Below, piece after piece: positions 1 to 64,000 of a DNA stretch of 64,000 nucleotides. The DNA lies in the IMG/VR virus record IMGVR_UViG_3300032294_001427, positions 54 to 64,053 of that record; one strand, 5' to 3'. The notes under the pieces are model-generated. The model saw only the letters and a program-made list of their open reading frames with translations. It was not told the origin of the DNA and did no database searches. The translations under genes and the position numbers were made by a program. Every line of letters starts with the position of its first letter. The first letter of the stretch is position 1. The stretch is from a virus. Its lineage: Duplodnaviria > Caudoviricetes.

Positions 1-102
1 GCTTTGGGTGTATCACTACACTTATTCTAATGAGGCTATGCCCCCAAAACCTTTGTCACAATTTTTAAAGAACTTGTGGTAAGTTAATCACCACATAAAA
101 CC

Positions 103-131
103 ATTATATAGCCATTCTTTATAAAAGTAAA
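103..131 (-). promoter_or_regulatory. sigma70-like early promoter
   Basis: Minus strand reads TTTACT followed by TATAAT, resembling the promoter at 6581-6609. Confidence 0.55.
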
Positions 132-157
132 GCATTTTTATTCTTGCCAAGAGTTCA

Positions 158-231
158 TGGTGCTCTCACCGAGAATTGAACTCGAAATTCAGTCTTACCA
201 AGACTGTGTTATACCATTTAACTATAAGAGC
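158..231 (-). tRNA. tRNA-Thr(GGT)
   Basis: Cloverleaf; anticodon arm CAGTC-TTGGTAA-GACTG; encoded CCA. Confidence 0.92.
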
Positions 232-237
232 AAGAAT

Positions 238-317
238 TGGTGCCCTCGGTGGGATTCGAACCCACATAATCAGCACTCTCAATGCTGCATGTATACCAAT
301 CATTCCATCACAAGGGC
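238..317 (-). tRNA. tRNA-Leu(GAG), short variable arm
   Basis: CAGCA-TTGAGAG-TGCTG; T arm GTGGG-TTCGAAT-CCCAC; CCA. Confidence 0.85.
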
Positions 318-330
318 AATGATCATGAAA

Positions 331-405
331 TGGTAGCCCCAGAAGGTAACGATCCTTCACCTTTCGATTATCAGTCGAATGTACAGACCTCTATACTATA
401 GGGCT
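331..405 (-). tRNA. tRNA-Ile(GAT)
   Basis: TTCGA-CTGATAA-TCGAA; CCA. Confidence 0.9.
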
Positions 406-412
406 ATAAAAA

Positions 413-487
413 TGGCACCCCTGCCAGGACTCGAACCTGGAATACGACGTTCGTAGCATCGCGTGATTTCCATTTCACTACAGGGGC
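413..487 (-). tRNA. tRNA-Arg(ACG)
   Basis: CGATG-CTACGAA-CGTCG; canonical T loop; CCA. Confidence 0.92.
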
Positions 488-593
488 AAAAATACGTGCG
501 GTGCAAGTAACCACCGCTCCTGCATGAACGTCTCGTTATCATGCTGCGCGTCCAGTTTTATTGAGTCCACTGGCAGACTATGCATTCAAAAAT

Positions 594-698
594 AAGTGTG
601 GTGTTTTTTCTGATGGTTATCCACAGCGACATTGAAGATTCGAACTTCTCTACCCACATCTGCAGGTGTGCGACCGTTAAACTATAAGCCTACCATCA
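594..698 (-). ncRNA. Pseudoknot-closed ncRNA with tRNA-like inner domain (copy A3)
   Basis: S1 TGATGGT/ACCATCA, S2 GTGG/CCAC, A-rich loop; inner T-arm GAAG-TTCGAAT-CTTC. Confidence 0.6.
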
Positions 699-792
699 TA
701 GATTTGCTTGTTTATACAGGTTCAAATTATTCCTGTGAAGTTGTTTAGCCTGTGTTACTTGCTATCACAGGTTTCTAGAAACTAGAAAAAAT

Positions 793-903
793 AAGTGCGG
801 TTTTTTTACGATGGTTATCCGCTGAACACATTGGAATCAAACCATTTTCTTCCACGTACATGACGCGGCGTGCTCTCATTACACTATGTGTTTCTCTCCA
901 TCA
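793..903 (-). ncRNA. Pseudoknot-closed ncRNA with tRNA-like inner domain (copy A2)
   Basis: S1 GATGG/CCATC, S2 GCGG/CCGC, A-rich loop; inner cloverleaf closed by AACACA/TGTGTT. Confidence 0.6.
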
Positions 904-912
904 TCAAAATGG

Positions 913-989
913 TTGACGGTTTTTGCTGTGGCAGGTTTTCCGCAAACTAGAATAGACAAGCCCAGTACTCTCGCCTCTAGTAACTGCCA
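913..989 (-). ncRNA. Pseudoknot-closed ncRNA (copy A1)
   Basis: S1 TGGCAG/CTGCCA, S2 GCGG/CCGT, A-rich loop; inner stem ACTAGA/TCTAGT. Confidence 0.55.
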
Positions 990-1079
990 GTTTGCTTGTT
1001 TTACAACGTCATAACCATTCGTTGTTGCTCGTCACCAGACTCACTGATCAGGTGTGCGGAATCGAACCACAGAGCAAAT

Positions 1080-1155
1080 TGGTGCCAACTGCAGGTTTCG
1101 AACCTGCCCTTCATGCTCTTCAGGCATGCACTTCCACCAGGTTAGTTTAGTTGGC
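1080..1155 (-). tRNA. tRNA-Phe(GAA)
   Basis: CATGC-CTGAAGA-GCATG; CCA. Confidence 0.92.
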
Positions 1156-1159
1156 GAAT

Positions 1160-1234
1160 TGGAGTTACGGACAGGATTTGAACCTGCATAAAAGAATTTT
1201 GCAGACTCTTGCCTAACCTTTCGGCCACCGTAAC
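1160..1234 (-). tRNA. tRNA-Cys(GCA)
   Basis: AGAGT-CTGCAAA-ATTCT; U73 plus CCA. Confidence 0.92.
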
Positions 1235-1243
1235 AAACAAGAA

Positions 1244-1356
1244 GAAACACACTCTGCCCACCATGGGCTTTTCCACCGCGCTGGCTATTGCTGCTTCGTC
1301 GTGTAGTCCCAGTTTGCCAACCGCTCAAGGCTAACGACCAATGGCGAGTGTGTTTC
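1244..1356 (-). ncRNA. Structured ncRNA closed by GAAACACACTC/GAGTGTGTTTC
   Basis: 11-bp perfect terminal stem between two tRNAs; related stem at 6174-6251. Confidence 0.55.
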
Positions 1357-1361
1357 AAAAA

Positions 1362-1437
1362 TGGTAGCAACGATTGGACTCGAACCAATGATAAACTCCG
1401 TATGAAGGAGGTGCATTTGCCGCTATGCTACGTTGCT
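1362..1437 (-). tRNA. tRNA with CAT anticodon (Met or Ile2)
   Basis: CTCC-TTCATAC-GGAG; CCA. Confidence 0.85.
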
Positions 1438-1438
1438 A

Positions 1439-1515
1439 TGGGGGGTCGGCTGGGATTCGAACCCAGATATGCAAGGATCACAACCTTGGGACTTGTCCAG
1501 TTAGTCAACCGACCC
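1439..1515 (-). tRNA. tRNA-His(GTG)
   Basis: CAAGG-TTGTGAT-CCTTG; C73 plus CCA. Confidence 0.9.
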
Positions 1516-1522
1516 ATAAAGT

Positions 1523-1595
1523 GCTCGGGATCAAGGACTCGAACCTCGACTATCTGGTTCAGAGCCAGACGATCTACCATTAATCTAATCCCGAA
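1523..1595 (-). tRNA. tRNA-Gln(CTG), CCA not encoded
   Basis: TCTGG-CTCTGAA-CCAGA; canonical D and T arms. Confidence 0.85.
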
Positions 1596-1597
1596 TA

Positions 1598-1605
1598 TAT
1601 AAATA
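1598..1605 (+). promoter_or_regulatory. T4-type late promoter TATAAATA
   Basis: Exact T4 gp55 consensus 26 nt upstream of the ORF at 1632. Confidence 0.7.
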
Positions 1606-1631
1606 TACATATAAACTTTTAGGTATCATCA

Positions 1632-2201
1632 ATGATTACATTCAAAGAATTTATTCTTGAAGCGCAAGAACACACCAGCGCGGACACTTCACTCAATCAG
1701 ATCTCTGCTGGTCTAAAACATGCTGTTGCCAAAGGATTAATTACACCGAAAACCATCAATACAGATGTTGGTGGTGGAAGATATGATGTTGGCAAAGAGC
1801 ACGTTGAAGGATCCGTAAAAGGTGCAACGCTGCACATTTATGATCCTTACAATAGATCGTCTGATCACAATGAAAAGGTACAATCTATTGCTGGTGGCAA
1901 GTCCAATTACGTTGGACTCCACAATGTGTTGAATGTAATCAAAGAACCCGAAGCAAGATTAGATGCTCTAAGAATAGTCAAATCTTTCATGGGTAAAAAT
2001 GGGACTGCACACATTACAGTCCATGAAGGCGACAAGACGGGTGATGCCCGAATGTCTAAATCTGATCGCGGAAGAGGATCATCTTGGCAGAATCATCTAC
2101 CAACTGCATCCTATGTTCCAGAAGTCTCAGCAGTATTTCCAGAAAAAGAAGGCTTCAGCGTTAATAGAAAGGGTAAGCACATTCTAGTCACTAGAATGTG
2201 A
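1632..2201 (+). CDS. Class I SAM-dependent methyltransferase with capsid-targeting-like N-terminus
   Basis: DVGGGRYD motif I, YDPY, NVLNVI; N-terminus MITFKEFILE. Confidence 0.7.
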   Translation: MITFKEFILEAQEHTSADTSLNQISAGLKHAVAKGLITPKTINTDVGGGRYDVGKEHVEGSVKGATLHIYDPYNRSSDHNEKVQSIAGGKSNYVGLHNVLNVIKEPEARLDALRIVKSFMGKNGTAHITVHEGDKTGDARMSKSDRGRGSSWQNHLPTASYVPEVSAVFPEKEGFSVNRKGKHILVTRM

Positions 2202-2203
2202 AA

Positions 2204-2704
2204 TCATTTTTCCCAAACTTTCGTGAATTCTTTTGGGATTTTATCCAGTTCTATCATAGAAATTAGATCCTTTCTTCCGTTCCTGCGGTAGAGTTTGTAT
2301 AGACAATGTTTTGCCGAATATGCAAACTCTCGCTCGACATTGATCTCGCAGTATGTCGCAAGACTCTTTCGATGGACGACGTAGAATGAATTTACAGTTT
2401 CAAACACAATGAAATCTGCGGATCCATAGAGCCAACCTTTATTTCCTTTGACATTTTTGAATTCGACAAAAACATATTTGTCTTGACTGGCACTGTCTTC
2501 GCGACTGAGTTTCTTCATCGCTTTGACATCAAATGAAAATGACTTGCCGTCTTTTCTCAAATGCACATCGATATGATTGTGTATGTTTTCATTCTGCGAC
2601 GATTCTATCGGATTGAACCCGCGTTTGAATGCAACCGCCATGAAATCATCTTCTGCTTTTTTTCCAGTTTCAATTTCATTTTGATATTTCATACAATCAA
2701 TCAC
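2204..2704 (-). CDS. PD-(D/E)XK family nuclease
   Basis: E...HID...FDVK motif and GWLYGSAD. Confidence 0.65.
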   Translation of the reverse strand: MIDCMKYQNEIETGKKAEDDFMAVAFKRGFNPIESSQNENIHNHIDVHLRKDGKSFSFDVKAMKKLSREDSASQDKYVFVEFKNVKGNKGWLYGSADFIVFETVNSFYVVHRKSLATYCEINVEREFAYSAKHCLYKLYRRNGRKDLISMIELDKIPKEFTKVWEK

Positions 2705-2716
2705 TCCGAATATAAA

Positions 2717-2791
2717 TGGCTCTCCCGCTTCGGTTCGAACGAAGATTCAGTGTTCCAAAGACACTTGTCCTACCAGTTAGACGACAGGAGA
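2717..2791 (-). tRNA. tRNA-Gln(TTG)
   Basis: AGTGT-CTTTGGA-ACACT; CCA. Confidence 0.88.
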
Positions 2792-2796
2792 ATTTA

Positions 2797-3028
2797 AGAT
2801 GCCAGCCGTCACGACTTTCTGCTGGACTCCCCGCGAAAATGCCTCTAGGCATCTTACCGTACCATCCGATGTGTGCGGGATAAAAATTAGTTGCTTCCTC
2901 TCTGCGGCGGTCACTCGTACCGCATCACGACCAAAGAGGATTGTCGTATTGCCAACGCCATTTGCACCAAATGGTAAGGTCCTAATAGGAATTACCTATC
3001 TTCTCATCCTCTGGACCAGAGTAGGGAG
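2797..3028 (-). ncRNA. Structured non-coding region (one or two ncRNAs)
   Basis: Multiple stems (AAGATGCC/GGCATCTT, TCCTCT/AGAGGA, CCATTTG/CAAATGG); no credible ORF. Confidence 0.45.
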
Positions 3029-3031
3029 TAA

Positions 3032-3694
3032 TTAGCCCCCACGCCTTTTGGTTGCTTCTCTTTTTAGTGCTGCAACCCTAATTTTTTCACTTGTCTCAGG
3101 AGATACTCCTTTTTTACCTTTATTCCAAGGAATATTCCCTTTCATCGAAAGACTTATTTTTGTCTTTCTTGATTCAGAAACAGGCGGTAGCGGTCTTTCT
3201 TCGTTTTTCTTTTTGACGCCTTCTGATATTTTACGCCTATGTTCTTCTGAAAGAGGGCTTCGTTTTTTTCCAGAAAGAGCCAAACTCACACGAGGATTTT
3301 TCTTTCCTTTTGCGAGAGAACTTCTTCCTTTAAGCGGAGAAGGTTTCCCCTTTTTTGATTCGCTGATTTTGGATCTGGTTTCTTCGGAACATTCTGTTAA
3401 GTAAAACTCTTTGCCTCCGCGACCTCTATTAATCCATTTATCATTATGAACACAATTTAGCCTTCTCAATACTTTATCTTCATACAATACAGCCTTCTCA
3501 ATTGAGGAAAAACTTTTTCTGACTTGTATTATATCTGGTTCTCCATGAAGTTTTCTAAATTCTTTAACATACTCTGACGAACTAAAGTATGTGACCCATA
3601 ATTCATCAGGATGACATGCATCGGCAAATCGAACACCATAGTACCAACGATTTAATTTGGTCCAGCCTATTAAGTATGTATATGGAGTTCTCAT
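3032..3694 (-). CDS. Free-standing homing endonuclease (GIY-YIG-like N-terminus, NUMOD3 repeats)
   Basis: PYTYLIG..WYYGVR; repeats SEETRSKISES, SEEHRRKISE, PWNKGK. Confidence 0.85.
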   Translation of the reverse strand: MRTPYTYLIGWTKLNRWYYGVRFADACHPDELWVTYFSSSEYVKEFRKLHGEPDIIQVRKSFSSIEKAVLYEDKVLRRLNCVHNDKWINRGRGGKEFYLTECSEETRSKISESKKGKPSPLKGRSSLAKGKKNPRVSLALSGKKRSPLSEEHRRKISEGVKKKNEERPLPPVSESRKTKISLSMKGNIPWNKGKKGVSPETSEKIRVAALKREATKRRGG

Positions 3695-3701
3695 AATGTA
3701 T

Positions 3702-3709
3702 TATTTATA
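3702..3709 (-). promoter_or_regulatory. T4-type late promoter TATAAATA
   Basis: Exact consensus just upstream of the endonuclease start. Confidence 0.7.
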
Positions 3710-3713
3710 CCAA

Positions 3714-3968
3714 ACTTGCGCTGGTCTTCTCATCGTCTGGGTAGACTAGCCATTGACTAGATGGCACGCAAGTCAGGCTGCAGCCACTGAAGACTATGCA
3801 TTTAACTCGGACTGTCTTTTCGCGATTTTATTCCGAGCACCCAATAAGGTTTGCTGTTTGCACTATCTGCTGCGTCTCACCTTCAGGTGTCTAGAACTGA
3901 AGTTTTCTATTGGCGCAGTTAGTCAGGCATCTAAGATCTGTACTAGCCCATCGCTTGCAAACAACAAA
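3714..3968 (-). ncRNA. Structured non-coding region (several domains)
   Basis: TTTGTTGTTTGCA/TGCAAACAGCAAA, CTCGGA/TCCGAG and CTTGCG/CGCAAG stems. Confidence 0.45.
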
Positions 3969-3970
3969 TT

Positions 3971-4048
3971 TGGTGGAGATAGTCGGATTCGAACCGACCT
4001 GTGTCCTGCGTGCAAGGCAGGTGCTCACCCCTAGCAAGCCCTATCCCC
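3971..4048 (-). tRNA. tRNA-Ala(TGC)
   Basis: CCTGC-CTTGCAC-GCAGG; G3-U70; CCA. Confidence 0.92.
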
Positions 4049-4055
4049 AAAAAAT

Positions 4056-4130
4056 TGGCTGGCGCGGGTGGGATCGAACCACCGACAGGTTGATTAACAG
4101 TCAACTGATCTACCGCTGATCTACACGCCA
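4056..4130 (-). tRNA. tRNA-Asn(GTT)
   Basis: GTTGA-CTGTTAA-TCAAC; CCA. Confidence 0.93.
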
Positions 4131-4265
4131 AAAATTGATATGGTTTTGTCGAGGACGCTTACACACGACCGTATACAGCCGTTTTCAGAATTGTCTAACC
4201 TCAACACCTCTTCTATGTAGCATGCCACATAGAAGCCTCACGAGAGTACACCATAAGGTCGCTCG

Positions 4266-4314
4266 CTGTCTGACGTTGTTATACGTTTCGTCCCTACGGA
4301 CTCATCAGAGACAG
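4266..4314 (-). ncRNA. Type I hammerhead ribozyme
   Basis: CTGTCT-CTGATGA-GTCC(GTAG)GGAC-GAAA-CGT(ATAACA)ACG-TC|AGACAG: full core, three stems, GUC cleavage triplet. Confidence 0.9.
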
Positions 4315-4317
4315 AAT

Positions 4318-4391
4318 TGGCTTCCCACTACGGTACTGCCCCGCATTCTTCAGTTTTGGAGACTGATACATCACTTTAATGCTTGTGGGAA
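4318..4391 (-). tRNA. tRNA-Trp(CCA), atypical T loop
   Basis: TCAGT-CTCCAAA-ACTGA; T loop GGCAGTA; CCA. Confidence 0.8.
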
Positions 4392-4415
4392 ATTATTTTC
4401 TTCCTATTAATTAGT

Positions 4416-4519
4416 GGATTCGGGTTGGATTCGAACCAACACAGGTGCAACTTTCATAGTGTGGCCACACTGTTTAGAAAGAGGGGCTAGCCACTTGCCC
4501 ATTACGCACATCCGACTCC
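4416..4519 (-). ncRNA. tRNA-like RNA with expanded central domain
   Basis: Acceptor-like GGAGTCGG/CCGAATCC; T arm GTTGG-TTCGAAT-CCAAC; no normal anticodon arm. Confidence 0.5.
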
Positions 4520-4528
4520 GTAGATAGA

Positions 4529-4701
4529 TTTGTGAGTGTGACGCCTCCCTCATTCGTCACCATTTTACCCATGAAACAAGGCATGCTGGGTTAGAGGTAC
4601 ATAGTGATAGCGGGTACTTGTCAGTTGCCATACTGTCGGACTCGAACCGTTGACTCACGCAGTTTTCGAGGCTGCGTTTTCGCTGCATCTATACTCACAA
4701 A
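4529..4701 (-). ncRNA. Structured ncRNA of about 170 nt with a T-arm-like hairpin
   Basis: Terminal stem TTTGTGAGTAT/ACACTCACAAA; CGG-TTCGAGT-CCG. Confidence 0.5.
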
Positions 4702-4704
4702 ACT

Positions 4705-4780
4705 TGGCGACCGTGGAAGGAATCGAACCAACCGCATTCTGATAAACGATCAGACTCCACCACCAGATGGATTCACAGTC
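4705..4780 (-). tRNA. Atypical tRNA (loop TCGTTTA, nominal GTT/Asn)
   Basis: Cloverleaf with CCA but C33 and U37 and a mismatched T stem. Confidence 0.55.
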
Positions 4781-4791
4781 AAATTAAAAAT

Positions 4792-4867
4792 TGGTGGAAT
4801 GATTGGTCAGCAACAACTAATGCCCTCACGGGTGCTCCGCTTACGCTCTTATTGCTATCGACATCCC
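4792..4867 (-). ncRNA. CCA-ended tRNA-like RNA with Ala-type acceptor
   Basis: GGGATG/CATTCC-ACCA; G3-U70; degenerate arms. Confidence 0.4.
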
Positions 4868-4875
4868 ATTGAATT

Positions 4876-4958
4876 TGGCGTCCCGCACGGGGAATTGAAC
4901 CCCTGAACTAGTATTGCACTGCCAGCGGCAGCAGGTGTACCGTCACGCTCCTTGGGAC
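4876..4958 (-). ncRNA. CCA-ended tRNA-like RNA lacking an anticodon loop
   Basis: GTCCC/GGGAC-GCCA; T arm GGGG-TTCAATT-CCCC; CTGCC-GCT-GGCAG 3-nt loop. Confidence 0.5.
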
Positions 4959-4968
4959 ATTAATCGCG

Positions 4969-5028
4969 TCCTAGAATAGCGGAGTCGAACCGCCTTCGGT
5001 GTGTACACCTATTGAGCCGCAACTAGGA
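4969..5028 (-). ncRNA. Mini tRNA-like element
   Basis: TCCTAG/CTAGGA stem plus GCGG-TTCGACT-CCGC. Confidence 0.4.
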
Positions 5029-5032
5029 AAAT

Positions 5033-5107
5033 TGGTAGGTGTGGAGAATTTCGAAATCTCGACTTCCTGGTTAAAAGCCAGTTACTCTGCCTCTGAGTTA
5101 CACACCC
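5033..5107 (-). tRNA. tRNA-Lys(TTT)
   Basis: CTGG-CTTTTAA-CCAG; CCA. Confidence 0.9.
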
Positions 5108-5118
5108 AAAAATTAGAT

Positions 5119-5246
5119 CGAGTGCACTGGAGTCGAACCAGTATCTTTTAGAGCGAGGTGTTCCGTTGCAACAGAATAGACCCTTGCACTAAACGCATGT
5201 CCGCCCTCTTACTGGCCAGATCAAGGGAACGCTCATGCTGACACTC
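5119..5246 (-). ncRNA. tRNA-like RNA of about 128 nt with expanded interior
   Basis: GAGTGT/GCACTC acceptor-like stem; ACTGG-TTCGACT-CCAGT. Confidence 0.5.
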
Positions 5247-5251
5247 AAAAT

Positions 5252-5327
5252 TGGTAGCGGATGTTGGAATCGAACCAACCTGAACAGGCTTATGAGACCT
5301 ATGAGCGCACCAGCACTCTTACCCGCA
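5252..5327 (-). tRNA. tRNA-Met(CAT), initiator-like
   Basis: TAGGT-CTCATAA-GCCTG; GCGG acceptor resembling fMet; CCA. Confidence 0.85.
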
Positions 5328-5333
5328 ATAATA

Positions 5334-5409
5334 TGGTGGGTCTAACAGGATTCGAACCTGTATCAAACTGGTTAAGAGCCAGATATAATTGCCGTTATAC
5401 GATAGACCC
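5334..5409 (-). tRNA. tRNA-Lys(CTT)
   Basis: CTGG-CTCTTAA-CCAG; CCA. Confidence 0.9.
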
Positions 5410-5421
5410 GTAATAAAATTG

Positions 5422-5580
5422 TTATATGACACCACTTGTTTTGGAGGGCAAGTGATGTCATAGTGTCGCCACTGTTACACCTGTATTTCTCATGCCACTA
5501 TTGCAGACATGCAGTTCCTTGATTACCAAGCCACCAGTTCAGGGAGGCGACACCTCCACCCATCAATTCTAATCATATAA
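5422..5580 (-). ncRNA. Candidate structured ncRNA
   Basis: Terminal TTATATGA/TCATATAA stem, internal hairpins, between tRNAs. Confidence 0.4.
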
Positions 5581-5594
5581 TTCAATGTTAAACT

Positions 5595-5669
5595 TGGCGT
5601 TCCCTACGGAATTCGAATCCGTATACTTGCATTGAAAGTGCAATATCCTAACCGTTAGATGAAGGGAAC
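5595..5669 (-). tRNA. tRNA-Glu(TTC)
   Basis: TTGCA-CTTTCAA-TGCAA; CCA. Confidence 0.92.
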
Positions 5670-5861
5670 ATAAAATTGAGCGACGGAGCGCGGCACGCTC
5701 CAAGACACTTTCTACAGCAGTCTCTCCGTCTGTGTGCCATTGGCACGATCACCGAGCCGCAACTTAACAACGATACATCAAATAATTGCTGGTTACTAAT
5801 CCAGCGTCACATTATGCTTCGGGGTGACAGTCTCCGCTGTTACGAAGTTCAGGTAACAGTC

Positions 5862-5972
5862 TGCATAAGAATGTACTGTGCAGCGTTTGCGAGGCGCATC
5901 AGTAATATGTCCCTGTTGATGTATCGGTAGACGAACATATTACGTCATTGTTACACAGTACATTCTTATGCA
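5862..5972 (-). ncRNA. ncRNA closed by a 19-bp perfect stem
   Basis: TGCATAAGAATGTACTGTG / CACAGTACATTCTTATGCA; inner GTAATATGT/ACATATTAC stem. Confidence 0.55.
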
Positions 5973-5984
5973 TCATGTTAAAAT

Positions 5985-6064
5985 TGGCGACCCTTATGGG
6001 TAACGATCCCATCTGAATATCTCGCGTGACAGGCGAGCGACCACACCATGCAGTCCCAAGAGCC
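5985..6064 (-). tRNA. tRNA-Asp(GTC)
   Basis: CTCGC-CTGTCAC-GCGAG; CCA. Confidence 0.9.
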
Positions 6065-6078
6065 ATGTTTTTAAAAAT

Positions 6079-6164
6079 TGGTGGGAAAGGAAGGATTCGA
6101 ACCTACTCAGCAAAAAGCGCCAGATTTACAGTCTGGTGTGACTCTCCAACTTCACCGCTTGCCC
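6079..6164 (-). tRNA. tRNA-Tyr(GTA)
   Basis: CCAGA-CTGTAAA-TCTGG; long variable arm; CCA. Confidence 0.92.
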
Positions 6165-6248
6165 ATATTGCAACCATATTGAAACACACTATTTTAAGGC
6201 TCACTCCATAACCCGTTGTATGCACCAGTGAGATAATGTGTTTCAATA

Positions 6249-6323
6249 TGGTGCCTCCACTCGGAATCGAACTGAGTTCTCAGGCTTACAAAACCCGTGC
6301 ATCACCATTTATGCTTTAGAGGC
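6249..6323 (-). tRNA. tRNA-Thr(TGT)
   Basis: CGGGT-TTTGTAA-GCCTG; CCA. Confidence 0.9.
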
Positions 6324-6330
6324 GAAATCT

Positions 6331-6546
6331 TGATAACTGCCCCTACTCCCGCAGTTATCGGTGGTTCCCCAACATCAGAATAGATGTATTGGAACCTTAC
6401 CCTTATCCATCAGGAGTCTTACTCGGGAAGTTATCGCCAACCCTTTCATGGTTCCTGTCCGCCCGTTTGCGAGATATTTTATAGTGCTCTCGCGCAGCCT
6501 CGTTCCGCATCAGCACTTAATGAGTAGTCTTATTTGCTACCGCATC
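6331..6546 (-). ncRNA. Structured leader RNA of the tRNA operon
   Basis: Hairpins GCGAGA/TCTCGC, GTAGC/GACTAC, GATAACTGC/GCAGTTATC between the promoter and the first tRNA. Confidence 0.4.
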
Positions 6547-6580
6547 AATATTTCGTTTCCTTTATCAACCTTATAGAACC

Positions 6581-6641
6581 ATTATAGCCCACAAATTCGA
6601 AAAAGTAAACACCTAAAAACTCTAACAAAATCAATAACTTA
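6581..6641 (-). promoter_or_regulatory. Early sigma70 promoter with upstream IHF-consensus site
   Basis: TTTACT-17-TATAAT; AATCAATAACTTA at 6629-6641. Confidence 0.75.
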
Positions 6642-6972
6642 CGAAGTCCCTACAAATCCCCCTCTAAAAACCCTTAAAAGGTCGCTGTTTTCGGCACGGG
6701 GAGGGAATCGTTCAAACAGTGCCTTGGGACTTTGTCCTACCAGAAAAGGTCTGGTCGTCGCGAATCACGCAAGAAAATTGTTAGTCTATTATATAGTCAA
6801 AATTCAAAAAAATCAATCATCAAATGGATATTTTATTGCTCTTATAATTTGCAAGACCCAAAAAATAACAATACCAGTAAACAGCCAGCCAATCATTGTG
6901 CCTCGCTGAGAAATTGCTATCCATATGCTACTGATCAATACAATAACGTCAAATGCAATAACAAGATATGGA

Positions 6973-7167
6973 TTAAGCATATTCGATCACTTTGTCTAGC
7001 CTTTTCATTGGGTAGGCGCATCTGCCTTCCTTTCTCATCCTAGCCTGATACCCCACCGTACAATCGAAGCAAATGTCAAGCATCTTGCTGTTCTTCACTT
7101 CTTGCAGTTCTTGCTTATAGATCTTCCACTGGGTTTCATTGAAGCATTTTGGTTGTTCAAGAATCAT
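6973..7167 (-). CDS. Hypothetical protein
   Basis: Start reassigned to MILEQPK, which overlaps the upstream stop (ATGA). Confidence 0.6.
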   Translation of the reverse strand: MILEQPKCFNETQWKIYKQELQEVKNSKMLDICFDCTVGYQARMRKEGRCAYPMKRLDKVIEYA

Positions 7168-7481
7168 GGCGCTGCCCACTCCGTCGCCCTCGCCGCCCAC
7201 TCCGCAGCCCTCGCTGCATCCCTCGCACCCCTCACCGCCTCCGCCGCTGCCACCGCTGCCAACTCTGCCGCCTTCGCCGACTGCCTCGCCGCCCACGCTG
7301 CTTCATTACCCCACACCGAATTCAAAGCAGCCCACACATTTCTCGCCGCTTTCGCCGCCGCCTCCGCTGCTTCGGGTGTGCGCTGCTCGCACATGATCTT
7401 CCACACTGCGCCATATCCTCGCTCATCAGCGAACGGCTGATGTTCTGCGAGACGAATCCACATCGTGTCAAGATCGTTCAT
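7164..7481 (-). CDS. Ala/Trp-rich hypothetical protein (MxDLDxMW family)
   Basis: Paralog of 8905-9120 and 10195-10503. Confidence 0.7.
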   Translation of the reverse strand: MNDLDTMWIRLAEHQPFADERGYGAVWKIMCEQRTPEAAEAAAKAARNVWAALNSVWGNEAAWAARQSAKAAELAAVAAAEAVRGARDAARAAEWAARATEWAAP

Positions 7482-7861
7482 GGCTTCTCCTCATTGATTT
7501 CTATATTAGGAAATGGATTCTTTCTTTCATCTTCCATCCATCTCTTTAGCCCATCTTGAGCCATCACATCTATCCATTCACTTTCAGAATCTGCATCCAA
7601 AATCTTTGAATGCTCTCGAATCAATTGTTCAAATTGACGGAACAGTTTATTAAACTTGGCATCATATAGAGCCTCAATGCCCATCAGCATATTGGCAATC
7701 TTGTCTTCACGACCTTTCTCTAGTGGAGCATCAAGAAGATACTCTGTGACTGTTTGAATGTCTGTAGTGACATTCCAGCATCCCATGATCTGTTGTTCGA
7801 ATTCAAACCGATCAAATGCTTCTTGAATATTCCCATCTTTGTCTGTATATACCTTTCTCAT
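7478..7861 (-). CDS. Conserved phage hypothetical protein
   Basis: Start MRKVYTDKD; coupled to neighbours. Confidence 0.65.
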   Translation of the reverse strand: MRKVYTDKDGNIQEAFDRFEFEQQIMGCWNVTTDIQTVTEYLLDAPLEKGREDKIANMLMGIEALYDAKFNKLFRQFEQLIREHSKILDADSESEWIDVMAQDGLKRWMEDERKNPFPNIEINEEKP

Positions 7862-8286
7862 TTGTCCTCCGCTTTGTTGATGGCTGCGCGGGCTTTCAGC
7901 ATGGCGTCGGCTACGGCATAAACGTACGTCGCCTCTCGCTCTGGAAAAAACATAGGCTCGTGCGGATAGCGCGACGCCATCATCCCCATCAACGCCTGTC
8001 CCGCGAACCAATCGCGCAGTGTCATGCCGTAGTGTATGCCGCGTTCGTGCCACGGAAACGCCTGCCCGCCATTGTTGATTGCACTCATTGCTTCGGCTCC
8101 TTTTTTGATTGGGACCAATCGTGTCCCGTTAATCGTAGTATAAATTGAAAATCCCTGTTGCTCACAGGCTTCGATAATTGCAGCGCGATTGTTAATCCAA
8201 AATTCTGCATCCGATTTCATCATTTCTTCTGGAACTTTGACAGTGCGTTCCTGTTGTTCCAACTCAAGCAATTCTTTGTCGGTCAT
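7858..8286 (-). CDS. Hypothetical protein with C-terminal GMTLRDWFAGQAL domain
   Basis: Motif common in phage early proteins. Confidence 0.65.
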   Translation of the reverse strand: MTDKELLELEQQERTVKVPEEMMKSDAEFWINNRAAIIEACEQQGFSIYTTINGTRLVPIKKGAEAMSAINNGGQAFPWHERGIHYGMTLRDWFAGQALMGMMASRYPHEPMFFPEREATYVYAVADAMLKARAAINKAEDK

Positions 8287-8672
8287 GACCAGCCTCCAAT
8301 CATGTCAAATTCGTCAACGTCTGGGTCTCGTTCAAAAGATTCTACGGGTTTTGCCTGACTCTTCCCAATATCTGCCGCAGCCCTAACAATGGCTCGGCGG
8401 GTTGCGGCTTCGGGACCGTGTTCCACCTTTTCCGTCACTTCCTGCACCGCTCTGCCCGCAAATGACCCTGCAAAAATTGTGTCCTCAAGAAGTTGGGTAA
8501 GATCGAGCATCATCTTCAGTTTCACCGCCAGCCGCAGCGCATCGCCGTCGTCCACGAGGGGGTTCCACCCGATCCAATGCTGTGGACAATACTGCTGCGG
8601 GTCGATTGGGGATACGTGATGCACATACCCCGCCGCCTTCGCAGCGAGTTCAAGTAATTCTTTGTCACTCAT
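8283..8672 (-). CDS. Phage hypothetical protein (WNPLxDDGDALRLAVKL family)
   Basis: Recognisable phage motif; coupled overlaps. Confidence 0.7.
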   Translation of the reverse strand: MSDKELLELAAKAAGYVHHVSPIDPQQYCPQHWIGWNPLVDDGDALRLAVKLKMMLDLTQLLEDTIFAGSFAGRAVQEVTEKVEHGPEAATRRAIVRAAADIGKSQAKPVESFERDPDVDEFDMIGGWS

Positions 8673-8908
8673 ATATTGTCCTCCTCCGTAACGCGGCGTT
8701 TAAAAAGCCTGAACACCATCTCCTTAAACAAAGTTGTATCGCCGCTTTTGTTAAACTCAGACATTAGTTGTTTATCCGTCATGTCGCAAATTTTGATTGT
8801 GTCGCCCGTCTTCGTGTACCAGAGTTGTTGCCGCTGCACCGTTAACGGTTGCATGGTCAGGTAATTGTCGGGATCGACATTGTCGTCGATCCAGTCTTCC
8901 ACGCTCAT
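8669..8908 (-). CDS. Hypothetical protein
   Basis: Start MSVEDWI; ATGA coupling. Confidence 0.6.
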   Translation of the reverse strand: MSVEDWIDDNVDPDNYLTMQPLTVQRQQLWYTKTGDTIKICDMTDKQLMSEFNKSGDTTLFKEMVFRLFKRRVTEEDNI

Positions 8909-9120
8909 ACTTTGCCCTCCGCTTGGTTGATGCATTTGATTGCGGTTTTCACCGCCCACTCCGCATCCCTCGCAACCCAATACGCCGCATCCCTCACAGC
9001 CTTCGCCGCCCGTGGCGTCCGCTCTTGACACATCCTGCGCCACTCTGCGCCATAGCCGCGCCTGTCTGCGGTCGGTTGATACTCCTCAAAACGCTCCCAC
9101 ATTTCGTCAAGGTCGCTCAT
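8905..9120 (-). CDS. Ala/Trp-rich hypothetical protein (MxDLDxMW family)
   Basis: MSDLDEMWERFEEYQPTADRRGYG. Confidence 0.7.
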   Translation of the reverse strand: MSDLDEMWERFEEYQPTADRRGYGAEWRRMCQERTPRAAKAVRDAAYWVARDAEWAVKTAIKCINQAEGKV

Positions 9121-9758
9121 GTCTTGTCCTCTGTGCAAAACATCTCAACGAATTTCGCTCGCCGCGCATCGATCGCCGCATCCCACGCCGCAGCGCGAGT
9201 TCCTCCTCGGCGATCACCTTGTCGAGCCGCTGCCCACGCCGCCCACGCCGCCTTCGCCTCCGCCGCCGCCCCCGCCGTCCACGCCGCAGCCGCCGCAGCC
9301 CTCGCCGCGCCCCTCACAGCACCCCACGCCGCCCACGCCGCCTTCGCCGCAGCCTCTGCCGTCCACGCCGCATCTGCCGCAGGGTGATTCGCAAGCCCCA
9401 CCTTCTCCGCATCCCTCGCCGCATCCCACGCCGCATACCGCGCCGCAGCCAGTTCGGCATCCGTCGCTTGACTGTTCGCGTGGCGCTCTGCGACATCAAT
9501 CACAAAGATGCTGCGCGGATCAGTCATTAGGTGCTGCACCTGTCGAGCGCACCAGACTGCAAACAATCGCGCCTCACGGTCACAATTGGGCACAGCACGG
9601 AGACACCACAAGGCGTCATCAAGCCCGTTGCTGTCAAGGATTTCTCGCAACGGCAACGGCTCATCATCGGCTTCGGTCTTGCCAAGATGTCGAAGCAGTT
9701 TCGCCCACCCATCGGCACACGGATTATATTCTCGGATTTTTTTTAAGGTTGTATTCAT
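9117..9758 (-). CDS. Ala/Trp-repeat phage protein
   Basis: PCADGWAKLL..NGLDDALWCLR..RLFAVWCARQV plus AAWAA repeats. Confidence 0.75.
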   Translation of the reverse strand: MNTTLKKIREYNPCADGWAKLLRHLGKTEADDEPLPLREILDSNGLDDALWCLRAVPNCDREARLFAVWCARQVQHLMTDPRSIFVIDVAERHANSQATDAELAAARYAAWDAARDAEKVGLANHPAADAAWTAEAAAKAAWAAWGAVRGAARAAAAAAWTAGAAAEAKAAWAAWAAARQGDRRGGTRAAAWDAAIDARRAKFVEMFCTEDKT

Positions 9759-10195
9759 GGCTTCACTTCATCCAAAACAAACTCACCATTCTTCACAGTC
9801 ACATTCACAAACTTGCCGCCACTTGATCGGGTGTAATCACGACCACCATCAATGAAATAGTTTTCTTTGAGAACAAAGTCGCGACGATAGCGGCTGACGA
9901 TCACTTCACCATCATCAGTAAGTATGCCAGTGATTGGTTCGCCGAATGCACTTTCAGCGTTGCAGATCATCGCTTCGGCATTTTCATTGCGATACATTCC
10001 AAAATAATGTGAATGATTCTTTGATACATCGGGATTTGGCTGATAGAACACATCTACTGGAGTTTCAGACCAACGATAGTTTGGATTACCATAGATTTGC
10101 CAATAGCCCATATATTTGGCACCATAGTGCTTTTCGAGAATCTTGATCTCGGTTTCACCGAAATGATAGCCACTTTCTGGAGTCTTGATGTACAT
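9755..10195 (-). CDS. Conserved phage hypothetical protein
   Basis: FIDGGRDYTR motif. Confidence 0.7.
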   Translation of the reverse strand: MYIKTPESGYHFGETEIKILEKHYGAKYMGYWQIYGNPNYRWSETPVDVFYQPNPDVSKNHSHYFGMYRNENAEAMICNAESAFGEPITGILTDDGEVIVSRYRRDFVLKENYFIDGGRDYTRSSGGKFVNVTVKNGEFVLDEVKP

Positions 10196-10503
10196 TATTT
10201 GTTCTCCGCTTTGTTGATGCGCTCGGTCGCAGCCATTGCCCACGCCTTCGCCTCATCATCCGTATCTATCTCCCAAGCCGCCACCGCTGCCTTCGCTTCC
10301 GCCGCCGCCGCCCCTGCCGCCCAAGCCCCTCCCGCCGCTTCAATCGGTGAACTTGCCACCAAAAACGCCGCAGCCCTTGCCGCCTCCGCTGCCTCTTCGG
10401 TGCGTTGCTCGCACATTGTTTTCCACGCATCTCCATAGCCTCGCCTGTCTGCGTAAGGCTGGTGTTCTGCGAGACGCTCCCACATTTCGTTAAGGTCACT
10501 CAT
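10195..10503 (-). CDS. Ala/Trp-rich hypothetical protein (MxDLDxMW family)
   Basis: MSDLNEMWERLAEHQPYADRRGYG. Confidence 0.7.
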   Translation of the reverse strand: MSDLNEMWERLAEHQPYADRRGYGDAWKTMCEQRTEEAAEAARAAAFLVASSPIEAAGGAWAAGAAAAEAKAAVAAWEIDTDDEAKAWAMAATERINKAENK

Positions 10504-10506
10504 GAT

Positions 10507-10836
10507 TTAAACCTCCTCCGCTTTGGCGATGGCGGCATACAGAAACCCAAAAGCCCATTCGGCTCGGTCGCCCCATTCGGTTTCGCGACCGTTGCTCATC
10601 GACACGCAATCGCGAACGGCAGTCTCCCATCGTGCTTTTTCAGTTCGCAGCCGCTCGTTCTCACCGTGCAATCGGCGCAGTTCGGTGGCGGCTCGTTCAA
10701 GACATTCAACGCTCGGCAGTCTGTGCTGCAAAATGTCAGCCAGCCGCAGGGCTTCGGGACGATTTGCTTTCGCGTCTTTGCGCAACTGTTCCATCCACCA
10801 ACCGTGGTCTTCCAGAGGTGATATTTCTTCAGCCAT
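10507..10836 (-). CDS. Hypothetical protein
   Basis: PEALRLAD..AATELRRLH motif; GGAG RBS. Confidence 0.65.
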   Translation of the reverse strand: MAEEISPLEDHGWWMEQLRKDAKANRPEALRLADILQHRLPSVECLERAATELRRLHGENERLRTEKARWETAVRDCVSMSNGRETEWGDRAEWAFGFLYAAIAKAEEV

Positions 10837-10859
10837 GTTCTTTCTCCATATATAAAACA

Positions 10860-10919
10860 ATTTTACCCGAAACCGATAAAAAAGGAAAGGGGAAAAACTA
10901 TAATAAAATCAATAACTTA
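10860..10919 (-). promoter_or_regulatory. Early promoter with IHF-consensus site
   Basis: TTTCCT-17-TAAAAT; AATCAATAACTTA at 10907-10919. Confidence 0.65.
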
Positions 10920-10949
10920 CGAAGCCCCCGCGAAGTCCCGTGAAAAGGG

Positions 10950-11309
10950 TTATTCTTGCTCTTGCTTTGGTTTGCGAGTAAGAAAATTGTCTATGTTCCG
11001 AGTGAATTGATACAGGTCCATAAATCCAATACAGACTCGCAAATACGGCAAGATAAATCCAAACATGATGCGAGATCCGCTAACTTCTGCATCAACACCA
11101 AAACTAAAATGATCCATTGACCAAACATGAAAGACTAGCCAATGGAAACCAAACGAACTGGGGTTGTACTTGTCAGCCTTTCTTGTATAGAGCCTAGGAA
11201 CAATTGGACAGTGGTCATTGCACCACCACTTATGCAGCGGGTAATATTCCCACCATCTCCTGACACGATATGCTGTATTTTCTTCCTTAACTTGATTTTC
11301 GGCTGTCAT
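10950..11309 (-). CDS. Hypothetical protein
   Basis: ORF in a tightly packed operon. Confidence 0.6.
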   Translation of the reverse strand: MTAENQVKEENTAYRVRRWWEYYPLHKWWCNDHCPIVPRLYTRKADKYNPSSFGFHWLVFHVWSMDHFSFGVDAEVSGSRIMFGFILPYLRVCIGFMDLYQFTRNIDNFLTRKPKQEQE

Positions 11310-11312
11310 ATT

Positions 11313-11549
11313 TTATCTCTCCCAATGATACACGTTCCAAATGAATGCATTTTTAAAACCAAACCCGCGACGAAAACGAAATAGGAATTTCCAATTTCCA
11401 GTAAACAGTATGATCTTGAATCCGTCACCAACGCCATGAGTGGCTGGAACAAAAGTTAGATTGAATCCAAGTCGATGTGGTTCAGAATCGGGATATGGAA
11501 CCAACCAGAACCACAGGAAACCTTTTGTCATATCTTTTTTATTTGCCAA
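11313..11549 (-). CDS. Hypothetical protein
   Basis: ORF in operon. Confidence 0.5.
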   Translation of the reverse strand: MANKKDMTKGFLWFWLVPYPDSEPHRLGFNLTFVPATHGVGDGFKIILFTGNWKFLFRFRRGFGFKNAFIWNVYHWER

Positions 11550-11728
11550 GAATGGCTTGTACCCTTTACACCATCATCATATTGCAGTTCTACATTCCCC
11601 CAAAATTTTTCAGGATAGTCATAATGTAGAATTTGGCGTATCACGGTTGCTTCCATTTTTTCTGGTAAGACATAGACTCGATCACCAGCAATGAACTTTG
11701 GTCCATTGCCTTCTGAATCAGTTCCCAT
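11528..11728 (-). CDS. Hypothetical protein (SH3-like)
   Basis: KFIAGDRVYV pattern. Confidence 0.55.
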   Translation of the reverse strand: MGTDSEGNGPKFIAGDRVYVLPEKMEATVIRQILHYDYPEKFWGNVELQYDDGVKGTSHSWQIKKI

Positions 11729-11945
11729 GATTTTTAAGTTTATATCCATGACTTTCTAAACTACCAACACAACTCAATAACCGAGGACCGCCATCAAGAG
11801 AATGCATACCATAGTAAAGATCATCTTTACCCCATACGATACCATAGAATACATATTCTTTTCCAGATTCATCAACGAACACTTCGTCGATGAATTGGTC
11901 ACACTTTGCTAAAATTTTATTAAAATTATCCATGTCTGTCTCCAT
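11718..11945 (-). CDS. Hypothetical protein
   Basis: ORF in operon. Confidence 0.55.
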   Translation of the reverse strand: METDMDNFNKILAKCDQFIDEVFVDESGKEYVFYGIVWGKDDLYYGMHSLDGGPRLLSCVGSLESHGYKLKNHGN

Positions 11946-12241
11946 CACTCAAAACCCTGAGTCTTTTTGAGAAACTCAACATAATAGTCAATGTCTTGAA
12001 TTGGCGTTCCATCGACTTCAAATCCAGGTTGCCAATCGTAAAGAAACCATTCAATTGCATCTAGGTGTTCATCAAAAACATATTTCATCATCATATTTTT
12101 ATCGCGAACATGTGAATCAATACATGGCGTGTTCCAAAAAAACATCTGAACTTCTGATGGAACGCTGTTAAGCCACTTTTCCCTGTCAAGTTGATTTTGA
12201 TAGAGTTCTCGGAAAATCTTTTCTCTGTTCATTCTTCCCAC
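11945..12241 (-). CDS. Hypothetical protein
   Basis: ORF in operon. Confidence 0.6.
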   Translation of the reverse strand: MGRMNREKIFRELYQNQLDREKWLNSVPSEVQMFFWNTPCIDSHVRDKNMMMKYVFDEHLDAIEWFLYDWQPGFEVDGTPIQDIDYYVEFLKKTQGFE

Positions 12242-12257
12242 CGTGTTTGTTCTTTGA

Positions 12258-12446
12258 CTAGGATTTTTTCATCTTCAAGATGTAAACTCGCAATTTCCAA
12301 ACAGTCCATATCAAAAAAACTACTAGATACAGTATTGCTAGTACACCAATATAAGGAATTAATGACAGAGGAACAATCAAGAACAAAATGACAATTCCCA
12401 CCGAAGCACCTACCACTTCAAGTGCAACCCTCAACTTAATATTCAT
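12258..12446 (-). CDS. Small membrane protein
   Basis: Two hydrophobic segments. Confidence 0.55.
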   Translation of the reverse strand: MNIKLRVALEVVGASVGIVILFLIVPLSLIPYIGVLAILYLVVFLIWTVWKLRVYILKMKKS

Positions 12447-12661
12447 TCTGTCACCTCCCATGCCCAGTTTACTACCACCCAATCTTCTAAACAATCCTCA
12501 AAAGAATACGTGGCATCAACATGCTCTTTGCCAAACTTCTTACACATTCTACTGTACCAGTATGAGTAGTAGTTTCGGCGAATATCTTCTTCGCTGACAG
12601 TTTCTACATACGAGTCAACAGACGGATCTGTTTTGTATTCATTGTAGGAGAAGTATCTCAT
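12443..12661 (-). CDS. Conserved phage hypothetical protein
   Basis: FEDCLEDWVVVNWAWE motif; coupled. Confidence 0.65.
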   Translation of the reverse strand: MRYFSYNEYKTDPSVDSYVETVSEEDIRRNYYSYWYSRMCKKFGKEHVDATYSFEDCLEDWVVVNWAWEVTE

Positions 12662-12888
12662 TCTTCTGAAGATTCCTTGTGAGTGACGGCGGGAGAATCA
12701 TACCACTGGTTTAGGCTTTCTTTGTTGAAATCAAACCATTCACAGATTTCGTTTAGCACCTCGCTTTCGATAGCATCACGAATAGTTTGAGGGTCGGGGA
12801 TGTGTTCGTGCTTATGAGCACGATTCCAACCTCTCATAATACCGTCCTCGACGCACCTAGCGATCAAATTATATTCTTTGACTTTCAT
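12658..12888 (-). CDS. Conserved phage hypothetical protein
   Basis: GWNRAHKH motif. Confidence 0.65.
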   Translation of the reverse strand: MKVKEYNLIARCVEDGIMRGWNRAHKHEHIPDPQTIRDAIESEVLNEICEWFDFNKESLNQWYDSPAVTHKESSEE

Positions 12889-13304
12889 ACTTCTTCGTCC
12901 AAATCATATCCCTGTTCCTTTGCATGTTCATCGCAAAGTGTTTTCAGCCAACCACCTTCGCGAAGTTTGCCAGGAGCACCACAGGTCTCGCAAGTCACTG
13001 CGCTCATTGCTTCTGCCATCGCGACAACACCATCAACATACTCATCGCCGCCAGTGTAATAGAATCTCAGCGTACCATACTTCTCCTTGACTTGCGTGGC
13101 AACAACTGGATGGAACTCTACGTTATTGCGACGATTGTTGTATGCTCGATTTTCAATCTGAGCGCAAACAGCGTCGATGATATTGTACCATCCGTCGCCG
13201 CAATCAAATCCCCAAACCATGGCAGTGGTGCGCATGTCACCATTGCGATCCCTAAAAATCTCAGGATATTTCTTACACAGTGCTTCGTCGAGTTTCTTAC
13301 GCAT
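12885..13304 (-). CDS. Conserved phage protein with QVKEKYGTLRFY motif and Zn-ribbon
   Basis: CGDGW, CETCG, TLCDEH. Confidence 0.75.
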   Translation of the reverse strand: MRKKLDEALCKKYPEIFRDRNGDMRTTAMVWGFDCGDGWYNIIDAVCAQIENRAYNNRRNNVEFHPVVATQVKEKYGTLRFYYTGGDEYVDGVVAMAEAMSAVTCETCGAPGKLREGGWLKTLCDEHAKEQGYDLDEEV

Positions 13305-13608
13305 TTTCGTCGTTCTCAACAACTATAGAATTGTGAATTTCCATGTAACCGCAATCCATACCCGCACCATACATTTCTGGACCAAATCCAAAAACACTAT
13401 AAAGCACATGACGATATGATCCTTGGTCAACGATGTCACCTTGATAGATCCGTTTGCATACAGCATAGAAAGCATCTTGGCGCTCTTTCTCAGTCAGACC
13501 ATTCCACCAAGCATCGTTCTTGGCTTCGTACTGCTCTTTGTACTTTTTCACCTCTTGAGTGAGTTCAGCCAATACGTCTAGATCCTTTGTAACTTTTTCA
13601 TCAGTCAT
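13297..13608 (-). CDS. Conserved phage hypothetical protein
   Basis: GSYRHVLYSVFGF motif. Confidence 0.65.
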   Translation of the reverse strand: MTDEKVTKDLDVLAELTQEVKKYKEQYEAKNDAWWNGLTEKERQDAFYAVCKRIYQGDIVDQGSYRHVLYSVFGFGPEMYGAGMDCGYMEIHNSIVVENDENA

Positions 13609-13963
13609 TTTTCAATCCCCAATCTACATTCAGCCAGTCAGTATTTTCTGGCATCATTTGAAAATTCTCTTCACCCAGATATTCCTGCCACCGAGTATAC
13701 TTGTTGAAAGTCAGTGTGCTGAATCCATATGATTCTTTATGGCAACGATAGACGCTGCCACTGCGACCAAAAACGGTCCAATAATCGCCACCATCTTCCA
13801 CCTTGGTGATGCCGCTGTTGATTCTCCAAAAAGCACCATCCAAATAGCCACCGTGCCAGCCGCAAAGCAGACGGTAGAATACTTGATTGTTGTCCTTGAT
13901 GCTGACGATTCTGACAACAATCCAACGTTCTGGAAACCAAGTATCTGTGTTTTTGTTCATCAT
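13601..13963 (-). CDS. Conserved phage hypothetical protein
   Basis: GWxGGYLDG..WRINSGI motif typical of T4-like phages. Confidence 0.7.
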   Translation of the reverse strand: MMNKNTDTWFPERWIVVRIVSIKDNNQVFYRLLCGWHGGYLDGAFWRINSGITKVEDGGDYWTVFGRSGSVYRCHKESYGFSTLTFNKYTRWQEYLGEENFQMMPENTDWLNVDWGLKND

Positions 13964-14253
13964 TTTAATGCCTTTGGTGTTTGTTGAACATAGCCATCAT
14001 TAGGTCTGGTTTCTCCATTTGGTCCAGTGATGTTGTACCTTCCTCCACACCTGCCGCAGTAGAACCATGACCATTCAAATCCATTTTCATGGAATTTGCC
14101 ACCACTGTGCCCTTCCTTTTCACACTCTTCGATTAATTGCTTCTTCGCTGGCCAGTAGACAGTACGATCATACTCATCCATAAGTTCTCGCATCTTCTTT
14201 GATCGCTCGCGTTCTATTAGACCTCGACGATGCCAGATATCTTGCTTCATCAC
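13960..14253 (-). CDS. Hypothetical protein
   Basis: CxxxGH and CxxC. Confidence 0.6.
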   Translation of the reverse strand: MMKQDIWHRRGLIERERSKKMRELMDEYDRTVYWPAKKQLIEECEKEGHSGGKFHENGFEWSWFYCGRCGGRYNITGPNGETRPNDGYVQQTPKALK

Positions 14254-14478
14254 TCAACTCCAAAAAATCTCCGCGCTCGACAAGCGAAAGACTTTGCTTT
14301 TCGTTCGTTCATACATTTAACCATTCGATTGTTACTTTAAAAGTGCCTGATTGAAATCCGTACTCATCACATGGGATATTTTTGACAATTGGGTTGAAAT
14401 CTTCTTTAAATGCTTCATGTACATCACGACTCAAATCACACAATGATTCACCATCGTAGTTTTTTTCAAATAAGATCA

Positions 14479-14694
14479 TCACTTAACCCCAAAATGTTCG
14501 CGCATCAATACGCTAGGGAACGCAGACTGCCCTCTACTATTATCGGCAATAGCACCGCATTCCTTGACAATCAATTCGGCGAACTTTTCCAAATCAACAC
14601 CATCTTCATCGTGATTGTCTTTGGCAAAGAACATGCCAAACTTGTTGTCGGTCATGCCAGCCCGTTCAGCAAGTTCTTTAATTCGATTGTTCAT
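14479..14694 (-). CDS. MNERI..KFAELIVxEC..HFGV family protein
   Basis: Shared motifs across paralogs. Confidence 0.7.
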   Translation of the reverse strand: MNNRIKELAERAGMTDNKFGMFFAKDNHDEDGVDLEKFAELIVKECGAIADNSRGQSAFPSVLMREHFGVK

Positions 14695-14939
14695 TCTTTA
14701 ACTCCAAAATGTTCTAACATCTCTTCTTTCACAATGATTTCTTCGCCGAGAAAATCATATTTGTCTTCCACAAATTGAGCACACTCCCTAACAATCAACT
14801 CAGCGAATTTTTGTTCAAAAACATCCATCACTTCATCGTGCGACATGGTGGGTTGATTATGCATACGTTTAAAATGCGCTACCTCGTCAGATGCAAGACG
14901 CCATGCTTCGAAAGCAAGTTCTTCAATTCGTTCGTTCAT
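14691..14939 (-). CDS. MNERI..KFAELIVxEC..HFGV family protein
   Basis: Shared motifs across paralogs. Confidence 0.7.
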   Translation of the reverse strand: MNERIEELAFEAWRLASDEVAHFKRMHNQPTMSHDEVMDVFEQKFAELIVRECAQFVEDKYDFLGEEIIVKEEMLEHFGVKE

Positions 14940-15226
14940 TCTTTGAATCCAAAATGGTTTCTAAATCTAATAACCGCATCTACGATACCTTGATTCTGGC
15001 CTATTAGGTATTCTCTGATTAGAGGATCACTTTCTGCTTCAATATTCTCATCGTCAATGATCTCCTCCCAGGCTTCTTTCATACATTCCCGAACAATCAA
15101 CTCAGCGAATTTTTCAACATCTTCAAGGTCAGCATGACCATCAATGAAATATCTTCGTGGAGTTTCATTGTCCACGTAGTTGAGCAATCCTGCTTTCAAT
15201 GCAAGTTCTTCAATTCGTTCGTTCAT
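14936..15226 (-). CDS. MNERI..KFAELIVxEC..HFG family protein
   Basis: Shared motifs across paralogs. Confidence 0.7.
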   Translation of the reverse strand: MNERIEELALKAGLLNYVDNETPRRYFIDGHADLEDVEKFAELIVRECMKEAWEEIIDDENIEAESDPLIREYLIGQNQGIVDAVIRFRNHFGFKE

Positions 15227-15620
15227 ATAATGCCTTCGCTCCCGCAACTTTGCTCATTTGTCTACTAGAGACATCTTCAAAAAATTTCTGGTTTGGCTTC
15301 TCGATACGATAAGCGAACCGCCCACCAAAATAAACACAAAATCCACACCCCCGCTCACTCTGAATGATGACGGTGTATGCACTAGTGATAGCCTGACCAC
15401 CAAGACCACCAAACCCCATTGCGGTGCTAGACCATTCCTGAGAAAACATGGAATACACAGACATATGGTATTCTGTGTGCCTTTCTTGTTTGGTGATCCT
15501 GGCAGTTTTATCTGAACTTGACCAATCCCGCGACTCATACTCATAGAGAGGGAACCCCTCATACGATGCATGAGCCAGTGAAAGGTGTAGAGAATTTATT
15601 GGTTGACTATCTTTACTCAT
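15210..15620 (-). CDS. Conserved phage hypothetical protein
   Basis: FxQxWxSTAxGFGGxGGQA motif. Confidence 0.7.
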   Translation of the reverse strand: MSKDSQPINSLHLSLAHASYEGFPLYEYESRDWSSSDKTARITKQERHTEYHMSVYSMFSQEWSSTAMGFGGLGGQAITSAYTVIIQSERGCGFCVYFGGRFAYRIEKPNQKFFEDVSSRQMSKVAGAKALYERTN

Positions 15621-16165
15621 TCCTTAACTCCAAAATGTTTCTTCAATTGTTCGGTATCAGCATACCATCCGTTGTCAATCATATCTTCAATTTTACGAGC
15701 GCATTCCTTTACAATTAACTCGGCGAATTTTTCAAGTGCATCTTTGGGAACTAAAACATCATCAATCCCAGACCGCACAGCCAGATGTCTAATATATTCT
15801 TGTTTGTTCATCACCCCATACCGCACAGCGGTTTCACGAATCCACTTTGCGGCTTCTTCGGATTCAGAATCCCATTCAGCATTGCGATCAAAATATTCAG
15901 CAACTTGCTCAGTTGTTTCCAATCCACCCAAATGCGATTCGCCAAAAGAGGCAAGACGCTGTTGATAGTCGTTTTGCTCATCGGCATCCCAACCAAACTC
16001 TGCTTCAAAGGCATCGCAGTGAGAGCAGGATCCGTATGAACCTTGCACCCAACCACGCTCACCCTTGTAGTCGACAAGGGCAACCCACTCACCTTGGTAT
16101 GAGCCGAATGACTTATACTGAAGAACCGCAGCACCCGCTGCTTCTAATGCGCTTTCATATGACAT
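15617..16165 (-). CDS. Hypothetical protein fused to a KFAELIVKEC module
   Basis: GSYGSCSHCD N-domain plus C-terminal family module. Confidence 0.65.
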   Translation of the reverse strand: MSYESALEAAGAAVLQYKSFGSYQGEWVALVDYKGERGWVQGSYGSCSHCDAFEAEFGWDADEQNDYQQRLASFGESHLGGLETTEQVAEYFDRNAEWDSESEEAAKWIRETAVRYGVMNKQEYIRHLAVRSGIDDVLVPKDALEKFAELIVKECARKIEDMIDNGWYADTEQLKKHFGVKE

Positions 16166-16168
16166 TAC

Positions 16169-16522
16169 TTACTTCCTCGTTCTCAACGATTCAAATAAAA
16201 TATCCCACTGTTCTTGTGGATTCATACCCGAATCAAACTGTTCAACATCGATATTGTCTGGAACCTTGAAGAAAATATCGGCGTAGGTGTAGTCAAAATC
16301 ATTGTCTCGATCATGGCTATACCACGGATGCCGCGACATTTCTTCAAAAACATCTTCGTATTCTTCACGGTTACCACCACCATTGCGAGTGTGGACAACG
16401 ATGTATCCATTCTCCATGTAGACATTACGGAATCGACCAAAGTCGGCACGAGTCTTACCCAACATTTCCAACAGCATATCACTGTCTGGATTCATTCCAA
16501 AAAGCATGTTATATAATGACAT
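16169..16522 (-). CDS. Conserved phage hypothetical protein
   Basis: TRNGGGNRE motif. Confidence 0.7.
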   Translation of the reverse strand: MSLYNMLFGMNPDSDMLLEMLGKTRADFGRFRNVYMENGYIVVHTRNGGGNREEYEDVFEEMSRHPWYSHDRDNDFDYTYADIFFKVPDNIDVEQFDSGMNPQEQWDILFESLRTRK

Positions 16523-16896
16523 TACGAAAACTCTCTTGAATTGAAACTGTAACCTTCTGGGTCATCCCAATCATATTCGGGATTGAACCAACCTTCCTTG
16601 CGACCTTCTTCGTTGTGCACCAAATTTTTGTGACCATCATATCGAACATAGTGTGGTGCCTTCTCGGTCTCAATATACTCTACAAACCAATTATAGTCAA
16701 CAGGTTCACGATACTCATTGTAAATCTTTTTGTCTTTCAGATAGTCCTTCCACTTTTGCCAAGTGGTCAGACCACCATATTTGTACCCACGGAATGAGAA
16801 TGCCCATCCCCAAGAAGATTTACCAATGTGGTACTTGTCATCATAACGCTTGCAGCATTCGCAAATGTTTTCGGCAACATAATAGTTGGTGCCCAT
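16522..16896 (-). CDS. Conserved phage hypothetical protein
   Basis: MGTNYY..HIGKSSxGWxF. Confidence 0.7.
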   Translation of the reverse strand: MGTNYYVAENICECCKRYDDKYHIGKSSWGWAFSFRGYKYGGLTTWQKWKDYLKDKKIYNEYREPVDYNWFVEYIETEKAPHYVRYDGHKNLVHNEEGRKEGWFNPEYDWDDPEGYSFNSREFS

Positions 16897-16910
16897 TATT
16901 CAATCCTCTA

Positions 16911-17933
16911 TCATCCACCCGTCTTCAGCAGCCACCGATTGCTGATGCTCTTGAAAGACGCACCGCCATCATTACGCTTAAACACCAATCCCTCGCGTTC
17001 AACATTATTGTTCAGTCTGCTCTTATCTTCAGCCCACGACAACACGGTAGCAACATCAAATGCACCCTTGAGATCTTGGTCGGAAGAAATGACAGGAACG
17101 TGGTTTAGACCCAATTCCTTTACAACCTGTCGGCGGCGTTCTGGCGCAAGGTATGCCCCATCAATAGCGTCGTAAATATCAAAGACAAAGAAGTCTTGGC
17201 CCTTGAGATTGTAGTGGTTCCCTTGGATACCCTCACCGATCAATTCACCCTGAATGGCAAGACCCCACATTTCGCGAGATCTCATCTTGGACTGAATCTC
17301 ATAACGGTCGGCGATCTTCCAATAGGTCACATCGGGATTATACCTCAAATCGAGATTACGGCTGCATGCATGGAGGTCGTTGTCAGCATCCAGATAGAAA
17401 GTGCAACTTGTACCATCCAATTTTTCAGTCAATTCCCATGGTGCATCGCTCTTGCTCCACTCGGCAAGTTCGTTGACAAGATTCTGTATACGTTCTTGAT
17501 CAGTCTTGCGAACAATGCTGGGAAACATGCCACAGACCTCTCCAGCCAACTGGGCAGGAATCGGTGGCTCATACTTTTGAATACCGAGCAATTCGGTGAC
17601 ATCAGAACCCTCGGTGAGAGGAAGTTCCTGTTGCCCCAAAACAGCGGTCGGAAGAAGAAGCCCTTGACTCAACTGCCCCCGCAGTCGAACGGTGCGCAGA
17701 CGCTCACCCTTGACACCATTGTATTCTCTGGGTTCACGCCCCTTACTGAGAAAGGGAGCAAGAGCATCGGGGATCCAACTGTCGATCTCGCAGTAGACGA
17801 CAAGATCGCCGACAGCATATTCGCCCTTCTTGACGACCACAGACCATCCACCAATGGTGGCACATTCAATCGCATCAGCACCCGCGATGGGGTTGATGTT
17901 ATCTATTTTCCGAATAGTAGCAAGTTTACGCAT
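16911..17933 (-). CDS. ATP-dependent RNA ligase, DRB0094/Rnl5 family with N-terminal OB domain
   Basis: TEKLDGTS motif I, QGELIG, FDI, EGLVFK, SFKSIS; N-terminal MRKLATIR..LRGQLSQGL. Confidence 0.9.
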   Translation of the reverse strand: MRKLATIRKIDNINPIAGADAIECATIGGWSVVVKKGEYAVGDLVVYCEIDSWIPDALAPFLSKGREPREYNGVKGERLRTVRLRGQLSQGLLLPTAVLGQQELPLTEGSDVTELLGIQKYEPPIPAQLAGEVCGMFPSIVRKTDQERIQNLVNELAEWSKSDAPWELTEKLDGTSCTFYLDADNDLHACSRNLDLRYNPDVTYWKIADRYEIQSKMRSREMWGLAIQGELIGEGIQGNHYNLKGQDFFVFDIYDAIDGAYLAPERRRQVVKELGLNHVPVISSDQDLKGAFDVATVLSWAEDKSRLNNNVEREGLVFKRNDGGASFKSISNRWLLKTGG

Positions 17934-17934
17934 T

Positions 17935-18192
17935 TCAATCCCTCATTCGTCTAACCAAAATTTCGGCAATTTCTTTGGCAAAAGTTTTGGCTGTTTGATT
18001 AATGGTTTCTTTGTCACCGCGAACGTGAGCGATCATCATCCACGTATCTGCAAGTCTTTCGCAATCATCAGGGAACCGATCCCAGGTAAAGGTAGGACCA
18101 CGATACTTGGGATTATTAAACATGGCAAACTGGCCCGCTACATTAGCATAACAGATATTGGCTATCTGCATTCTCTTTTTCTCAGAAATCAT
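17935..18192 (-). CDS. Hypothetical protein
   Basis: ORF with GGAG RBS. Confidence 0.55.
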   Translation of the reverse strand: MISEKKRMQIANICYANVAGQFAMFNNPKYRGPTFTWDRFPDDCERLADTWMMIAHVRGDKETINQTAKTFAKEIAEILVRRMRD

Positions 18193-18262
18193 ATCTCAAC
18201 TCCTAGTTTGTTTAACACTTGTTCTTAGTGAACGTGTTCCCATTTCAATCGCTCCTTTAAAG

Positions 18263-18436
18263 TCAACCGTTAAATCCGATGCTGGCTTCAAGTGCCTCTA
18301 GCAAGTCTTCATCTGACATTTCGTCGAGTTCCTCACTGTTCACGATGTACTCATCACAGTCAAAGTAACGAGGAATGCCTTCACCGCCAGAATCTTCGAT
18401 GAGAGCCGCAAGGCGTTGAATAACAAGATTACGCAT
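18263..18436 (-). CDS. Small acidic protein (57 aa, not in ORF track)
   Basis: AAAGGAGA RBS; MRNLVIQRLAALIEDSGGEG. Confidence 0.55.
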   Translation of the reverse strand: MRNLVIQRLAALIEDSGGEGIPRYFDCDEYIVNSEELDEMSDEDLLEALEASIGFNG

Positions 18437-18594
18437 AATATATCTCCTTTTAAATTCCCCAGACTTCTTTTTCCAGAATCTCTGTGAGACACCACTTCTT
18501 TACAAGATTTCTGTGAAGTTCTGCAGCCTCTCGGTTGCTGAACACACCATCAACCTTACCGTTTTTCATGACGATATAGACCACGTTTTGCATC

Positions 18595-19014
18595 TTAAGC
18601 ACCCGTCCACTTGTGGTCAACATAAGAACTCGGATCTAGCACATTACCGCGAGCAAAATTCTTCGCGGGTGCAGCCCAACCAGCAGCCTTCAGAATGTCA
18701 CCAAACTGAAACTTGCCGTGCGGCTGAATACAAATGAAACTGTGCACCGAAGTCGAACCCCAAGAAGTCTTCACAACCCTGATGAACTTGCGACCACGGT
18801 CGAATGTCACATCAAACTTGTTGTTGTGAACGTTTTTATTCCACTTGTTGTAGTCTGCCTTCAGATGATCAGCATACATCGTCAGTGCGATGTCGAGATC
18901 GTATTCGGGCATAACCTTCGGTGCAGTGTCAGTTTCGCGAGCGAGAATCACATCCAACCTCGCCTGAAGTGTACGGATGTCGTTTTGAATTTCACGAATC
19001 TTTTGAATGTCCAT
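18595..19014 (-). CDS. Conserved T4-like phage protein
   Basis: GRKFIRV..SVHSF..GDILKAAGWAAPAKNFARGN. Confidence 0.75.
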   Translation of the reverse strand: MDIQKIREIQNDIRTLQARLDVILARETDTAPKVMPEYDLDIALTMYADHLKADYNKWNKNVHNNKFDVTFDRGRKFIRVVKTSWGSTSVHSFICIQPHGKFQFGDILKAAGWAAPAKNFARGNVLDPSSYVDHKWTGA

Positions 19015-19388
19015 TAGTAATCCGCCCTCACAGAACCAGAAAGATAACCATAGCGAACACCGAGGCAATACTCAAGATGCTCGACGCTGCCGCTGGTGTC
19101 ATACGCATCATGGAGGTAACGCAGAGCGTCCTCACGAGTGCAGCCACGAACGGTCTGCATCATCGACTCGATGCGCCCCTCAACCGAAGCCTCGGCTGCG
19201 AGTTGCTGTTCTCGCTCACGAGCAGCCTCAGACTCAGCCGTGGCAATGAGACTGTCCCAAATCTGCTGCTTTTTGTCAGCAGTGGCAAGATTCCAGCCAG
19301 ACCAGAATTCTTCGCGAGGACGGAAACCATAAGCGTCCTTGTAGAGGTCTGAGAGAATATCTTCGTCGAAGGTATACTGAGTCGTCAT
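19014..19388 (-). CDS. Conserved T4-like early protein
   Basis: SDLYKDAYGFRPR; AAGGAG RBS. Confidence 0.75.
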   Translation of the reverse strand: MTTQYTFDEDILSDLYKDAYGFRPREEFWSGWNLATADKKQQIWDSLIATAESEAAREREQQLAAEASVEGRIESMMQTVRGCTREDALRYLHDAYDTSGSVEHLEYCLGVRYGYLSGSVRADY

Positions 19389-19420
19389 TTAAAACTCCTT
19401 AACCGCGTTTCGATATAGTT

Positions 19421-19480
19421 AGTATCGCGCATTTCGGAAAAAAACGCAACACCAAAAACCCGAATAGAATCAATCAGTTA
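19421..19480 (-). promoter_or_regulatory. Early promoter with IHF-consensus site
   Basis: TTGCGT-17-GATACT; AATCAATCAGTTA at 19468-19480. Confidence 0.65.
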
Positions 19481-19682
19481 CGGTGACAGAAAAATCCTTG
19501 TCTTTGGTCAGGTGAATCCATCGATCTTTATCGACGCCGCCGCTAACAGGCGCAACCCTAACCCAAGGACCACTGTCGGAACTGAAGGCCACACTGTCGC
19601 GAGTATCCAGAACTTTCCACTCAGTTCCGAGTTCCCGCACCCTGTTTTTACCCTTTTGGGTTTTACCTTGAAGGAATATCAT
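19470..19682 (-). CDS. Small hypothetical protein
   Basis: KTQKGKNRV motif; similar in pattern to 26611-26808. Confidence 0.6.
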   Translation of the reverse strand: MIFLQGKTQKGKNRVRELGTEWKVLDTRDSVAFSSDSGPWVRVAPVSGGVDKDRWIHLTKDKDFSVTVTD

Positions 19683-19691
19683 AATATCACC

Positions 19692-19751
19692 ATTATCGCC
19701 TTTTTCGGTGCAAAACGCAATAGGAAAAACTCTAACAGAATCAATGACTTA
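19692..19751 (-). promoter_or_regulatory. Early promoter with IHF-consensus site
   Basis: TTGCGT-17-GATAAT; AATCAATGACTTA at 19739-19751. Confidence 0.7.
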
Positions 19752-19848
19752 CGCCATCGCGCTCTCGCCGAGGAGAAAGCCGATAGAGCGGTTCTATATG
19801 GGGTGGGGATAAGGGTAGGGGTATATAGCGAGAGCCGCCCAGAGACGT

Positions 19849-20028
19849 TCAGCGGCTGTCCTGCTCCCAATCATGAGACCAATCTTCTTCTTCCAAGAGA
19901 TCATCAGCGGTCTCTTGGTTGGGGTTGAATTTCCAGCGAGTCTCTTCTTTCAAACGACGCTGCTTCAATCCTTCGCTGTTCCGACTGTAATCGCGGTCAC
20001 GGAACTCATGCTTCTTCTTCGTTGCCAT
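19849..20028 (-). CDS. Small basic/acidic protein (59 aa, not in ORF track)
   Basis: MATKKKHEFRDRD..EEEDWSHDWEQDSR. Confidence 0.55.
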   Translation of the reverse strand: MATKKKHEFRDRDYSRNSEGLKQRRLKEETRWKFNPNQETADDLLEEEDWSHDWEQDSR

Positions 20029-20052
20029 TTTATTTACTCAACTGCTCCTGTG

Positions 20053-20814
20053 TTAAAAAGTGCCCATGATGTCGTAGTACTCATCCTTCAGAGTTGCTTC
20101 GTGCCATTCTTCTGGATCGTAGTGTTTGTATTTTTTGGTTGTCGTTACTTCTTGGTTTTCTTTCAGAGTTGTCTTCTCGAAATGATTTACCAATGAATTT
20201 ATGTTGTTGTTCAACTCTTGATGCTGCTGATCGGTTGCAGTTTTGTGATCGATAGAGTTGTCAAGTTCGTGATAATTTTCTCCAAACATCTTCTTGTAGT
20301 GTCCTCTTGAATCGTTAACATCGTTCCAAATTTTGTTTCTTATATGTTCTGGTACAGTTCTACCGCCGCGCTGTCCACGAGAAATATTTCTCTGTCTTGA
20401 TGTCTCGTTATCAACATGCACCATTACCATGTGTGTAGCGTAACCCAAGGATTCCAGATATCTTTTGGTGTTGTGTATTTCTTCTGGGTCGCGACTGGTT
20501 CCATTAACAACGACTGGATCTCCGCGATTTATAGCCTCGCGCATTTTTCTTTGAGTCACTTTTTTAGCGCGATCCCTCAACACATTACGTTGCGCTTCTT
20601 CTTCCTGTGGCATCTTCATGTTCAAGCCATGTTTTCTCATGAGATGTTCAAATGCATCATCCGAATCTATTACACGGAATCCCATACCACGCAGTGGCTT
20701 TGCGATTGTATTCTTACCGCCCCCTGGCGGACCGCCCAAAAATATTACATGTTTTCCAGGCGAGCGTTCACTTTCTTGAATGAATTGTCTAAAAGTGCGA
20801 ATAGAATTGTTCAT
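20053..20814 (-). CDS. Zeta-toxin-like P-loop kinase with capsid-targeting-like N-terminus
   Basis: GGPPGGGKN Walker A, IDSDD, VNGT, RGGRTVPE; N-terminal RTFRQFIQE. Confidence 0.75.
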   Translation of the reverse strand: MNNSIRTFRQFIQESERSPGKHVIFLGGPPGGGKNTIAKPLRGMGFRVIDSDDAFEHLMRKHGLNMKMPQEEEAQRNVLRDRAKKVTQRKMREAINRGDPVVVNGTSRDPEEIHNTKRYLESLGYATHMVMVHVDNETSRQRNISRGQRGGRTVPEHIRNKIWNDVNDSRGHYKKMFGENYHELDNSIDHKTATDQQHQELNNNINSLVNHFEKTTLKENQEVTTTKKYKHYDPEEWHEATLKDEYYDIMGTF

Positions 20815-21338
20815 TTTTGTTCTTCTTTTAATTTGTTGCAAAAGATCTTGTACAAACCGTATTCCATTCCATACGCTGCAACTTCCCACGGAGAGAAGTA
20901 ATACTTCTCCTCTTCCTGATGGTGAGATGCGTCATATAGCGTTCCCTTAAAACGAACGTCGCCATTTACATAGTCAAAAATTTCGTTATTCAAATATTGG
21001 GATACGTGTACCATCTCATGACCGAGATCAATCAACAATTGCTTCAGTCTTGTCTGAGGTTTCTTGCCCTTTAGATTGATACGCCTGTAATTTAGGACAA
21101 CAGTAAATTTCTTTTTGTTCAATTCGTCCAATCCATCATACGTCACCCACGCCTTGTACTTCTTCAAATCAAGAAGATCTGCGGCGTCTTTGATTTCTTG
21201 TTCGCCAAGAACCTTGATGGTGACACGCGACTTGTTCTGGATTCCACGGCGAACCAGTCGATCCAGAACAAATCGTGCGTACTTGCGAACCATCGCAATA
21301 TCTTTGGACGTTAGGTAATTGCTGGTGACTGCAATCAT
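20811..21338 (-). CDS. Putative metallopeptidase
   Basis: HEMVH zinc motif and PWEVAAY. Confidence 0.7.
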   Translation of the reverse strand: MIAVTSNYLTSKDIAMVRKYARFVLDRLVRRGIQNKSRVTIKVLGEQEIKDAADLLDLKKYKAWVTYDGLDELNKKKFTVVLNYRRINLKGKKPQTRLKQLLIDLGHEMVHVSQYLNNEIFDYVNGDVRFKGTLYDASHHQEEEKYYFSPWEVAAYGMEYGLYKIFCNKLKEEQK

Positions 21339-21345
21339 TAGAACC

Positions 21346-22449
21346 CTATTCTACACGTAGAAGAACTGTATCCCCGTTGATTCTGCCGCTCATTTCAACA
21401 GCCTTGGAATTGATTTCGCTCATGACCTTACGGAGAACGACCTTTCCACCATCCAAGACTCTAGACAACACATCCTTTGGCTTTCGGAGAGTTTTGCTCA
21501 CCGATTCACCATATTTATAATTCAAGATAGATGAGCCTTTGACATCCAAACCAGCAGCATCTGCTGCCACATAGACGCCCAGTTTGCGGGTCTTAACGTT
21601 GTAAACCCACAACTTCTCAGCACCCACGATCTTCACGGGGTCAATTGAGACCAACTTGTTATCGATATCGTCCTTCTTGTACTTGAGGTTCTTGATCTTC
21701 TTTTCGAAGGAGATAGGCTTCTTCTTGCGAGGCTTGCGTGCAGCACTCTTGTTCGAAGCAAGTTTCTCAGCATCGGTTGCAACAAGACCGAAAAACTTCG
21801 CAGCCTCGATCATTTCTTTGCGAGGACGCGGGTAGGACTCGCGCACATATTCATCCTTAGATTCAATGTCTGCGATCCAATCGGATGCTCGCTTCTTGAA
21901 GTATTCCGCGATCTTTGTAGCGTGCATAGGCTTCACTTCGTTCTCAACCATCCAAGTATAAGGAACGAAGTTTTCCTCGGAACCCCTGTGCCAAACCTCG
22001 TCAAACTTGGCTTCAAGTTGCATGATGAAATAATCGACTTTTCCTTGCATTCGCTCTTGAATCGAGATGACATTGTTAGAATCTCGATCCACGGGTGTGT
22101 CGAGATTCTTTTCACGAACAATTTGATTAAGCCGCGCATGGAATTCAACCAGCCGCAACTGGAAATTGTCCAGAGTATTTTGCGGCACATTTGCGCCACG
22201 AGTGATGCAGCGAGCCAGCCAACCGTCAACGATATTCCAAGACAAACTCAGATGTTCCGCCGCCCGCTTCTGTGGTGCGGTCAATTGGTTATTTGACAAC
22301 AGATAATCGACCAGATACTTACGAGCATCAGCCGATTGCTTGTTTTGATTGTACCATTGAAATGCGTGGACGAGATTAAACTGGCTGCAAGGCTCAGTCT
22401 GCTTTTCCCAGATGGGTTCGGGAACAACCTTTGGTATGAACTTTGCCAT
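21346..22449 (-). CDS. Conserved T4-like phage hypothetical protein
   Basis: IVGAEKLWVYNVKTRKLGVY..KTLRKP..GRIN. Confidence 0.75.
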   Translation of the reverse strand: MAKFIPKVVPEPIWEKQTEPCSQFNLVHAFQWYNQNKQSADARKYLVDYLLSNNQLTAPQKRAAEHLSLSWNIVDGWLARCITRGANVPQNTLDNFQLRLVEFHARLNQIVREKNLDTPVDRDSNNVISIQERMQGKVDYFIMQLEAKFDEVWHRGSEENFVPYTWMVENEVKPMHATKIAEYFKKRASDWIADIESKDEYVRESYPRPRKEMIEAAKFFGLVATDAEKLASNKSAARKPRKKKPISFEKKIKNLKYKKDDIDNKLVSIDPVKIVGAEKLWVYNVKTRKLGVYVAADAAGLDVKGSSILNYKYGESVSKTLRKPKDVLSRVLDGGKVVLRKVMSEINSKAVEMSGRINGDTVLLRVE

Positions 22450-22456
22450 AGAAAAT

Positions 22457-22485
22457 ATTATGCCTCAGCAAGAATTAAAAGTCAA
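22457..22485 (-). promoter_or_regulatory. sigma70 promoter
   Basis: TTGACT-17-CATAAT just upstream of a near-leaderless ORF. Confidence 0.65.
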
Positions 22486-22515
22486 GCAATATTTAAAGCA
22501 ATCAATCAAGAGCGC

Positions 22516-22854
22516 CTATCGGTATTCGCTGCGCCAATTCTTCTCAAGTTTCTTGAGTTCTTCTGGGCTGTAATCCAAGTATTTGCTCTCTTCGTGGTTC
22601 CAATGGCGGATGTCATAGAAAGTTACGAAGATAAACCTATGCAAAAAATACAATCTGATGCGCACTCCAGCGTGGTTATTTCTTATAGTCCAATTGAATG
22701 AAAATCCTAGCAGTTCATCAATGCCATTTTCTACCTGTACTTCGAATGCTTTGTTCTTGAACAAACGCCATGCGTTGTAGAAATAAGAACGATGCTGCTG
22801 GTACTTATACCAAGGATTGCTGATTGAAAAATTTAGATCTATCATGTTATTCAA
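22516..22854 (-). CDS. Hypothetical protein
   Basis: HAG..YDIRHWN motif. Confidence 0.65.
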   Translation of the reverse strand: MNNMIDLNFSISNPWYKYQQHRSYFYNAWRLFKNKAFEVQVENGIDELLGFSFNWTIRNNHAGVRIRLYFLHRFIFVTFYDIRHWNHEESKYLDYSPEELKKLEKNWRSEYR

Positions 22855-23110
22855 CTCCGTACTGGATCTTGAATGTTCCTATCAACTCAGCCAAGATTTC
22901 TTCTTTCGCTGCGCATCGGATGTAGTATTCTATGTCTTGGTATGTAGACGGCTCAGCATAGTATCCGCGCTCACGCTCCAATTCAGACAACACATCCTTG
23001 ATGAGCAATTCGGCGAACTTCTCATAGTCAAACTCTCTACGGCTACCATATTCATAACTACCAATCTCAATATCACATTGTGAGACCAGTTTTTTAATTA
23101 GTTCGTTCAT
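22847..23110 (-). CDS. KFAELL family protein
   Basis: Divergent paralog of the MNERI family. Confidence 0.65.
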   Translation of the reverse strand: MNELIKKLVSQCDIEIGSYEYGSRREFDYEKFAELLIKDVLSELERERGYYAEPSTYQDIEYYIRCAAKEEILAELIGTFKIQYGVE

Positions 23111-23113
23111 TCT

Positions 23114-23350
23114 TCAACTCCAAATCATTTTAGATACCCATGGTGCCCATGGTGGGCATTGCTCCCATTCCTCTTTGCTTATACTCGCAACTACAGACAA
23201 TTTCATTCCATACTCCGTTCCTGGAATATTTCTCTCGCACAGCCGCCAGACACCGTTATCTTGAACGGCTTTTACTGCAAGATATTTTCCAGAATGCCAC
23301 ACTAATTTTGTTTCTTCACAGAATACCCAATGAGTCCATTTTTTCATCAC
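23114..23350 (-). CDS. Hypothetical protein
   Basis: ORF in operon. Confidence 0.5.
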   Translation of the reverse strand: MMKKWTHWVFCEETKLVWHSGKYLAVKAVQDNGVWRLCERNIPGTEYGMKLSVVASISKEEWEQCPPWAPWVSKMIWS

Positions 23351-23643
23351 TCAACTCCAAAATGTTCTTTAATTCTTTTTGCTAGATTCTCGCCGCATGA
23401 TTTTGTAGTCAAGTCCTGCAAAGTAAATTTACAAGATTCACGAATCACGTTCAAATCAAGAATAGAAACATTTTCATTGATACAAACATCAGCACATTCC
23501 TTCACAATCAACTCGGTAAATTTTTCAACAAAGCAATCTGGAATATACATTTTAGCCAATTCATCGTCCAATAGTTCGTTGCCAGTGACAATATCAACAG
23601 ACTTGATAGCATGTTCAGTAAGTTGTTTAATTCGTTCGTTCAT
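23347..23643 (-). CDS. MNERI..KFTELIVKEC..HFGVE family protein
   Basis: Shared motifs across paralogs. Confidence 0.7.
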   Translation of the reverse strand: MNERIKQLTEHAIKSVDIVTGNELLDDELAKMYIPDCFVEKFTELIVKECADVCINENVSILDLNVIRESCKFTLQDLTTKSCGENLAKRIKEHFGVE

Positions 23644-23799
23644 TATTTGAACTCCAGTGTCTTCTTTAGTTCAATAAGTTCTTTGGCCAGTTTGTCATAG
23701 TCGCTCTTTCGAACAAACTTAATATATTTTGAGGTTGCTACACTGGTCACAGCGGGGATCCAAATTTTCCAAATTTTTGGTCTCATTCTTCAACTCCCA

Positions 23800-24711
23800 T
23801 TAAGCAGCGTTACGGAAGCAGGTCTGCTTCGCCAACTTCTGCCAGTTTACCTTATCCATCTTATACAGAGTGGAAATCTTCAGGACCATACGCAGAGACA
23901 ACTCGCGCAGCCGATCCATGTTGTTTTCGATGAACTGCAGGATCAGAATCGTCTCCGATTCATCCATACCATTCTTGCGCAACATGCCAGCACGCACGAC
24001 CTGCTTGATGCGGACAATGTAATCCATCTTCGTCTTCATCGCAAGATCAAGATAGTGCGAGCGAGAAACAAGAGCCTCGAAGTGCGGAGCCAACTTGTTG
24101 CCCGAAGCGATCATCGCGTCGAAGTCATAGTTCGTGATGAAGATGATTGAACCTTCAAACGCAAACTTCTCGGGGATGCTTTCACCATCCTGACCTTCCT
24201 CGCGCTCAAGAGAGCGCGAGAGCCAGTGCAGAACGCGACGGTCGGTCGAGTCACACGCACCCTTCAACAAGTTCATGCTAACGTCATCGTAGAACACCGA
24301 GTCCGAGTCGTCGAACACAATCACAGACTTCGGCTGACGGTTTTCGTACAGCAACTTGTACAGGGCAAGCGGACGAACATAACCCTTGATGTAGGTGATG
24401 TTGTGGCCCTTCTTTTCGAGTTCAGCCATCTTTTGCTCGACAGTAAAAGACTTACCGAGGCCAGCGGGACCAGAAACGATCAGAGCACGATTGACGCCGC
24501 AGCCCGTCGCCTCAGACATAATCTCAAGAGCCTCAAATCGATCCTTGAGTTTGGCTTCAATTTCAGAAACCGTCTCTACTTTGGCGGGAGGGAAAAACTG
24601 AGGCAGATTCTGCCCCATGTTGGGGACAACAAAGGTCTTACCGCTAGTGTTGGCAATTCCGAGACGCTTGCGGGTCATACGGAAACCATTCTTGGGGACT
24701 CCACGAGGCAT
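23800..24711 (-). CDS. AAA-type P-loop ATPase
   Basis: GPAGLGKS Walker A; IVFDDSD Walker B; IFITN; ALVSRS. Confidence 0.85.
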   Translation of the reverse strand: MPRGVPKNGFRMTRKRLGIANTSGKTFVVPNMGQNLPQFFPPAKVETVSEIEAKLKDRFEALEIMSEATGCGVNRALIVSGPAGLGKSFTVEQKMAELEKKGHNITYIKGYVRPLALYKLLYENRQPKSVIVFDDSDSVFYDDVSMNLLKGACDSTDRRVLHWLSRSLEREEGQDGESIPEKFAFEGSIIFITNYDFDAMIASGNKLAPHFEALVSRSHYLDLAMKTKMDYIVRIKQVVRAGMLRKNGMDESETILILQFIENNMDRLRELSLRMVLKISTLYKMDKVNWQKLAKQTCFRNAA

Positions 24712-24746
24712 GATTATTTACCTACCTTGTTAATCACTATAAGAAT

Positions 24747-24806
24747 ATTATGCCTGATTCTTGCTAAAAACGCAACAGGAAAAACTCTAATAAAATCAAT
24801 AACTTA
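24747..24806 (-). promoter_or_regulatory. Early promoter with IHF-consensus site
   Basis: TTGCGT-17-CATAAT; AATCAATAACTTA at 24794-24806. Confidence 0.7.
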
Positions 24807-24813
24807 CGCAATG

Positions 24814-25842
24814 TTAATTTGTAACGTATTCTGTGAAGTTTTCTGCCGATTTCTTCCAGTTTATATTTTTGACGCTTAAATACGTTGTGCCGCGATCAAC
24901 GTTCAGAGCGAAACAGATCGCTGTTGATAAATCCTCATCGGTAAATCCATTCACACCGTTTTGTATTTGGTCAATTGGTCCTGTTACTGGGTAAGCGGCA
25001 ACTGGTGTTCCACATGCCATCGCTTCGAGAATGACTATCCCATATGTGTCTACTCTGCTCGGGAAAACTAATACATCTGCAGATTGATAATATTGTGCAA
25101 GAGATTCACCAAATTTATATCCAACGAAACGAACATTTGGGTATTTTTTTTGCAACTTATTTTTGTATGGACCATCACCAACAACAATTTTGACAACTTC
25201 TGTTAATGGAAAAACGCAACCAGAAACATCTAGTTCGCAAAATAAGTCTATATTTTTTTCTTTGCTGACGCGACCAACGTATAACAGAACAACCTTGTTA
25301 TCGTTATATCTATCATTGAATTGAAAATGAGAATCATATCCCTTACTTAAAACGACTGAGTTCCATTTTGGGTTTTCTTTAGCACTAGATTTTGAGGAGC
25401 ACATCACATATTTTGCATTCTTATGAAACCAATCAAAATACCATTTTGTCCAAGAAACTGGAATTCCGTATATTTCTTTGAAGAATTCGGGGAATTTTGT
25501 ATGGTATGCAGTCGTGTACTTAATTCCAAGTTTTTCAAGAACTCTTTTGGCTTGTAGACCAAGAATACCTTCCGTGGCAATATGGTATTTTGTATCATAA
25601 CCCTGATTGTGCCAATAGATATCTTTAGTCTCAATCAAATCTAACATTTTACTATAAGAACATAAAGATATAGGAACTTCTTTATAAAAAGGGAATTTTA
25701 TTGAAGAAAATTGCCCAGGATGAATTACATCTATTGTGACGTTCGCTGGTAAATTTTTTATGATGTTCTTATATGTTGTCACCACCCCATTAACTTGTGG
25801 TTCCCATGCATCCGTAATTAAGATTATTTTTGTGCGTGCCAT
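24814..25842 (-). CDS. GT4 glycosyltransferase, Agt-like glycolipid synthase
   Basis: ITDAWEPQVNGVV, HIATEG, TTAYHTKFPE, YVGRVSKEKN, DTYGIVILEAMACGTPV. Confidence 0.8.
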   Translation of the reverse strand: MARTKIILITDAWEPQVNGVVTTYKNIIKNLPANVTIDVIHPGQFSSIKFPFYKEVPISLCSYSKMLDLIETKDIYWHNQGYDTKYHIATEGILGLQAKRVLEKLGIKYTTAYHTKFPEFFKEIYGIPVSWTKWYFDWFHKNAKYVMCSSKSSAKENPKWNSVVLSKGYDSHFQFNDRYNDNKVVLLYVGRVSKEKNIDLFCELDVSGCVFPLTEVVKIVVGDGPYKNKLQKKYPNVRFVGYKFGESLAQYYQSADVLVFPSRVDTYGIVILEAMACGTPVAAYPVTGPIDQIQNGVNGFTDEDLSTAICFALNVDRGTTYLSVKNINWKKSAENFTEYVTN

Positions 25843-26567
25843 CGTAAAATCTCCCATTCTCCATTTAAATGCTCCACTAATGCACTCATCGATTCTACCC
25901 AGTCTCCATCATTCATATAAATGATACCGTTAACATTTTTAATCTCAGCCCGATGAACGTGCCCACAAATGATTCCATCGGCTTTTTGTTTTTTACAATA
26001 ATCTGTGATCAACTCTTCAAAATTATTGACGTATGATAGTGCTTCTTTGGTTTTATTTTTGAGATATTGACTCAAACTCCAGTGCGGCAAATTTAACCAA
26101 CCACGGACTTTACTAACAACAGTATTAATTTTCAGAAGAATGTCATACAAGACATCCCCTAAATGGTATAGCCACTGTAGTTTTGTTCTCAAAACACCAT
26201 CAAATAAATCACCGTGTATTACAATATAAGTGTTACCATCTACGCCGATATGGCGGCATTGATTGACCAATTTTATGTTTCCGAAATTTATGTCAAATGG
26301 TAGCAAATCACGAAATGCATCATCATGATTCCCAACAATATAAGTTACTTTAGTGTCGTTTTTCGCAGCCTTCAGGATTTTACGAACCACATCAGTATGA
26401 GATTGTGGCCAATAGAACTTCTGTTTCAATCGCCATCCGTCAATAATATCGCCAACAAGGTACAAATTTTTGCAAGAATTATTTTTCAAAAAATCGCATA
26501 ACAAATCCGCTTTACATCCCCTAGATCCAAGATGGATGTCAGAGATAAAGATCGATTTGTATTGCAT
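25824..26567 (-). CDS. Metallophosphoesterase, PlcP/LpxH-like (phospholipase C)
   Basis: ISDIHLG, VGDIIDGW, YWPQSH, GNHD, HGD, CGHVH, NDGDWVES. Confidence 0.8.
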   Translation of the reverse strand: MQYKSIFISDIHLGSRGCKADLLCDFLKNNSCKNLYLVGDIIDGWRLKQKFYWPQSHTDVVRKILKAAKNDTKVTYIVGNHDDAFRDLLPFDINFGNIKLVNQCRHIGVDGNTYIVIHGDLFDGVLRTKLQWLYHLGDVLYDILLKINTVVSKVRGWLNLPHWSLSQYLKNKTKEALSYVNNFEELITDYCKKQKADGIICGHVHRAEIKNVNGIIYMNDGDWVESMSALVEHLNGEWEILRWHAQK

Positions 26568-26610
26568 TATAGACTCCTAGGGATAGAATCATTATATAGG
26601 ATGCAAATTA

Positions 26611-26808
26611 TTACCGTTGTATTAAAAGATGGGGATCGTCTGTTAGATGCAGAAAAAAAGTCTTCAATCCATCTATCTGTTGGATGAATCCCCATGGCCC
26701 CGATCTTTTAGCAGCGTAGTATGAGTCCTGCTTACGAATCAAGACCCATTCGTTTCCGTACAGTTGGAGAAACTGTAGACCGTGTTTTGTTTTTGGTTGT
26801 AGAATCAT
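26611..26808 (-). CDS. Small hypothetical protein
   Basis: ORF; pattern like 19470-19682. Confidence 0.5.
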   Translation of the reverse strand: MILQPKTKHGLQFLQLYGNEWVLIRKQDSYYAAKRSGPWGFIQQIDGLKTFFLHLTDDPHLLIQR

Positions 26809-26937
26809 AGAAGGTTCGGTTCATCTTTCCCCCCACTGCGCAGTGGGTGCTAGATTGTACTTCTCTAGCGGGATCCTATAAGACTCAGCGTAGTACGCAT
26901 GACCTCTACACCGAAAGGTTGAGGCGAGTGTTGCTAT

Positions 26938-27180
26938 TTAGTATTTTTCAGTTTCAAGAAACTTTAATTCTTGAAGAGTTTTCTGGCGTTTGGGTGTGTG
27001 GTGTATATCGCATATCGGGCAACGGGGGACACCGCAATCCAAAGCACGCTGTTTAGCATAACGATGTTTCTCTTTCACTTTTATACCAGCACCCCTAGCG
27101 ATCTTCACCTGTTTCTTGATATGCGTTTCAGTATTTGCCATTCGCTTTGATCGACGAATTTTCTGGTCTTCGCTAGCCAT
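26938..27180 (-). CDS. Basic hypothetical protein
   Basis: HRYAK..DCGVPRCPIC. Confidence 0.65.
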   Translation of the reverse strand: MASEDQKIRRSKRMANTETHIKKQVKIARGAGIKVKEKHRYAKQRALDCGVPRCPICDIHHTPKRQKTLQELKFLETEKY

Positions 27181-27182
27181 TT

Positions 27183-27443
27183 TTACCCCATTGAAATAGA
27201 CTTTACATTCTCCACACGGAACGACCGCCATCCATTCTTCTCAACATCCCAGACAGAGACGTTGTTGCTACTCTGATTCTGTTCCGCAACAACCTCACCG
27301 TTATTCTTAACAGAACTGGGAACCAAGTCACTACGCAAAGTGCAGCGCATGATTCGCTCATCGCCGTTCACTTTGGTAAACGTCACATCCACAATGTTAT
27401 GACGAAGCATGTCAACCAATCCATCACGAGTAAAAACGTTCAT
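27183..27443 (-). CDS. SH3-fold/WYL-like T4 conserved protein (DUF2693-like)
   Basis: VTFTKVNGDERIMRCTL..VWDVEKNGWRSFR. Confidence 0.8.
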   Translation of the reverse strand: MNVFTRDGLVDMLRHNIVDVTFTKVNGDERIMRCTLRSDLVPSSVKNNGEVVAEQNQSSNNVSVWDVEKNGWRSFRVENVKSISMG

Positions 27444-27452
27444 AGTGTACCC

Positions 27453-27818
27453 TCAAACTTGCTTAACAATAGACCTAATAATTTTATCTGAAAACTGCCA
27501 ATTAGTCAAGATCTGCTTAAACATCTCTTTAATGTCTTTCTTAGGAATAGTTTTATTTTTAACCATCAGTCCATTGTATCCAGCGCGGGCATGGTTACAG
27601 ATAAAATGCTTAACATCGCCGATGTACGCGGACAAAAATTCAACTTCACTTCGGTCTTCTTTGTAAGTCAGCACATGATACTTGTATCCAAGTTCATCTG
27701 GCTTTATTTGTCGATCTTCATATCTATAGATTGTAGATTCTACTTCTCTGTTAGGTTTATCTTGTGTCAAATCAACATACCATAATGCTCCATCACAATT
27801 ATCGTATTCGTTTGCCAT
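27453..27818 (-). CDS. Hypothetical protein
   Basis: ORF with RBS. Confidence 0.65.
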   Translation of the reverse strand: MANEYDNCDGALWYVDLTQDKPNREVESTIYRYEDRQIKPDELGYKYHVLTYKEDRSEVEFLSAYIGDVKHFICNHARAGYNGLMVKNKTIPKKDIKEMFKQILTNWQFSDKIIRSIVKQV

Positions 27819-27827
27819 CCTATGCTC

Positions 27828-28394
27828 CTATGCTTTTTCTTTTTTCGCTTGATGCTCGATCATATATCTTGCGATGTACCAAGCGTCAACGATATCAGTT
27901 GTGGGTGAACCGAGTTTTGTTGTAGGGCTTATTATACTATGTAAATCTACAAAAGTATCTTTTACAAAGGCTTCGTACATTTTTTCTTTGGTCGCGTTAC
28001 CCTTACCCGTGGCAAACTTCTTTACAACGGTTGGGGGAACGGTGAAAAACTTGTATCCATTTTTATGGAGCAGATACTTTAATATGCCGCAGTTCTCGGC
28101 GAGGTTGAAAACTTTACCCTTTGATCCAAAAGAGTAGTCCTCAATCATAATCAATAGATCTTTCTTATCGAAATCAGCAAGGATTGTGAGAACCCAAGAA
28201 GCGATGTTTTCATATCGCTCTTGGTCTGTTAGATATTCCTCATGGGCTTCGCCCAAAATATTATGAAATTTTCCTTGTACTGATTTTCTGTCGTTCAGGA
28301 AATAGAAATACGAATTGGAAAATGTCTTATCACGAGAGACGCAAACACACGGAGAAGTCAGCGAGTAATCAATGCCGACGATTACTGTTGTCAT
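27828..28394 (-). CDS. RuvC-like Holliday junction nuclease
   Basis: GIDYSLTSP, IEDYSF, PTVVKKFATGKGNATK, DIVDA. Confidence 0.8.
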   Translation of the reverse strand: MTTVIVGIDYSLTSPCVCVSRDKTFSNSYFYFLNDRKSVQGKFHNILGEAHEEYLTDQERYENIASWVLTILADFDKKDLLIMIEDYSFGSKGKVFNLAENCGILKYLLHKNGYKFFTVPPTVVKKFATGKGNATKEKMYEAFVKDTFVDLHSIISPTTKLGSPTTDIVDAWYIARYMIEHQAKKEKA

Positions 28395-28587
28395 CTTCGT
28401 CTGCATCGCTCTCGTCGTCGAAGAATGGATCTTCTTCTTCGTCATTAAAATCTAGTTCTTCGTTTTCGTTGTCGTAAAAATCGCCACAGAACGGGCAATG
28501 GCTCGGGGTATAACTGACTTCATCTTCGTCGAAAGATAGCGTGAAATGCGAGCCACAGTTATCACACGTTAGTTTTAGATCTGACAT
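28369..28587 (-). CDS. Zn-ribbon protein with acidic tail
   Basis: CDNC..CPFCG. Confidence 0.7.
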   Translation of the reverse strand: MSDLKLTCDNCGSHFTLSFDEDEVSYTPSHCPFCGDFYDNENEELDFNDEEEDPFFDDESDADEDDNSNRRH

Positions 28588-28753
28588 ATCAGACTCTCCT
28601 TAATAAAAGCCTACTTTCTATATAGGCGTTGAAATTGATGCGGCATTGCGCATAAAGCACGATAAATGCCTTTATACTTCCAGATGAATCTGAAGATGAT
28701 CCATAGAGTTTTGATGTTTGGGAATTTGCGCATAGCAATTTCTCATAGAAATT

Positions 28754-30010
28754 TTACTTTATATAGAAATATTTCTCGATCTGTTTTATGCCATTTAGGT
28801 CTTTCATTTTTTCTATCACATCTTTATCGATCAGATCTGGGTGCACCCACCAATCCTCGAAGGTTGAAATTCCGTCTGGAGACACATCACTCACGACTAA
28901 TTCATAACCCATTGCTCGCAGGTATTTGCGCGACTTCTCACGATAACTTCGTGTGATATCAACATAATAGTCGTGCTCATATGTTATGACACCAAACTTA
29001 AATTGGTCGAACGGAATCTTCAATAGAATTTCAAATGTAACTTTGCTAGGTTCGCAATCTAATTGCAAGTAATCCACCACACCATTAGATGACAAATCCT
29101 TCAACAATTTCACATAATTAACCTGCGTAGCATCGGACATTAGAACTGGGTTTTTCCTATGCTTCTTATATTCATCGACCAATTCTTGCTTATATTCTAT
29201 ACCCAAACCAGTCCAACCATATTCAGTTTCCAGTAACGCAGTATTGTTACCGAAATACGGGCTTGCGCTACCTATCTCCAAATATGTACCATTTCTTTTT
29301 CCTTTCGTCATCGATAGAACAAATATGTCCTGAAAAACTTGAGAATACGATCTTTTAATTTTATCAGAACCTTCAAATTTATATCTCAGTTGATCGTGTT
29401 TCGCTTGATCGTAATAACGAAATGCTTGGCTTTCTGGACCGCTCCCTAAATTAGTCAAATTTATTTGTAGTGCTTTATAGTGAGACTCATCCAATTGATC
29501 AACATAATCATCGGCTAAGGTGTGAAATAGTTTTCTAGATTCGGCGGACTTACCCCACCACCAAGCACACACGGCTTTCTCGAAAATCAAACCATACTTT
29601 CCAACGTATTCGACATCGCCTCTCAAAGGTGGCAGTGTAAAGTCTGCAAATTGCAGCCCAACTTCGGCAGTCGTATATCCAGAAACATAACTTTGACTCT
29701 TTTCATGAGTTCTTGCTAGTAGAAAATATGCTTCTGGTCTATTTGGCAGTAACATCATGGCTTGATAGAAAGCGCCTCGAACCGAATTGGTTCTGTTTTT
29801 AGGTTTCTCAAAACAATGACCTATCATCAAAAGACACTCATATGCCAAATTTTTATCTGATGTTCTCTCTGCCGCTCTTAGAAAAAACGACAATGCTGCC
29901 GCAGTCTGATTAGCGCCATAGTATAACCTAGCCAAAGAATAATTAAGTTCTGGATTTTCTGTGTCCATCAAATAACTATTCAACGAATTCTGTATAGATT
30001 GTTCAATCAT
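28754..30010 (-). CDS. TPR plus FkbM-like methyltransferase
   Basis: TPR-like helices; SYSQVFQD, YLEIGS, NNTALLE, VDYLQLDCEP. Confidence 0.8.
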   Translation of the reverse strand: MIEQSIQNSLNSYLMDTENPELNYSLARLYYGANQTAAALSFFLRAAERTSDKNLAYECLLMIGHCFEKPKNRTNSVRGAFYQAMMLLPNRPEAYFLLARTHEKSQSYVSGYTTAEVGLQFADFTLPPLRGDVEYVGKYGLIFEKAVCAWWWGKSAESRKLFHTLADDYVDQLDESHYKALQINLTNLGSGPESQAFRYYDQAKHDQLRYKFEGSDKIKRSYSQVFQDIFVLSMTKGKRNGTYLEIGSASPYFGNNTALLETEYGWTGLGIEYKQELVDEYKKHRKNPVLMSDATQVNYVKLLKDLSSNGVVDYLQLDCEPSKVTFEILLKIPFDQFKFGVITYEHDYYVDITRSYREKSRKYLRAMGYELVVSDVSPDGISTFEDWWVHPDLIDKDVIEKMKDLNGIKQIEKYFYIK

Positions 30011-30013
30011 AAA

Positions 30014-30424
30014 TTATTTCAACCATCCAATTTTTTTACCCAAAGCAACTCGACGATCATATTCCTCATGCGACCCTGGATATCTCCAAGCCCAAACAAG
30101 CCAAAAGATCATAAAGACGCCAACCGAAATAAGCCCAGCCAATTTCATGCCAATATATAGAAGCCATGAATAACTGGCTAAACAACAAACGAGCATTATA
30201 TACTTTGCTCTAGTCGGATAAATTCTTTTTTGAGTCCAGTCTTGGATATAAGGTCCGAACACTGAGTGATTATATAGCCATGCGTGCAGTTCAGGTGAAC
30301 CCTTGGCGAAGCACCATAAAGCCAACGCAACGAAAGTCGTCGTCGGAATCCCTGGCACAATCGCCCCAATATACGCACACCCAACAAAAAATAAACCGAA
30401 CGTTCTCCATATCCACTTGCGCAT
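30014..30424 (-). CDS. YbaN/DUF454 inner membrane protein
   Basis: IGAIVPGIPTTTF..CFAKGS..WLYNHSVFGP. Confidence 0.85.
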   Translation of the reverse strand: MRKWIWRTFGLFFVGCAYIGAIVPGIPTTTFVALALWCFAKGSPELHAWLYNHSVFGPYIQDWTQKRIYPTRAKYIMLVCCLASYSWLLYIGMKLAGLISVGVFMIFWLVWAWRYPGSHEEYDRRVALGKKIGWLK

Positions 30425-30439
30425 GGTATTCCTCCCGTT

Positions 30440-31636
30440 TTAATCAAAGAAAAACATTTGCCACAATCGACCATCTGTTCTGTCTTGTCCAAAATATTCG
30501 CTGGCAGAATGGATGCTACTGGCATCAAAAATGACCAATCGATTAAACACATTACCCAAAACATCGACGGGCTGGAATGGTGTTCTATCTAGATGAGTCT
30601 TTTCATCTGTGGGCCAAACTTGTTTCCAATTAGGATCATGGTAATCTCTAACTCTAGTTTTTTTATGGGCATATAGAGTAGTCCCAGTTTCAAATGGTGC
30701 TTCTGGTGTCAGATAAATCATGCCAGCCCATTTCTGAAGATCGCAATGATAGACTAATGCTTCTCCCGCCCAAGCAATTTGAAATCTGCCATTCATATCA
30801 TATTCTTGCCATCGTGTGATTTTTCTACCCATGACATCTTCAAACTGCTCTTTCAGACCATCAAACAGAAACTGCTTAGAAGTTCTTCGGCCAATGTAAC
30901 CGCGACCGAACCCACCTTCTATGTATTCCTGCTTCAGCGCGAACTCTCTTATGGCTATTGGATTTGCGTAGAAGTCATCGACAACCCAAACTCTATTTCG
31001 ACTATTTGGATTAAAAGCAAAAGTATTATCGCTGTTTATCATCTTTGAAATCTTTCTATTGAAGGATAGTGGATCATACTTTTTATAGTATTCGCGGATA
31101 GTACTTTTTTCCGAGTCATTCAACTCGCTCCAATGGTTATCGACGAGGAAAGTTAAGTGGTTCTTACATTCCACGTGCTTTCCCCACCACCAAGAAGAAA
31201 TCATCAACTCAAAAATAAATGATCTAGCGCCATTAAATGGAACATCAGTCTTGATGTAATTGAAATCAGATAGATTGTTTGCCTTTAAACCTAGTTCCGC
31301 ATATATGTACGCATCGACATATTGATCATGTCTTCTGTTCAAATTGCTGATTAGATAATATGCTTCTTGTCTGTTTGGTAATAGACAGATTGCATGTTTA
31401 TACGCGCCAGTGGCACTGAACTTTCTATTGCCCTGCTTATCGAAACACAGCCCGATATAGAGTAGACACTCGTATGCCAACAACTTATCGGATGTTCTTT
31501 CGGCTGCTCGAAGATAATAAGATAGCGCGGCTGCAGTCTGCCCGATAGAATAGTAAAAAGACCCGAGTTCATAATTGAACTCGGGGTTTTCTGGATCATT
31601 CAAATATTGGTTGATTATGAAATCAAAATTATCCAT
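30440..31636 (-). CDS. TPR plus 2OG-Fe(II) oxygenase
   Basis: VVDDFYANP, HCD, WAGMIYL, FNRLVIFD..H, RLWQMFF. Confidence 0.8.
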   Translation of the reverse strand: MDNFDFIINQYLNDPENPEFNYELGSFYYSIGQTAAALSYYLRAAERTSDKLLAYECLLYIGLCFDKQGNRKFSATGAYKHAICLLPNRQEAYYLISNLNRRHDQYVDAYIYAELGLKANNLSDFNYIKTDVPFNGARSFIFELMISSWWWGKHVECKNHLTFLVDNHWSELNDSEKSTIREYYKKYDPLSFNRKISKMINSDNTFAFNPNSRNRVWVVDDFYANPIAIREFALKQEYIEGGFGRGYIGRRTSKQFLFDGLKEQFEDVMGRKITRWQEYDMNGRFQIAWAGEALVYHCDLQKWAGMIYLTPEAPFETGTTLYAHKKTRVRDYHDPNWKQVWPTDEKTHLDRTPFQPVDVLGNVFNRLVIFDASSIHSASEYFGQDRTDGRLWQMFFFD

Positions 31637-32615
31637 ACACTATATTTTGAAAGATGTTTTTTGGAATCTCAAGAAGATACGCCGCGTTGTCTTGGAATCC
31701 GAATGAGATGATTATATTACCGTTGTACTCTGTCATACCAGCACAAAATTCTATCTCAGCAGCCATAAAATCAAACGGCTCACCCATCTTGATAACATTC
31801 CAATCTTTATCCCAAACCACGAATGCATGTCTATATCTAGCATTCTTTCTGCCAGCCTCACTCTTGTAAAGGTTTGCCGTGTGAGTTAAGGCGATTCTGT
31901 GGTCACCATAAGAGATCACTTGACTGCCGCCTCTAAAGTCATATGGCTTAACGATGTATTTACTTTGGTCCAGATGGACTGTGGTGCAGGTCTTATTTTC
32001 GGGATCGACTTTTACAACTTCTGTTGGATTGCACCACTTCACATAGTGATATGGCATATCGACGACGGGCATCCAATTTTTTTCGCAATAAGAGTCATTT
32101 TTTCCTGGGGATGGAATTCGAAATCTTGAAATTTCTTTTGCTACGCCATCAACAACACTAATCTCAGACAATTCCATCCGACCCTGACCGTTTGTTGTGG
32201 TATCCCTTCGAACACCAGTAGCATACAATTTGCCTTCCCAGCGAACCAATCGAACGTCCTCAAGACCAATGAATTCCCAGAGAGGCTTGACATCGTGTGT
32301 CGATGTATCTATGGCACTGAATGTATCAATCATCAAATTAGAATTGACAGTGCATAGATAATTTTTAGTAGTGAGAGTGATGTCATTCTCTGGGTTCAAG
32401 TACACCAGTGGACCGTATTCGTGTTCGTAAATGCCTTTCTCTGCATGATATAGAGTATATTGGCAGTGTCTGACATTTACTAATAGCGAATTCGTTTCAA
32501 CATCATTATATACAGATGGATTGAACAACCCCGTCCCATTAGTTAAATTCGAAGGGATTATTAACGGGGTTATTCTTCCACCATTTTGCAATACATATTT
32601 CGCAAGATTATCCAT
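31629..32615 (-). CDS. Beta-propeller glycoside hydrolase/phosphorylase (GH130-like)
   Basis: FNPS, GLEDVRL, EKNWMP, RGGSQ, IEFCAG. Confidence 0.7.
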   Translation of the reverse strand: MDNLAKYVLQNGGRITPLIIPSNLTNGTGLFNPSVYNDVETNSLLVNVRHCQYTLYHAEKGIYEHEYGPLVYLNPENDITLTTKNYLCTVNSNLMIDTFSAIDTSTHDVKPLWEFIGLEDVRLVRWEGKLYATGVRRDTTTNGQGRMELSEISVVDGVAKEISRFRIPSPGKNDSYCEKNWMPVVDMPYHYVKWCNPTEVVKVDPENKTCTTVHLDQSKYIVKPYDFRGGSQVISYGDHRIALTHTANLYKSEAGRKNARYRHAFVVWDKDWNVIKMGEPFDFMAAEIEFCAGMTEYNGNIIISFGFQDNAAYLLEIPKNIFQNIVYG

Positions 32616-32632
32616 AAGCAATACCTATAATA

Positions 32633-34522
32633 TTAAAGTTCACATCCACCCGCAGTACAGGCAAGTTCTTTTGCTGACGTTGTAGTGTCAGTTTCTTCCA
32701 TAAACTCAGTCCAATTAATATCTAGGTTCTGAGATGCTAGAAGTTCATTGTACTTGGCTTCATCGATTTCTTCGTATGGCGCTTGACGGTATGAACCATT
32801 GTCACGCGGGAGGAAAGAAACACCAGATAGAATCGAGATGTTCTTGTATACCCATGCGCCAACTTCCATCCACTCGTCGTCGCCAACATACACGGTGATA
32901 GATGGCTTATGCTCACACCAATGATCCTGATACGTCTTCCAAAGTTCCAACTGTTCAATCGCAGTCATGTCATTGCGAGTGACGGAGTTCTTTGGTGCCT
33001 TCATTGGGAATGAGAATACCCAGTTTGACTTGCTGTAGAAATCTTCTTCAGCCTTGTATCCCTTGTCAATCATAAACTGCGCGAGTGGATCCTTCATATC
33101 TGCTCTTACGCGACGGATATAGTACTGAGCATAACGTGGGTGAATGCCCGATGCAGAATCGACCAACTGTGAAACCGTACCAGAAGGTTTGACGCACGTG
33201 ATTGCAGCAGATTGTGGAATGCCGAGAACATCTGCGAATTCCTTATTCGTTTCAACGCAATGTAGACGAATCTCGTCCAATGCATCCGCAAGTTTCTGAG
33301 ATGGCTTGTTCAGCAACTTGTTGTCACAGATACCCGTGAGTGAAACACCCAGCAGACGCTCTTCATCGCAGTTGTTCTTCCAACGCTTGTTGATGTATCG
33401 AAAGTCTGTCAGCGTCGATTGAAGCGTGCCAATGATTGTAGCGAGGCGAGCCTTGCGCTTCAATGATTGAACGTCATCCGATGCACGCACAACAATCTCA
33501 GAAAGATTACAGAATTCAAATGGACGCAAAATAATTTCAGAACAAGGATTGGTGCCAAAGTCATGCTTTGGATCGCGGCGACCGTTCTTGGCTGCAACAG
33601 CCTGTGAAGCAGCACGCGAGAAAATACCACGTTCACCAGACTTGCTCATGTATAGAGCGTGCCATTCGTTCATGAACGTGTCCATATCAACACGCTTATC
33701 ATACACCGCTGAAATGTTTGCGAGTGCGCGTTGACCGTTATGTGTCCACCATTCACCCGACTTTGCATGACGCAAATGGTCGTCATTGAGATCGGTGAGA
33801 GAGATCAGGGCAGAGCGACGGACGCCGCCGCACACAACAATATCTGCAATCTTACAGACGATATCATGACATTCCAATGTTGACAGTTTTCTGCCGCGTG
33901 CTTTTGTAAAAATGTTGATGGTAAATTTAATGAGATCAATCAGTGGCTCTGGACCAGAAGCGCGACCGCCGAATGTCTTTAGACGTTCACCCGCTGGACG
34001 AACCTTGCTGACATCCCACTTTGGAATTTTTCCAGAGTACAATAGAGAAACGATCTCGCGGTATGCTGAAGCCCACCCGATTTTACTATCAGCCACGACT
34101 ACAGTGGTGTCCGTCTCATGAAGTTCTTCTGGTACTTCTGGGAGTTTGTTTGTGTACTTGGATTCTACAGAGAAACCAACACCAGTTCCACACATCAAAA
34201 TATACATCACTTCATCGAATGCTTTTGGGCTGTCGATTGCGATGTATGAACAATTGTAACCAGCAACTTGATCTTTTTCCAATGCGGGACCAGCAGTCAT
34301 CAAGCAGCGCATCGATGGCATGACCTCCAAATTTAAAATTGCTGAACGCAATTCTTCCCATGGAACATGTTTATTGTTGTTAGTCTTATCTTTGAAAAAA
34401 TTGATGTATCTATCAACGGTTTCCTCATAAGTTTCACGGCGACCTATTTCATAGTTAAATCTAGCATATCGTGAAATGTGTATGAAGTCTTGATAGATAC
34501 TGGGAAGTCTAGTTGTCATCAT
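32633..34522 (-). CDS. nrdJ: Class II (adenosylcobalamin) ribonucleotide reductase
   Basis: PSMR, YNCS, VRRSALI, GTNPCSEI, CNLSE, TCVKPSGT, C-terminal ACTAGGCE. Confidence 0.93.
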   Translation of the reverse strand: MMTTRLPSIYQDFIHISRYARFNYEIGRRETYEETVDRYINFFKDKTNNNKHVPWEELRSAILNLEVMPSMRCLMTAGPALEKDQVAGYNCSYIAIDSPKAFDEVMYILMCGTGVGFSVESKYTNKLPEVPEELHETDTTVVVADSKIGWASAYREIVSLLYSGKIPKWDVSKVRPAGERLKTFGGRASGPEPLIDLIKFTINIFTKARGRKLSTLECHDIVCKIADIVVCGGVRRSALISLTDLNDDHLRHAKSGEWWTHNGQRALANISAVYDKRVDMDTFMNEWHALYMSKSGERGIFSRAASQAVAAKNGRRDPKHDFGTNPCSEIILRPFEFCNLSEIVVRASDDVQSLKRKARLATIIGTLQSTLTDFRYINKRWKNNCDEERLLGVSLTGICDNKLLNKPSQKLADALDEIRLHCVETNKEFADVLGIPQSAAITCVKPSGTVSQLVDSASGIHPRYAQYYIRRVRADMKDPLAQFMIDKGYKAEEDFYSKSNWVFSFPMKAPKNSVTRNDMTAIEQLELWKTYQDHWCEHKPSITVYVGDDEWMEVGAWVYKNISILSGVSFLPRDNGSYRQAPYEEIDEAKYNELLASQNLDINWTEFMEETDTTTSAKELACTAGGCEL

Positions 34523-34532
34523 CTGCTCCTTG

Positions 34533-35192
34533 TTATTCTGTTGCGATAAATTGCGTTGAAAGTGGAAATACCTCTGCGATAACTTTTGCACACTCTTTCG
34601 CAATTTCCATGTGTTCCTTTTGAGTGCCGTTGCCGCTTCGGAGTTGTATATAGTGAATCCATGAGCGCAAGGTTCCGCTCATATACATTCGTGACATGGT
34701 AAGACCTTCGGGGAGAACTGCGCGGGCAACTTCCTTTGCGATACCATTTTCGATAGCCCATTGATATGCTTCAAGAACTTGCTCAAGAACTTTATTCTGC
34801 TTGATTGTCCACATATCTTGAAGAGTGAAATCTGTCGTTGGAATGCTGTTTTGACGATTCTTCGTGTCTTGCAGTCTTGCTTCGCGGATTTCGAAATTCA
34901 AATCTTTAGTTGGATCAGCATAACGCTGAGAAAATTCTTGGAATGAAAAACTGCGATGACGCAAAATCTGTCGAGCAATATCTCTCGTCGTTTCAATTTC
35001 CAAACACATGGTCGCCATTTCTAGTGGACTCCAGTGCTGATGCTTGATCAAATATTTGATCAACTTTTCTGATGTGTCAGAATTAAATTGGTTGGAGGGA
35101 TTGGATACTCTTGCGCAATAAGCAACAAGGTCCGTTGGCGTATCCAATCCCTCAAGAACTGGCTTGCTATAAGAAATCAATTTCACTTTCAT
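34533..35192 (-). CDS. thyX: Flavin-dependent thymidylate synthase
   Basis: RHRSFSFQEFSQRY ThyX motif; HWSPLE; TQKEH. Confidence 0.95.
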   Translation of the reverse strand: MKVKLISYSKPVLEGLDTPTDLVAYCARVSNPSNQFNSDTSEKLIKYLIKHQHWSPLEMATMCLEIETTRDIARQILRHRSFSFQEFSQRYADPTKDLNFEIREARLQDTKNRQNSIPTTDFTLQDMWTIKQNKVLEQVLEAYQWAIENGIAKEVARAVLPEGLTMSRMYMSGTLRSWIHYIQLRSGNGTQKEHMEIAKECAKVIAEVFPLSTQFIATE

Positions 35193-35194
35193 GT

Positions 35195-35449
35195 TTAATA
35201 ATCCTTCACGGTAATTTCAATATTTTTTGGTTTGATCTCGGAGATCCCGCCTTCGCTTGCTAAAATTTGTGCTCGGTTATAAGCGTCGATGTATGTATGG
35301 AAGATGCTGTCGTCGAACCACCACCACTTATCAAAAAAATATTTCGGTTTGCGTTGGTATTCAACGTACCACTTCCCAGCGTAATTCTTTACACGCACTT
35401 TTGTTATGGGATGTTTTACTATTTCTAAACCCAATTCTTCTATGTTCAT
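35195..35449 (-). CDS. Hypothetical protein
   Basis: Start MNIEELG. Confidence 0.6.
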   Translation of the reverse strand: MNIEELGLEIVKHPITKVRVKNYAGKWYVEYQRKPKYFFDKWWWFDDSIFHTYIDAYNRAQILASEGGISEIKPKNIEITVKDY

Positions 35450-35451
35450 TG

Positions 35452-35559
35452 TCAACACCTTTTCCAATGCGTGAACTTGAGTTTTGCTGTTAGTCCACTG
35501 AACGTATTGTTATCTATAATATCTTTTAGTTCGCTTACAGTTAAACCATTCTGTATCAT
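35452..35559 (-). pseudogene. Orphaned second copy of the primase C-terminus
   Basis: Translates MIQNGLTVSELKDIIDNNTFSGLTAKLKFTHWKRC*, matching the primase end IILNGVKVEDLMNLVTKYTYQGLTAKLEFTRWKKC*. Confidence 0.85.
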
Positions 35560-36143
35560 TTTGTTTTTGTTCTACTTTTGAAAATTCTTCCGCGAACAAA
35601 TCCTTTTGGTATTGTTTCTTGTTTTAAAATTTTTTTCTCAGTGTTACCGTCGTTTATCCAAATCATACCCGAAGATGATTTATTACTCCAAGGCTTTTTT
35701 TTTGGGTTTTTTTTATAATAGTCTTTCATTCTTACAGAATGATTTTGCTTAAACGACTCGCTCAATCTAATCCCATATCTCGGATTTCCATCACCCTTCA
35801 TTCTTGTTGAACACTGTTTTCTCCATTCTTGACTTTTAGGTCTTGGCACTCCAAGAGTCCCCTCACCGCCAAGTGTTGAATTGTATCCACTTTTAAAACT
35901 ATTGAATTTTTCAATATTTTTTTTCTCGGCCTCATACAATTCTTCAATCGTTTGACATGTTTCAATAATCTCAAAAACAGGTTCTCCATATTTTCTGATT
36001 GCTTTATGGAATTTTCTATTAGCCCCCAACCTAACATCCTTGAGATGATTTTTTTTTCTTTTCTCCAAATTATTTGTAATTCCGATATAACATTTATCAG
36101 AATTGTTAAAGTATGCTCTATAAACAATTAACATTTTTTCCAT
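35556..36143 (-). CDS. GIY-YIG homing endonuclease
   Basis: IVY..CYIGIT..R..H, E, GYNSTLGGEG, NPRYG, WINDG. Confidence 0.88.
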   Translation of the reverse strand: MEKMLIVYRAYFNNSDKCYIGITNNLEKRKKNHLKDVRLGANRKFHKAIRKYGEPVFEIIETCQTIEELYEAEKKNIEKFNSFKSGYNSTLGGEGTLGVPRPKSQEWRKQCSTRMKGDGNPRYGIRLSESFKQNHSVRMKDYYKKNPKKKPWSNKSSSGMIWINDGNTEKKILKQETIPKGFVRGRIFKSRTKTK

Positions 36144-37174
36144 CTCGTAAACTCCAACTTTGCAGTTAATCCCTGGTAAGTATATTTAGTTACGAGGTTC
36201 ATTAAATCTTCAACTTTTACACCATTTAATATAATTTCATTTATATCTTTTCCTGGCAATGTATCTGGTAACAAACAAATTTTATAACCTTTGTTGATTG
36301 ACTTCTCAATCTGCTTAACCAAGTCTTTATTTCTTGGTTGTATATCGTATATGAGAACAGTATCTAACTCGGGAAGAACTGCTGCCACGCCGCCCAAATT
36401 ACTATCGCCACTGGCAATACTATTTTCAACAAAATAAGAATCAAATTGCCCCTCCAAGACGTAGACCGTATTTTGTTTTTGCAATCTGTGCAAGCCGAAC
36501 AACTTCTTTTCATCGGTCAACTTGACTGTAATGTATCGAATCTTGGTATCAGACAATGCTCTACCCGCGACGTTTGTGATCTCTCCTTTTTCGTTAGTGT
36601 AAAAGAGTACAATACGATCATCATTTGGAACTTCATCTTTGCCGTGATTTGGGAATTCAGAGTCTAGAAAATCCTTAAACTTTGGAACGAATAGAATTTC
36701 ATTCCAGTATCGTTCTGGGATCAGCCTCTTTTTTATATAGGCTGCAGCGTAGTGGTCTTCGGGTAAATTGACTATGCTATAAGATGAAAAATCGGCCCAA
36801 GTTTTATTTTTCGGTTGGGGACTGGAAGCAAATCTTGCGAACGCATTTCCCTTGAGTTCATCGAACGTCGGTTTCTTGTAGTTGTGGTTTCCCGTTTCCC
36901 CGCTAGAGTATCGTTCCAGTGCGTATTGCTTGTAGACTGACCCGTCAGTCTCTTGCAAAAATTTACCGAATGTAGTTGACTTGCCGCAGTTGTGGCAAAT
37001 ATAAAACATGTTATTGGACTTACGATAAACGTAAGCCCTTGCTTTTAATTTGTTTTTCTTGGAATCTCCGCAGTAAGGACAGCGGAAATTATAAAGATCG
37101 GTTTTCTTCTGTTTAAACTGTTCCAGTTTGGAAGAAACGAATCCCAAATATTTACGGTCTATGTAAACGCTCAT
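36128..37174 (-). CDS. DNA primase (T4 gp61-like)
   Basis: NFRCPYCGDS..CHNC Zn finger; TOPRIM VLEGQFDS; KDINE. Confidence 0.93.
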   Translation of the reverse strand: MSVYIDRKYLGFVSSKLEQFKQKKTDLYNFRCPYCGDSKKNKLKARAYVYRKSNNMFYICHNCGKSTTFGKFLQETDGSVYKQYALERYSSGETGNHNYKKPTFDELKGNAFARFASSPQPKNKTWADFSSYSIVNLPEDHYAAAYIKKRLIPERYWNEILFVPKFKDFLDSEFPNHGKDEVPNDDRIVLFYTNEKGEITNVAGRALSDTKIRYITVKLTDEKKLFGLHRLQKQNTVYVLEGQFDSYFVENSIASGDSNLGGVAAVLPELDTVLIYDIQPRNKDLVKQIEKSINKGYKICLLPDTLPGKDINEIILNGVKVEDLMNLVTKYTYQGLTAKLEFTRWKKC

Positions 37175-37212
37175 ACATCATAAAAAATACCAATAGATCC
37201 AGATATTATACG

Positions 37213-37557
37213 TCACTTCAGAGAAAAAGGCAAACCTAATTTGGATATTATGTATCCGACAACAACGGAGCCACCAATCACAATCCAGCGCCATTTATTA
37301 AGATCTTCGATCTTTTTCGCTTGGCTTATGTGTTGCGCCGTCACTTCTTCACGCATTGATTTTATTTCTTTTAAAAGATCGTAGCGAAGATCGTCGATTA
37401 ATTTTTGCAACTCTTTACGGTCTTCCACTTGACGCTCATCCAGTTTTTCTAAAGTCTTGTCAAATTTTTCATATATGACTGAGAAGAAAGAAATCTTTTC
37501 TCTCATTGCAGCAACTTCAGTCTCTAGTTTGTTCAGTTTGCTTTCGAAATCCACCAT
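37213..37557 (-). CDS. Coiled-coil protein with C-terminal TM helix
   Basis: LNKWRWIVIGG hydrophobic tail. Confidence 0.7.
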   Translation of the reverse strand: MVDFESKLNKLETEVAAMREKISFFSVIYEKFDKTLEKLDERQVEDRKELQKLIDDLRYDLLKEIKSMREEVTAQHISQAKKIEDLNKWRWIVIGGSVVVGYIISKLGLPFSLK

Positions 37558-37750
37558 CTTCTTCTACTCCATACATGTGTTTGAGTAAATATGCTCTTGT
37601 TCTATTATTTTTGCTATTGCATATCTCATCACTCACTTTGGTTTCCCATATGTTTGGGAAAACCCCATGTACTAGCAAAATAAACGCCCACTTCCAAGCA
37701 CGGGTTAAGTGCTGGAAATAATTTAGATTATTTTCCCGCAGATGGCGCAT
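37517..37750 (-). CDS. DUF6356-like small protein
   Basis: HLRENNLNYFQHL..LVHGVFP. Confidence 0.65.
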   Translation of the reverse strand: MRHLRENNLNYFQHLTRAWKWAFILLVHGVFPNIWETKVSDEICNSKNNRTRAYLLKHMYGVEEDGGFRKQTEQTRD

Positions 37751-37964
37751 TTAGTGTTTCGTTGATGAACTCATCTAATTGCTTAGATTTTGCGGTAGAA
37801 GAATCTGATTCTTTTGGTTTATTTATGATCTTTAGGTCTTTGGGTGGAACCATCAACTCTGCTGGCGGTTCTAATTTTTCTACTTTGGGGATGAGCCGCG
37901 TCAGAGGATTTCCGCAACCCATAAGCAGCAAAAAAATACTACTGAGAAGAATAATCCTCATCAT
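37728..37964 (-). CDS. Putative o-spanin lipoprotein (Rz1-like)
   Basis: Lipobox LMGC; PPAELMVPP. Confidence 0.7.
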   Translation of the reverse strand: MMRIILLSSIFLLLMGCGNPLTRLIPKVEKLEPPAELMVPPKDLKIINKPKESDSSTAKSKQLDEFINETLNAPSAGK

Positions 37965-38512
37965 TCCTCCTTCTTTTTCCAAGGCATGTCTGGGAGTTTT
38001 ATGTTAATCCCGCGCTTCTTGTTCTCTTCGTCAATTTTATTGTTTACTTCCAAAATATACTTCTGAAGAGAAGTGAGTTGCTGTGCATTCTGTAGACAGA
38101 TAGAGTAGTTCTCTACCACAGTTTGCAACGCGACATTGTCTTTGACTGATGAACTTGTAGAATCCGCCGCAAGATTTAGGTCAAGATCTATGGTCGGAGA
38201 AGCAGCGGCATTGTGCGCATGAACCCAGCCGTTTGATAACTCATACTGGCTAGGAACTACTTGAGATGCCGCTTCAATGATTCTAGTTTCTTTTTCTCTG
38301 ATTTTGGTTACGCGATCAACGTATTCAACGCGCACCTTTTCACGGATGATAGACTGCTCTTTCTTTAGAGCAATTTCTAGATCTTCCACTTGGTTGGCAT
38401 ATCGATTAATTTCTGCATCAGCACCCGCCATACCCTTGTTGTAGCCAGCAGCAAATGCGCCACCTACAATAAGAACTACAGCAAGGATCTTGTATGGCAA
38501 TGGGATGAGCAC
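37961..38512 (-). CDS. Putative i-spanin (Rz-like)
   Basis: N-terminal TM, coiled coil, NYxxC..QLxxLQ; adjacent lipoprotein. Confidence 0.7.
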   Translation of the reverse strand: MLIPLPYKILAVVLIVGGAFAAGYNKGMAGADAEINRYANQVEDLEIALKKEQSIIREKVRVEYVDRVTKIREKETRIIEAASQVVPSQYELSNGWVHAHNAAASPTIDLDLNLAADSTSSSVKDNVALQTVVENYSICLQNAQQLTSLQKYILEVNNKIDEENKKRGINIKLPDMPWKKKEE

Positions 38513-38682
38513 AAATCAATCCTTCGGCCAAACATTCAATTCAGTTAAATCATTCAACCAGATGCTGGCCCCAAGCAATTTTTCGTAGAGCCAGAAACAT
38601 CCAGATGAGATCAACCGAAATAGTTCAGCCAATAGTTTAAACAACCAGACAAAAGGAAACACGAATGGTCCGAGAATATACA

Positions 38683-38973
38683 TTACTCGGCGACCTTCTT
38701 CTTGCGACCTCTTTTTGCCTTGGCAACTACTGCTTCACCAGCAACCTTAACATCGGCAATATCAACCTTGCCGTCTTTGTTGACATCTGCTGCAGCAACA
38801 ACTTCAGCCTTCACTTCAGCCTTCACTTCAGCCACAGTCTCTTTTGCTACCACAAGGGCATCTTTTACGTCAACTTTCCCGTCGCCATTTTGATCGGGCT
38901 TCTTCACCAAGTTCCATCCAAGCCAAGCAAACAATCCCAAAAACAGTAACACAAATATGATATCCATCGTCAT
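38683..38973 (-). CDS. Membrane-anchored protein with two DxNxDGxxD loops
   Basis: DQNGDGKVD, DVNKDGKVD. Confidence 0.7.
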   Translation of the reverse strand: MTMDIIFVLLFLGLFAWLGWNLVKKPDQNGDGKVDVKDALVVAKETVAEVKAEVKAEVVAAADVNKDGKVDIADVKVAGEAVVAKAKRGRKKKVAE

Positions 38974-38980
38974 CTCCTAA

Positions 38981-39238
38981 TTATTCAGCAGTTTCAGTTG
39001 TTTTAAATTTAGAATTGGATTTTGGGGCAAACTTTTCCAGCCCCGTGAAACCCAATCCACTCACCACAATCCACATCATTGAATTGTAAATGAATTCGTC
39101 TATCTTATAGCCAAAGAAAAGATTGGCTATAAAACCCGTAGCACATAGCAAGAATGACAAAAATGTAATCACTCTCTTTGAAGAGATGGACCCATTGTGT
39201 CCGTCTTGGAATACTGTCATTAATTTTCCGAAATCCAT
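38981..39238 (-). CDS. Two-TM holin-like protein
   Basis: SSKRV plus two hydrophobic helices. Confidence 0.6.
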   Translation of the reverse strand: MDFGKLMTVFQDGHNGSISSKRVITFLSFLLCATGFIANLFFGYKIDEFIYNSMMWIVVSGLGFTGLEKFAPKSNSKFKTTETAE

Positions 39239-39252
39239 ATACCCTATTTAGT

Positions 39253-39765
39253 TTATTGATTGGCTAAAGGATTATCTAATGCTTTCTGAATTTTATCGTC
39301 TACTTTACGCTCCAATTCCTTCAATTTAGCATCATTTTCTTTGTCGATGGTGCGAATTGACGTTAAAACCTCGCGCTCCAATTCCCTATTTCGACGATCC
39401 GCCAAATCTACTGTTGTTTGGATATCTCTGACATCATTTTTAAGGTCTGAGCGAATCTCGCCGACATAATCATTAGTTTCATTGACCATGATTTCGGCGT
39501 TTTCAATTCGTTGCTCTAGTTTAGTAATACGTTCGCTGATCCCAGAAAGATCTGGTGCGACGTATTCTTGAATCTGGGCTTTCATATCCATGTAGTCTTT
39601 ATAGACTTCAAAACCAGCCCAGAGGGTGCCCAATATAGTTGACAAAATTGTTCCCGCAATCATCAATTTTGCGGGAGTAAAACTGTATCCACCAACGCTA
39701 ATTACTGTGTTGGGGTCAACGGCGGCTTCTAATTTGTCTACGCTTTCGTCTAGATTTTTTGACAT
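39253..39765 (-). CDS. Membrane-anchored coiled-coil protein
   Basis: TM near N-terminus; heptads; C-terminal LDNPLA. Confidence 0.7.
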   Translation of the reverse strand: MSKNLDESVDKLEAAVDPNTVISVGGYSFTPAKLMIAGTILSTILGTLWAGFEVYKDYMDMKAQIQEYVAPDLSGISERITKLEQRIENAEIMVNETNDYVGEIRSDLKNDVRDIQTTVDLADRRNRELEREVLTSIRTIDKENDAKLKELERKVDDKIQKALDNPLANQ

Positions 39766-40200
39766 TCAATTCTCGAATTGTAGGTTTTTGAGTCTCTCGA
39801 TTTCTTGCTTTAACTTGAAGACTTCGAGCCGTTTCTTTTCCAGTTCCAACTCATACAATAAATTACAATTCAATCGCTGCTTTGGTGCACCAATAGGTAT
39901 AGTGATCCTCGCATACACACCAACATCTTTCACAAATTCATTTGTCATGTTCTGATTCACTAGAACATTGCTAGTGCTATCGAACGGACTCCCGTTATTA
40001 ATAATTCCAACAACACCGAATTCTACATTCGTCGCCGAACCAATCGCAGCATCGCATTCTATTTCACCAGCCCGAACTCGGTCGGACTGAAAATTTGGGG
40101 TTGCCGAAGGGACTGCCAAGTTTAATGAACTTGTTTGTGCGACTGCAACTTTGCATGCCAATAAAAGCATCATAAAAAATAACAACATCGCCTCTTTCAT
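39766..40200 (-). CDS. Exported protein
   Basis: Signal peptide ending AVA; beta strands plus C-terminal helix. Confidence 0.7.
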   Translation of the reverse strand: MKEAMLLFFMMLLLACKVAVAQTSSLNLAVPSATPNFQSDRVRAGEIECDAAIGSATNVEFGVVGIINNGSPFDSTSNVLVNQNMTNEFVKDVGVYARITIPIGAPKQRLNCNLLYELELEKKRLEVFKLKQEIERLKNLQFEN

Positions 40201-40209
40201 TAACTGACC

Positions 40210-40584
40210 TCATTTTATCTTCGAACAGATCCTCGAAGAGATTATCGCGACTTGATCACCAATAGGATTAAGCATCGACTTTGAACAGATATAAACAACT
40301 TTATTTTTATCTTTTTCTCGAATGTAAACTTCAATATATTTTCGTTGCAAAAACGGGACTTCAACTATTTTACTTGTCGTGGCAAATGGTACTGGGTTCC
40401 ATTGGCCATCAAACACAGATAATTGATAAAATGTTACGTCATTTCGACGATTGAACAACTCCATTTTTGCAACGAGTACACCCTCTATATAGGCTGGCTC
40501 CAATTTGGGGTATGCGGGTGTGAACTCATGTCCATACACCCGCATACTCCCAAAAATTAACAACAGAGATAATATAAATCTCAT
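40210..40584 (-). CDS. Exported beta-rich protein
   Basis: Signal peptide; Cys pair YICS..SSRICS. Confidence 0.7.
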   Translation of the reverse strand: MRFILSLLLIFGSMRVYGHEFTPAYPKLEPAYIEGVLVAKMELFNRRNDVTFYQLSVFDGQWNPVPFATTSKIVEVPFLQRKYIEVYIREKDKNKVVYICSKSMLNPIGDQVAIISSRICSKIK

Positions 40585-40587
40585 AAC

Positions 40588-41094
40588 TTACTTGGCGATA
40601 CACTCTGCGCTAATAACAGCGCGGTATGTTCCAGATGGGAACGCTTTGTCATAGCCGTATTCGGCGGTTGAACTTGCTTTAAACCAAGTTGTTCCCGCTA
40701 CAGTTAGATTAAACTCGGTTGCATTGTCATAGATGATCTTGCTGGTGTCATAGGCTGACATCAGTGGATCTGACACACGTGCAGTAGAAACACTTCCCGT
40801 CCAGTTGACGACATCTGTCAATGCTGGGCTTGAGGTAAATGCTCTTGGTGTTGTGATTACAGCCTTGAAAAAGTTGGCTTGTAATACATCAAAACGTACA
40901 ACTGGTTGTACGCCACCATCTGCTTGTGCGGTGCTGAGTTTATCCGCTGTTGGGTTTCCGAACACGCCAGATGTATCTGGAACAATCACACACTTCGCAG
41001 CAACATTACCAACAATAGGAACTTCTACAGCAGAAGCCCGTGTAACCATAGACAAAGCCATGAAAAATCCTATTGCTAGTGATTTCTTGAACAT
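40588..41094 (-). CDS. Exported pilin-like protein
   Basis: Signal peptide ASA; VPIVGNVAAKCVI..GTYRAVISAEC. Confidence 0.55.
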   Translation of the reverse strand: MFKKSLAIGFFMALSMVTRASAVEVPIVGNVAAKCVIVPDTSGVFGNPTADKLSTAQADGGVQPVVRFDVLQANFFKAVITTPRAFTSSPALTDVVNWTGSVSTARVSDPLMSAYDTSKIIYDNATEFNLTVAGTTWFKASSTAEYGYDKAFPSGTYRAVISAECIAK

Positions 41095-41098
41095 TAAT

Positions 41099-42016
41099 CT
41101 ACTCCTTTGTTTCTAAATTGACATACTGAAGATCAATCATTTTCTCATGAAGTAACTGTTGCGCCCAGTTGTTTCTCAATCCGCGAGGATTGTCTGGCAA
41201 CTTGGCGTCAACAAGACGAATCGTTTCTCGATATTCTCCGCCAAAAATTTCTACTGCGTAACTATTTGGCAATTCAGCAAGAGCAAAAAAATCTTGGGCA
41301 GCAACTGCGGCTTCAGCGGTCAGTAATGCGGTGTTCACGGCACTCAGAGCAGTCTCTAGGCGATTTTGTCTTCTTTCAGCATTCGACAGTGCTCTGGATC
41401 TGGCTCTTTCTTTTTCATCTTCATCGTCTATAGAGACCTTTCTCTCAAACTCTTTGCGAAGAAGTTCATCGTTCAATGGATCCGCGTATTCTTCGTCTGG
41501 AAGATAATCATTGGGGTCTCGGTAGCCAGGGCAGTCGGGGCTGCTCTGAGGAATGAAGCACGGATCAAACTGAAATGTATAGACCACCGAAGCATCAAGA
41601 ACGCTGCCTTGACCTTCAACTGCAATTGACCCGTCACCCCAGAGTTCTGCTAGGCTACTATTGATTGGAATTGAACGCTGAATCGTATTCCCTGGCAGTT
41701 TCGACCAATCATCCGCGTTGCGAAAGATGTAGCCTTCGCCACTAGCATTTAAGTTTTGAATGTAGACAACCATGTCGTCTTCGGGCTTTTTGACTGCCGT
41801 GTAGCGATAGACGATTCCGTTGATTTCCAATCCCGCCTGTTGTGGCAGGACATTCTTCATCACCCAGTTGTAACCCGCTGCGGCAGCGTTTTGGGTTTGT
41901 CCGAAAGTGATCCCAGAAGCAGTAGATGTTTGGGATGTGACAAAGTCTATCTCAGAGGAGAAGCAATAAGAGCAAAAAAGCGACACCGCCAATGCCAAAC
42001 ATTGTTTTAGCCTCAT
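41099..42016 (-). CDS. Exported protein
   Basis: Signal peptide; DPCxxPQSSPDCPGY. Confidence 0.7.
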   Translation of the reverse strand: MRLKQCLALAVSLFCSYCFSSEIDFVTSQTSTASGITFGQTQNAAAAGYNWVMKNVLPQQAGLEINGIVYRYTAVKKPEDDMVVYIQNLNASGEGYIFRNADDWSKLPGNTIQRSIPINSSLAELWGDGSIAVEGQGSVLDASVVYTFQFDPCFIPQSSPDCPGYRDPNDYLPDEEYADPLNDELLRKEFERKVSIDDEDEKERARSRALSNAERRQNRLETALSAVNTALLTAEAAVAAQDFFALAELPNSYAVEIFGGEYRETIRLVDAKLPDNPRGLRNNWAQQLLHEKMIDLQYVNLETKE

Positions 42017-42521
42017 TCGAATATCCTCTGTTTTCTTTGTCTATGCCAGGTTGCGATAGGAAGTTTGCTTCCCACGCAGCCTTGGCTTCTTTTCCTATCA
42101 ATCCATCATATGGGCAAGGAGTTCCCGCCATCAGCATCGCGTCAAAAACTCTTCGGTCTTGACACATTACCGACACTGCAGCAACCTTCATGCCCATGTC
42201 ATATAACGTTTTAGCATTCTTTAGCATTTCGCAATTCATATCTCGAACCTGAGTCCCCGTCGAGAGACCTAGAATCTGAGTCTGAATCGCTCCAGCAACG
42301 CCGAATGTACAAAGGTCAGAGTTAGATGTATTAATCGTCGGTGAGATTGCAGATGGCGGTGGCGATTTTAGAGTCGTCTCAGAAGTAGTAGTTACAGTAC
42401 TATTCGTCGTCGATTCGGTCACGATAGGTACGGGTTCATTGTTCGTAGTCGTCTGTTGAGCCTGTGCCGTTGTAATGCTAAAAAGCGCCGTTATCAAACA
42501 AATCAAAACTCTTAACGTCAT
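41952..42521 (-). CDS. Exported Cys-rich protein with C-terminal TM anchor
   Basis: Signal AQA; PPPSAISP; GMKVAAVSVMCQD; AGTPCP. Confidence 0.7.
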   Translation of the reverse strand: MTLRVLICLITALFSITTAQAQQTTTNNEPVPIVTESTTNSTVTTTSETTLKSPPPSAISPTINTSNSDLCTFGVAGAIQTQILGLSTGTQVRDMNCEMLKNAKTLYDMGMKVAAVSVMCQDRRVFDAMLMAGTPCPYDGLIGKEAKAAWEANFLSQPGIDKENRGYSNEAKTMFGIGGVAFLLLLLLL

Positions 42522-42662
42522 ATTAATACCCTAAAAAATAATACATGTACGTTATTTATGTTACGCACCCACTCAAATCAAAAACGACGGTTTTACGTCG
42601 CTCAGTATATACAAGCAAAAACCATACCGTCTTTTGGAAAAGTTAATAAAACTTAACGAAAA

Positions 42663-43940
42663 TTAATAAACTTCGCGCCAAGTTACAGTGCACCAAACAT
42701 CTACTGGGCTTGTAATTGCTTGTGCTACAACTACGAATATTTCGCTATTTGAGGAATCGTAATTTTGAGCGATAAAATTCTTTTTTGCTGAGGTTGGCTG
42801 CGTTGTACTGGACAAACCGATTCCCTTCGTGCTGCCTCCAGGAGAACTCGTACCCACAAACCCACCAGAAATGGCTTCACCGCCAACTATTGCAGTCCCA
42901 GTAATGTTATACTCTACTGCCGAATTAGCATGAACTGAATTCCAAGTAGAATTTGCTAATGTAAGATTTGCAACACTATCCAGTTTTCTCAATTCCCAAA
43001 CACCAGGATTTTGTTCCGCGTAAAGATTAATATCGCCCATACGAACAGTTGCGCGATTTTGATACCCACGGAATGAGTTCTTCAATCGAATAGCCATAAT
43101 CGGTCGAGTATTACCCACTCCAGTTATTGTAATCTTCGTATTGCCTGTTGCAACGTGCCAGTCTTGACCTGCTTCGACATATCCACCCTCGGAAAGTACA
43201 GTCGAGCAAATTTGATCAAAAAACCCACCAGTCGTTGCGCCTGTATTAAAAATCTCGCAACGAACAGGTAAATTTGGATTGCTCATATAAACAGTAGGTA
43301 AAACATTGCTATTGTAAAACTCATGAGCAACAACTAACTGTCCATCATGCACAAATCCACAACGCACGCGACCAACACCCAACCATTGAAAATCTGTAAA
43401 GAAAATTTGAGTTTTGGTGATATCTAAATCAAACGAACCATTTCCATTTGGTCCAGAAATGCTTGTATTGCAAGTATTTTTATTCCATTGGTTTTGATAA
43501 ACTCGACGAGCATCACTCGGAGTTCCGCTAGTGTCTGTTCTAATGGTAAAACTCAATGCACCGTTTGCAGACTGCTCAAAATAAATGCCATTGTTCGCAT
43601 CATAATATCCCGTTCGTTTTATAACATTAGGTGAATTTGCATAAAAATTAAATGTTGATTTGATTAACTGACTCTTTCCAGGTTGATACTGGTGATACAT
43701 TTTTGTTTGGTGAATCACGCTCGCAGTTGGACTGTTATTTGTTGCGAGTCTTGCACATGCTTGTAATGGTTGAAACGTAACTGTTCCACCAGAAGTGCTT
43801 GTATCACGAAAGTTTGGATCAATACCATAAAGATGTTTATAATCACCAAGTGTAAATGCATCGGAAATACGAAGTCTACCAAATGCATCTAAATTTGCAC
43901 TATCATCATATCTAATTGCGTCATCTAATAGGTAAGTCAT
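42663..43940 (-). CDS. Putative virion structural protein
   Basis: DAFGRLR, YQPGKS, DFQWLGVGRVRCGF; beta-rich. Confidence 0.65.
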   Translation of the reverse strand: MTYLLDDAIRYDDSANLDAFGRLRISDAFTLGDYKHLYGIDPNFRDTSTSGGTVTFQPLQACARLATNNSPTASVIHQTKMYHQYQPGKSQLIKSTFNFYANSPNVIKRTGYYDANNGIYFEQSANGALSFTIRTDTSGTPSDARRVYQNQWNKNTCNTSISGPNGNGSFDLDITKTQIFFTDFQWLGVGRVRCGFVHDGQLVVAHEFYNSNVLPTVYMSNPNLPVRCEIFNTGATTGGFFDQICSTVLSEGGYVEAGQDWHVATGNTKITITGVGNTRPIMAIRLKNSFRGYQNRATVRMGDINLYAEQNPGVWELRKLDSVANLTLANSTWNSVHANSAVEYNITGTAIVGGEAISGGFVGTSSPGGSTKGIGLSSTTQPTSAKKNFIAQNYDSSNSEIFVVVAQAITSPVDVWCTVTWREVY

Positions 43941-44728
43941 TATACGATTCTCCAGCCATTACGGTAGATCAACTGAACTCCGCCGTTATTAATTCTTATT
44001 TCTGCACCACCTGGATCGTTATCGATATTTCCGTCTAGTTTAATCGGATATCGTTGAGCATTTCCAGATTCATCTTTAATGATAACCATTCTTCCTGAAG
44101 ATGGAACTAATGGTAGAATAATTGTTGTGTATGATGGATTATTTACACCAATATAATAGTCACTGTCTGTAACAACATAAGTGTTAGAATTTACTATAGT
44201 TGTATTATGAACAATTTCAGAAGGGTTGATGTCGTCTAGAACGAACCATCCATTTGAGAATTTCATAAACTTGCCTTCGCCGACAGTATTTCGGTCGAAG
44301 TCATCAGCATCCCATAGGCGAACAATGCCAGTTCCGCCACCACCCCAAGACATGGTGGAGATCTTTTGCATCATCTCAGCAACAGTTCTGCGAATGCCTT
44401 CGATTTCTTTGTCGCGATAAACGTTGTTGACTGTGTTAGAGTTTACAGACCCCAACACATTCATCACTGAAGCAATGGTATTCGTTGTGGGTGGAACAAA
44501 TGCTGGCGCGGGTTGAGGTGGTTTTGGCTCAATCACCTCTTGAATCAAGTTAACATTTCTTGATTCTACTATTGGTTCTGGTTTAGGCTCTTGAACCTTT
44601 TCTTCTTTGAATAGAGCAGCAGCAAGTTTTTCTTCACGTTCAATCGATTCGACAAGTGCTCGGTCAACTGGCTGACCGAGCATTCTTGCCATTTTTACTA
44701 GGAGTTTCTTCTCCTCAAGGGTTTTCAT
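43940..44728 (-). CDS. Putative tail/fibre-associated protein
   Basis: GGGGTG linker; TIILP..GRMVIIKDESG domain. Confidence 0.6.
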   Translation of the reverse strand: MKTLEEKKLLVKMARMLGQPVDRALVESIEREEKLAAALFKEEKVQEPKPEPIVESRNVNLIQEVIEPKPPQPAPAFVPPTTNTIASVMNVLGSVNSNTVNNVYRDKEIEGIRRTVAEMMQKISTMSWGGGGTGIVRLWDADDFDRNTVGEGKFMKFSNGWFVLDDINPSEIVHNTTIVNSNTYVVTDSDYYIGVNNPSYTTIILPLVPSSGRMVIIKDESGNAQRYPIKLDGNIDNDPGGAEIRINNGGVQLIYRNGWRIV

Positions 44729-44764
44729 TATGTTTTTCGCTAAACTACATGATAATGTAGTTTA

Positions 44765-44947
44765 TCAACTTGACAAACCGAGTTCTACTGCTTTATGCAA
44801 CTTCTCAACAGTTGTATATGTTGTAACGAGATCGCCGTCGATTTGCACCACGCGCTCCAAGTCGCCCGAGAGAACTGCTGCCTTTCTGGCTTCATTCAAC
44901 GTTAGTAGTCTATTTTGCATAATTGTCAATAATTCAGTAATTGTCAT
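44765..44947 (-). CDS. Small hypothetical protein
   Basis: GGAG RBS; helical. Confidence 0.6.
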   Translation of the reverse strand: MTITELLTIMQNRLLTLNEARKAAVLSGDLERVVQIDGDLVTTYTTVEKLHKAVELGLSS

Positions 44948-44963
44948 ATAATTTCTCCAAATC

Positions 44964-47900
44964 TTAGTAGAAGACCAACTGGCGGAATGTTTCAACGGCA
45001 GCGTGTCGGTTGAACCAGAGATACTTCAATCCATCAATTGTCTTGAAGATTTCCATTCTGTTACCAACACCAGCAGTACCCGCAACATATGGAGCCAATC
45101 CAGCACCATAGACCATGTTGGTGTTTAGATCGAGATAATACACGCGGTTTGTAACGTCTCTTGTGAAGTAGATTCTATCTAGACCGTCGTAAGCAAACAT
45201 TGAACCAGAACCCAACAATTCGAAGTTTGGCGTGATAGATGTAAAGTAGAACAGATCATTTGTTAGATCGATTTTATCAACACCAATCGCCGTTGCGCCT
45301 CTGAAGCGGAATAGATTTCTTCCTCTATTTGCAGGGACGCTAGAATTTGGTGTCCATCTCACGTGAGAACCAGCACCTGGAACAATAGTTGGTAGGATCA
45401 TGTAGGTAGATGTACCAGAACCAGGGGCAGTTGCAGTACCAAACGCCAAGTTACCAGTTGATGGTGTAACGCCTGTAATTGTTAGGTCTTGGTTAAACCC
45501 TGTTGACGAGACCACGCGAAGACGCCTGTTGGTTAGACCGTTTGCAGACCAAGCAGTAAACGTTATAGCACCAGAAACAGCACTTGTCAGTGCAGTATCA
45601 ATGGTAATCGTTGTTGTACCAGCACCACCGACCACTCTTGCACCAGCAGGAATACCAGTGCCAGATACAAACCATCCATTATGAATTGGTGAACCAATTG
45701 CTGAGATGGTAAATGTAAATTGACCCGCACCACCACCAGATCCTGTAGCAGTTGCCCAGAATGAATTGGTATCTATCAGGAATGTTGTTCCTTGTGTACC
45801 CAATGCCACACCAGAAAGATAAGAAAGATTCTGTCCAGCATAGTGCTGACCAATCATATCTCTTTTAGTAACAACGTAGCGAGAAACACCCGCAACAACG
45901 GCTGGTAGAGCAGCCAATGGCGTCATAATTGTACCATTGTTTACGTTTTGCGATGCCAACTGCATAGCAGTGTTACCAACAACGAGTAAACCAGTAGCAG
46001 CGTTTGCTGGTGCTGATGATGTCGCATAAATCATTGCTGGGGCTTGAGTTGGTGCATAGAATGTAATCGTTCCGCTAGGAGTGCCAGCATGAGGCGTCGA
46101 TACAATAATGGTGCTTGTCCCTTCACCAGAAACAACGCGAGCACCATTACCAATATTTGTGCCCGAAACAAACCAATCTCTAATATATGTTGGTGTATTG
46201 GCAGTAAATGTGATTGCTGTTGAATTAGCATTCGAACTATATGTTACTGTGTTTGGTAGAAGATTATTTACTGGATGACTGAACGTAATAGTACCAGAAG
46301 GAGCACCAGCACACTGTATTGAGAATGCGGGAGTCGTTGTTCCTTCACCACCAGTTACATAAGCACCTAGACCAATATTAGTACCCGTTGCCAGCCAACC
46401 TTTCACATAGGCTGGAACAGTGCCTGACATTGTCGCGTTGAATACACCAGAACCACCACCAGAGGAGAAGGTTGCTGTTACTGGTCTTGGCCACTTGGTA
46501 AACACAATAGTACCCGATGGAGCACCAGCACCAGTTAGATTGAAGGTGAGTGTTGTAGTACCTGCACCACTTCGAACCTGTGCACCAGCCGCTACGTTAG
46601 TACCATAAGCATACCAACCATTGATGTTAGATGGTGTAGCGCGAGCAAATGTAACTGTAGTTGTCGAACCACCAGTTGCAAGATCAGCAAAGTGCTTCGA
46701 AGCGTCTGGTAGAACAGAAACACCAACTGTCACGTTTTCTGATAATTGATAAGTACCAGATCCTGCTGCGTTTGGTGTATAGGTGAACGTTGTTGAAGAT
46801 GGAACTGTAGTAATCTGCACCTTACCAGTGATGTTGTAAACGTCGGCAGCAGCGGATGTCACACCACGAATAGAGACCCATTGACCAACTTCAAATTGGT
46901 GAGCCTGTGCGGTTGTTGCAGTAATTGTTGTTGTACCAGTAAAACCAGTAATTGCTGTAGGTCGTTGCTCATATACAACATGTGTTGCTGTTGATGTACC
47001 ATCTACAGGGATTGCACATGCTGCCTGAACAACACCTTCGTCAAGAACACGACCATGAGAAAGAAGATCACTTCCGTTTAGACGGTATTGGAACGTCTCA
47101 GCATTAGCGCCGAGAGAGAAAATCATATCTTCAGTCCATGCCTGAATGACATAGATTGACGTACTGTCTGGCTGAACGTTCCATGAGTCATAAACAACGA
47201 GACTGTCTAGACCGTTGCTCATAATCTGACGCATTTGCCCGTCGCCTGTTCCAGCGATGATACGAACAGCATAGTTTGCCCAGCGATTTACTTCCCAATT
47301 TTTGCTCGTATCTGTAACAATACGACCACTTGATGATGTGAGTGTCCCAGCGTCATATCCAACAATATTATATCGGCTGGTTGAGTTGAGAGCAGTTCCA
47401 AGTGTATTTGAGAAAGTTAGAACTGTACCAGTATTATTGGCAATAGATGCTAATTGTGCTCTACCCGTACCAGTCCAGATAAATGCATAGTATCCAGACC
47501 ACTCATTCGTTCTCCAATTCGAAGTAGAATCAGTGAGAGAAGTATTAGACCCTGATGTTGCTTTTCCTGTATACCAAATACTTGAGTTTTCAGTAAATCT
47601 TTCTAGCGAAGCATCGGTAGCAGCAGCAGGAACCATACCGTTGTTTATTGATTTAGCATACCAGATATCTTCTAGTACGCTATAGTATTGCATTGTAACA
47701 CCACCAGATGCAACAGCAGCACCAGATAGCAAGTAAATACCACCAGACTGAATTACATAGCGTGATGTGCTATCTGGTTCAATAGTCCATGGAGTATCAA
47801 CTGTCATTACAGATGCTTCAATCTGATATTGAGTACCGATAGCAGTTGTTGCCATACCGATAGCACCAGCAGTTGGAGACATTGGTGCGCAATTTGGATC

Positions 47901-48512
47901 CCAGCCATAAAGGTTAAGGTCAGCAATAGTCAAAACAGTTGCTGAGTTATAGAGAATCTTACGAACTGCGTTAAGACCAGTACCACCCGTTGTTCTTACA
48001 ACGTAGCCAATCCAGTTATTGAATGTCCATGCTTTAGCAGCATCAGTGATGTTAACAAGTGATGCGGTTGACACACCACCCCAGTCTGCTACGGTTGGTT
48101 CTGAAACATTGGTAATAATTCTTTCCTGACCCGCACCTCTACCAGAGATAATACGAATTCTAAATCCAACAGCAGAGTTGTTGGGTAGACCAGTTGTAAT
48201 CGTATTTGAGGTTGCACTGACTACGCGACCAAAATAACCTTGCGCACCAGCAAACTGCATCGATGATGCAGTCAGCGGCGTGATACCTGGAGACGCTAAC
48301 TGCAGATACGTATCAGATACGGTATCATAACGCCAAAAGTTTGTGGCGTTGAGTAGCATGTAGATATATCGACCAGAAATTTCATTAAAGTCTGTGTTAT
48401 CTGCATTACATACGCAGGATAGACCAGCAGTTGGAGCAATAGGAAGAGGGCGAGTCCATTCCCATACTGGTAGGTCAACTTGCTTTGTTAATTTGTTTGC
48501 TGTTAGTCCCAT
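44964..48512 (-). CDS. Large Thr/Gly-rich fibre/adhesin protein
   Basis: Repeats RIIxGxGxGQ and GWxxxGTNIxxGAxVxxGxGTTT; propeller-like termini. Confidence 0.7.
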   Translation of the reverse strand: MGLTANKLTKQVDLPVWEWTRPLPIAPTAGLSCVCNADNTDFNEISGRYIYMLLNATNFWRYDTVSDTYLQLASPGITPLTASSMQFAGAQGYFGRVVSATSNTITTGLPNNSAVGFRIRIISGRGAGQERIITNVSEPTVADWGGVSTASLVNITDAAKAWTFNNWIGYVVRTTGGTGLNAVRKILYNSATVLTIADLNLYGWDPNCAPMSPTAGAIGMATTAIGTQYQIEASVMTVDTPWTIEPDSTSRYVIQSGGIYLLSGAAVASGGVTMQYYSVLEDIWYAKSINNGMVPAAATDASLERFTENSSIWYTGKATSGSNTSLTDSTSNWRTNEWSGYYAFIWTGTGRAQLASIANNTGTVLTFSNTLGTALNSTSRYNIVGYDAGTLTSSSGRIVTDTSKNWEVNRWANYAVRIIAGTGDGQMRQIMSNGLDSLVVYDSWNVQPDSTSIYVIQAWTEDMIFSLGANAETFQYRLNGSDLLSHGRVLDEGVVQAACAIPVDGTSTATHVVYEQRPTAITGFTGTTTITATTAQAHQFEVGQWVSIRGVTSAAADVYNITGKVQITTVPSSTTFTYTPNAAGSGTYQLSENVTVGVSVLPDASKHFADLATGGSTTTVTFARATPSNINGWYAYGTNVAAGAQVRSGAGTTTLTFNLTGAGAPSGTIVFTKWPRPVTATFSSGGGSGVFNATMSGTVPAYVKGWLATGTNIGLGAYVTGGEGTTTPAFSIQCAGAPSGTITFSHPVNNLLPNTVTYSSNANSTAITFTANTPTYIRDWFVSGTNIGNGARVVSGEGTSTIIVSTPHAGTPSGTITFYAPTQAPAMIYATSSAPANAATGLLVVGNTAMQLASQNVNNGTIMTPLAALPAVVAGVSRYVVTKRDMIGQHYAGQNLSYLSGVALGTQGTTFLIDTNSFWATATGSGGGAGQFTFTISAIGSPIHNGWFVSGTGIPAGARVVGGAGTTTITIDTALTSAVSGAITFTAWSANGLTNRRLRVVSSTGFNQDLTITGVTPSTGNLAFGTATAPGSGTSTYMILPTIVPGAGSHVRWTPNSSVPANRGRNLFRFRGATAIGVDKIDLTNDLFYFTSITPNFELLGSGSMFAYDGLDRIYFTRDVTNRVYYLDLNTNMVYGAGLAPYVAGTAGVGNRMEIFKTIDGLKYLWFNRHAAVETFRQLVFY

Positions 48513-48527
48513 CGATATAATCCTCTA

Positions 48528-48881
48528 TTAAGCAAAAGTTAATTGCTGTCTAATACCTGTATTGTATGCTGTTCTTGCTGGATCCGCTAGAATCTGCTGG
48601 TTCCAACCGAATAAACCTGCTAAGTTGCTGACTGTAGTTACTGTTGTTACTCCTGTTACTGCTGTTACTGCTGTTACTGTACCAACTGTAGTGACTGTGC
48701 CGAGAGTCACTGATGCTGCTATAGCATCAAGTGTAATTCTTTGGCGCTGCTGCGGGTCAACTGCTTGTTGATTTTCTAGAATTTTAGCAATTCTACGCAA
48801 TAAAACAATTGATTCTTCTGATGCTGGATTGATTACTAAATCTTTCTCATCAGTAAGTTGTGTCTGTTCAAGATATGCCAT
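48528..48881 (-). CDS. Hypothetical virion protein with VT repeats
   Basis: TVTTVGTVTAVTAV. Confidence 0.6.
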   Translation of the reverse strand: MAYLEQTQLTDEKDLVINPASEESIVLLRRIAKILENQQAVDPQQRQRITLDAIAASVTLGTVTTVGTVTAVTAVTGVTTVTTVSNLAGLFGWNQQILADPARTAYNTGIRQQLTFA

Positions 48882-48913
48882 TTACTTACCTTCGCTGCGT
48901 TTCCGTTCTTAGT

Positions 48914-48921
48914 TATTTATA
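48914..48921 (-). promoter_or_regulatory. T4-type late promoter TATAAATA
   Basis: Exact consensus in the intergenic gap. Confidence 0.7.
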
Positions 48922-48930
48922 CTTTTTCAA

Positions 48931-49986
48931 TTATATAACTATAAATTTGGTTCCGTTTGCAATCAATCTCACCGAAGAATTTGTATACTTTAAGATCAAG
49001 TTAGTGTCACTATTTATCAACTGAGAATTGATGGTCTGTAGGGTCATAGTATCAGATCCAAAATTTTGGAAATAATAACTCTTGACGCCAATAGCGTCTG
49101 GAAGGGTTATCGTAATTGGTATAGTGGCGATACTAATCACCATGTCTTCTACGGCAGACATGGTGTAGTCAGAAGAAACAGTTACAAAACTGGTGACTTG
49201 ACCGCCGCTGCTGCCAGGGACGCCTTGGATGCCCTGAATACCTTGAACGCTCTGTATTCCTTGAATACCCTGAATACCAAACGGACCCTGAATTCCAGTG
49301 GCACCCTGAGAACCCGTATCACCTTTATCGCCAGTACGAACAAACGATACAACGACATTAATGTTATTCGCAAAAGATGTCACCGAACCGTGCGTGAACG
49401 CTACTGGAACATTAAAGTGATCGGCGTCGTGAGCATGGGATCCTACGATATTAAAGAAGGAGTAATTTGCGACGTTGGAAAACTCGCTGACTCGAATTTG
49501 ACCTTTGATTGCTGACGTTGAGTCATCGATCAACTGTAAATAATTAAAAGAATTTGAGCCTAAACGATCATCGAAACTAATATACATCATTGTCGATGTA
49601 TTAAATGGCGCAGTGTTAAACTTAACAATCCCTGGCGTCAAATTTACGGGATCGTCAGTCGTGTCTTCAAACACATAATCAAATGCCGCACCACCGAATG
49701 ATCCAATTGTTCCCTGAAGACCGATCAACCCCTGGACGCCCTGTGTTCCTTGAACACCTTGGGTGCCTTGGGTGCCTTGGACGCCTTGAATACCCTGAAC
49801 GCTCTGTATACCCTGTATACCTTGCACGCCGCCATATGATAGAAGATTCCAAGGAGTAACACCGTCACCCATCTTAAACAGGTCGGTGTTTGACTCAATA
49901 CCCATTTCACCATCAGCAAGGACGGTGTTTGCACTAGACCACTCGGTTGAAGTGCCTCTACGAAATTGAAATTGAATATTTGGCAT
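48931..49986 (-). CDS. Collagen-like fibre with Mtd-type N-terminal domain
   Basis: [27 protein letters not shown]; GxQ repeats. Confidence 0.8.
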
Positions 49987-50186
49987 TAATTTACTCCGCC
50001 ACAATCAAATGCTGGCCCACCCGAATAATCGGTAAACGGCGTGCCACCGTCAAATATATAGGCTGTTATAACTTGCGCACCCTGAATACCTTGAGTACCC
50101 TGAACACCTTGAGGTCCAACACGAGTGTTGTCGGTAACTACCGTAATATTTGGTGGAGGTATTACGCTTACGACTAAATCAGACAT
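49986..50186 (-). CDS. Short collagen-like protein
   Basis: [10 protein letters not shown]; DGG motifs. Confidence 0.6.
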
Positions 50187-50595
50187 TTCTTGTCACTTCT
50201 CCGTAAACGATTACATCGCCATACAGGATTTTTCTAACGTCGGTTCCATTAATAAGTTCCAAGTCATACACATACTTGGACTTCGGAATCTTTACCGTCT
50301 CAGTGTCAGACAACTTAACGGACGCCAGAGTACTCAAATCAACTTCTATGTTTGCTGTTCTGTCTGCAGTCAGTTCTAACTGCATCTCTCCATTAGCCGC
50401 ATCGGTGATTACGATTTCGCCGTTGCTTGTAGTCAGGGTTTCTTCGGGTGGATCTGCATCATATGCTGAACGAATCTGCATTCTGGCAGACTGACCCGTA
50501 ATATTTTGGGGTGTGCTATTAGCATAGGTCACGCGAACCGTTAAGCCGAAGGTGGATCCTTGCCATATAGAAATGTTGTATCTGTTTTCTAGCAT
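50179..50595 (-). CDS. Baseplate/fibre adaptor-like protein
   Basis: IWQGSTF..ARMQIR..YVYDLEL. Confidence 0.65.
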   Translation of the reverse strand: MLENRYNISIWQGSTFGLTVRVTYANSTPQNITGQSARMQIRSAYDADPPEETLTTSNGEIVITDAANGEMQLELTADRTANIEVDLSTLASVKLSDTETVKIPKSKYVYDLELINGTDVRKILYGDVIVYGEVTRNV

Positions 50596-50623
50596 TTAGA
50601 GAGCATCTCGTTTTCTATATTTA

Positions 50624-51793
50624 TCAAACAACAAACCCTGGCTTGTACACAGTTTTTCCGCCCACGGTTACGGCTGTCAATTTTTGTTTTCTATTGGTTC
50701 CCGTTGCTGTGTAAGAAGCGTGAACCCACCCAGAATTTGGCCCTTCTTTTGGGTCATAGAACTCCAAAATACATTGATCAAATTCGCAATTCTCGGTCAC
50801 CCACTTTGCGAGTTCTGGGTTTGGGAGTCCATCGATTTCAAAATCCACCGCCTCACCATTACAGTGTTGAGACTTGCTAGAACCACCAACAGCAGCGTTA
50901 AGAGCAGGACCGCGATAACCAGAATTAATCCGAATAGGCTTGTTGAAATGACGACGAACAGGCTCAAGTATTTTTTCACAGACGTTTTTAAGGTTTTGAG
51001 CATGTTGCGCATTCGGAGTGTTATCTATACGCTTACGAATTGCAGTTTCAGATTTCGTAAACTCTTTTAGATTGAAATGCTCAGACAACTGCATATCTGG
51101 CGTCACCGCTCCAATTGGCGCAACGGGTGTCTTGACAACAGGCGTTGGTGTTGGAGCAGCGACTGGTTTGACTGTTGGTGCACTTAATTGGCTGAAGTAC
51201 GTTTTCGTCTTAGCCTTGCGATCTTCCAAGCCGTGTGTGCCACCATTAACTTTCTTAGTAAGGGATAAAATCGTAGCATCATTCACTCCTTGATCACAGA
51301 TGCTCCATAGTTTGTTTCGTTCGAAAAAAAACATCGCAGATTCAAATGCAAGTTCAGTTGCAACCAAATCTGGGTTTGTCATGACATCTGGGCGTTTGCA
51401 GTAGTCAGCAAATGCTTTGTAGTTATCTTTGCCCGTCAACTGAAGAGCACCGCGCCCGCGATACTTCCACCCATCACCAGAATTTTCTGGACCATTGCCC
51501 ATACGACTTGCGTATACACGATTTGCAATGGCTTGTGGGTTGCGTTCGTATTTCTTTGCCGTGGCTTGATCTGGGAAATACTTTTTGAATACACCCATCA
51601 AACCCTGTGCAGAATAGTTCAAGTTTTCGGTGAATGTCTTGAATCCACCAGTCTCGTGTGCAGTCTGTCCAAAGAAATGAGCAGCGCGGGTGGGTGTCAT
51701 TTTGTAGTAAGCGGCAGCGACACGGAGCGTATTAACACCCCAGTTGCCGTCTGCCGTAACACCAATTTTTTCTTGAAGCGCCTTCAAACTCAT
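50624..51793 (-). CDS. Endolysin: GH19 plus peptidase M15A
   Basis: AHETGGF, ENLNYS, YRGRG, NGGTHGL; SGYR..SQH..GEAVD..WVHASY. Confidence 0.9.
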   Translation of the reverse strand: MSLKALQEKIGVTADGNWGVNTLRVAAAYYKMTPTRAAHFFGQTAHETGGFKTFTENLNYSAQGLMGVFKKYFPDQATAKKYERNPQAIANRVYASRMGNGPENSGDGWKYRGRGALQLTGKDNYKAFADYCKRPDVMTNPDLVATELAFESAMFFFERNKLWSICDQGVNDATILSLTKKVNGGTHGLEDRKAKTKTYFSQLSAPTVKPVAAPTPTPVVKTPVAPIGAVTPDMQLSEHFNLKEFTKSETAIRKRIDNTPNAQHAQNLKNVCEKILEPVRRHFNKPIRINSGYRGPALNAAVGGSSKSQHCNGEAVDFEIDGLPNPELAKWVTENCEFDQCILEFYDPKEGPNSGWVHASYTATGTNRKQKLTAVTVGGKTVYKPGFVV

Positions 51794-51801
51794 GGATCAC
51801 C

Positions 51802-52137
51802 TTACGCGATATGATCTTCAATTTCTTCGACCACTTGCTCCATTGGCTTTTCTGGTGCTGGTGGTGGCAAAGTTTCTTCCTTCTTTTCTTCTTTCTTTTC
51901 GTCGGTTTTGCCTAGCATGATGCCCGATAGAATACCAGTCAAGAAGGTTGCAATAGGAGTGATCAACTCAAAGAATTTAGCATCATTTGGCGACTGCGTC
52001 ATAGGCTGGGTCACAAAGATGAGTGAGAACAGCACCACAAACACAATACCCGCTAGAGTTGCTGCGAGCACTAAACCCACACCAAACTTCAATCGAGCCA
52101 TCAATTCCGCTTCAGTATAACGAGGACCATTAAACAT
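51802..52137 (-). CDS. Two-TM membrane protein (holin candidate)
   Basis: Two hydrophobic helices next to the endolysin. Confidence 0.6.
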   Translation of the reverse strand: MFNGPRYTEAELMARLKFGVGLVLAATLAGIVFVVLFSLIFVTQPMTQSPNDAKFFELITPIATFLTGILSGIMLGKTDEKKEEKKEETLPPPAPEKPMEQVVEEIEDHIA

Positions 52138-52139
52138 AA

Positions 52140-52391
52140 TCATTCTCCTTTCGTTTCGCAATTACAATTAACATCATGTGGTTGATCAGCATTTTCTTGG
52201 ACGGTGGGTTCCTGTTTCGGGGGAAGTCCGTTCAGAGTATCAAAACACTGTCCGCTTTCTTCGCATGCTGGGCGATTGCATTCCGCTTCATCTTTGTTTG
52301 CTGGATCCTGACACGGGTATCGATATGACAAATCGTTACACCCAGACAATGTAAACAGTAAACCAGCGAGAATTAGAGTTGTCTTTCTCAT
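52140..52391 (-). CDS. Lipoprotein
   Basis: Lipobox LSGC; YRYPCQDP. Confidence 0.7.
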   Translation of the reverse strand: MRKTTLILAGLLFTLSGCNDLSYRYPCQDPANKDEAECNRPACEESGQCFDTLNGLPPKQEPTVQENADQPHDVNCNCETKGE

Positions 52392-52618
52392 TTTCCTTTC
52401 CTTAAAGGTTTTAAAGGTTTTAAAGGTTTTAAAGGTTTGCGACGAAACAACGGCAACGGCGCAAGTCTGGGGTCCGATGCTCCAGCAATTGCACCACGGG
52501 TGCTTGATGGCGGACCTTCTGGTGGAACCACCGATGACGATAATCCAGAAGCCGCAATGCCAGCGGCTGACATGAACGTTTCATTTACCGTATTTTTAAA
52601 TTCTTTAAAAGTTTTCAT
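52388..52618 (-). CDS. Small protein with capsid-targeting-like N-terminus
   Basis: MKTFKEFK; KPL repeats. Confidence 0.6.
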   Translation of the reverse strand: MKTFKEFKNTVNETFMSAAGIAASGLSSSVVPPEGPPSSTRGAIAGASDPRLAPLPLFRRKPLKPLKPLKPLRKGK

Positions 52619-52636
52619 TTGATTGTGTGAAAAAGT

Positions 52637-52665
52637 TTGACAAAGATTTGACAAATTGTTATAAT
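52637..52665 (+). promoter_or_regulatory. Perfect-consensus sigma70 promoter, antisense to late genes
   Basis: TTGACA-17-TATAAT. Confidence 0.75.
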
Positions 52666-52694
52666 AACTATGTCTGGAATAATCAAGGGTTAAA

Positions 52695-53081
52695 TCAAAT
52701 ATTTCTTAGGATATCTACCAGTTTCATATCTACTTCAATATCACTAGAAATCACATTAACCCCATCAATGCCTTTAACTATCTTTGGCATTGCTGATGTA
52801 TATAGAAGCAGCGTCTTCAAAGAACTCCAGTCGCGTTTGTCAATCTTTAAAAACAGTATTCTAGTACTCCCTTCTATGCCAAACACATTCTGAACCATCA
52901 CCAAATGGTTCAGAAGCAGTCGTTCTTTCAAAGAACCCGTGATCCTATATCGATTCAGTAATCGTTTGATATACCGAAACTTCTTATAGTCATCATCGAA
53001 TTCACTTTTTATGCAATTTGGTTTTTCGTAACATTTTGCTGCATATAACAAAACATTCTCATCATTCAAATCATCAAACAT
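52695..53081 (-). CDS. Conserved T4-like hypothetical protein
   Basis: YAAKCYEKPNC..EFDDD..YIKRL..LKERLLLNH. Confidence 0.8.
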   Translation of the reverse strand: MFDDLNDENVLLYAAKCYEKPNCIKSEFDDDYKKFRYIKRLLNRYRITGSLKERLLLNHLVMVQNVFGIEGSTRILFLKIDKRDWSSLKTLLLYTSAMPKIVKGIDGVNVISSDIEVDMKLVDILRNI

Positions 53082-53084
53082 ATA

Positions 53085-54008
53085 TTATGCGTATTCGCCA
53101 GAGTTCCCCGCGTCATCGTCGCGTTTACGATACCAGTCTGATGGACGATTTCGAATTGGATCTCTATCCGAGTTCAATACATCATCCATGTCTGCACTCT
53201 TTAAATCGTTCAGTTCTTCTGGTGTAACGATCTGAGCATAACCGTCAACGAATCCGTCATCATTCGTGTCATAGATGATATACAAACTGTGTGGAGTGTC
53301 GTCACCAAAAGAATAGACCATCTCCGCAGACTGATTCATGAAATTTGGTGTTGCTTCTGCTGGAAGTACTATACCAAATCTCTCAAAGCAGCCGCGCAAC
53401 TGAAGTAGGAATAGAGGAGCGTTTTGATATGGCTTCTCTGTCAACTTATCTAAAGTTGAATTGATTTCATCAACGTTTTTGCCTAAAACGCAAACGTCTG
53501 TATCAATAGTCTGGTCTTCCAACATCTCCGCGATAAAATCTTTGAACTTTTTTGTCTTGTGTTGTCCGTCCATTTTTCCATCTATCCATTTTCTGCTCAT
53601 TGTGTCAAGATGTGTTCGTAAAATATCCATGGCACGCTCCAGTGCCCGCCGCTCGGGGCGTCCGTCTCGTCCCCCCATCCTAGCGTGCAAAGCATTCATC
53701 TGGTCGTGAATCTTCCAAATATTTGGGCCTTCGTCTTTCTCATATTTTCTAGGCCCACGAATATTGCGATTACCGCTTTCGTCTTGTTCCATGATATTTC
53801 CTTTGCGAATTTTAAGTCCTTTGACAGTTCTTGCTATATTTAGCACAGTTCGTCCAGCGGGACTCGATGGAGTTGTTTTGGGTTTATCTGGAGATGGATC
53901 TGGCTTCGGATCCAAATCTACAACTGGAGTAGGAGTGACTTGAATTCTGTCACCCCCACTCTTATTCGGCTTAGAGTTATCTTTTGGTTTATTGTTATGC
54001 TGGCTCAT
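53085..54008 (-). CDS. Modular putative head protein
   Basis: Internal KKFKDFIAE; acidic C-domain. Confidence 0.6.
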   Translation of the reverse strand: MSQHNNKPKDNSKPNKSGGDRIQVTPTPVVDLDPKPDPSPDKPKTTPSSPAGRTVLNIARTVKGLKIRKGNIMEQDESGNRNIRGPRKYEKDEGPNIWKIHDQMNALHARMGGRDGRPERRALERAMDILRTHLDTMSRKWIDGKMDGQHKTKKFKDFIAEMLEDQTIDTDVCVLGKNVDEINSTLDKLTEKPYQNAPLFLLQLRGCFERFGIVLPAEATPNFMNQSAEMVYSFGDDTPHSLYIIYDTNDDGFVDGYAQIVTPEELNDLKSADMDDVLNSDRDPIRNRPSDWYRKRDDDAGNSGEYA

Positions 54009-55605
54009 ATCTATGCCCTGGCTTTAACTTCTGCGCTGTTTTTAGATTTGGATATCTTCCAACCAATTTTCCATTTTCATCGAATGCAAGCACTGCTTGA
54101 TTTGGTGGTAAAGTGCCCGCCTGTCTATTATCGAAACGGGCGTTTCTGGCGGCTTCAAGTTCTGTATCTAAAATTCTTCGAGCAATTTGTTGTTGCGATG
54201 GGAGTAATGGGAGTAATGCCTCGCTAACTGGTTCCCCAGTCACACGTACTTCTGCATTTTTACCTCGATTGAGAAGTGTTTGTGCCGCTCGTCGGGCAGA
54301 GTGCAAATCACCAAATACCTTCCATCTTCTGCCATCGATATGGACGGAGTAATTGTTTCCCCCTTCACCCCCCAACTCAGCCGCAAGTTCCCCATACTTA
54401 AATTTGTTAAACCCCGCTCTAATATTATTGTCATTTTGGGATTCTTTCATCGGGGAACTATACATTTCTCGATACCAGTCTGGTGTGCCATTCTGTCTTC
54501 TCCAGTGAAGCACGGTGGACGCATCATTCACCTGATCCAAATATTTGTTTTCTGCATTCGAGTCAAGACCTTTCATTGATCGAGCGGCTTCAGCAGCATC
54601 TTTCGCGATAAATCTCAGTTCTGCATCTGATTTTCTGTGATATTCATGACCTTCCAGTGGATGACGCTGGCCTTCAGATGCCGATTGTCCGCCACTCAAA
54701 ACACGATGAATTGCACGTGCCTCTCTGCCACTAATCTTTCGACCACCACGGTTTGAAGATGCAATTGCTTTATTGACCGCAGTCTCATCGTATGCTTCGT
54801 TCATTTCGTTTGAATCGTGGTGGCGTTTCAATGCGGCTAATACATCATCACCAAATTGTCTTTTGACTGCAGCGTAAGCAATTTCTCGTGCTGATTTGGA
54901 GTCAAGAACTGTTTTAGTATTCTTGGCATATGTCTTAGCATAAAGTTCTCTGGCGGCAAATGGTAATACAGTTTCTTCATTCAATTTGGCAAATGCATCT
55001 TTCGCTTCCTCCCATGTGGAATGGGTGGAAACAGTTTTAGATGGACCGCATTTAGGGGCATATTCACGAATAGTGTACATCCCAGTCTCGGGATCTTTTC
55101 GACTTAGGGTGTATGCTTCTTTGAGTCCATCTGTGCGTGCTGCGGATTGTACAGTTCCTCTTGGGTTTGATGATTTCATCTCATCAATTTGCTCGACTTC
55201 TTCTGCCACATTTTTCCCGTTTATTCTAGCAATGTGGGCTTCTGCCTGATCGATTGTGTTAAATGATCTTAATCCCGTAGTTACCCAGTACTTATCTCCT
55301 CTGATAGTATCATGCTTGAATTCTTGAACCTGAACTGTGGGTTTTTTCGTGTTTATCATCATATGCGCCCTCACGGTTCCCACTTCTGGTTCAACATATT
55401 CGGGGCTTTCCATCAAAACCTTTGGCTGAACCACCTTGGCTTCACGGATCAAGTAACCAAGAGCGCGTTGCTGATTTGCAGCACGATTTAATGCTTCTTG
55501 CTCATTGCGTGCTTCAACTAATCGTGTAATTGTATCGACACGACGACGAAGCGAAACGTGTTCGTGAGCGGGATTGGTGTATGAGATTTGTACTTGGTAT
55601 TTCAT
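53995..55605 (-). CDS. Modular putative head polyprotein
   Basis: Modules bounded by LME, EEVEQIDE, LKE, LNE, MNE, MKE, VSE. Confidence 0.6.
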   Translation of the reverse strand: MKYQVQISYTNPAHEHVSLRRRVDTITRLVEARNEQEALNRAANQQRALGYLIREAKVVQPKVLMESPEYVEPEVGTVRAHMMINTKKPTVQVQEFKHDTIRGDKYWVTTGLRSFNTIDQAEAHIARINGKNVAEEVEQIDEMKSSNPRGTVQSAARTDGLKEAYTLSRKDPETGMYTIREYAPKCGPSKTVSTHSTWEEAKDAFAKLNEETVLPFAARELYAKTYAKNTKTVLDSKSAREIAYAAVKRQFGDDVLAALKRHHDSNEMNEAYDETAVNKAIASSNRGGRKISGREARAIHRVLSGGQSASEGQRHPLEGHEYHRKSDAELRFIAKDAAEAARSMKGLDSNAENKYLDQVNDASTVLHWRRQNGTPDWYREMYSSPMKESQNDNNIRAGFNKFKYGELAAELGGEGGNNYSVHIDGRRWKVFGDLHSARRAAQTLLNRGKNAEVRVTGEPVSEALLPLLPSQQQIARRILDTELEAARNARFDNRQAGTLPPNQAVLAFDENGKLVGRYPNLKTAQKLKPGHRYEPA

Positions 55606-55606
55606 T

Positions 55607-56647
55607 TTAGTTCTCTTTCCTTAAAATGGCTCTAGCGATTTCATGTGCTCTGGTGATGGTGCCTTTACGTAAAGGTGGTTTATCACCCATTTTTTTCATC
55701 GCTGTACTCATGCCTATAGCATAGGCACGGCCCTCTTTATCTTCTTCGTTAATTTTATTAACTAGTCTATTTGCAACGCGATTACTTGCGGCATATTTAC
55801 CATTTTCAATGCTATCGAATGTGTGTCCAGATTCTAATTGGTGAAGGTGTTCACTATCTCCAGTGTGCATAACTGGCCATGCTCTATTCATAATAGCAAC
55901 GCGACCGCCGCTTAATTTTAAAACATCACCATCTTTGATTTTATTGTTAGTTTGAGTCTCATCATAGACTGTTCTATCATCAAGATGAGCCAAATCATGA
56001 ATACCTACTCTTCTTTCTTGTGCAATATCGTGATAATATTTTGCTTTTATTTCCGCAGGTGATGATCCGCTATATCCCTCAGATTCTTCTTCATTCATCT
56101 GCTCGACTTCTTCGTCTAGATTACCTTCGCAATAGTTTGCGGCAGTGAGAACATAGTCCTCAGCAAGAGTGATTTTGCTCTGAACCCATTCTGGAAGATT
56201 TGTGTTCTCTTCCAACATGTCATGGAGTCTTTGAGCATTAGTGATGATGCTCTTTAGTTGAGACATTGCCATATCGCCCTCGTAATCGTACTCACGAGCA
56301 TCGTCTTTGGCTTCAGATATATTTTCTACGTGTTTTGCGATTGCTTTTTTGGCCAATGATTCGTATAAACTACCCAATCCACCAGACCCGAAAGTCATTC
56401 CACCTCTCATTGCGCCGACGATATCATCATCGGCATATGCGCCCCCACCACGAACTGGCGCTGGTCTGCCAGTAGATTTACTCTTAGGCTTCACTGGCTT
56501 AGGTGGCGTCACGGGGACTTTACCCGCATCCGATGCTGCATCACTAGGGAATGGATGACCTTTGCCGTGCGCAGCCCACCATTTCTTTTGAAGTTGGGCT
56601 GACATTTTATCCCAGACTTTAGGTAAAGTGATTGTTGTTTTTGCCAT
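55607..56647 (-). CDS. Modular putative head protein
   Basis: EYDYEGDMAMSQL..LPEWVQSKITLAEDY; AYAIGM module; xxE boundaries. Confidence 0.65.
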   Translation of the reverse strand: MAKTTITLPKVWDKMSAQLQKKWWAAHGKGHPFPSDAASDAGKVPVTPPKPVKPKSKSTGRPAPVRGGGAYADDDIVGAMRGGMTFGSGGLGSLYESLAKKAIAKHVENISEAKDDAREYDYEGDMAMSQLKSIITNAQRLHDMLEENTNLPEWVQSKITLAEDYVLTAANYCEGNLDEEVEQMNEEESEGYSGSSPAEIKAKYYHDIAQERRVGIHDLAHLDDRTVYDETQTNNKIKDGDVLKLSGGRVAIMNRAWPVMHTGDSEHLHQLESGHTFDSIENGKYAASNRVANRLVNKINEEDKEGRAYAIGMSTAMKKMGDKPPLRKGTITRAHEIARAILRKEN

Positions 56648-56648
56648 T

Positions 56649-57143
56649 TTATTGACCCTTTAAAATTGAATCGAACATCCAGCCAAACTTCTTGTGGCTG
56701 TCAAACAAGTCTTGCAAGAAATTTCCAAGACCAACCTCATCTGCCGCTTCAGCCATTTTCTGACAGGCCAATAGTCCAGCAAGAATTCTTTTATTATCTG
56801 CAGAGAGCGTAGAAACCATTTCCGCGCCCGTCAACGAATCCGTGTTTTCGGTTAGTGATGCATTGGCGATCAACGAAGCCAGATTCATTGGGGCTGGCGC
56901 ATTCAGTGCGCGAATCTGTTCAGCAAGGCGATCTAAATTATCAAAAACCCCCTCGTAGACTTTGCCAAAGAAATCGTGCAACTGAGGAAAGTCTTTTCCG
57001 ACTACGTTCCAGTGAAACGAATGGGATTTAAAATAGAACACGAATGCGTCTGCGAAGACTTTGTTTAAAGCCTCGATCAATGCGGGTTCTGCCTCTTCGT
57101 TTAGAGTCTTTTCCGCCTGTTCAACCAGTTGATTATACTGCAT
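56649..57143 (-). CDS. dps: Dps/ferritin-like protein
   Basis: HSFHWNVVGKDFPQLH..D..AEQIRAL..HKKFGWM. Confidence 0.88.
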   Translation of the reverse strand: MQYNQLVEQAEKTLNEEAEPALIEALNKVFADAFVFYFKSHSFHWNVVGKDFPQLHDFFGKVYEGVFDNLDRLAEQIRALNAPAPMNLASLIANASLTENTDSLTGAEMVSTLSADNKRILAGLLACQKMAEAADEVGLGNFLQDLFDSHKKFGWMFDSILKGQ

Positions 57144-57414
57144 CAAGTTCCTCAATTTTTAATTTTAAATCAGTCGTTCCGCGCTTTATTCTGTGATAAA
57201 ACTCTGAAGGAATAAAGAACTGATCTCCTTTATTTAAAACCTTTGGGAGGTTATTATCGAATTGAATCTCCCAGCCCGTACCCTCTAAAACCTCAATAAA
57301 TCTGTCTTTTCGGTCTCTATGCCAAACAAGTTCCTCGCTCAAAACATCATGTTTAAATGTTCGCGAAAACGATGAATTATTTAGTTTTTCATCGATGTAT
57401 GGCTCACGGTTCAT
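57133..57414 (-). CDS. Cupin-fold small protein
   Basis: ELVWHRD..GWEIQFDN..IP..YHRIK. Confidence 0.7.
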   Translation of the reverse strand: MNREPYIDEKLNNSSFSRTFKHDVLSEELVWHRDRKDRFIEVLEGTGWEIQFDNNLPKVLNKGDQFFIPSEFYHRIKRGTTDLKLKIEELDAV

Positions 57415-57420
57415 TTAATT

Positions 57421-60400
57421 TTACCACCAAACCTTTCCCGAATTGCTGAAGAAACGCGGCCAGCGGCAAGCCCAATACGATGCGCTAGTCTTATCTTTGT
57501 TCGTCAAGCAGCGGTGTCGTGCAACGAAAGATCGAACTCTGGCTGGATCATTGAATTTCTTAGTCATTCCAGATTTACTGAAACTGACTTTCTTGACCCC
57601 ACCATCGCCAGTGCGGACGTAGACGGCACCACCGCCACCCTCACGCCATGGCTTACCGATACCCTTTCCTTTTGTTGGGTCTGAAGATTCTTCCGCCAAT
57701 TGCCGACTCAATCGTTCTGCATACATTCTAATAGTCGGATTTTCATCGTTCAACGCTTGAGCGATGTGTTCTGGTGTTGCGCTCAGATGATGGAGTGCCT
57801 CCAATCTAGTATTTGAATTTGAATCTTTCAGCGCCATTGAGATATGCTCTGGTGTTACTTTTGAATTTTTATGTTTATGATATAGGATTGCATCCGTTCT
57901 AACGTAAGGATTTTCATCTTTCAACGCTTGAGTGATGTGCTCTGATGTTACTTTTTCATTTCTAATTGCACTTTGTCTGACATCCGAATCTTCATCATTT
58001 AACGCTTGAGTGATGTGCTCTGATGTTACATTTGGATGTTCGATTGCATTTCGTCTGACAATCGAATCTTCATCATTTAACGCTTGAGTGATGTGCTCTG
58101 ATGTTGCTTTTGGTTGGTTGATTGCAAGGAATCTAACCCGTGAGTTTTTATCTTTCAGTGCCGTTGAGATATGCTCTGGTGTTATTTTTTGGTGCCGTCC
58201 CCGCCCGATTGCAGCAATTCTAACATTAAGATCTTCATCTTTTAACGCTTGAGTGATGTGTTCTGATGTTGATTTTGGATGTATGATTGCAGCCCTTCTG
58301 ATCACAGGATCTTCATCTTTCAACGCTTGGGTGATGTGGTCTTCTGTTATATTTGGATGTATGATTGCAGCCCCTCTGACCAGAGGATCTTTATCATTCA
58401 ACGCTCGGGTGATGTGCTCTGATGTTGCATTTGGGTGCTCAATCGCACTCCTTCTGACCATCGGGTTCTCGTGTTTCAACGCTTGAGTGATGTGATCTGG
58501 TGTCATGTTTCGGCGTGCGAGCGCAGATCCTACAACCTTTGGATCTTTATCATTTAATGCTATTGAGACATGCTCTGATGTTGCTTTTGGATTTTCAATC
58601 GCACTCCTTCTGACCAGAGGATTTTCATCTTTCAACGCTTGGGTGATGTGATCTGATGTTACATTTGGATGGCTGGCTGCACCCATTCTGACAAATGAAT
58701 CTTCATCTTTCAATGCCGTTGAAATATGTTCTGGTGTTACTTTTGAAATTGCATTGAGTGCATGTTGTCTCATAACCGAATCTTTATCTTTCAACGCTTG
58801 AGTGACATGTTCTGATGTTACATTTCGGTGCCCAATCGCAGCCGCTTTTACGCGATAGTCTTCATCTTTCAACGCTTGAGTGATGTGCTCTGATGTTGCA
58901 TTTGGGTGCTCAATTGCTGCCCTTCTGATATTCCAATTTTTATCATTTAACGCATAGGTGATGTGTTCTGGTGTCACTTTTGGATGTCTGAGCGCGACCA
59001 ATTTGTTAGAATTATGCCCACTTTCTAGATATCTAAATATCCGACTTGACGTTGCTTTTGGGTGTAAGATTGTATTATACGGTTTGTCATTATAAACATC
59101 ATCTTTAATGGAATAGACCTCATTCGTATCCGTTGCATTCGACAATCTTTCGGCTACGTTATGAGCATGAGCAGTAAATGCTGGATGTTTAATTCCATAT
59201 TCGCTATTGAGTCCATACACGGTGCCCTTTTCTGGTTCCCCAAAAATCTCATGTGGATGAAGAGTCGCACGATAGATTTCTTTTCCATCGTGGTCATGTC
59301 CAAATACTACAACCGTTCCCTGTTTAATTTCGTCGCGTAAATAATGTCTATTTGAACCATCTACAACGTTTTTACAACTCTGTTCTGCCCACGAATGTCC
59401 ACTCGGGTGAGTTTCATCTGGCGTTGGATTTGTCTGCCCAGCGACTTCAGTTCCGCGAACAATACTCATTTTAGGTTTAGAGACAGCCTTCACACCCGCT
59501 CTAGTATTGTCGGAAGCAAACTGTTTCTGTAAATTTGGATCTTTGATCAGTTTACTCAATTTGACCTCACGACCATATTTGTCGGAAGTTTTGCCAGATT
59601 TATACTCTTCGTGGGTCAAAGGTTTTCCGATATGGTTTTCAACTGCTTTATGAACCTCGGATTTATCTGGTGTGTGATCGATAAGATCTTCTTCCACTCG
59701 ATCATTGTTCTCGCCGAAAAAATGGTCTGTGTTTTTTCTTGCAACATTACTCATTTTTACTTCAGAATACTTGGCAGACTGTTTTGGAGTCAGATACTCT
59801 AATAGCGAATGTTTAAAGGTTCTAAAAGAAACAGCCCCAGACTCTTCCTTTAGCGGTTTTGCATTTTGTTTTTTATAGATCTTTTTAGCAAGTTGTCTAA
59901 TCTGCGGGATTTTATGATTTAAGCCTTTCGCAATATTTTCTGCGCTTGCGTTTGGATGCTTGAGTGCTGCCAATTGAATATCAATATTTTCTTCATCATT
60001 GTCCAACACTTGAGAGATGTGCTCTGGTGTTACTTTTGGATGTGCAATCGCATTTTCTCGGATAAAATCGTGTCTGCTTTTCAACGCTTTCGTGATATTT
60101 TCTGCATTTGCATTTGGATGCTGCGCAGCAGAATGGGCAACATCAGCATCTCTATCGTCTAATGCTTTTGAGATATGTTCTGGCGTTACTTTCGGATTTT
60201 CTATAGCCCAAAATCGCATACTCGAATCCTTATCGTTCAATGCCTGTGAGATATTTTCTACGTTTACGTTTGGATGTTGAATTGCGGCTAGGCGCGTGTA
60301 AATATTTCTATCACCCAATGCTTTTGAAATATGTTCTGGCGTTGCTTTAGGATTTTCAATCGCCGCTTGCCTAATTGAAGGATCCCTATGCTTTAATGCT

Positions 60401-62889
60401 TTTGAAATTTGCTCGGAAGTTGCCTTTGGGTGTCTAATTGCGTCCATTTTAATGTAAACATTTCCTTTTCCCGCCATTATTTCTTCGATATGATTTGGCG
60501 TTAGGTTTGGATGTTGAACTGCATAAGAGGCGTTACCCGATTTTATCATTTCAGATAGGTGTTTTTCATTTAAATATGGACTTTCAATTGCATTTTGATC
60601 AAAATTTTTAATTCCTTTTGAAAGATCTTCTGCGGTTATTTTAGGGTGATTATATGCAGCAATTTGATCCGACTCGCGTTTTGAATTGAGAGCCTTTACC
60701 ACATCTTCTCTTGATGCGGTTGGATGAAGCATAAACTTTACACCTCTATCATCATAGACGGACGGGTGGATTGCATACATCGCTCTCCCGCCTTTGTGTT
60801 CACCAGACAATCTTTCAGCCACGTTATGAGCATGGGCAGTAAATGCGGAATTTTTGATACCGTACTCGCTATTAACAGCGTAAGTTACGTGGCCTTTATC
60901 GTTATGATGTGGCTGTAATGTGGCTCTATAGACTTCCTTGCCATCGTGGTCGTGTCCGAAAACTACGACTGTTCCGTGTTCAATTTCTTTATTCAAATAA
61001 CGTTTATGTTCACCATCTTCAACGTTTTTACAACTCTGTTGTGCCCACGAATGTCCACTCGGATGAGTTTCATCTGGCGTTGGATTTGTTTGTCCAGCGA
61101 CTTCAGTTCCCCTATGGATACTAACTCTCATCGACTTGATTGCTTTTGCGCCCGCTCTAGTATTATCAGATGCGAATTGCGACTGCAACTTGGGGTCTTT
61201 AATCAGTCTACCTAACTTGACCTCGCGGCCATACTTGTCAGTGGTTCTACCAGTTCTGTATTCATCGTGAGTCAAAGGTTTTCCAATGTGGTTTTCAACT
61301 GCCTTATGAACCTCAGACTTGTCTGGCGTGTCATTGATGACATCTTCTTCGACTCTATCGTTGTTTTTACCAAAGAAATGATCCGTCTGCCTTCTTGCCT
61401 TTGGAGTCATTTCTATTTTAGAATACTTGTCAGACTGTTTTGGAGTCAGATATTCCAATAGTGATTGTTTAATAATCCTAGGAGACACCATTTCGGATTC
61501 TTCAAATGGATAGTCAAGAATTACTTCTCGACCTTCGTAGATCGCGGTTTCACCGACATCCGACTCAAGCAAGTCTTTTTCCCACTCATCTTTTGGCTGG
61601 TATTGACCTTCAGCATAAAGACGCTTGGCTTCAGAAATCATAGCAAAGAACATCTCCGACCCTGGCCGAAACACATTCTCCACGAGAGAGATTCCGTTTT
61701 GCATGTGATATTCAACGGCTTCTGGAAGTCCCGCCCCAGCGGTCAAAACTGGCATGCCTCCCACATTAGAGTTCATAAATCCATTCGGTGTACTGCCCGT
61801 ACCAACTCGACGCTTTTTTAAAGTCGGCTTCACGTTTGCGGTTTGTATTTCACCTTTAAATTCGCGCAATGTTTTAGTTTTATTGCACGAGTCGCAGTCA
61901 TCACACCCACAACTTTCGGCACTACTAGGCTGCATTTCAGCAAAAATATCTTCGATATCTTGATCTTGCCCAGGAGTCATTGAGATTGCATGCTCTCTAT
62001 ACTCATCAGTCCCCACGAACTGCATCTCAAACAGGAGATTGATGTCTTCTTTTATTGGTTGATTTTCAACCTTGGACAGCATCTTGTAATAATCTGGGCG
62101 CTCCCATAGATGGGCAAGTGCAATGACTTCTGCTGCCGATGCGTCGTTCGTATGTTCTTTCTCTACCTTTATGCCAGCCGCAACCGCCTTTTCAATATGA
62201 GACGGATCAACCCCGTGCTTCTTGGCAATATTCTCGATGGTGTGTGGAGTTTTTAATTTGGCTTCTACCGCCTCTTTTACGGGCACGCAATTAGGAACTT
62301 TGCGACCATTTTTGGTCTTCATTCCGACAGCAGTATATCCAGACCAACAAGCATCTTTGAGATTACCAGTCGGCTTTTTAACCTTTTCTTGGATGATTGG
62401 AGATGAGCGCATTTCCAATCCCAATGAAATCAGATGTTCCAGCAATTTTTCAATCTGATTAGCGAAAAACAACCTTTCCATTTCAGTGGATTGGTTCAAG
62501 TTTATGGAATTGTTGAAAACGAATGCCTTGGTTGATTCGGCTAACTTTTCCGCCTTGAGGAACTTCTCTATTCTTTTAGATTCGTTTAATGGTAAATTTC
62601 TCTGCTCATTTCTTAGGCGAGAGACTTTGTTCGTAACAGAAACGTGGACGTAACTGCACTGATAGGCGTTCTCTTGCAGAATTCTTTGGATTTGATCGAT
62701 CTTAGATGAATCTGATATGCCATTGATAACTAAATTCTTGGCATTTTCTACTAATTTTTTGGCAGCACCATTGATAAGTTGGTCTGCTTGAACCTCTGTG
62801 AGGTCGAATTTAGAGAATATGTGCGTCAACACATAATCTTTACCGCTACCTGGACCACCTAACAAAAAGATTCCTAATGGACTTCCCAT
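57421..62889 (-). CDS. 1822-aa modular protein: P-loop domain, small head-protein modules, duplicated domain with 24-aa HEAT/LRV-like repeats
   Basis: GGPGSGKD; CWSGY..VPNCV; GIKVEKEH..ALAHLWERPDYY; AIxHPxxTxEHIxxALxD repeats; SFVARHRC..YWAC. Confidence 0.8.
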   Translation of the reverse strand: MGSPLGIFLLGGPGSGKDYVLTHIFSKFDLTEVQADQLINGAAKKLVENAKNLVINGISDSSKIDQIQRILQENAYQCSYVHVSVTNKVSRLRNEQRNLPLNESKRIEKFLKAEKLAESTKAFVFNNSINLNQSTEMERLFFANQIEKLLEHLISLGLEMRSSPIIQEKVKKPTGNLKDACWSGYTAVGMKTKNGRKVPNCVPVKEAVEAKLKTPHTIENIAKKHGVDPSHIEKAVAAGIKVEKEHTNDASAAEVIALAHLWERPDYYKMLSKVENQPIKEDINLLFEMQFVGTDEYREHAISMTPGQDQDIEDIFAEMQPSSAESCGCDDCDSCNKTKTLREFKGEIQTANVKPTLKKRRVGTGSTPNGFMNSNVGGMPVLTAGAGLPEAVEYHMQNGISLVENVFRPGSEMFFAMISEAKRLYAEGQYQPKDEWEKDLLESDVGETAIYEGREVILDYPFEESEMVSPRIIKQSLLEYLTPKQSDKYSKIEMTPKARRQTDHFFGKNNDRVEEDVINDTPDKSEVHKAVENHIGKPLTHDEYRTGRTTDKYGREVKLGRLIKDPKLQSQFASDNTRAGAKAIKSMRVSIHRGTEVAGQTNPTPDETHPSGHSWAQQSCKNVEDGEHKRYLNKEIEHGTVVVFGHDHDGKEVYRATLQPHHNDKGHVTYAVNSEYGIKNSAFTAHAHNVAERLSGEHKGGRAMYAIHPSVYDDRGVKFMLHPTASREDVVKALNSKRESDQIAAYNHPKITAEDLSKGIKNFDQNAIESPYLNEKHLSEMIKSGNASYAVQHPNLTPNHIEEIMAGKGNVYIKMDAIRHPKATSEQISKALKHRDPSIRQAAIENPKATPEHISKALGDRNIYTRLAAIQHPNVNVENISQALNDKDSSMRFWAIENPKVTPEHISKALDDRDADVAHSAAQHPNANAENITKALKSRHDFIRENAIAHPKVTPEHISQVLDNDEENIDIQLAALKHPNASAENIAKGLNHKIPQIRQLAKKIYKKQNAKPLKEESGAVSFRTFKHSLLEYLTPKQSAKYSEVKMSNVARKNTDHFFGENNDRVEEDLIDHTPDKSEVHKAVENHIGKPLTHEEYKSGKTSDKYGREVKLSKLIKDPNLQKQFASDNTRAGVKAVSKPKMSIVRGTEVAGQTNPTPDETHPSGHSWAEQSCKNVVDGSNRHYLRDEIKQGTVVVFGHDHDGKEIYRATLHPHEIFGEPEKGTVYGLNSEYGIKHPAFTAHAHNVAERLSNATDTNEVYSIKDDVYNDKPYNTILHPKATSSRIFRYLESGHNSNKLVALRHPKVTPEHITYALNDKNWNIRRAAIEHPNATSEHITQALKDEDYRVKAAAIGHRNVTSEHVTQALKDKDSVMRQHALNAISKVTPEHISTALKDEDSFVRMGAASHPNVTSDHITQALKDENPLVRRSAIENPKATSEHVSIALNDKDPKVVGSALARRNMTPDHITQALKHENPMVRRSAIEHPNATSEHITRALNDKDPLVRGAAIIHPNITEDHITQALKDEDPVIRRAAIIHPKSTSEHITQALKDEDLNVRIAAIGRGRHQKITPEHISTALKDKNSRVRFLAINQPKATSEHITQALNDEDSIVRRNAIEHPNVTSEHITQALNDEDSDVRQSAIRNEKVTSEHITQALKDENPYVRTDAILYHKHKNSKVTPEHISMALKDSNSNTRLEALHHLSATPEHIAQALNDENPTIRMYAERLSRQLAEESSDPTKGKGIGKPWREGGGGAVYVRTGDGGVKKVSFSKSGMTKKFNDPARVRSFVARHRCLTNKDKTSASYWACRWPRFFSNSGKVWW
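57700..59060 (-). repeat. Approximately 72-bp tandem repeat array (24-aa repeats)
   Basis: Recurrent tcatctttcaacgcttgagtgatgtgctctgatgtt units. Confidence 0.85.
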
Positions 62890-62933
62890 ATCTCGTTAAC
62901 TCCACTCTGTGGGATTAGTACATGTTTATTTAG

Positions 62934-63734
62934 TCATTTACGCACCTTCAAAATTGCATTCTGTAGTGCATCACGAACTGGCGACATGTACTTGTGGGCT
63001 GGAATGGTGCAAGTCGAGCGTCCAGCGACGGCTACTTTGGCGAATTCCTTCTCCGTATACCATTCTGGGGTAATAGCCAACATATCGGCTAACTCATGCA
63101 TATCAATCGAACCCGAATTTACAAGATTCACGGGTCCGCTGGCACCCTCTTCAATTAAATCTACAGCAACCTTTACGGCTTCATCTAGGTCGGTCAACGA
63201 ATTCTGACCAAAATCTACCAATTTACCCGTTCTGGCATAATTCATTACCTTGGATAGATAATTTTTGGGTTCATCGACACCCGTAAATGGCATACGAATT
63301 CTGAATACCAAGGAGCGGGGTTTATTTTTTAGGTAAAGATCTGAAACCCCCTTTGAAACGGAATAGATGCTACCAAAGTAATTTGGGTCAGCGTTTACGT
63401 CATCGATTTCGCCTTGGTAAATGCAGCCACTTGAAAAATGTACGAATTGTATTCTGTGTGATTCGTATGCCTTTGGGTTTGTGCACGCTTGGTACAATTT
63501 GACGGGGAATGCGACATTTGCTTCTATAGTCTCGACCTTATATGACTCACATGCATCAACGTTTGGTGAGCCTGTTATGCCCGCACAATTGATAACGCAT
63601 TCGTATGAAGAATTCTCGATTTCTCTTATCGCACTTTGGTGCGAACACGATGTGGTCACTATATAGTCCCTTGAAATTAATTCATTGACCATCTTCTTTC
63701 CAACCCAACCTCGACCAACGACCAAAATTTTCAT
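62934..63734 (-). CDS. NAD-dependent sugar epimerase/reductase (RmlD/NRS-ER-like)
   Basis: GRGWVG, NCAGITGSPNVDACE, SSGCIY, YSVSK, RIRMP. Confidence 0.85.
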   Translation of the reverse strand: MKILVVGRGWVGKKMVNELISRDYIVTTSCSHQSAIREIENSSYECVINCAGITGSPNVDACESYKVETIEANVAFPVKLYQACTNPKAYESHRIQFVHFSSGCIYQGEIDDVNADPNYFGSIYSVSKGVSDLYLKNKPRSLVFRIRMPFTGVDEPKNYLSKVMNYARTGKLVDFGQNSLTDLDEAVKVAVDLIEEGASGPVNLVNSGSIDMHELADMLAITPEWYTEKEFAKVAVAGRSTCTIPAHKYMSPVRDALQNAILKVRK

Positions 63735-63736
63735 AA

Positions 63737-64000
63737 TCAAAACCTCTTGCTGATGATTCTAGCCAAATACTTACCATAGTCCGACTTACTATACTGTTCA
63801 GCCGCACGGCGAACATCATTCTCCGTGATCCATGCGTTCTTATATGCGATTTCTTCTGGGCATGCGATCATCATACCCGTTCGACGCTGAACCGATCCTA
63901 CAAACACAGAAGCCTCTGAGAGCGATTCAAACGTCCCAGTATCAATCCAAGCGATACCTCGATTCAAGTACTCAACTTCACAGTCTTTATTGCCCATGTA
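63737..64000 (-). CDS. rmlA: Glucose-1-phosphate thymidylyltransferase, C-terminal part
   Basis: RGIAWIDTGTFESLSEA..IACPEEIAY..YGKYL. Confidence 0.88.
   Translation of the reverse strand, partial: YMGNKDCEVEYLNRGIAWIDTGTFESLSEASVFVGSVQRRTGMMIACPEEIAYKNAWITENDVRRAAEQYSKSDYGKYLARIISKRF

Follow-up and report, generated by a model that had tools for sequence, protein, structure and literature searches.

A phage tRNA cluster that is interrupted by a tRNA-less gap of about 590 nt raises the question of what the gap encodes. The gap lies in the window analysed here (the whole stretch of phage DNA under study, 64,000 nt in length), for which an earlier note had proposed a repeated H-type pseudoknot clamp around exchangeable RNA domains, two of them tRNA-like. 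The underlying observation is real: three elements on the minus strand, referred to as A, B and C, are built alike, with S1, an insert, S2, a short link rich in A (L2), S1', an A-rich loop (L3) and S2' in succession and then a U-run, and all of the stems named in the earlier note are present at the positions it gave. The elements, their parts and the adjoining units are as follows.

Element A, 916-989, minus strand: S1 UGGCAG at 984-989 and S1' CUGCCA at 929-934.
Element A, S2 side, minus strand: S2 GCGG at 940-943, S2' CCGU at 916-919, L2 AAAAC at 935-939, L3 CAGCAAAAA at 920-928.
Insert of element A, 944-983, minus strand: a plain hairpin of 40 nt.
Weak U-run of element A, 906-909, minus strand.
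Element B, 797-902, minus strand: S1 GAUGG at 898-902 and S1' CCAUC at 810-814.
Element B, S2 side, minus strand: S2 GCGG at 819-822, S2' CCGC at 797-800, L2 AUAA at 815-818, L3 GUAAAAAAA at 801-809.
Insert of element B, minus strand: 75 nt, with the tRNA-like part at 823-893.
Tail of B, 787-796, minus strand: ACUUAUUUUU(U), the same tail standing after C (588-596) and after the hairpin of unit D (488-497).
Direct-repeat family D1, 488-508, 588-608 and 787-807: three copies that span the tails of B, C and D.
Element C, 598-698, minus strand: S1 UGAUGGU at 692-698 and S1' ACCAUCA at 611-617.
Element C, S2 side, minus strand: S2 (U)GUGG at 621-625, S2' CCAC(A) at 597-601, L2 AUA at 618-620, L3 GAAAAAACA at 602-610.
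Insert of element C, 626-691, minus strand: 66 nt, degenerate tRNA-like.
Leader of C, 702-786, minus strand: two hairpins; TTCACA (734-739), 17 nt, TATAAA (711-716), AAGCAAA and then S1.
Unit D, 488-587, minus strand: hairpins, ending in a terminator-like hairpin GCGGUG-loop-CACCGC (498-517) plus ACGUAUUUUU.

Elements B and C are clearly paralogous and both carry the module G[C/U]GGAUAACCAUC-NN-AAAAAA-CC[G/A]C, with the 3' module and tail nearly identical between them. The stem and tail of unit D resemble S2/S2' and the tail of B, without the pseudoknot module, and D reaches 10.5 bits (E 1) against our covariance model R1. The spacing from A to B is 13 nt, and downstream of B and C are found further RNA units and tRNA-Arg, and no regulated gene. 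The leader of C has a fold z-score of −2.34 and is covered at 717-774 by a contig of run X2; the same leader also stands ahead of the A-type element in another phage record (G012), and a degenerate copy, UAAAACAAGCAAA, is located at 990-1003 ahead of A. We read TTCACA and TATAAA with their 17-nt spacing as promoter-like; they are absent from the scan output. In addition, a tRNA remnant consisting of a T-arm only is seen at 1055-1071.

Other phage contigs contain homologues of the module, in keeping with the proposal of a modular phage RNA family whose enclosed domains can be swapped. In freshwater jumbo-phage contigs (L013/L014/L185, L222 and L407) the module is accompanied by S1 as in B and C and by a tRNA-like insert that is homologous, while in marine-phage contigs (L002/L006/L199/L211/L265) it sits inside a conserved RNA of about 600 nt, about 130 nt before the end of that RNA. 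What separates S1 from S2 is a tRNA-like domain in B, C, L013, L222 and L407, a hairpin of 32-40 nt in A and G012, and only 3-7 nt in the marine type. The modules of the other contigs are located in non-coding, tRNA-rich stretches; the same 22 nt are retained in freshwater and marine phages, and neither the module loops (AUAA and the A-run) nor CCAUC varies among distant phages. By tblastn of window ORFs on whole records, G001-G003 have proteins in common with the window phage, and proteins common to the window phage and the module-bearing phages are 24-78% identical, one of them (36%) in the marine record G004. That GGAUAACCAUC and the A-run stay unchanged between phages that are only distantly kin points to purifying selection. 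One to three copies occur per genome, and the unit is single-copy in L013, L407 and G012. Taken together, these comparisons support the view that B, C and their relatives represent a real, conserved phage RNA family.

Model R1, which was built without A, scores B at 54.5 bits and C at 55.8 bits and does not find A at E≤10; model R2 scores A at 36.0 bits. Because R1 misses A, the tie of A to B and C rests on topology, the GCGGAWAACC/AAACCG motifs they share, the tail found in G012 and a descriptor drawn up with A already known. A homologue of A with the same S1 is present in G012 (L547 1500-1585), directly behind an ORF; its insert stem has changed from ACUAGA/UCUAGU to ACUAGC/GCUAGU, and its tail is of the B/C type, CCGCACUUAUUUUUUU. 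A variant of A with 96.7% identity occurs in run X4.

The family is rare. When related phage records were searched by covariance model, as the earlier note had suggested, G012 was the only match among 35 records with R1 and among 50 with R2, for which G012 is a training sequence; weak matches in G007, G026, G037 and G041 look coding or due to chance, and four related records with an estimated completeness of 59-80% gave no R2 match. The GenBank phages (50,697 records) contain no similar DNA, with the marine RNA unmatched and chance matches only for B. Scans of metagenomes and of genome contigs returned at least 120 matches each, and no member-like match was seen among those listed for the genome contigs. 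The T-loop plus GGATAACC pattern hit at least 118 loci, with no family member among the matches listed, as judged by eye; the 28 loci of the D-arm pattern are ordinary phage tRNAs except for L013/L014, the leader pattern yielded five loci and no new member, and the search anchored on tRNA-Phe gave none. No relatives were found for the protein encoded at 1632-2201. A look-up of RNA data sets for 400-1600 listed none. Parts of the region are missing or replaced in relatives from public runs (DNA contigs of four runs): none of the contigs covers 564-686, relatives carry A and B without cover of the C region, and one has the 443-1450 stretch replaced. Being rare, and lacking or replaced in relatives, the element family is therefore dispensable.

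The claim that stem sequences change while pairing is kept holds for S2, which covaries; for S1 there are only two forms, and its pairing is supported by a single covariation event. S2/S2' occurs as GCGG/CCGC, GUGG/CCAC, AUGG/CCAU and GCGG/CCGU, with its four core pairs formed in 36 of 36 cells across nine distinct sequences. Two of the pairs have changed on both sides (GC in six, AU in two and GU in one sequence; CG in six and UA in three), and compensatory changes are found in three lineages. The covariation score of 0.378, compared with 0.204 in shuffles, was reached by none of 500 shuffles, and slid registers pair only 20-44% of the cells. The S1 forms, GAUGG/CCAUC and UGGCAG/CUGCCA of the A type, are wholly different from each other and both complementary. 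For the marine-type S2 two registers are possible (AUGG/CCAU or UGGAU/AUCCR), and one double change in L199 results in an unpaired A-A. At L2 the elements have 3-5 nt, whereas classical coaxial H-type knots have 0-1 nt at this position.

How often such arrangements arise by chance was estimated in the window itself. GGAWAACCNNC occurs three times in the 64 kb, exactly at A, B and C, with 0.81 occurrences expected and three or more found in 4 of 100 shuffles. When both strands of the window were scanned with a strict descriptor, which demands six or more Watson-Crick pairs in S1, a 4-bp S2 rich in GC and loops rich in A, only A and C matched, against a mean of 0.3 matches in 30 dinucleotide shuffles. 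Since a loose descriptor (5+4 bp) gives 73 raw matches in the window, the bare topology means little. Single-sequence folds are no stabler than shuffles for A, B, C, L013 and L222 (z +0.10 to +0.68), the value for L407 being −1.94. Minimum-free-energy folds include the S1 helix in B and C and the S2 helix in L407, while in that of A a competing 9-bp helix uses parts of S1 and S2.

As for the two inserts described as tRNA-like, the description stands for B and was overstated for C. The B insert (823-893) gives a weak match to Rfam tRNA (RF00005) with 23.0 bits and E 0.038, below the gathering score of 29, against which the L222 insert scores 24.6 bits. ARAGORN calls the L407 insert as tRNA-Lys(UUU) and does not call A, B or C. 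The C insert has no tRNA match even at E≤10 (116-nt search, 590-705) and offers D- and T-arm pieces only, namely a T-arm of canonical form, GAAG-UUCGAAU-CUUC, and a D-region that has homologues in B and L013. Read from the alignments, the T-stems of the inserts vary yet stay complementary (CAGG/CCUG, GAAGG/CCUUC and GAAG/CUUC), and the D-arm is nearly fixed. The absence of a CCA end and of a normal anticodon loop was rightly noted: 3' CCA is lacking in all elements, the 3' acceptor side of the inserts continuing into S2 (GCGG), whereas true tRNAs of the same phage encode CCA. Acceptor pairing is lost in C and L013. In place of the 7-nt anticodon loop with U33 that marks a tRNA, the loop at the anticodon position is UCAUGUA (with C33) in B, 6 nt in C, 11-12 nt in L013, 6 nt in L222 and AAUUUUU in L407; L013 and L222 are 95.6% identical over 275 BLAST-aligned nt, with most differences, by eye, in the 'anticodon' arm. 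These loops are neither conserved nor mimics of any particular tRNA. Because they are mutually unlike and mimic no known tRNA, the idea of a specific anticodon-nuclease decoy is weakened.

Between S2' and the U-run lie 0-2 nt in C, L013, L407 and G012, 2-3 nt in B and L222, and 6 nt in A of the window; the marine-type module is not followed by a U-run. In a terminator scan, the only entries are D (498-517) and the tRNA-Arg end. A Rho-independent terminator has a GC-rich, short-looped hairpin immediately before its U-run; what precedes the U-run in B and C is an S2 helix of 4-5 bp with a 19-nt 'loop', the stability of which would require the knot. The U-runs do not prove termination because ordinary tRNAs of the cluster also have them.

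We give about an even chance to the reading that A, B and C are tandem small structured RNA genes of one phage family, the ends of their RNAs being locked by an A-rich H-type pseudoknot. The three genes would produce RNAs of about 90-120 nt, putatively expressed with the tRNA cluster, each putative RNA having S1 at its start, a variable middle domain and a conserved end module. Within the end module (S2, AUAA, S1', an A-rich loop of 9-10 nt, S2'), S1:S1' and S2:S2' would form the predicted knot of about 10-12 stacked pairs, with the A-rich loop possibly placed in the S1 minor groove, as it is in the preQ1-I riboswitch and luteovirus knots. Because the U-run begins 0-3 nt after S2', the knot would be the 3'-terminal structure, arising via termination or processing, and would thus tie the 5' end of the RNA to its 3' end. 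The middle domain, which in B, L013, L222 and L407 has a D-arm/T-arm elbow with no CCA and no normal anticodon loop, might then be displayed as a stable, unchargeable tRNA look-alike. These tRNA-shaped versions could occupy a host tRNA-binding factor, either a defence nuclease or a processing or modification enzyme. We infer knot formation, the discreteness and stability of the RNAs and the occupation of a host factor from the features described above. Phage tRNA clusters counter host defences that cut tRNAs. A decoy function of the candidate RNAs towards anticodon nucleases or tRNA sensors would be plausible. A bolder version, which we judge quite unlikely, is that the GGAUAACC...A-run module is a portable, sequence-specific end-clamp used on tRNA mimics, hairpins and a 600-nt RNA alike, giving nuclease resistance and having one conserved partner, with the tRNA-shaped versions and their fast-changing 'anticodon' arm serving as decoys or sponges against host tRNA-targeting defences.

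Unlikely, in our estimate, is the explanation that the module is punctuation of the tRNA operon in cis, with module and U-run acting as a knot-assisted terminator or as an RNase processing or stability signal, the inserts being decaying tRNA copies without any function in trans. A U-run does follow S2', and D has an ordinary terminator whose stem and tail are the same, but the marine-type module has no U-run, and a terminator would not need S1, which lies 32-75 nt upstream and is kept together with the insert. Decay of the inserts would agree with the tRNA debris nearby (the T-arm-only remnant at 1055-1071) and with C and L013 being without acceptor pairing; yet the D-arm and T-loop of the insert are kept across phages that are distantly kin by their proteins. 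The A-type element of G012 is placed, in the manner of a 3' UTR terminator, right after an ORF, and the region is variable among relatives. By contrast, the invariant AUAA, A-run and CCAUC across distant phages exceed the needs of a terminator, and the module is not the phage's general terminator because it is present in only one to three copies per genome.

The invariance of the loops would also suit a small aptamer or protein-binding site resembling preQ1-I, in which binding would set the pairing of S2' and lead to termination at the U-run or to a change of shape. Invariant loop nucleotides combined with covarying outer S2 pairs constitute aptamer-type conservation, the same 22 nt recur in freshwater and marine phages, and the strand order is that of preQ1-I. 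We nevertheless consider this very unlikely, as no Rfam riboswitch is matched, the 86-nt minimal marine version included, RNA genes and no regulated gene come after B and C, and L1 is a domain of 66-75 nt in five members.

Little credence is given to the possibility that 488-1080 is one larger ornate RNA, comparable to GOLLD, ROOL and the marine RNA of about 600 nt, with the knots as its architectural bricks. The tRNA-less gap of about 590 nt and the embedding of the marine module in an RNA of about 600 nt are suggestive of it, the gap between A and B is only 13 nt, and GOLLD and ROOL are found near phage tRNAs (PMC5737381). However, no GOLLD or ROOL appears in Rfam searches at E≤10, the units stand singly in L013, L407 and G012, a U-run ends each unit, and relatives have A and B with the C region uncovered or, in one case, a replacement of 443-1450. 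Finally, chance together with shared ancestry, by which B and C would be tRNA pseudogenes that were duplicated along with a hitch-hiking spacer and whose stems mean nothing structurally, is disfavoured and highly improbable: stems of 4-6 bp with A-rich spacers are frequent (the 73 loose-descriptor matches), fold energies do not surpass shuffles and the family is tiny, but S2 shows compensatory changes in three lineages with all core cells paired, phages with no more than 24-78% identity in the proteins they share have kept the module, the A-type S1 is fully exchanged yet complementary and has its own homologue, and the strict descriptor is enriched.

The module is a compact motif of about 30 nt that can be tested at the bench, with invariant loops and covarying stems; freshwater and marine phages share it, and Rfam lacks it. 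RNAs of differing content, including unchargeable tRNA look-alikes, appear to be closed by it. To our knowledge, the other small RNAs of phage tRNA clusters have remained unexplained for decades. Should the knot form and the RNAs build up, this would provide a new structural module for stabilising RNA, a class of candidate tRNA decoys and a handle on their cellular partner; if it is only a knot-assisted terminator, the design of that terminator would still be unusual.

Comparison with known systems agrees with the statement that the module belongs to no named family, nothing in Rfam 15 matching it. At the gathering score the window yields tRNAs only, and nothing credible emerges at E≤10 (480-1370, 590-705 and L006 615-700) or at E≤1 (five homologous loci). 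The IMG/VR survey PMC10690425 reportedly contains 8,495 candidate RNAs, which could include this module. Type III antitoxin RNAs (ToxI-like) consist of tandem repeats of about 34-45 nt directly upstream of an endoribonuclease toxin gene; here, Tandem Repeats Finder reports nothing in 400-1400, the units are unequal (74-106 nt) and tRNA genes follow, and this candidate was rejected. Self-cleaving ribozymes (HDV-like, pistol and twister) were rejected for a strand order that does not fit their consensus, and a small ORF because the short frames in the region are not conserved.

GOLLD and ROOL are borne by phages or prophages, adjoin tRNA genes and are structured with pseudoknots (PMC5737381). 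They measure 580-800 nt, compared with about 100 nt for the elements, and no match to them was found in the window (all of it at the gathering score, 480-1370 at E≤10) or in L002, L006, L013, L014, L199, L211, L222 and L265. Species 1 and 2 of T4 (rnaC and rnaD) and the stable RNAs of T5 are small non-tRNA RNAs between phage tRNA genes and are partly tRNA-like. Compared by description only, they resemble the elements in their position among tRNA genes and in partial tRNA features, and we know of no pseudoknot clamp described for them. YrlA and bacterial Y RNAs have a D/T-arm elbow that is not aminoacylated and is closed by a helix of the 5' and 3' ends, and are known in phages near tRNAs. YrlA (RF02553) is thus alike as an uncharged tRNA-like module closed by a helix of both RNA ends and, unlike the elements here, is without a 3' pseudoknot module. 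RF02553 misses A, B and C, its best score in the record being 21.6 bits (cut-off 69) over the tRNA genes at 158-317, and the record, only 31% complete, contains no Ro/TROVE gene (PF05731).

The order of the preQ1-I aptamer is P1, L1, P2, L2, P1', A-rich L3 and P2'; it and the luteovirus frameshift knots share with the elements the strand order, small stems (4-7 bp), an A-rich loop of about 9 nt, and loops that are conserved next to covarying outer pairs. In contrast to preQ1-I, which is located in 5' leaders of queuosine or transport genes, L1 is 32-75 nt here in most members, L2 is 3-5 nt and the setting is among tRNA genes, with no queuosine gene or regulated ORF downstream of B and C; no preQ1 match was obtained at E≤10 on 480-1370 or on the 86-nt minimal marine version (L006 615-700). 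The plant-virus tRNA-like structures of the TYMV type have a free ACCA end, are aminoacylated and carry their tRNA arms 5' of the knot, whereas here the arms lie inside loop 1, 3' CCA is lacking, S2' is succeeded by a U-run, and the phage has a DNA genome and a bacterial host. What the two would have in common is viral tRNA mimicry and a terminal stack of about 12 bp built by a pseudoknot.

Read on the minus strand, the roughly 590-nt tRNA-free gap between tRNA-Phe (1080-1155) and tRNA-Arg (413-487) contains four units in succession:

916-989, minus strand: element A, with the strand order and stems proposed earlier
797-902, minus strand: element B, likewise
598-698, minus strand: element C, likewise
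488-587, minus strand: unit D, ending in an ordinary terminator-like hairpin

The earlier note had given A, B and C the order S1, insert, S2, short link (L2), S1', A-rich loop (L3), S2', and this order and the stems it named are all present exactly on the minus strand. B and C are paralogues whose tRNA-like middle parts align, and they have the tail G[C/U]GGAUAACCAUC[GU/AG]AAAAAA(C)ACC[G/A]CACUUAUUUUU in common; the sole S2 change between them, C to U, is compensated in S2' by G to A. What A has in common with B and C is the topology, GCGGA[A/U]AACC and the run AAAAACCG; its S1 (UGGCAG/CUGCCA) and its insert, a 40-nt plain hairpin, are different. The stem and tail of D (GCGGUG...CACCGC ACGUAUUUUU) are similar to S2/S2' and the tail of B.

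The window is nearly all of a 64,053-base IMG/VR virus record with a completeness of 31% (CheckV), and the gap lies in a minus-strand tRNA cluster at its left end, where ARAGORN called 18 tRNAs in 158-6323 and Rfam 17, including one absent from the ARAGORN calls. Features of the record include:

241-317, minus strand: 77-nt tRNA (Rfam 52.6 bits; ARAGORN none)
3032-3694, minus strand: homing-endonuclease-like ORF with NUMOD3 motifs, inside the tRNA cluster
16911-17933, minus strand: RNA ligase (PHA02142 OB fold plus RNA_ligase domain), 10 kb away

The record also encodes ThyX, a class II-like ribonucleotide reductase, an LpxH-like metallophosphoesterase, a primase, an endolysin and virion proteins which, together with the ligase, indicate a large phage of the lytic type. 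The presence of the ligase is consistent with tRNA-cutting defences acting on the phage. Right behind tRNA-Phe, 1055-1071 (minus strand) holds a lone T-arm, UGUGG-UUCGAUU-CCGCA, apparently a tRNA gene remnant. The tRNA-Met/tRNA-Cys interval holds a 127-nt element (1235-1361, minus strand) with a closing stem of about 13 bp and a fold z-score of -2.67 (equally stable shuffles, 1/200). In a contig from X6, a public sequencing run with DNA similar to the window, just 7 other nucleotides stand between 1230 and 1362, indicating that one relative is without exactly this element, which is therefore an optional inserted RNA module.

The bare topology of A, B and C is cheap, as a loose descriptor (5-bp S1, 4-bp S2, A-rich loops) gave 73 raw matches in the window. 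More specific features are not: the 64-kb window has the motif GGAWAACCNNC in three places, at A, B and C (expected 0.81). A strict descriptor matched A and C only, compared with a mean of 0.3 and never more than one match in 30 shuffled windows, a result that is supportive and not independent because the descriptor was composed after A was seen. Single-sequence fold z-scores (A +0.10, B +0.26, C +0.68) gave no support. B and C do have the S1 helix in their minimum-free-energy folds; the fold of A favours a competing 9-bp helix.

An exact scan of viral contigs with GGATAACCATCNNAAAAAA found 13 loci, four of which (L002, L006, L013, L014) have non-coding, RNA-rich surroundings and complementary S2 flanks. 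The same scan of metagenome contigs and genome contigs gave at least 120 rows each. Among the matches listed, 14 of 255 had complementary S2 flanks, and 11 of these are family members: the window's two, L002, L006, L013, L014, L185, L199, L211, L222 and L265. The other three (L206, L246, L299) were rejected as chance-like. With S2 fixed and S1' free, 27 loci were found, of which L407, from a 326-kb record, was a new member. L013 is identical to L014 and L185.

Nine distinct sequences of the module, the part from S2 to S2', could be compared. The four pairs of the S2 core are formed in 36/36 cells, slid registers pair only 20-44% of cells, and two pairs have both sides changed (GC6/AU2/GU1 and CG6/UA3); the S2 covariation score of 0.378, compared with 0.204 in shuffles, was reached by 0/500. 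A fifth, outer pair forms in 4/9 sequences. S1 has just two sequence forms, each fully complementary. The covariation support for S2 is good but not conclusive, the sequences being few and related. In all members S1 and S2 sum to about 10-12 pairs and the A-rich L3 has 7-10 nt, sizes that we take to be sterically right for an H-type knot with its loop in the S1 minor groove; L2 in classical coaxial knots is shorter than the family's 3-5 nt. We consider it likely that the RNA family is real, under selection and provided with the S2 helix, and somewhat favour formation of the full pseudoknot.

A covariance model of the module built without A scored B at 54.5 and C at 55.8 bits and missed A at E<=10. 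Searched over 35 related phage records, it recovered one weak full-length match, in G012 (L547 1500-1585), which is a homologue of A: leader, S1 and S1' are the same, and the closing pair of the insert hairpin is compensated (ACUAGA/UCUAGU to ACUAGC/GCUAGU). This G012 element, with the S2 UGCGG/CCGCA and a tail, CACUUAUUUUUUU, like those of B and C, links A to the other two and shows that A is a conserved element and no accident. A 242-nt contig from a freshwater-metagenome run has 96.7% identity to 804-1046, and none of the differences listed for it (891, 896, 912, 921, 958, missing base 906) lies in a knot stem; at 891, in the B acceptor, the pair is kept as G-U, and at 921 an A of A's L3 is G.

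The window's ORFs have many protein matches (24-78% identity) in the whole records G001, G002 and G003 and a single one (36%) in the marine G004, indicating that the phages carrying tRNA-like inserts belong, as distant members, to a single large freshwater group. Because neutral DNA would be saturated at such protein divergence and the module is unchanged, selection is indicated. The shared LpxH-like protein occurs in at least 592 viral contigs. A later covariance model, applied to 50 related records of which four are 59-80% complete, found only G012, one of its training sequences. The family is sporadic: G001-G005 have one copy each, and in relatives from public runs parts of the region are missing or replaced.

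Two inserts had been called tRNA-like. That of B is a weak tRNA (23.0 bits; Rfam gathering score 29), and that of C gave no detectable tRNA in the Rfam search but retains a T-arm of canonical form and a D-region with homology to B and L013. In L013, L222 and L407, GAUGGU is followed by a tRNA-like insert with a D-arm as in B, the module and a U-run; ARAGORN called the L407 insert tRNA-Lys(UUU), with a 6-bp acceptor as in B, and acceptor pairing is lost in L013, L222 and C. Across these five inserts the D-arm hardly varies and the T-stems differ in sequence yet pair, while the anticodon-arm equivalents are GC-rich stems with 6-12-nt loops that have nothing in common. L013 and L222 are 95.6% identical over the BLAST-aligned 275 nt, with differences concentrated, by eye, in the anticodon-arm equivalent. 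What is conserved of the mimic is therefore the elbow and neither the anticodon nor the acceptor end, and the dissimilarity of the "anticodon" loops speaks against any single tRNA being mimicked. D-loop and T-loop are AAUGAGA and UUUGAUU in B, AAUGGUA and UUCGAAU in L013; an ungapped, alignment-dependent comparison is suggestive of the G19-C56 elbow pair having become A-U in B.

Other RNAs were noted in the contigs examined. A conserved structured RNA of about 140-160 nt, UUGAGAGUCCGAAAGCGAGG...ACUCUCAA, closed by GAGAGU/ACUCUC, lies at L013 13349-13500 (also in L014 and L185) and at L547 ~1370-1480 (minus strand), directly adjoining pseudoknot elements in two related phages; the window is without it. 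At L014 ~5585-5625 (minus strand), CUGAUGAGUCCGUGAAAAUCGGACGAAAC resembles a hammerhead ribozyme core, and Hammerhead families gave no match in L014 at the Rfam gathering score. Phage tRNA-like genes with a normal D-arm in L133, L142, L145, L149 and L154 have an insertion of about 40 nt behind the anticodon-stem region (…GCCCCAAGCAAAGGGUUUCUUGUCCGAUAGGAUAGG…) and may be intron-bearing or long-arm tRNAs.

A conserved leader precedes C and the G012 element, with a promoter-like TTCACA (TCTACA in G012), 17 nt and a TATAAA finishing 12 nt short of S1; the copy belonging to A is degenerate. The leader was read by eye, and an automated scan did not list it. A U-run begins 0-3 nt after S2' in 6/7 A-, B- and C-type sequences, and after 6 nt in the window's A. 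Leader and U-runs would fit short primary transcripts with S1 and the predicted knot as their boundaries. U-runs are also found behind the ordinary tRNAs of this cluster. Pure operon punctuation or a terminator may instead explain the elements, as may an aptamer-controlled terminator.

The elements may also be part of a larger RNA. A marine type of the module, in five loci with the identical 22 nt GGAUAACCAUCGUAAAAAAACC, has the S2 AUGG/CCAU, no insert, and S1 (GAUG) merely 3-7 nt upstream. It lies about 130 nt ahead of the end of a highly conserved RNA with its own terminator:

L006 170-790, also in L002, L199, L211 and L265: ~600-nt conserved non-coding RNA in marine phage contigs; promoter-like start, terminator

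This RNA, possibly a novel large phage RNA, had no match in Rfam or among the GenBank phages searched. Its L265 copy carries an inserted complete tRNA-Met immediately 5' of S1. L265 also has a manA RNA-like match below cut-off (1631-1806, minus strand; 50.3 vs 55.2 bits), which would suit a T4-like marine phage as carrier of the 600-nt RNA.

A family of small stable RNAs with knotted ends is the simplest and most likely account. The conserved A-rich pseudoknot would form the 3' end, tied to the 5' end, and would enclose an exchangeable middle domain. That the loops and CCAUC are invariant across habitats suggests a sequence-specific partner or tertiary fold, beyond stability alone. The likeliest putative use of the tRNA-shaped members is that a non-chargeable tRNA look-alike would occupy a tRNA-binding factor; a decoy function, as first suggested, is doubtful. 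The original observation is thus confirmed and its interpretation partly supported.

As the earlier note had supposed, module and elements match no Rfam 15 family. No similar DNA was found in the GenBank phage collection searched, and profile searches of the 31%-complete record found neither YrlA nor Ro. No description of the motif was found in the full-text literature searched; the supplementary lists of a study reporting 8,495 candidate RNAs from IMG/VR (PMC10690425) could contain it. GOLLD and ROOL are described as occurring near tRNAs (PMC5737381). Both parent kinds, the phage tRNA-like small RNA and the A-rich H-type pseudoknot, are already known, and the family is thus not categorically new.
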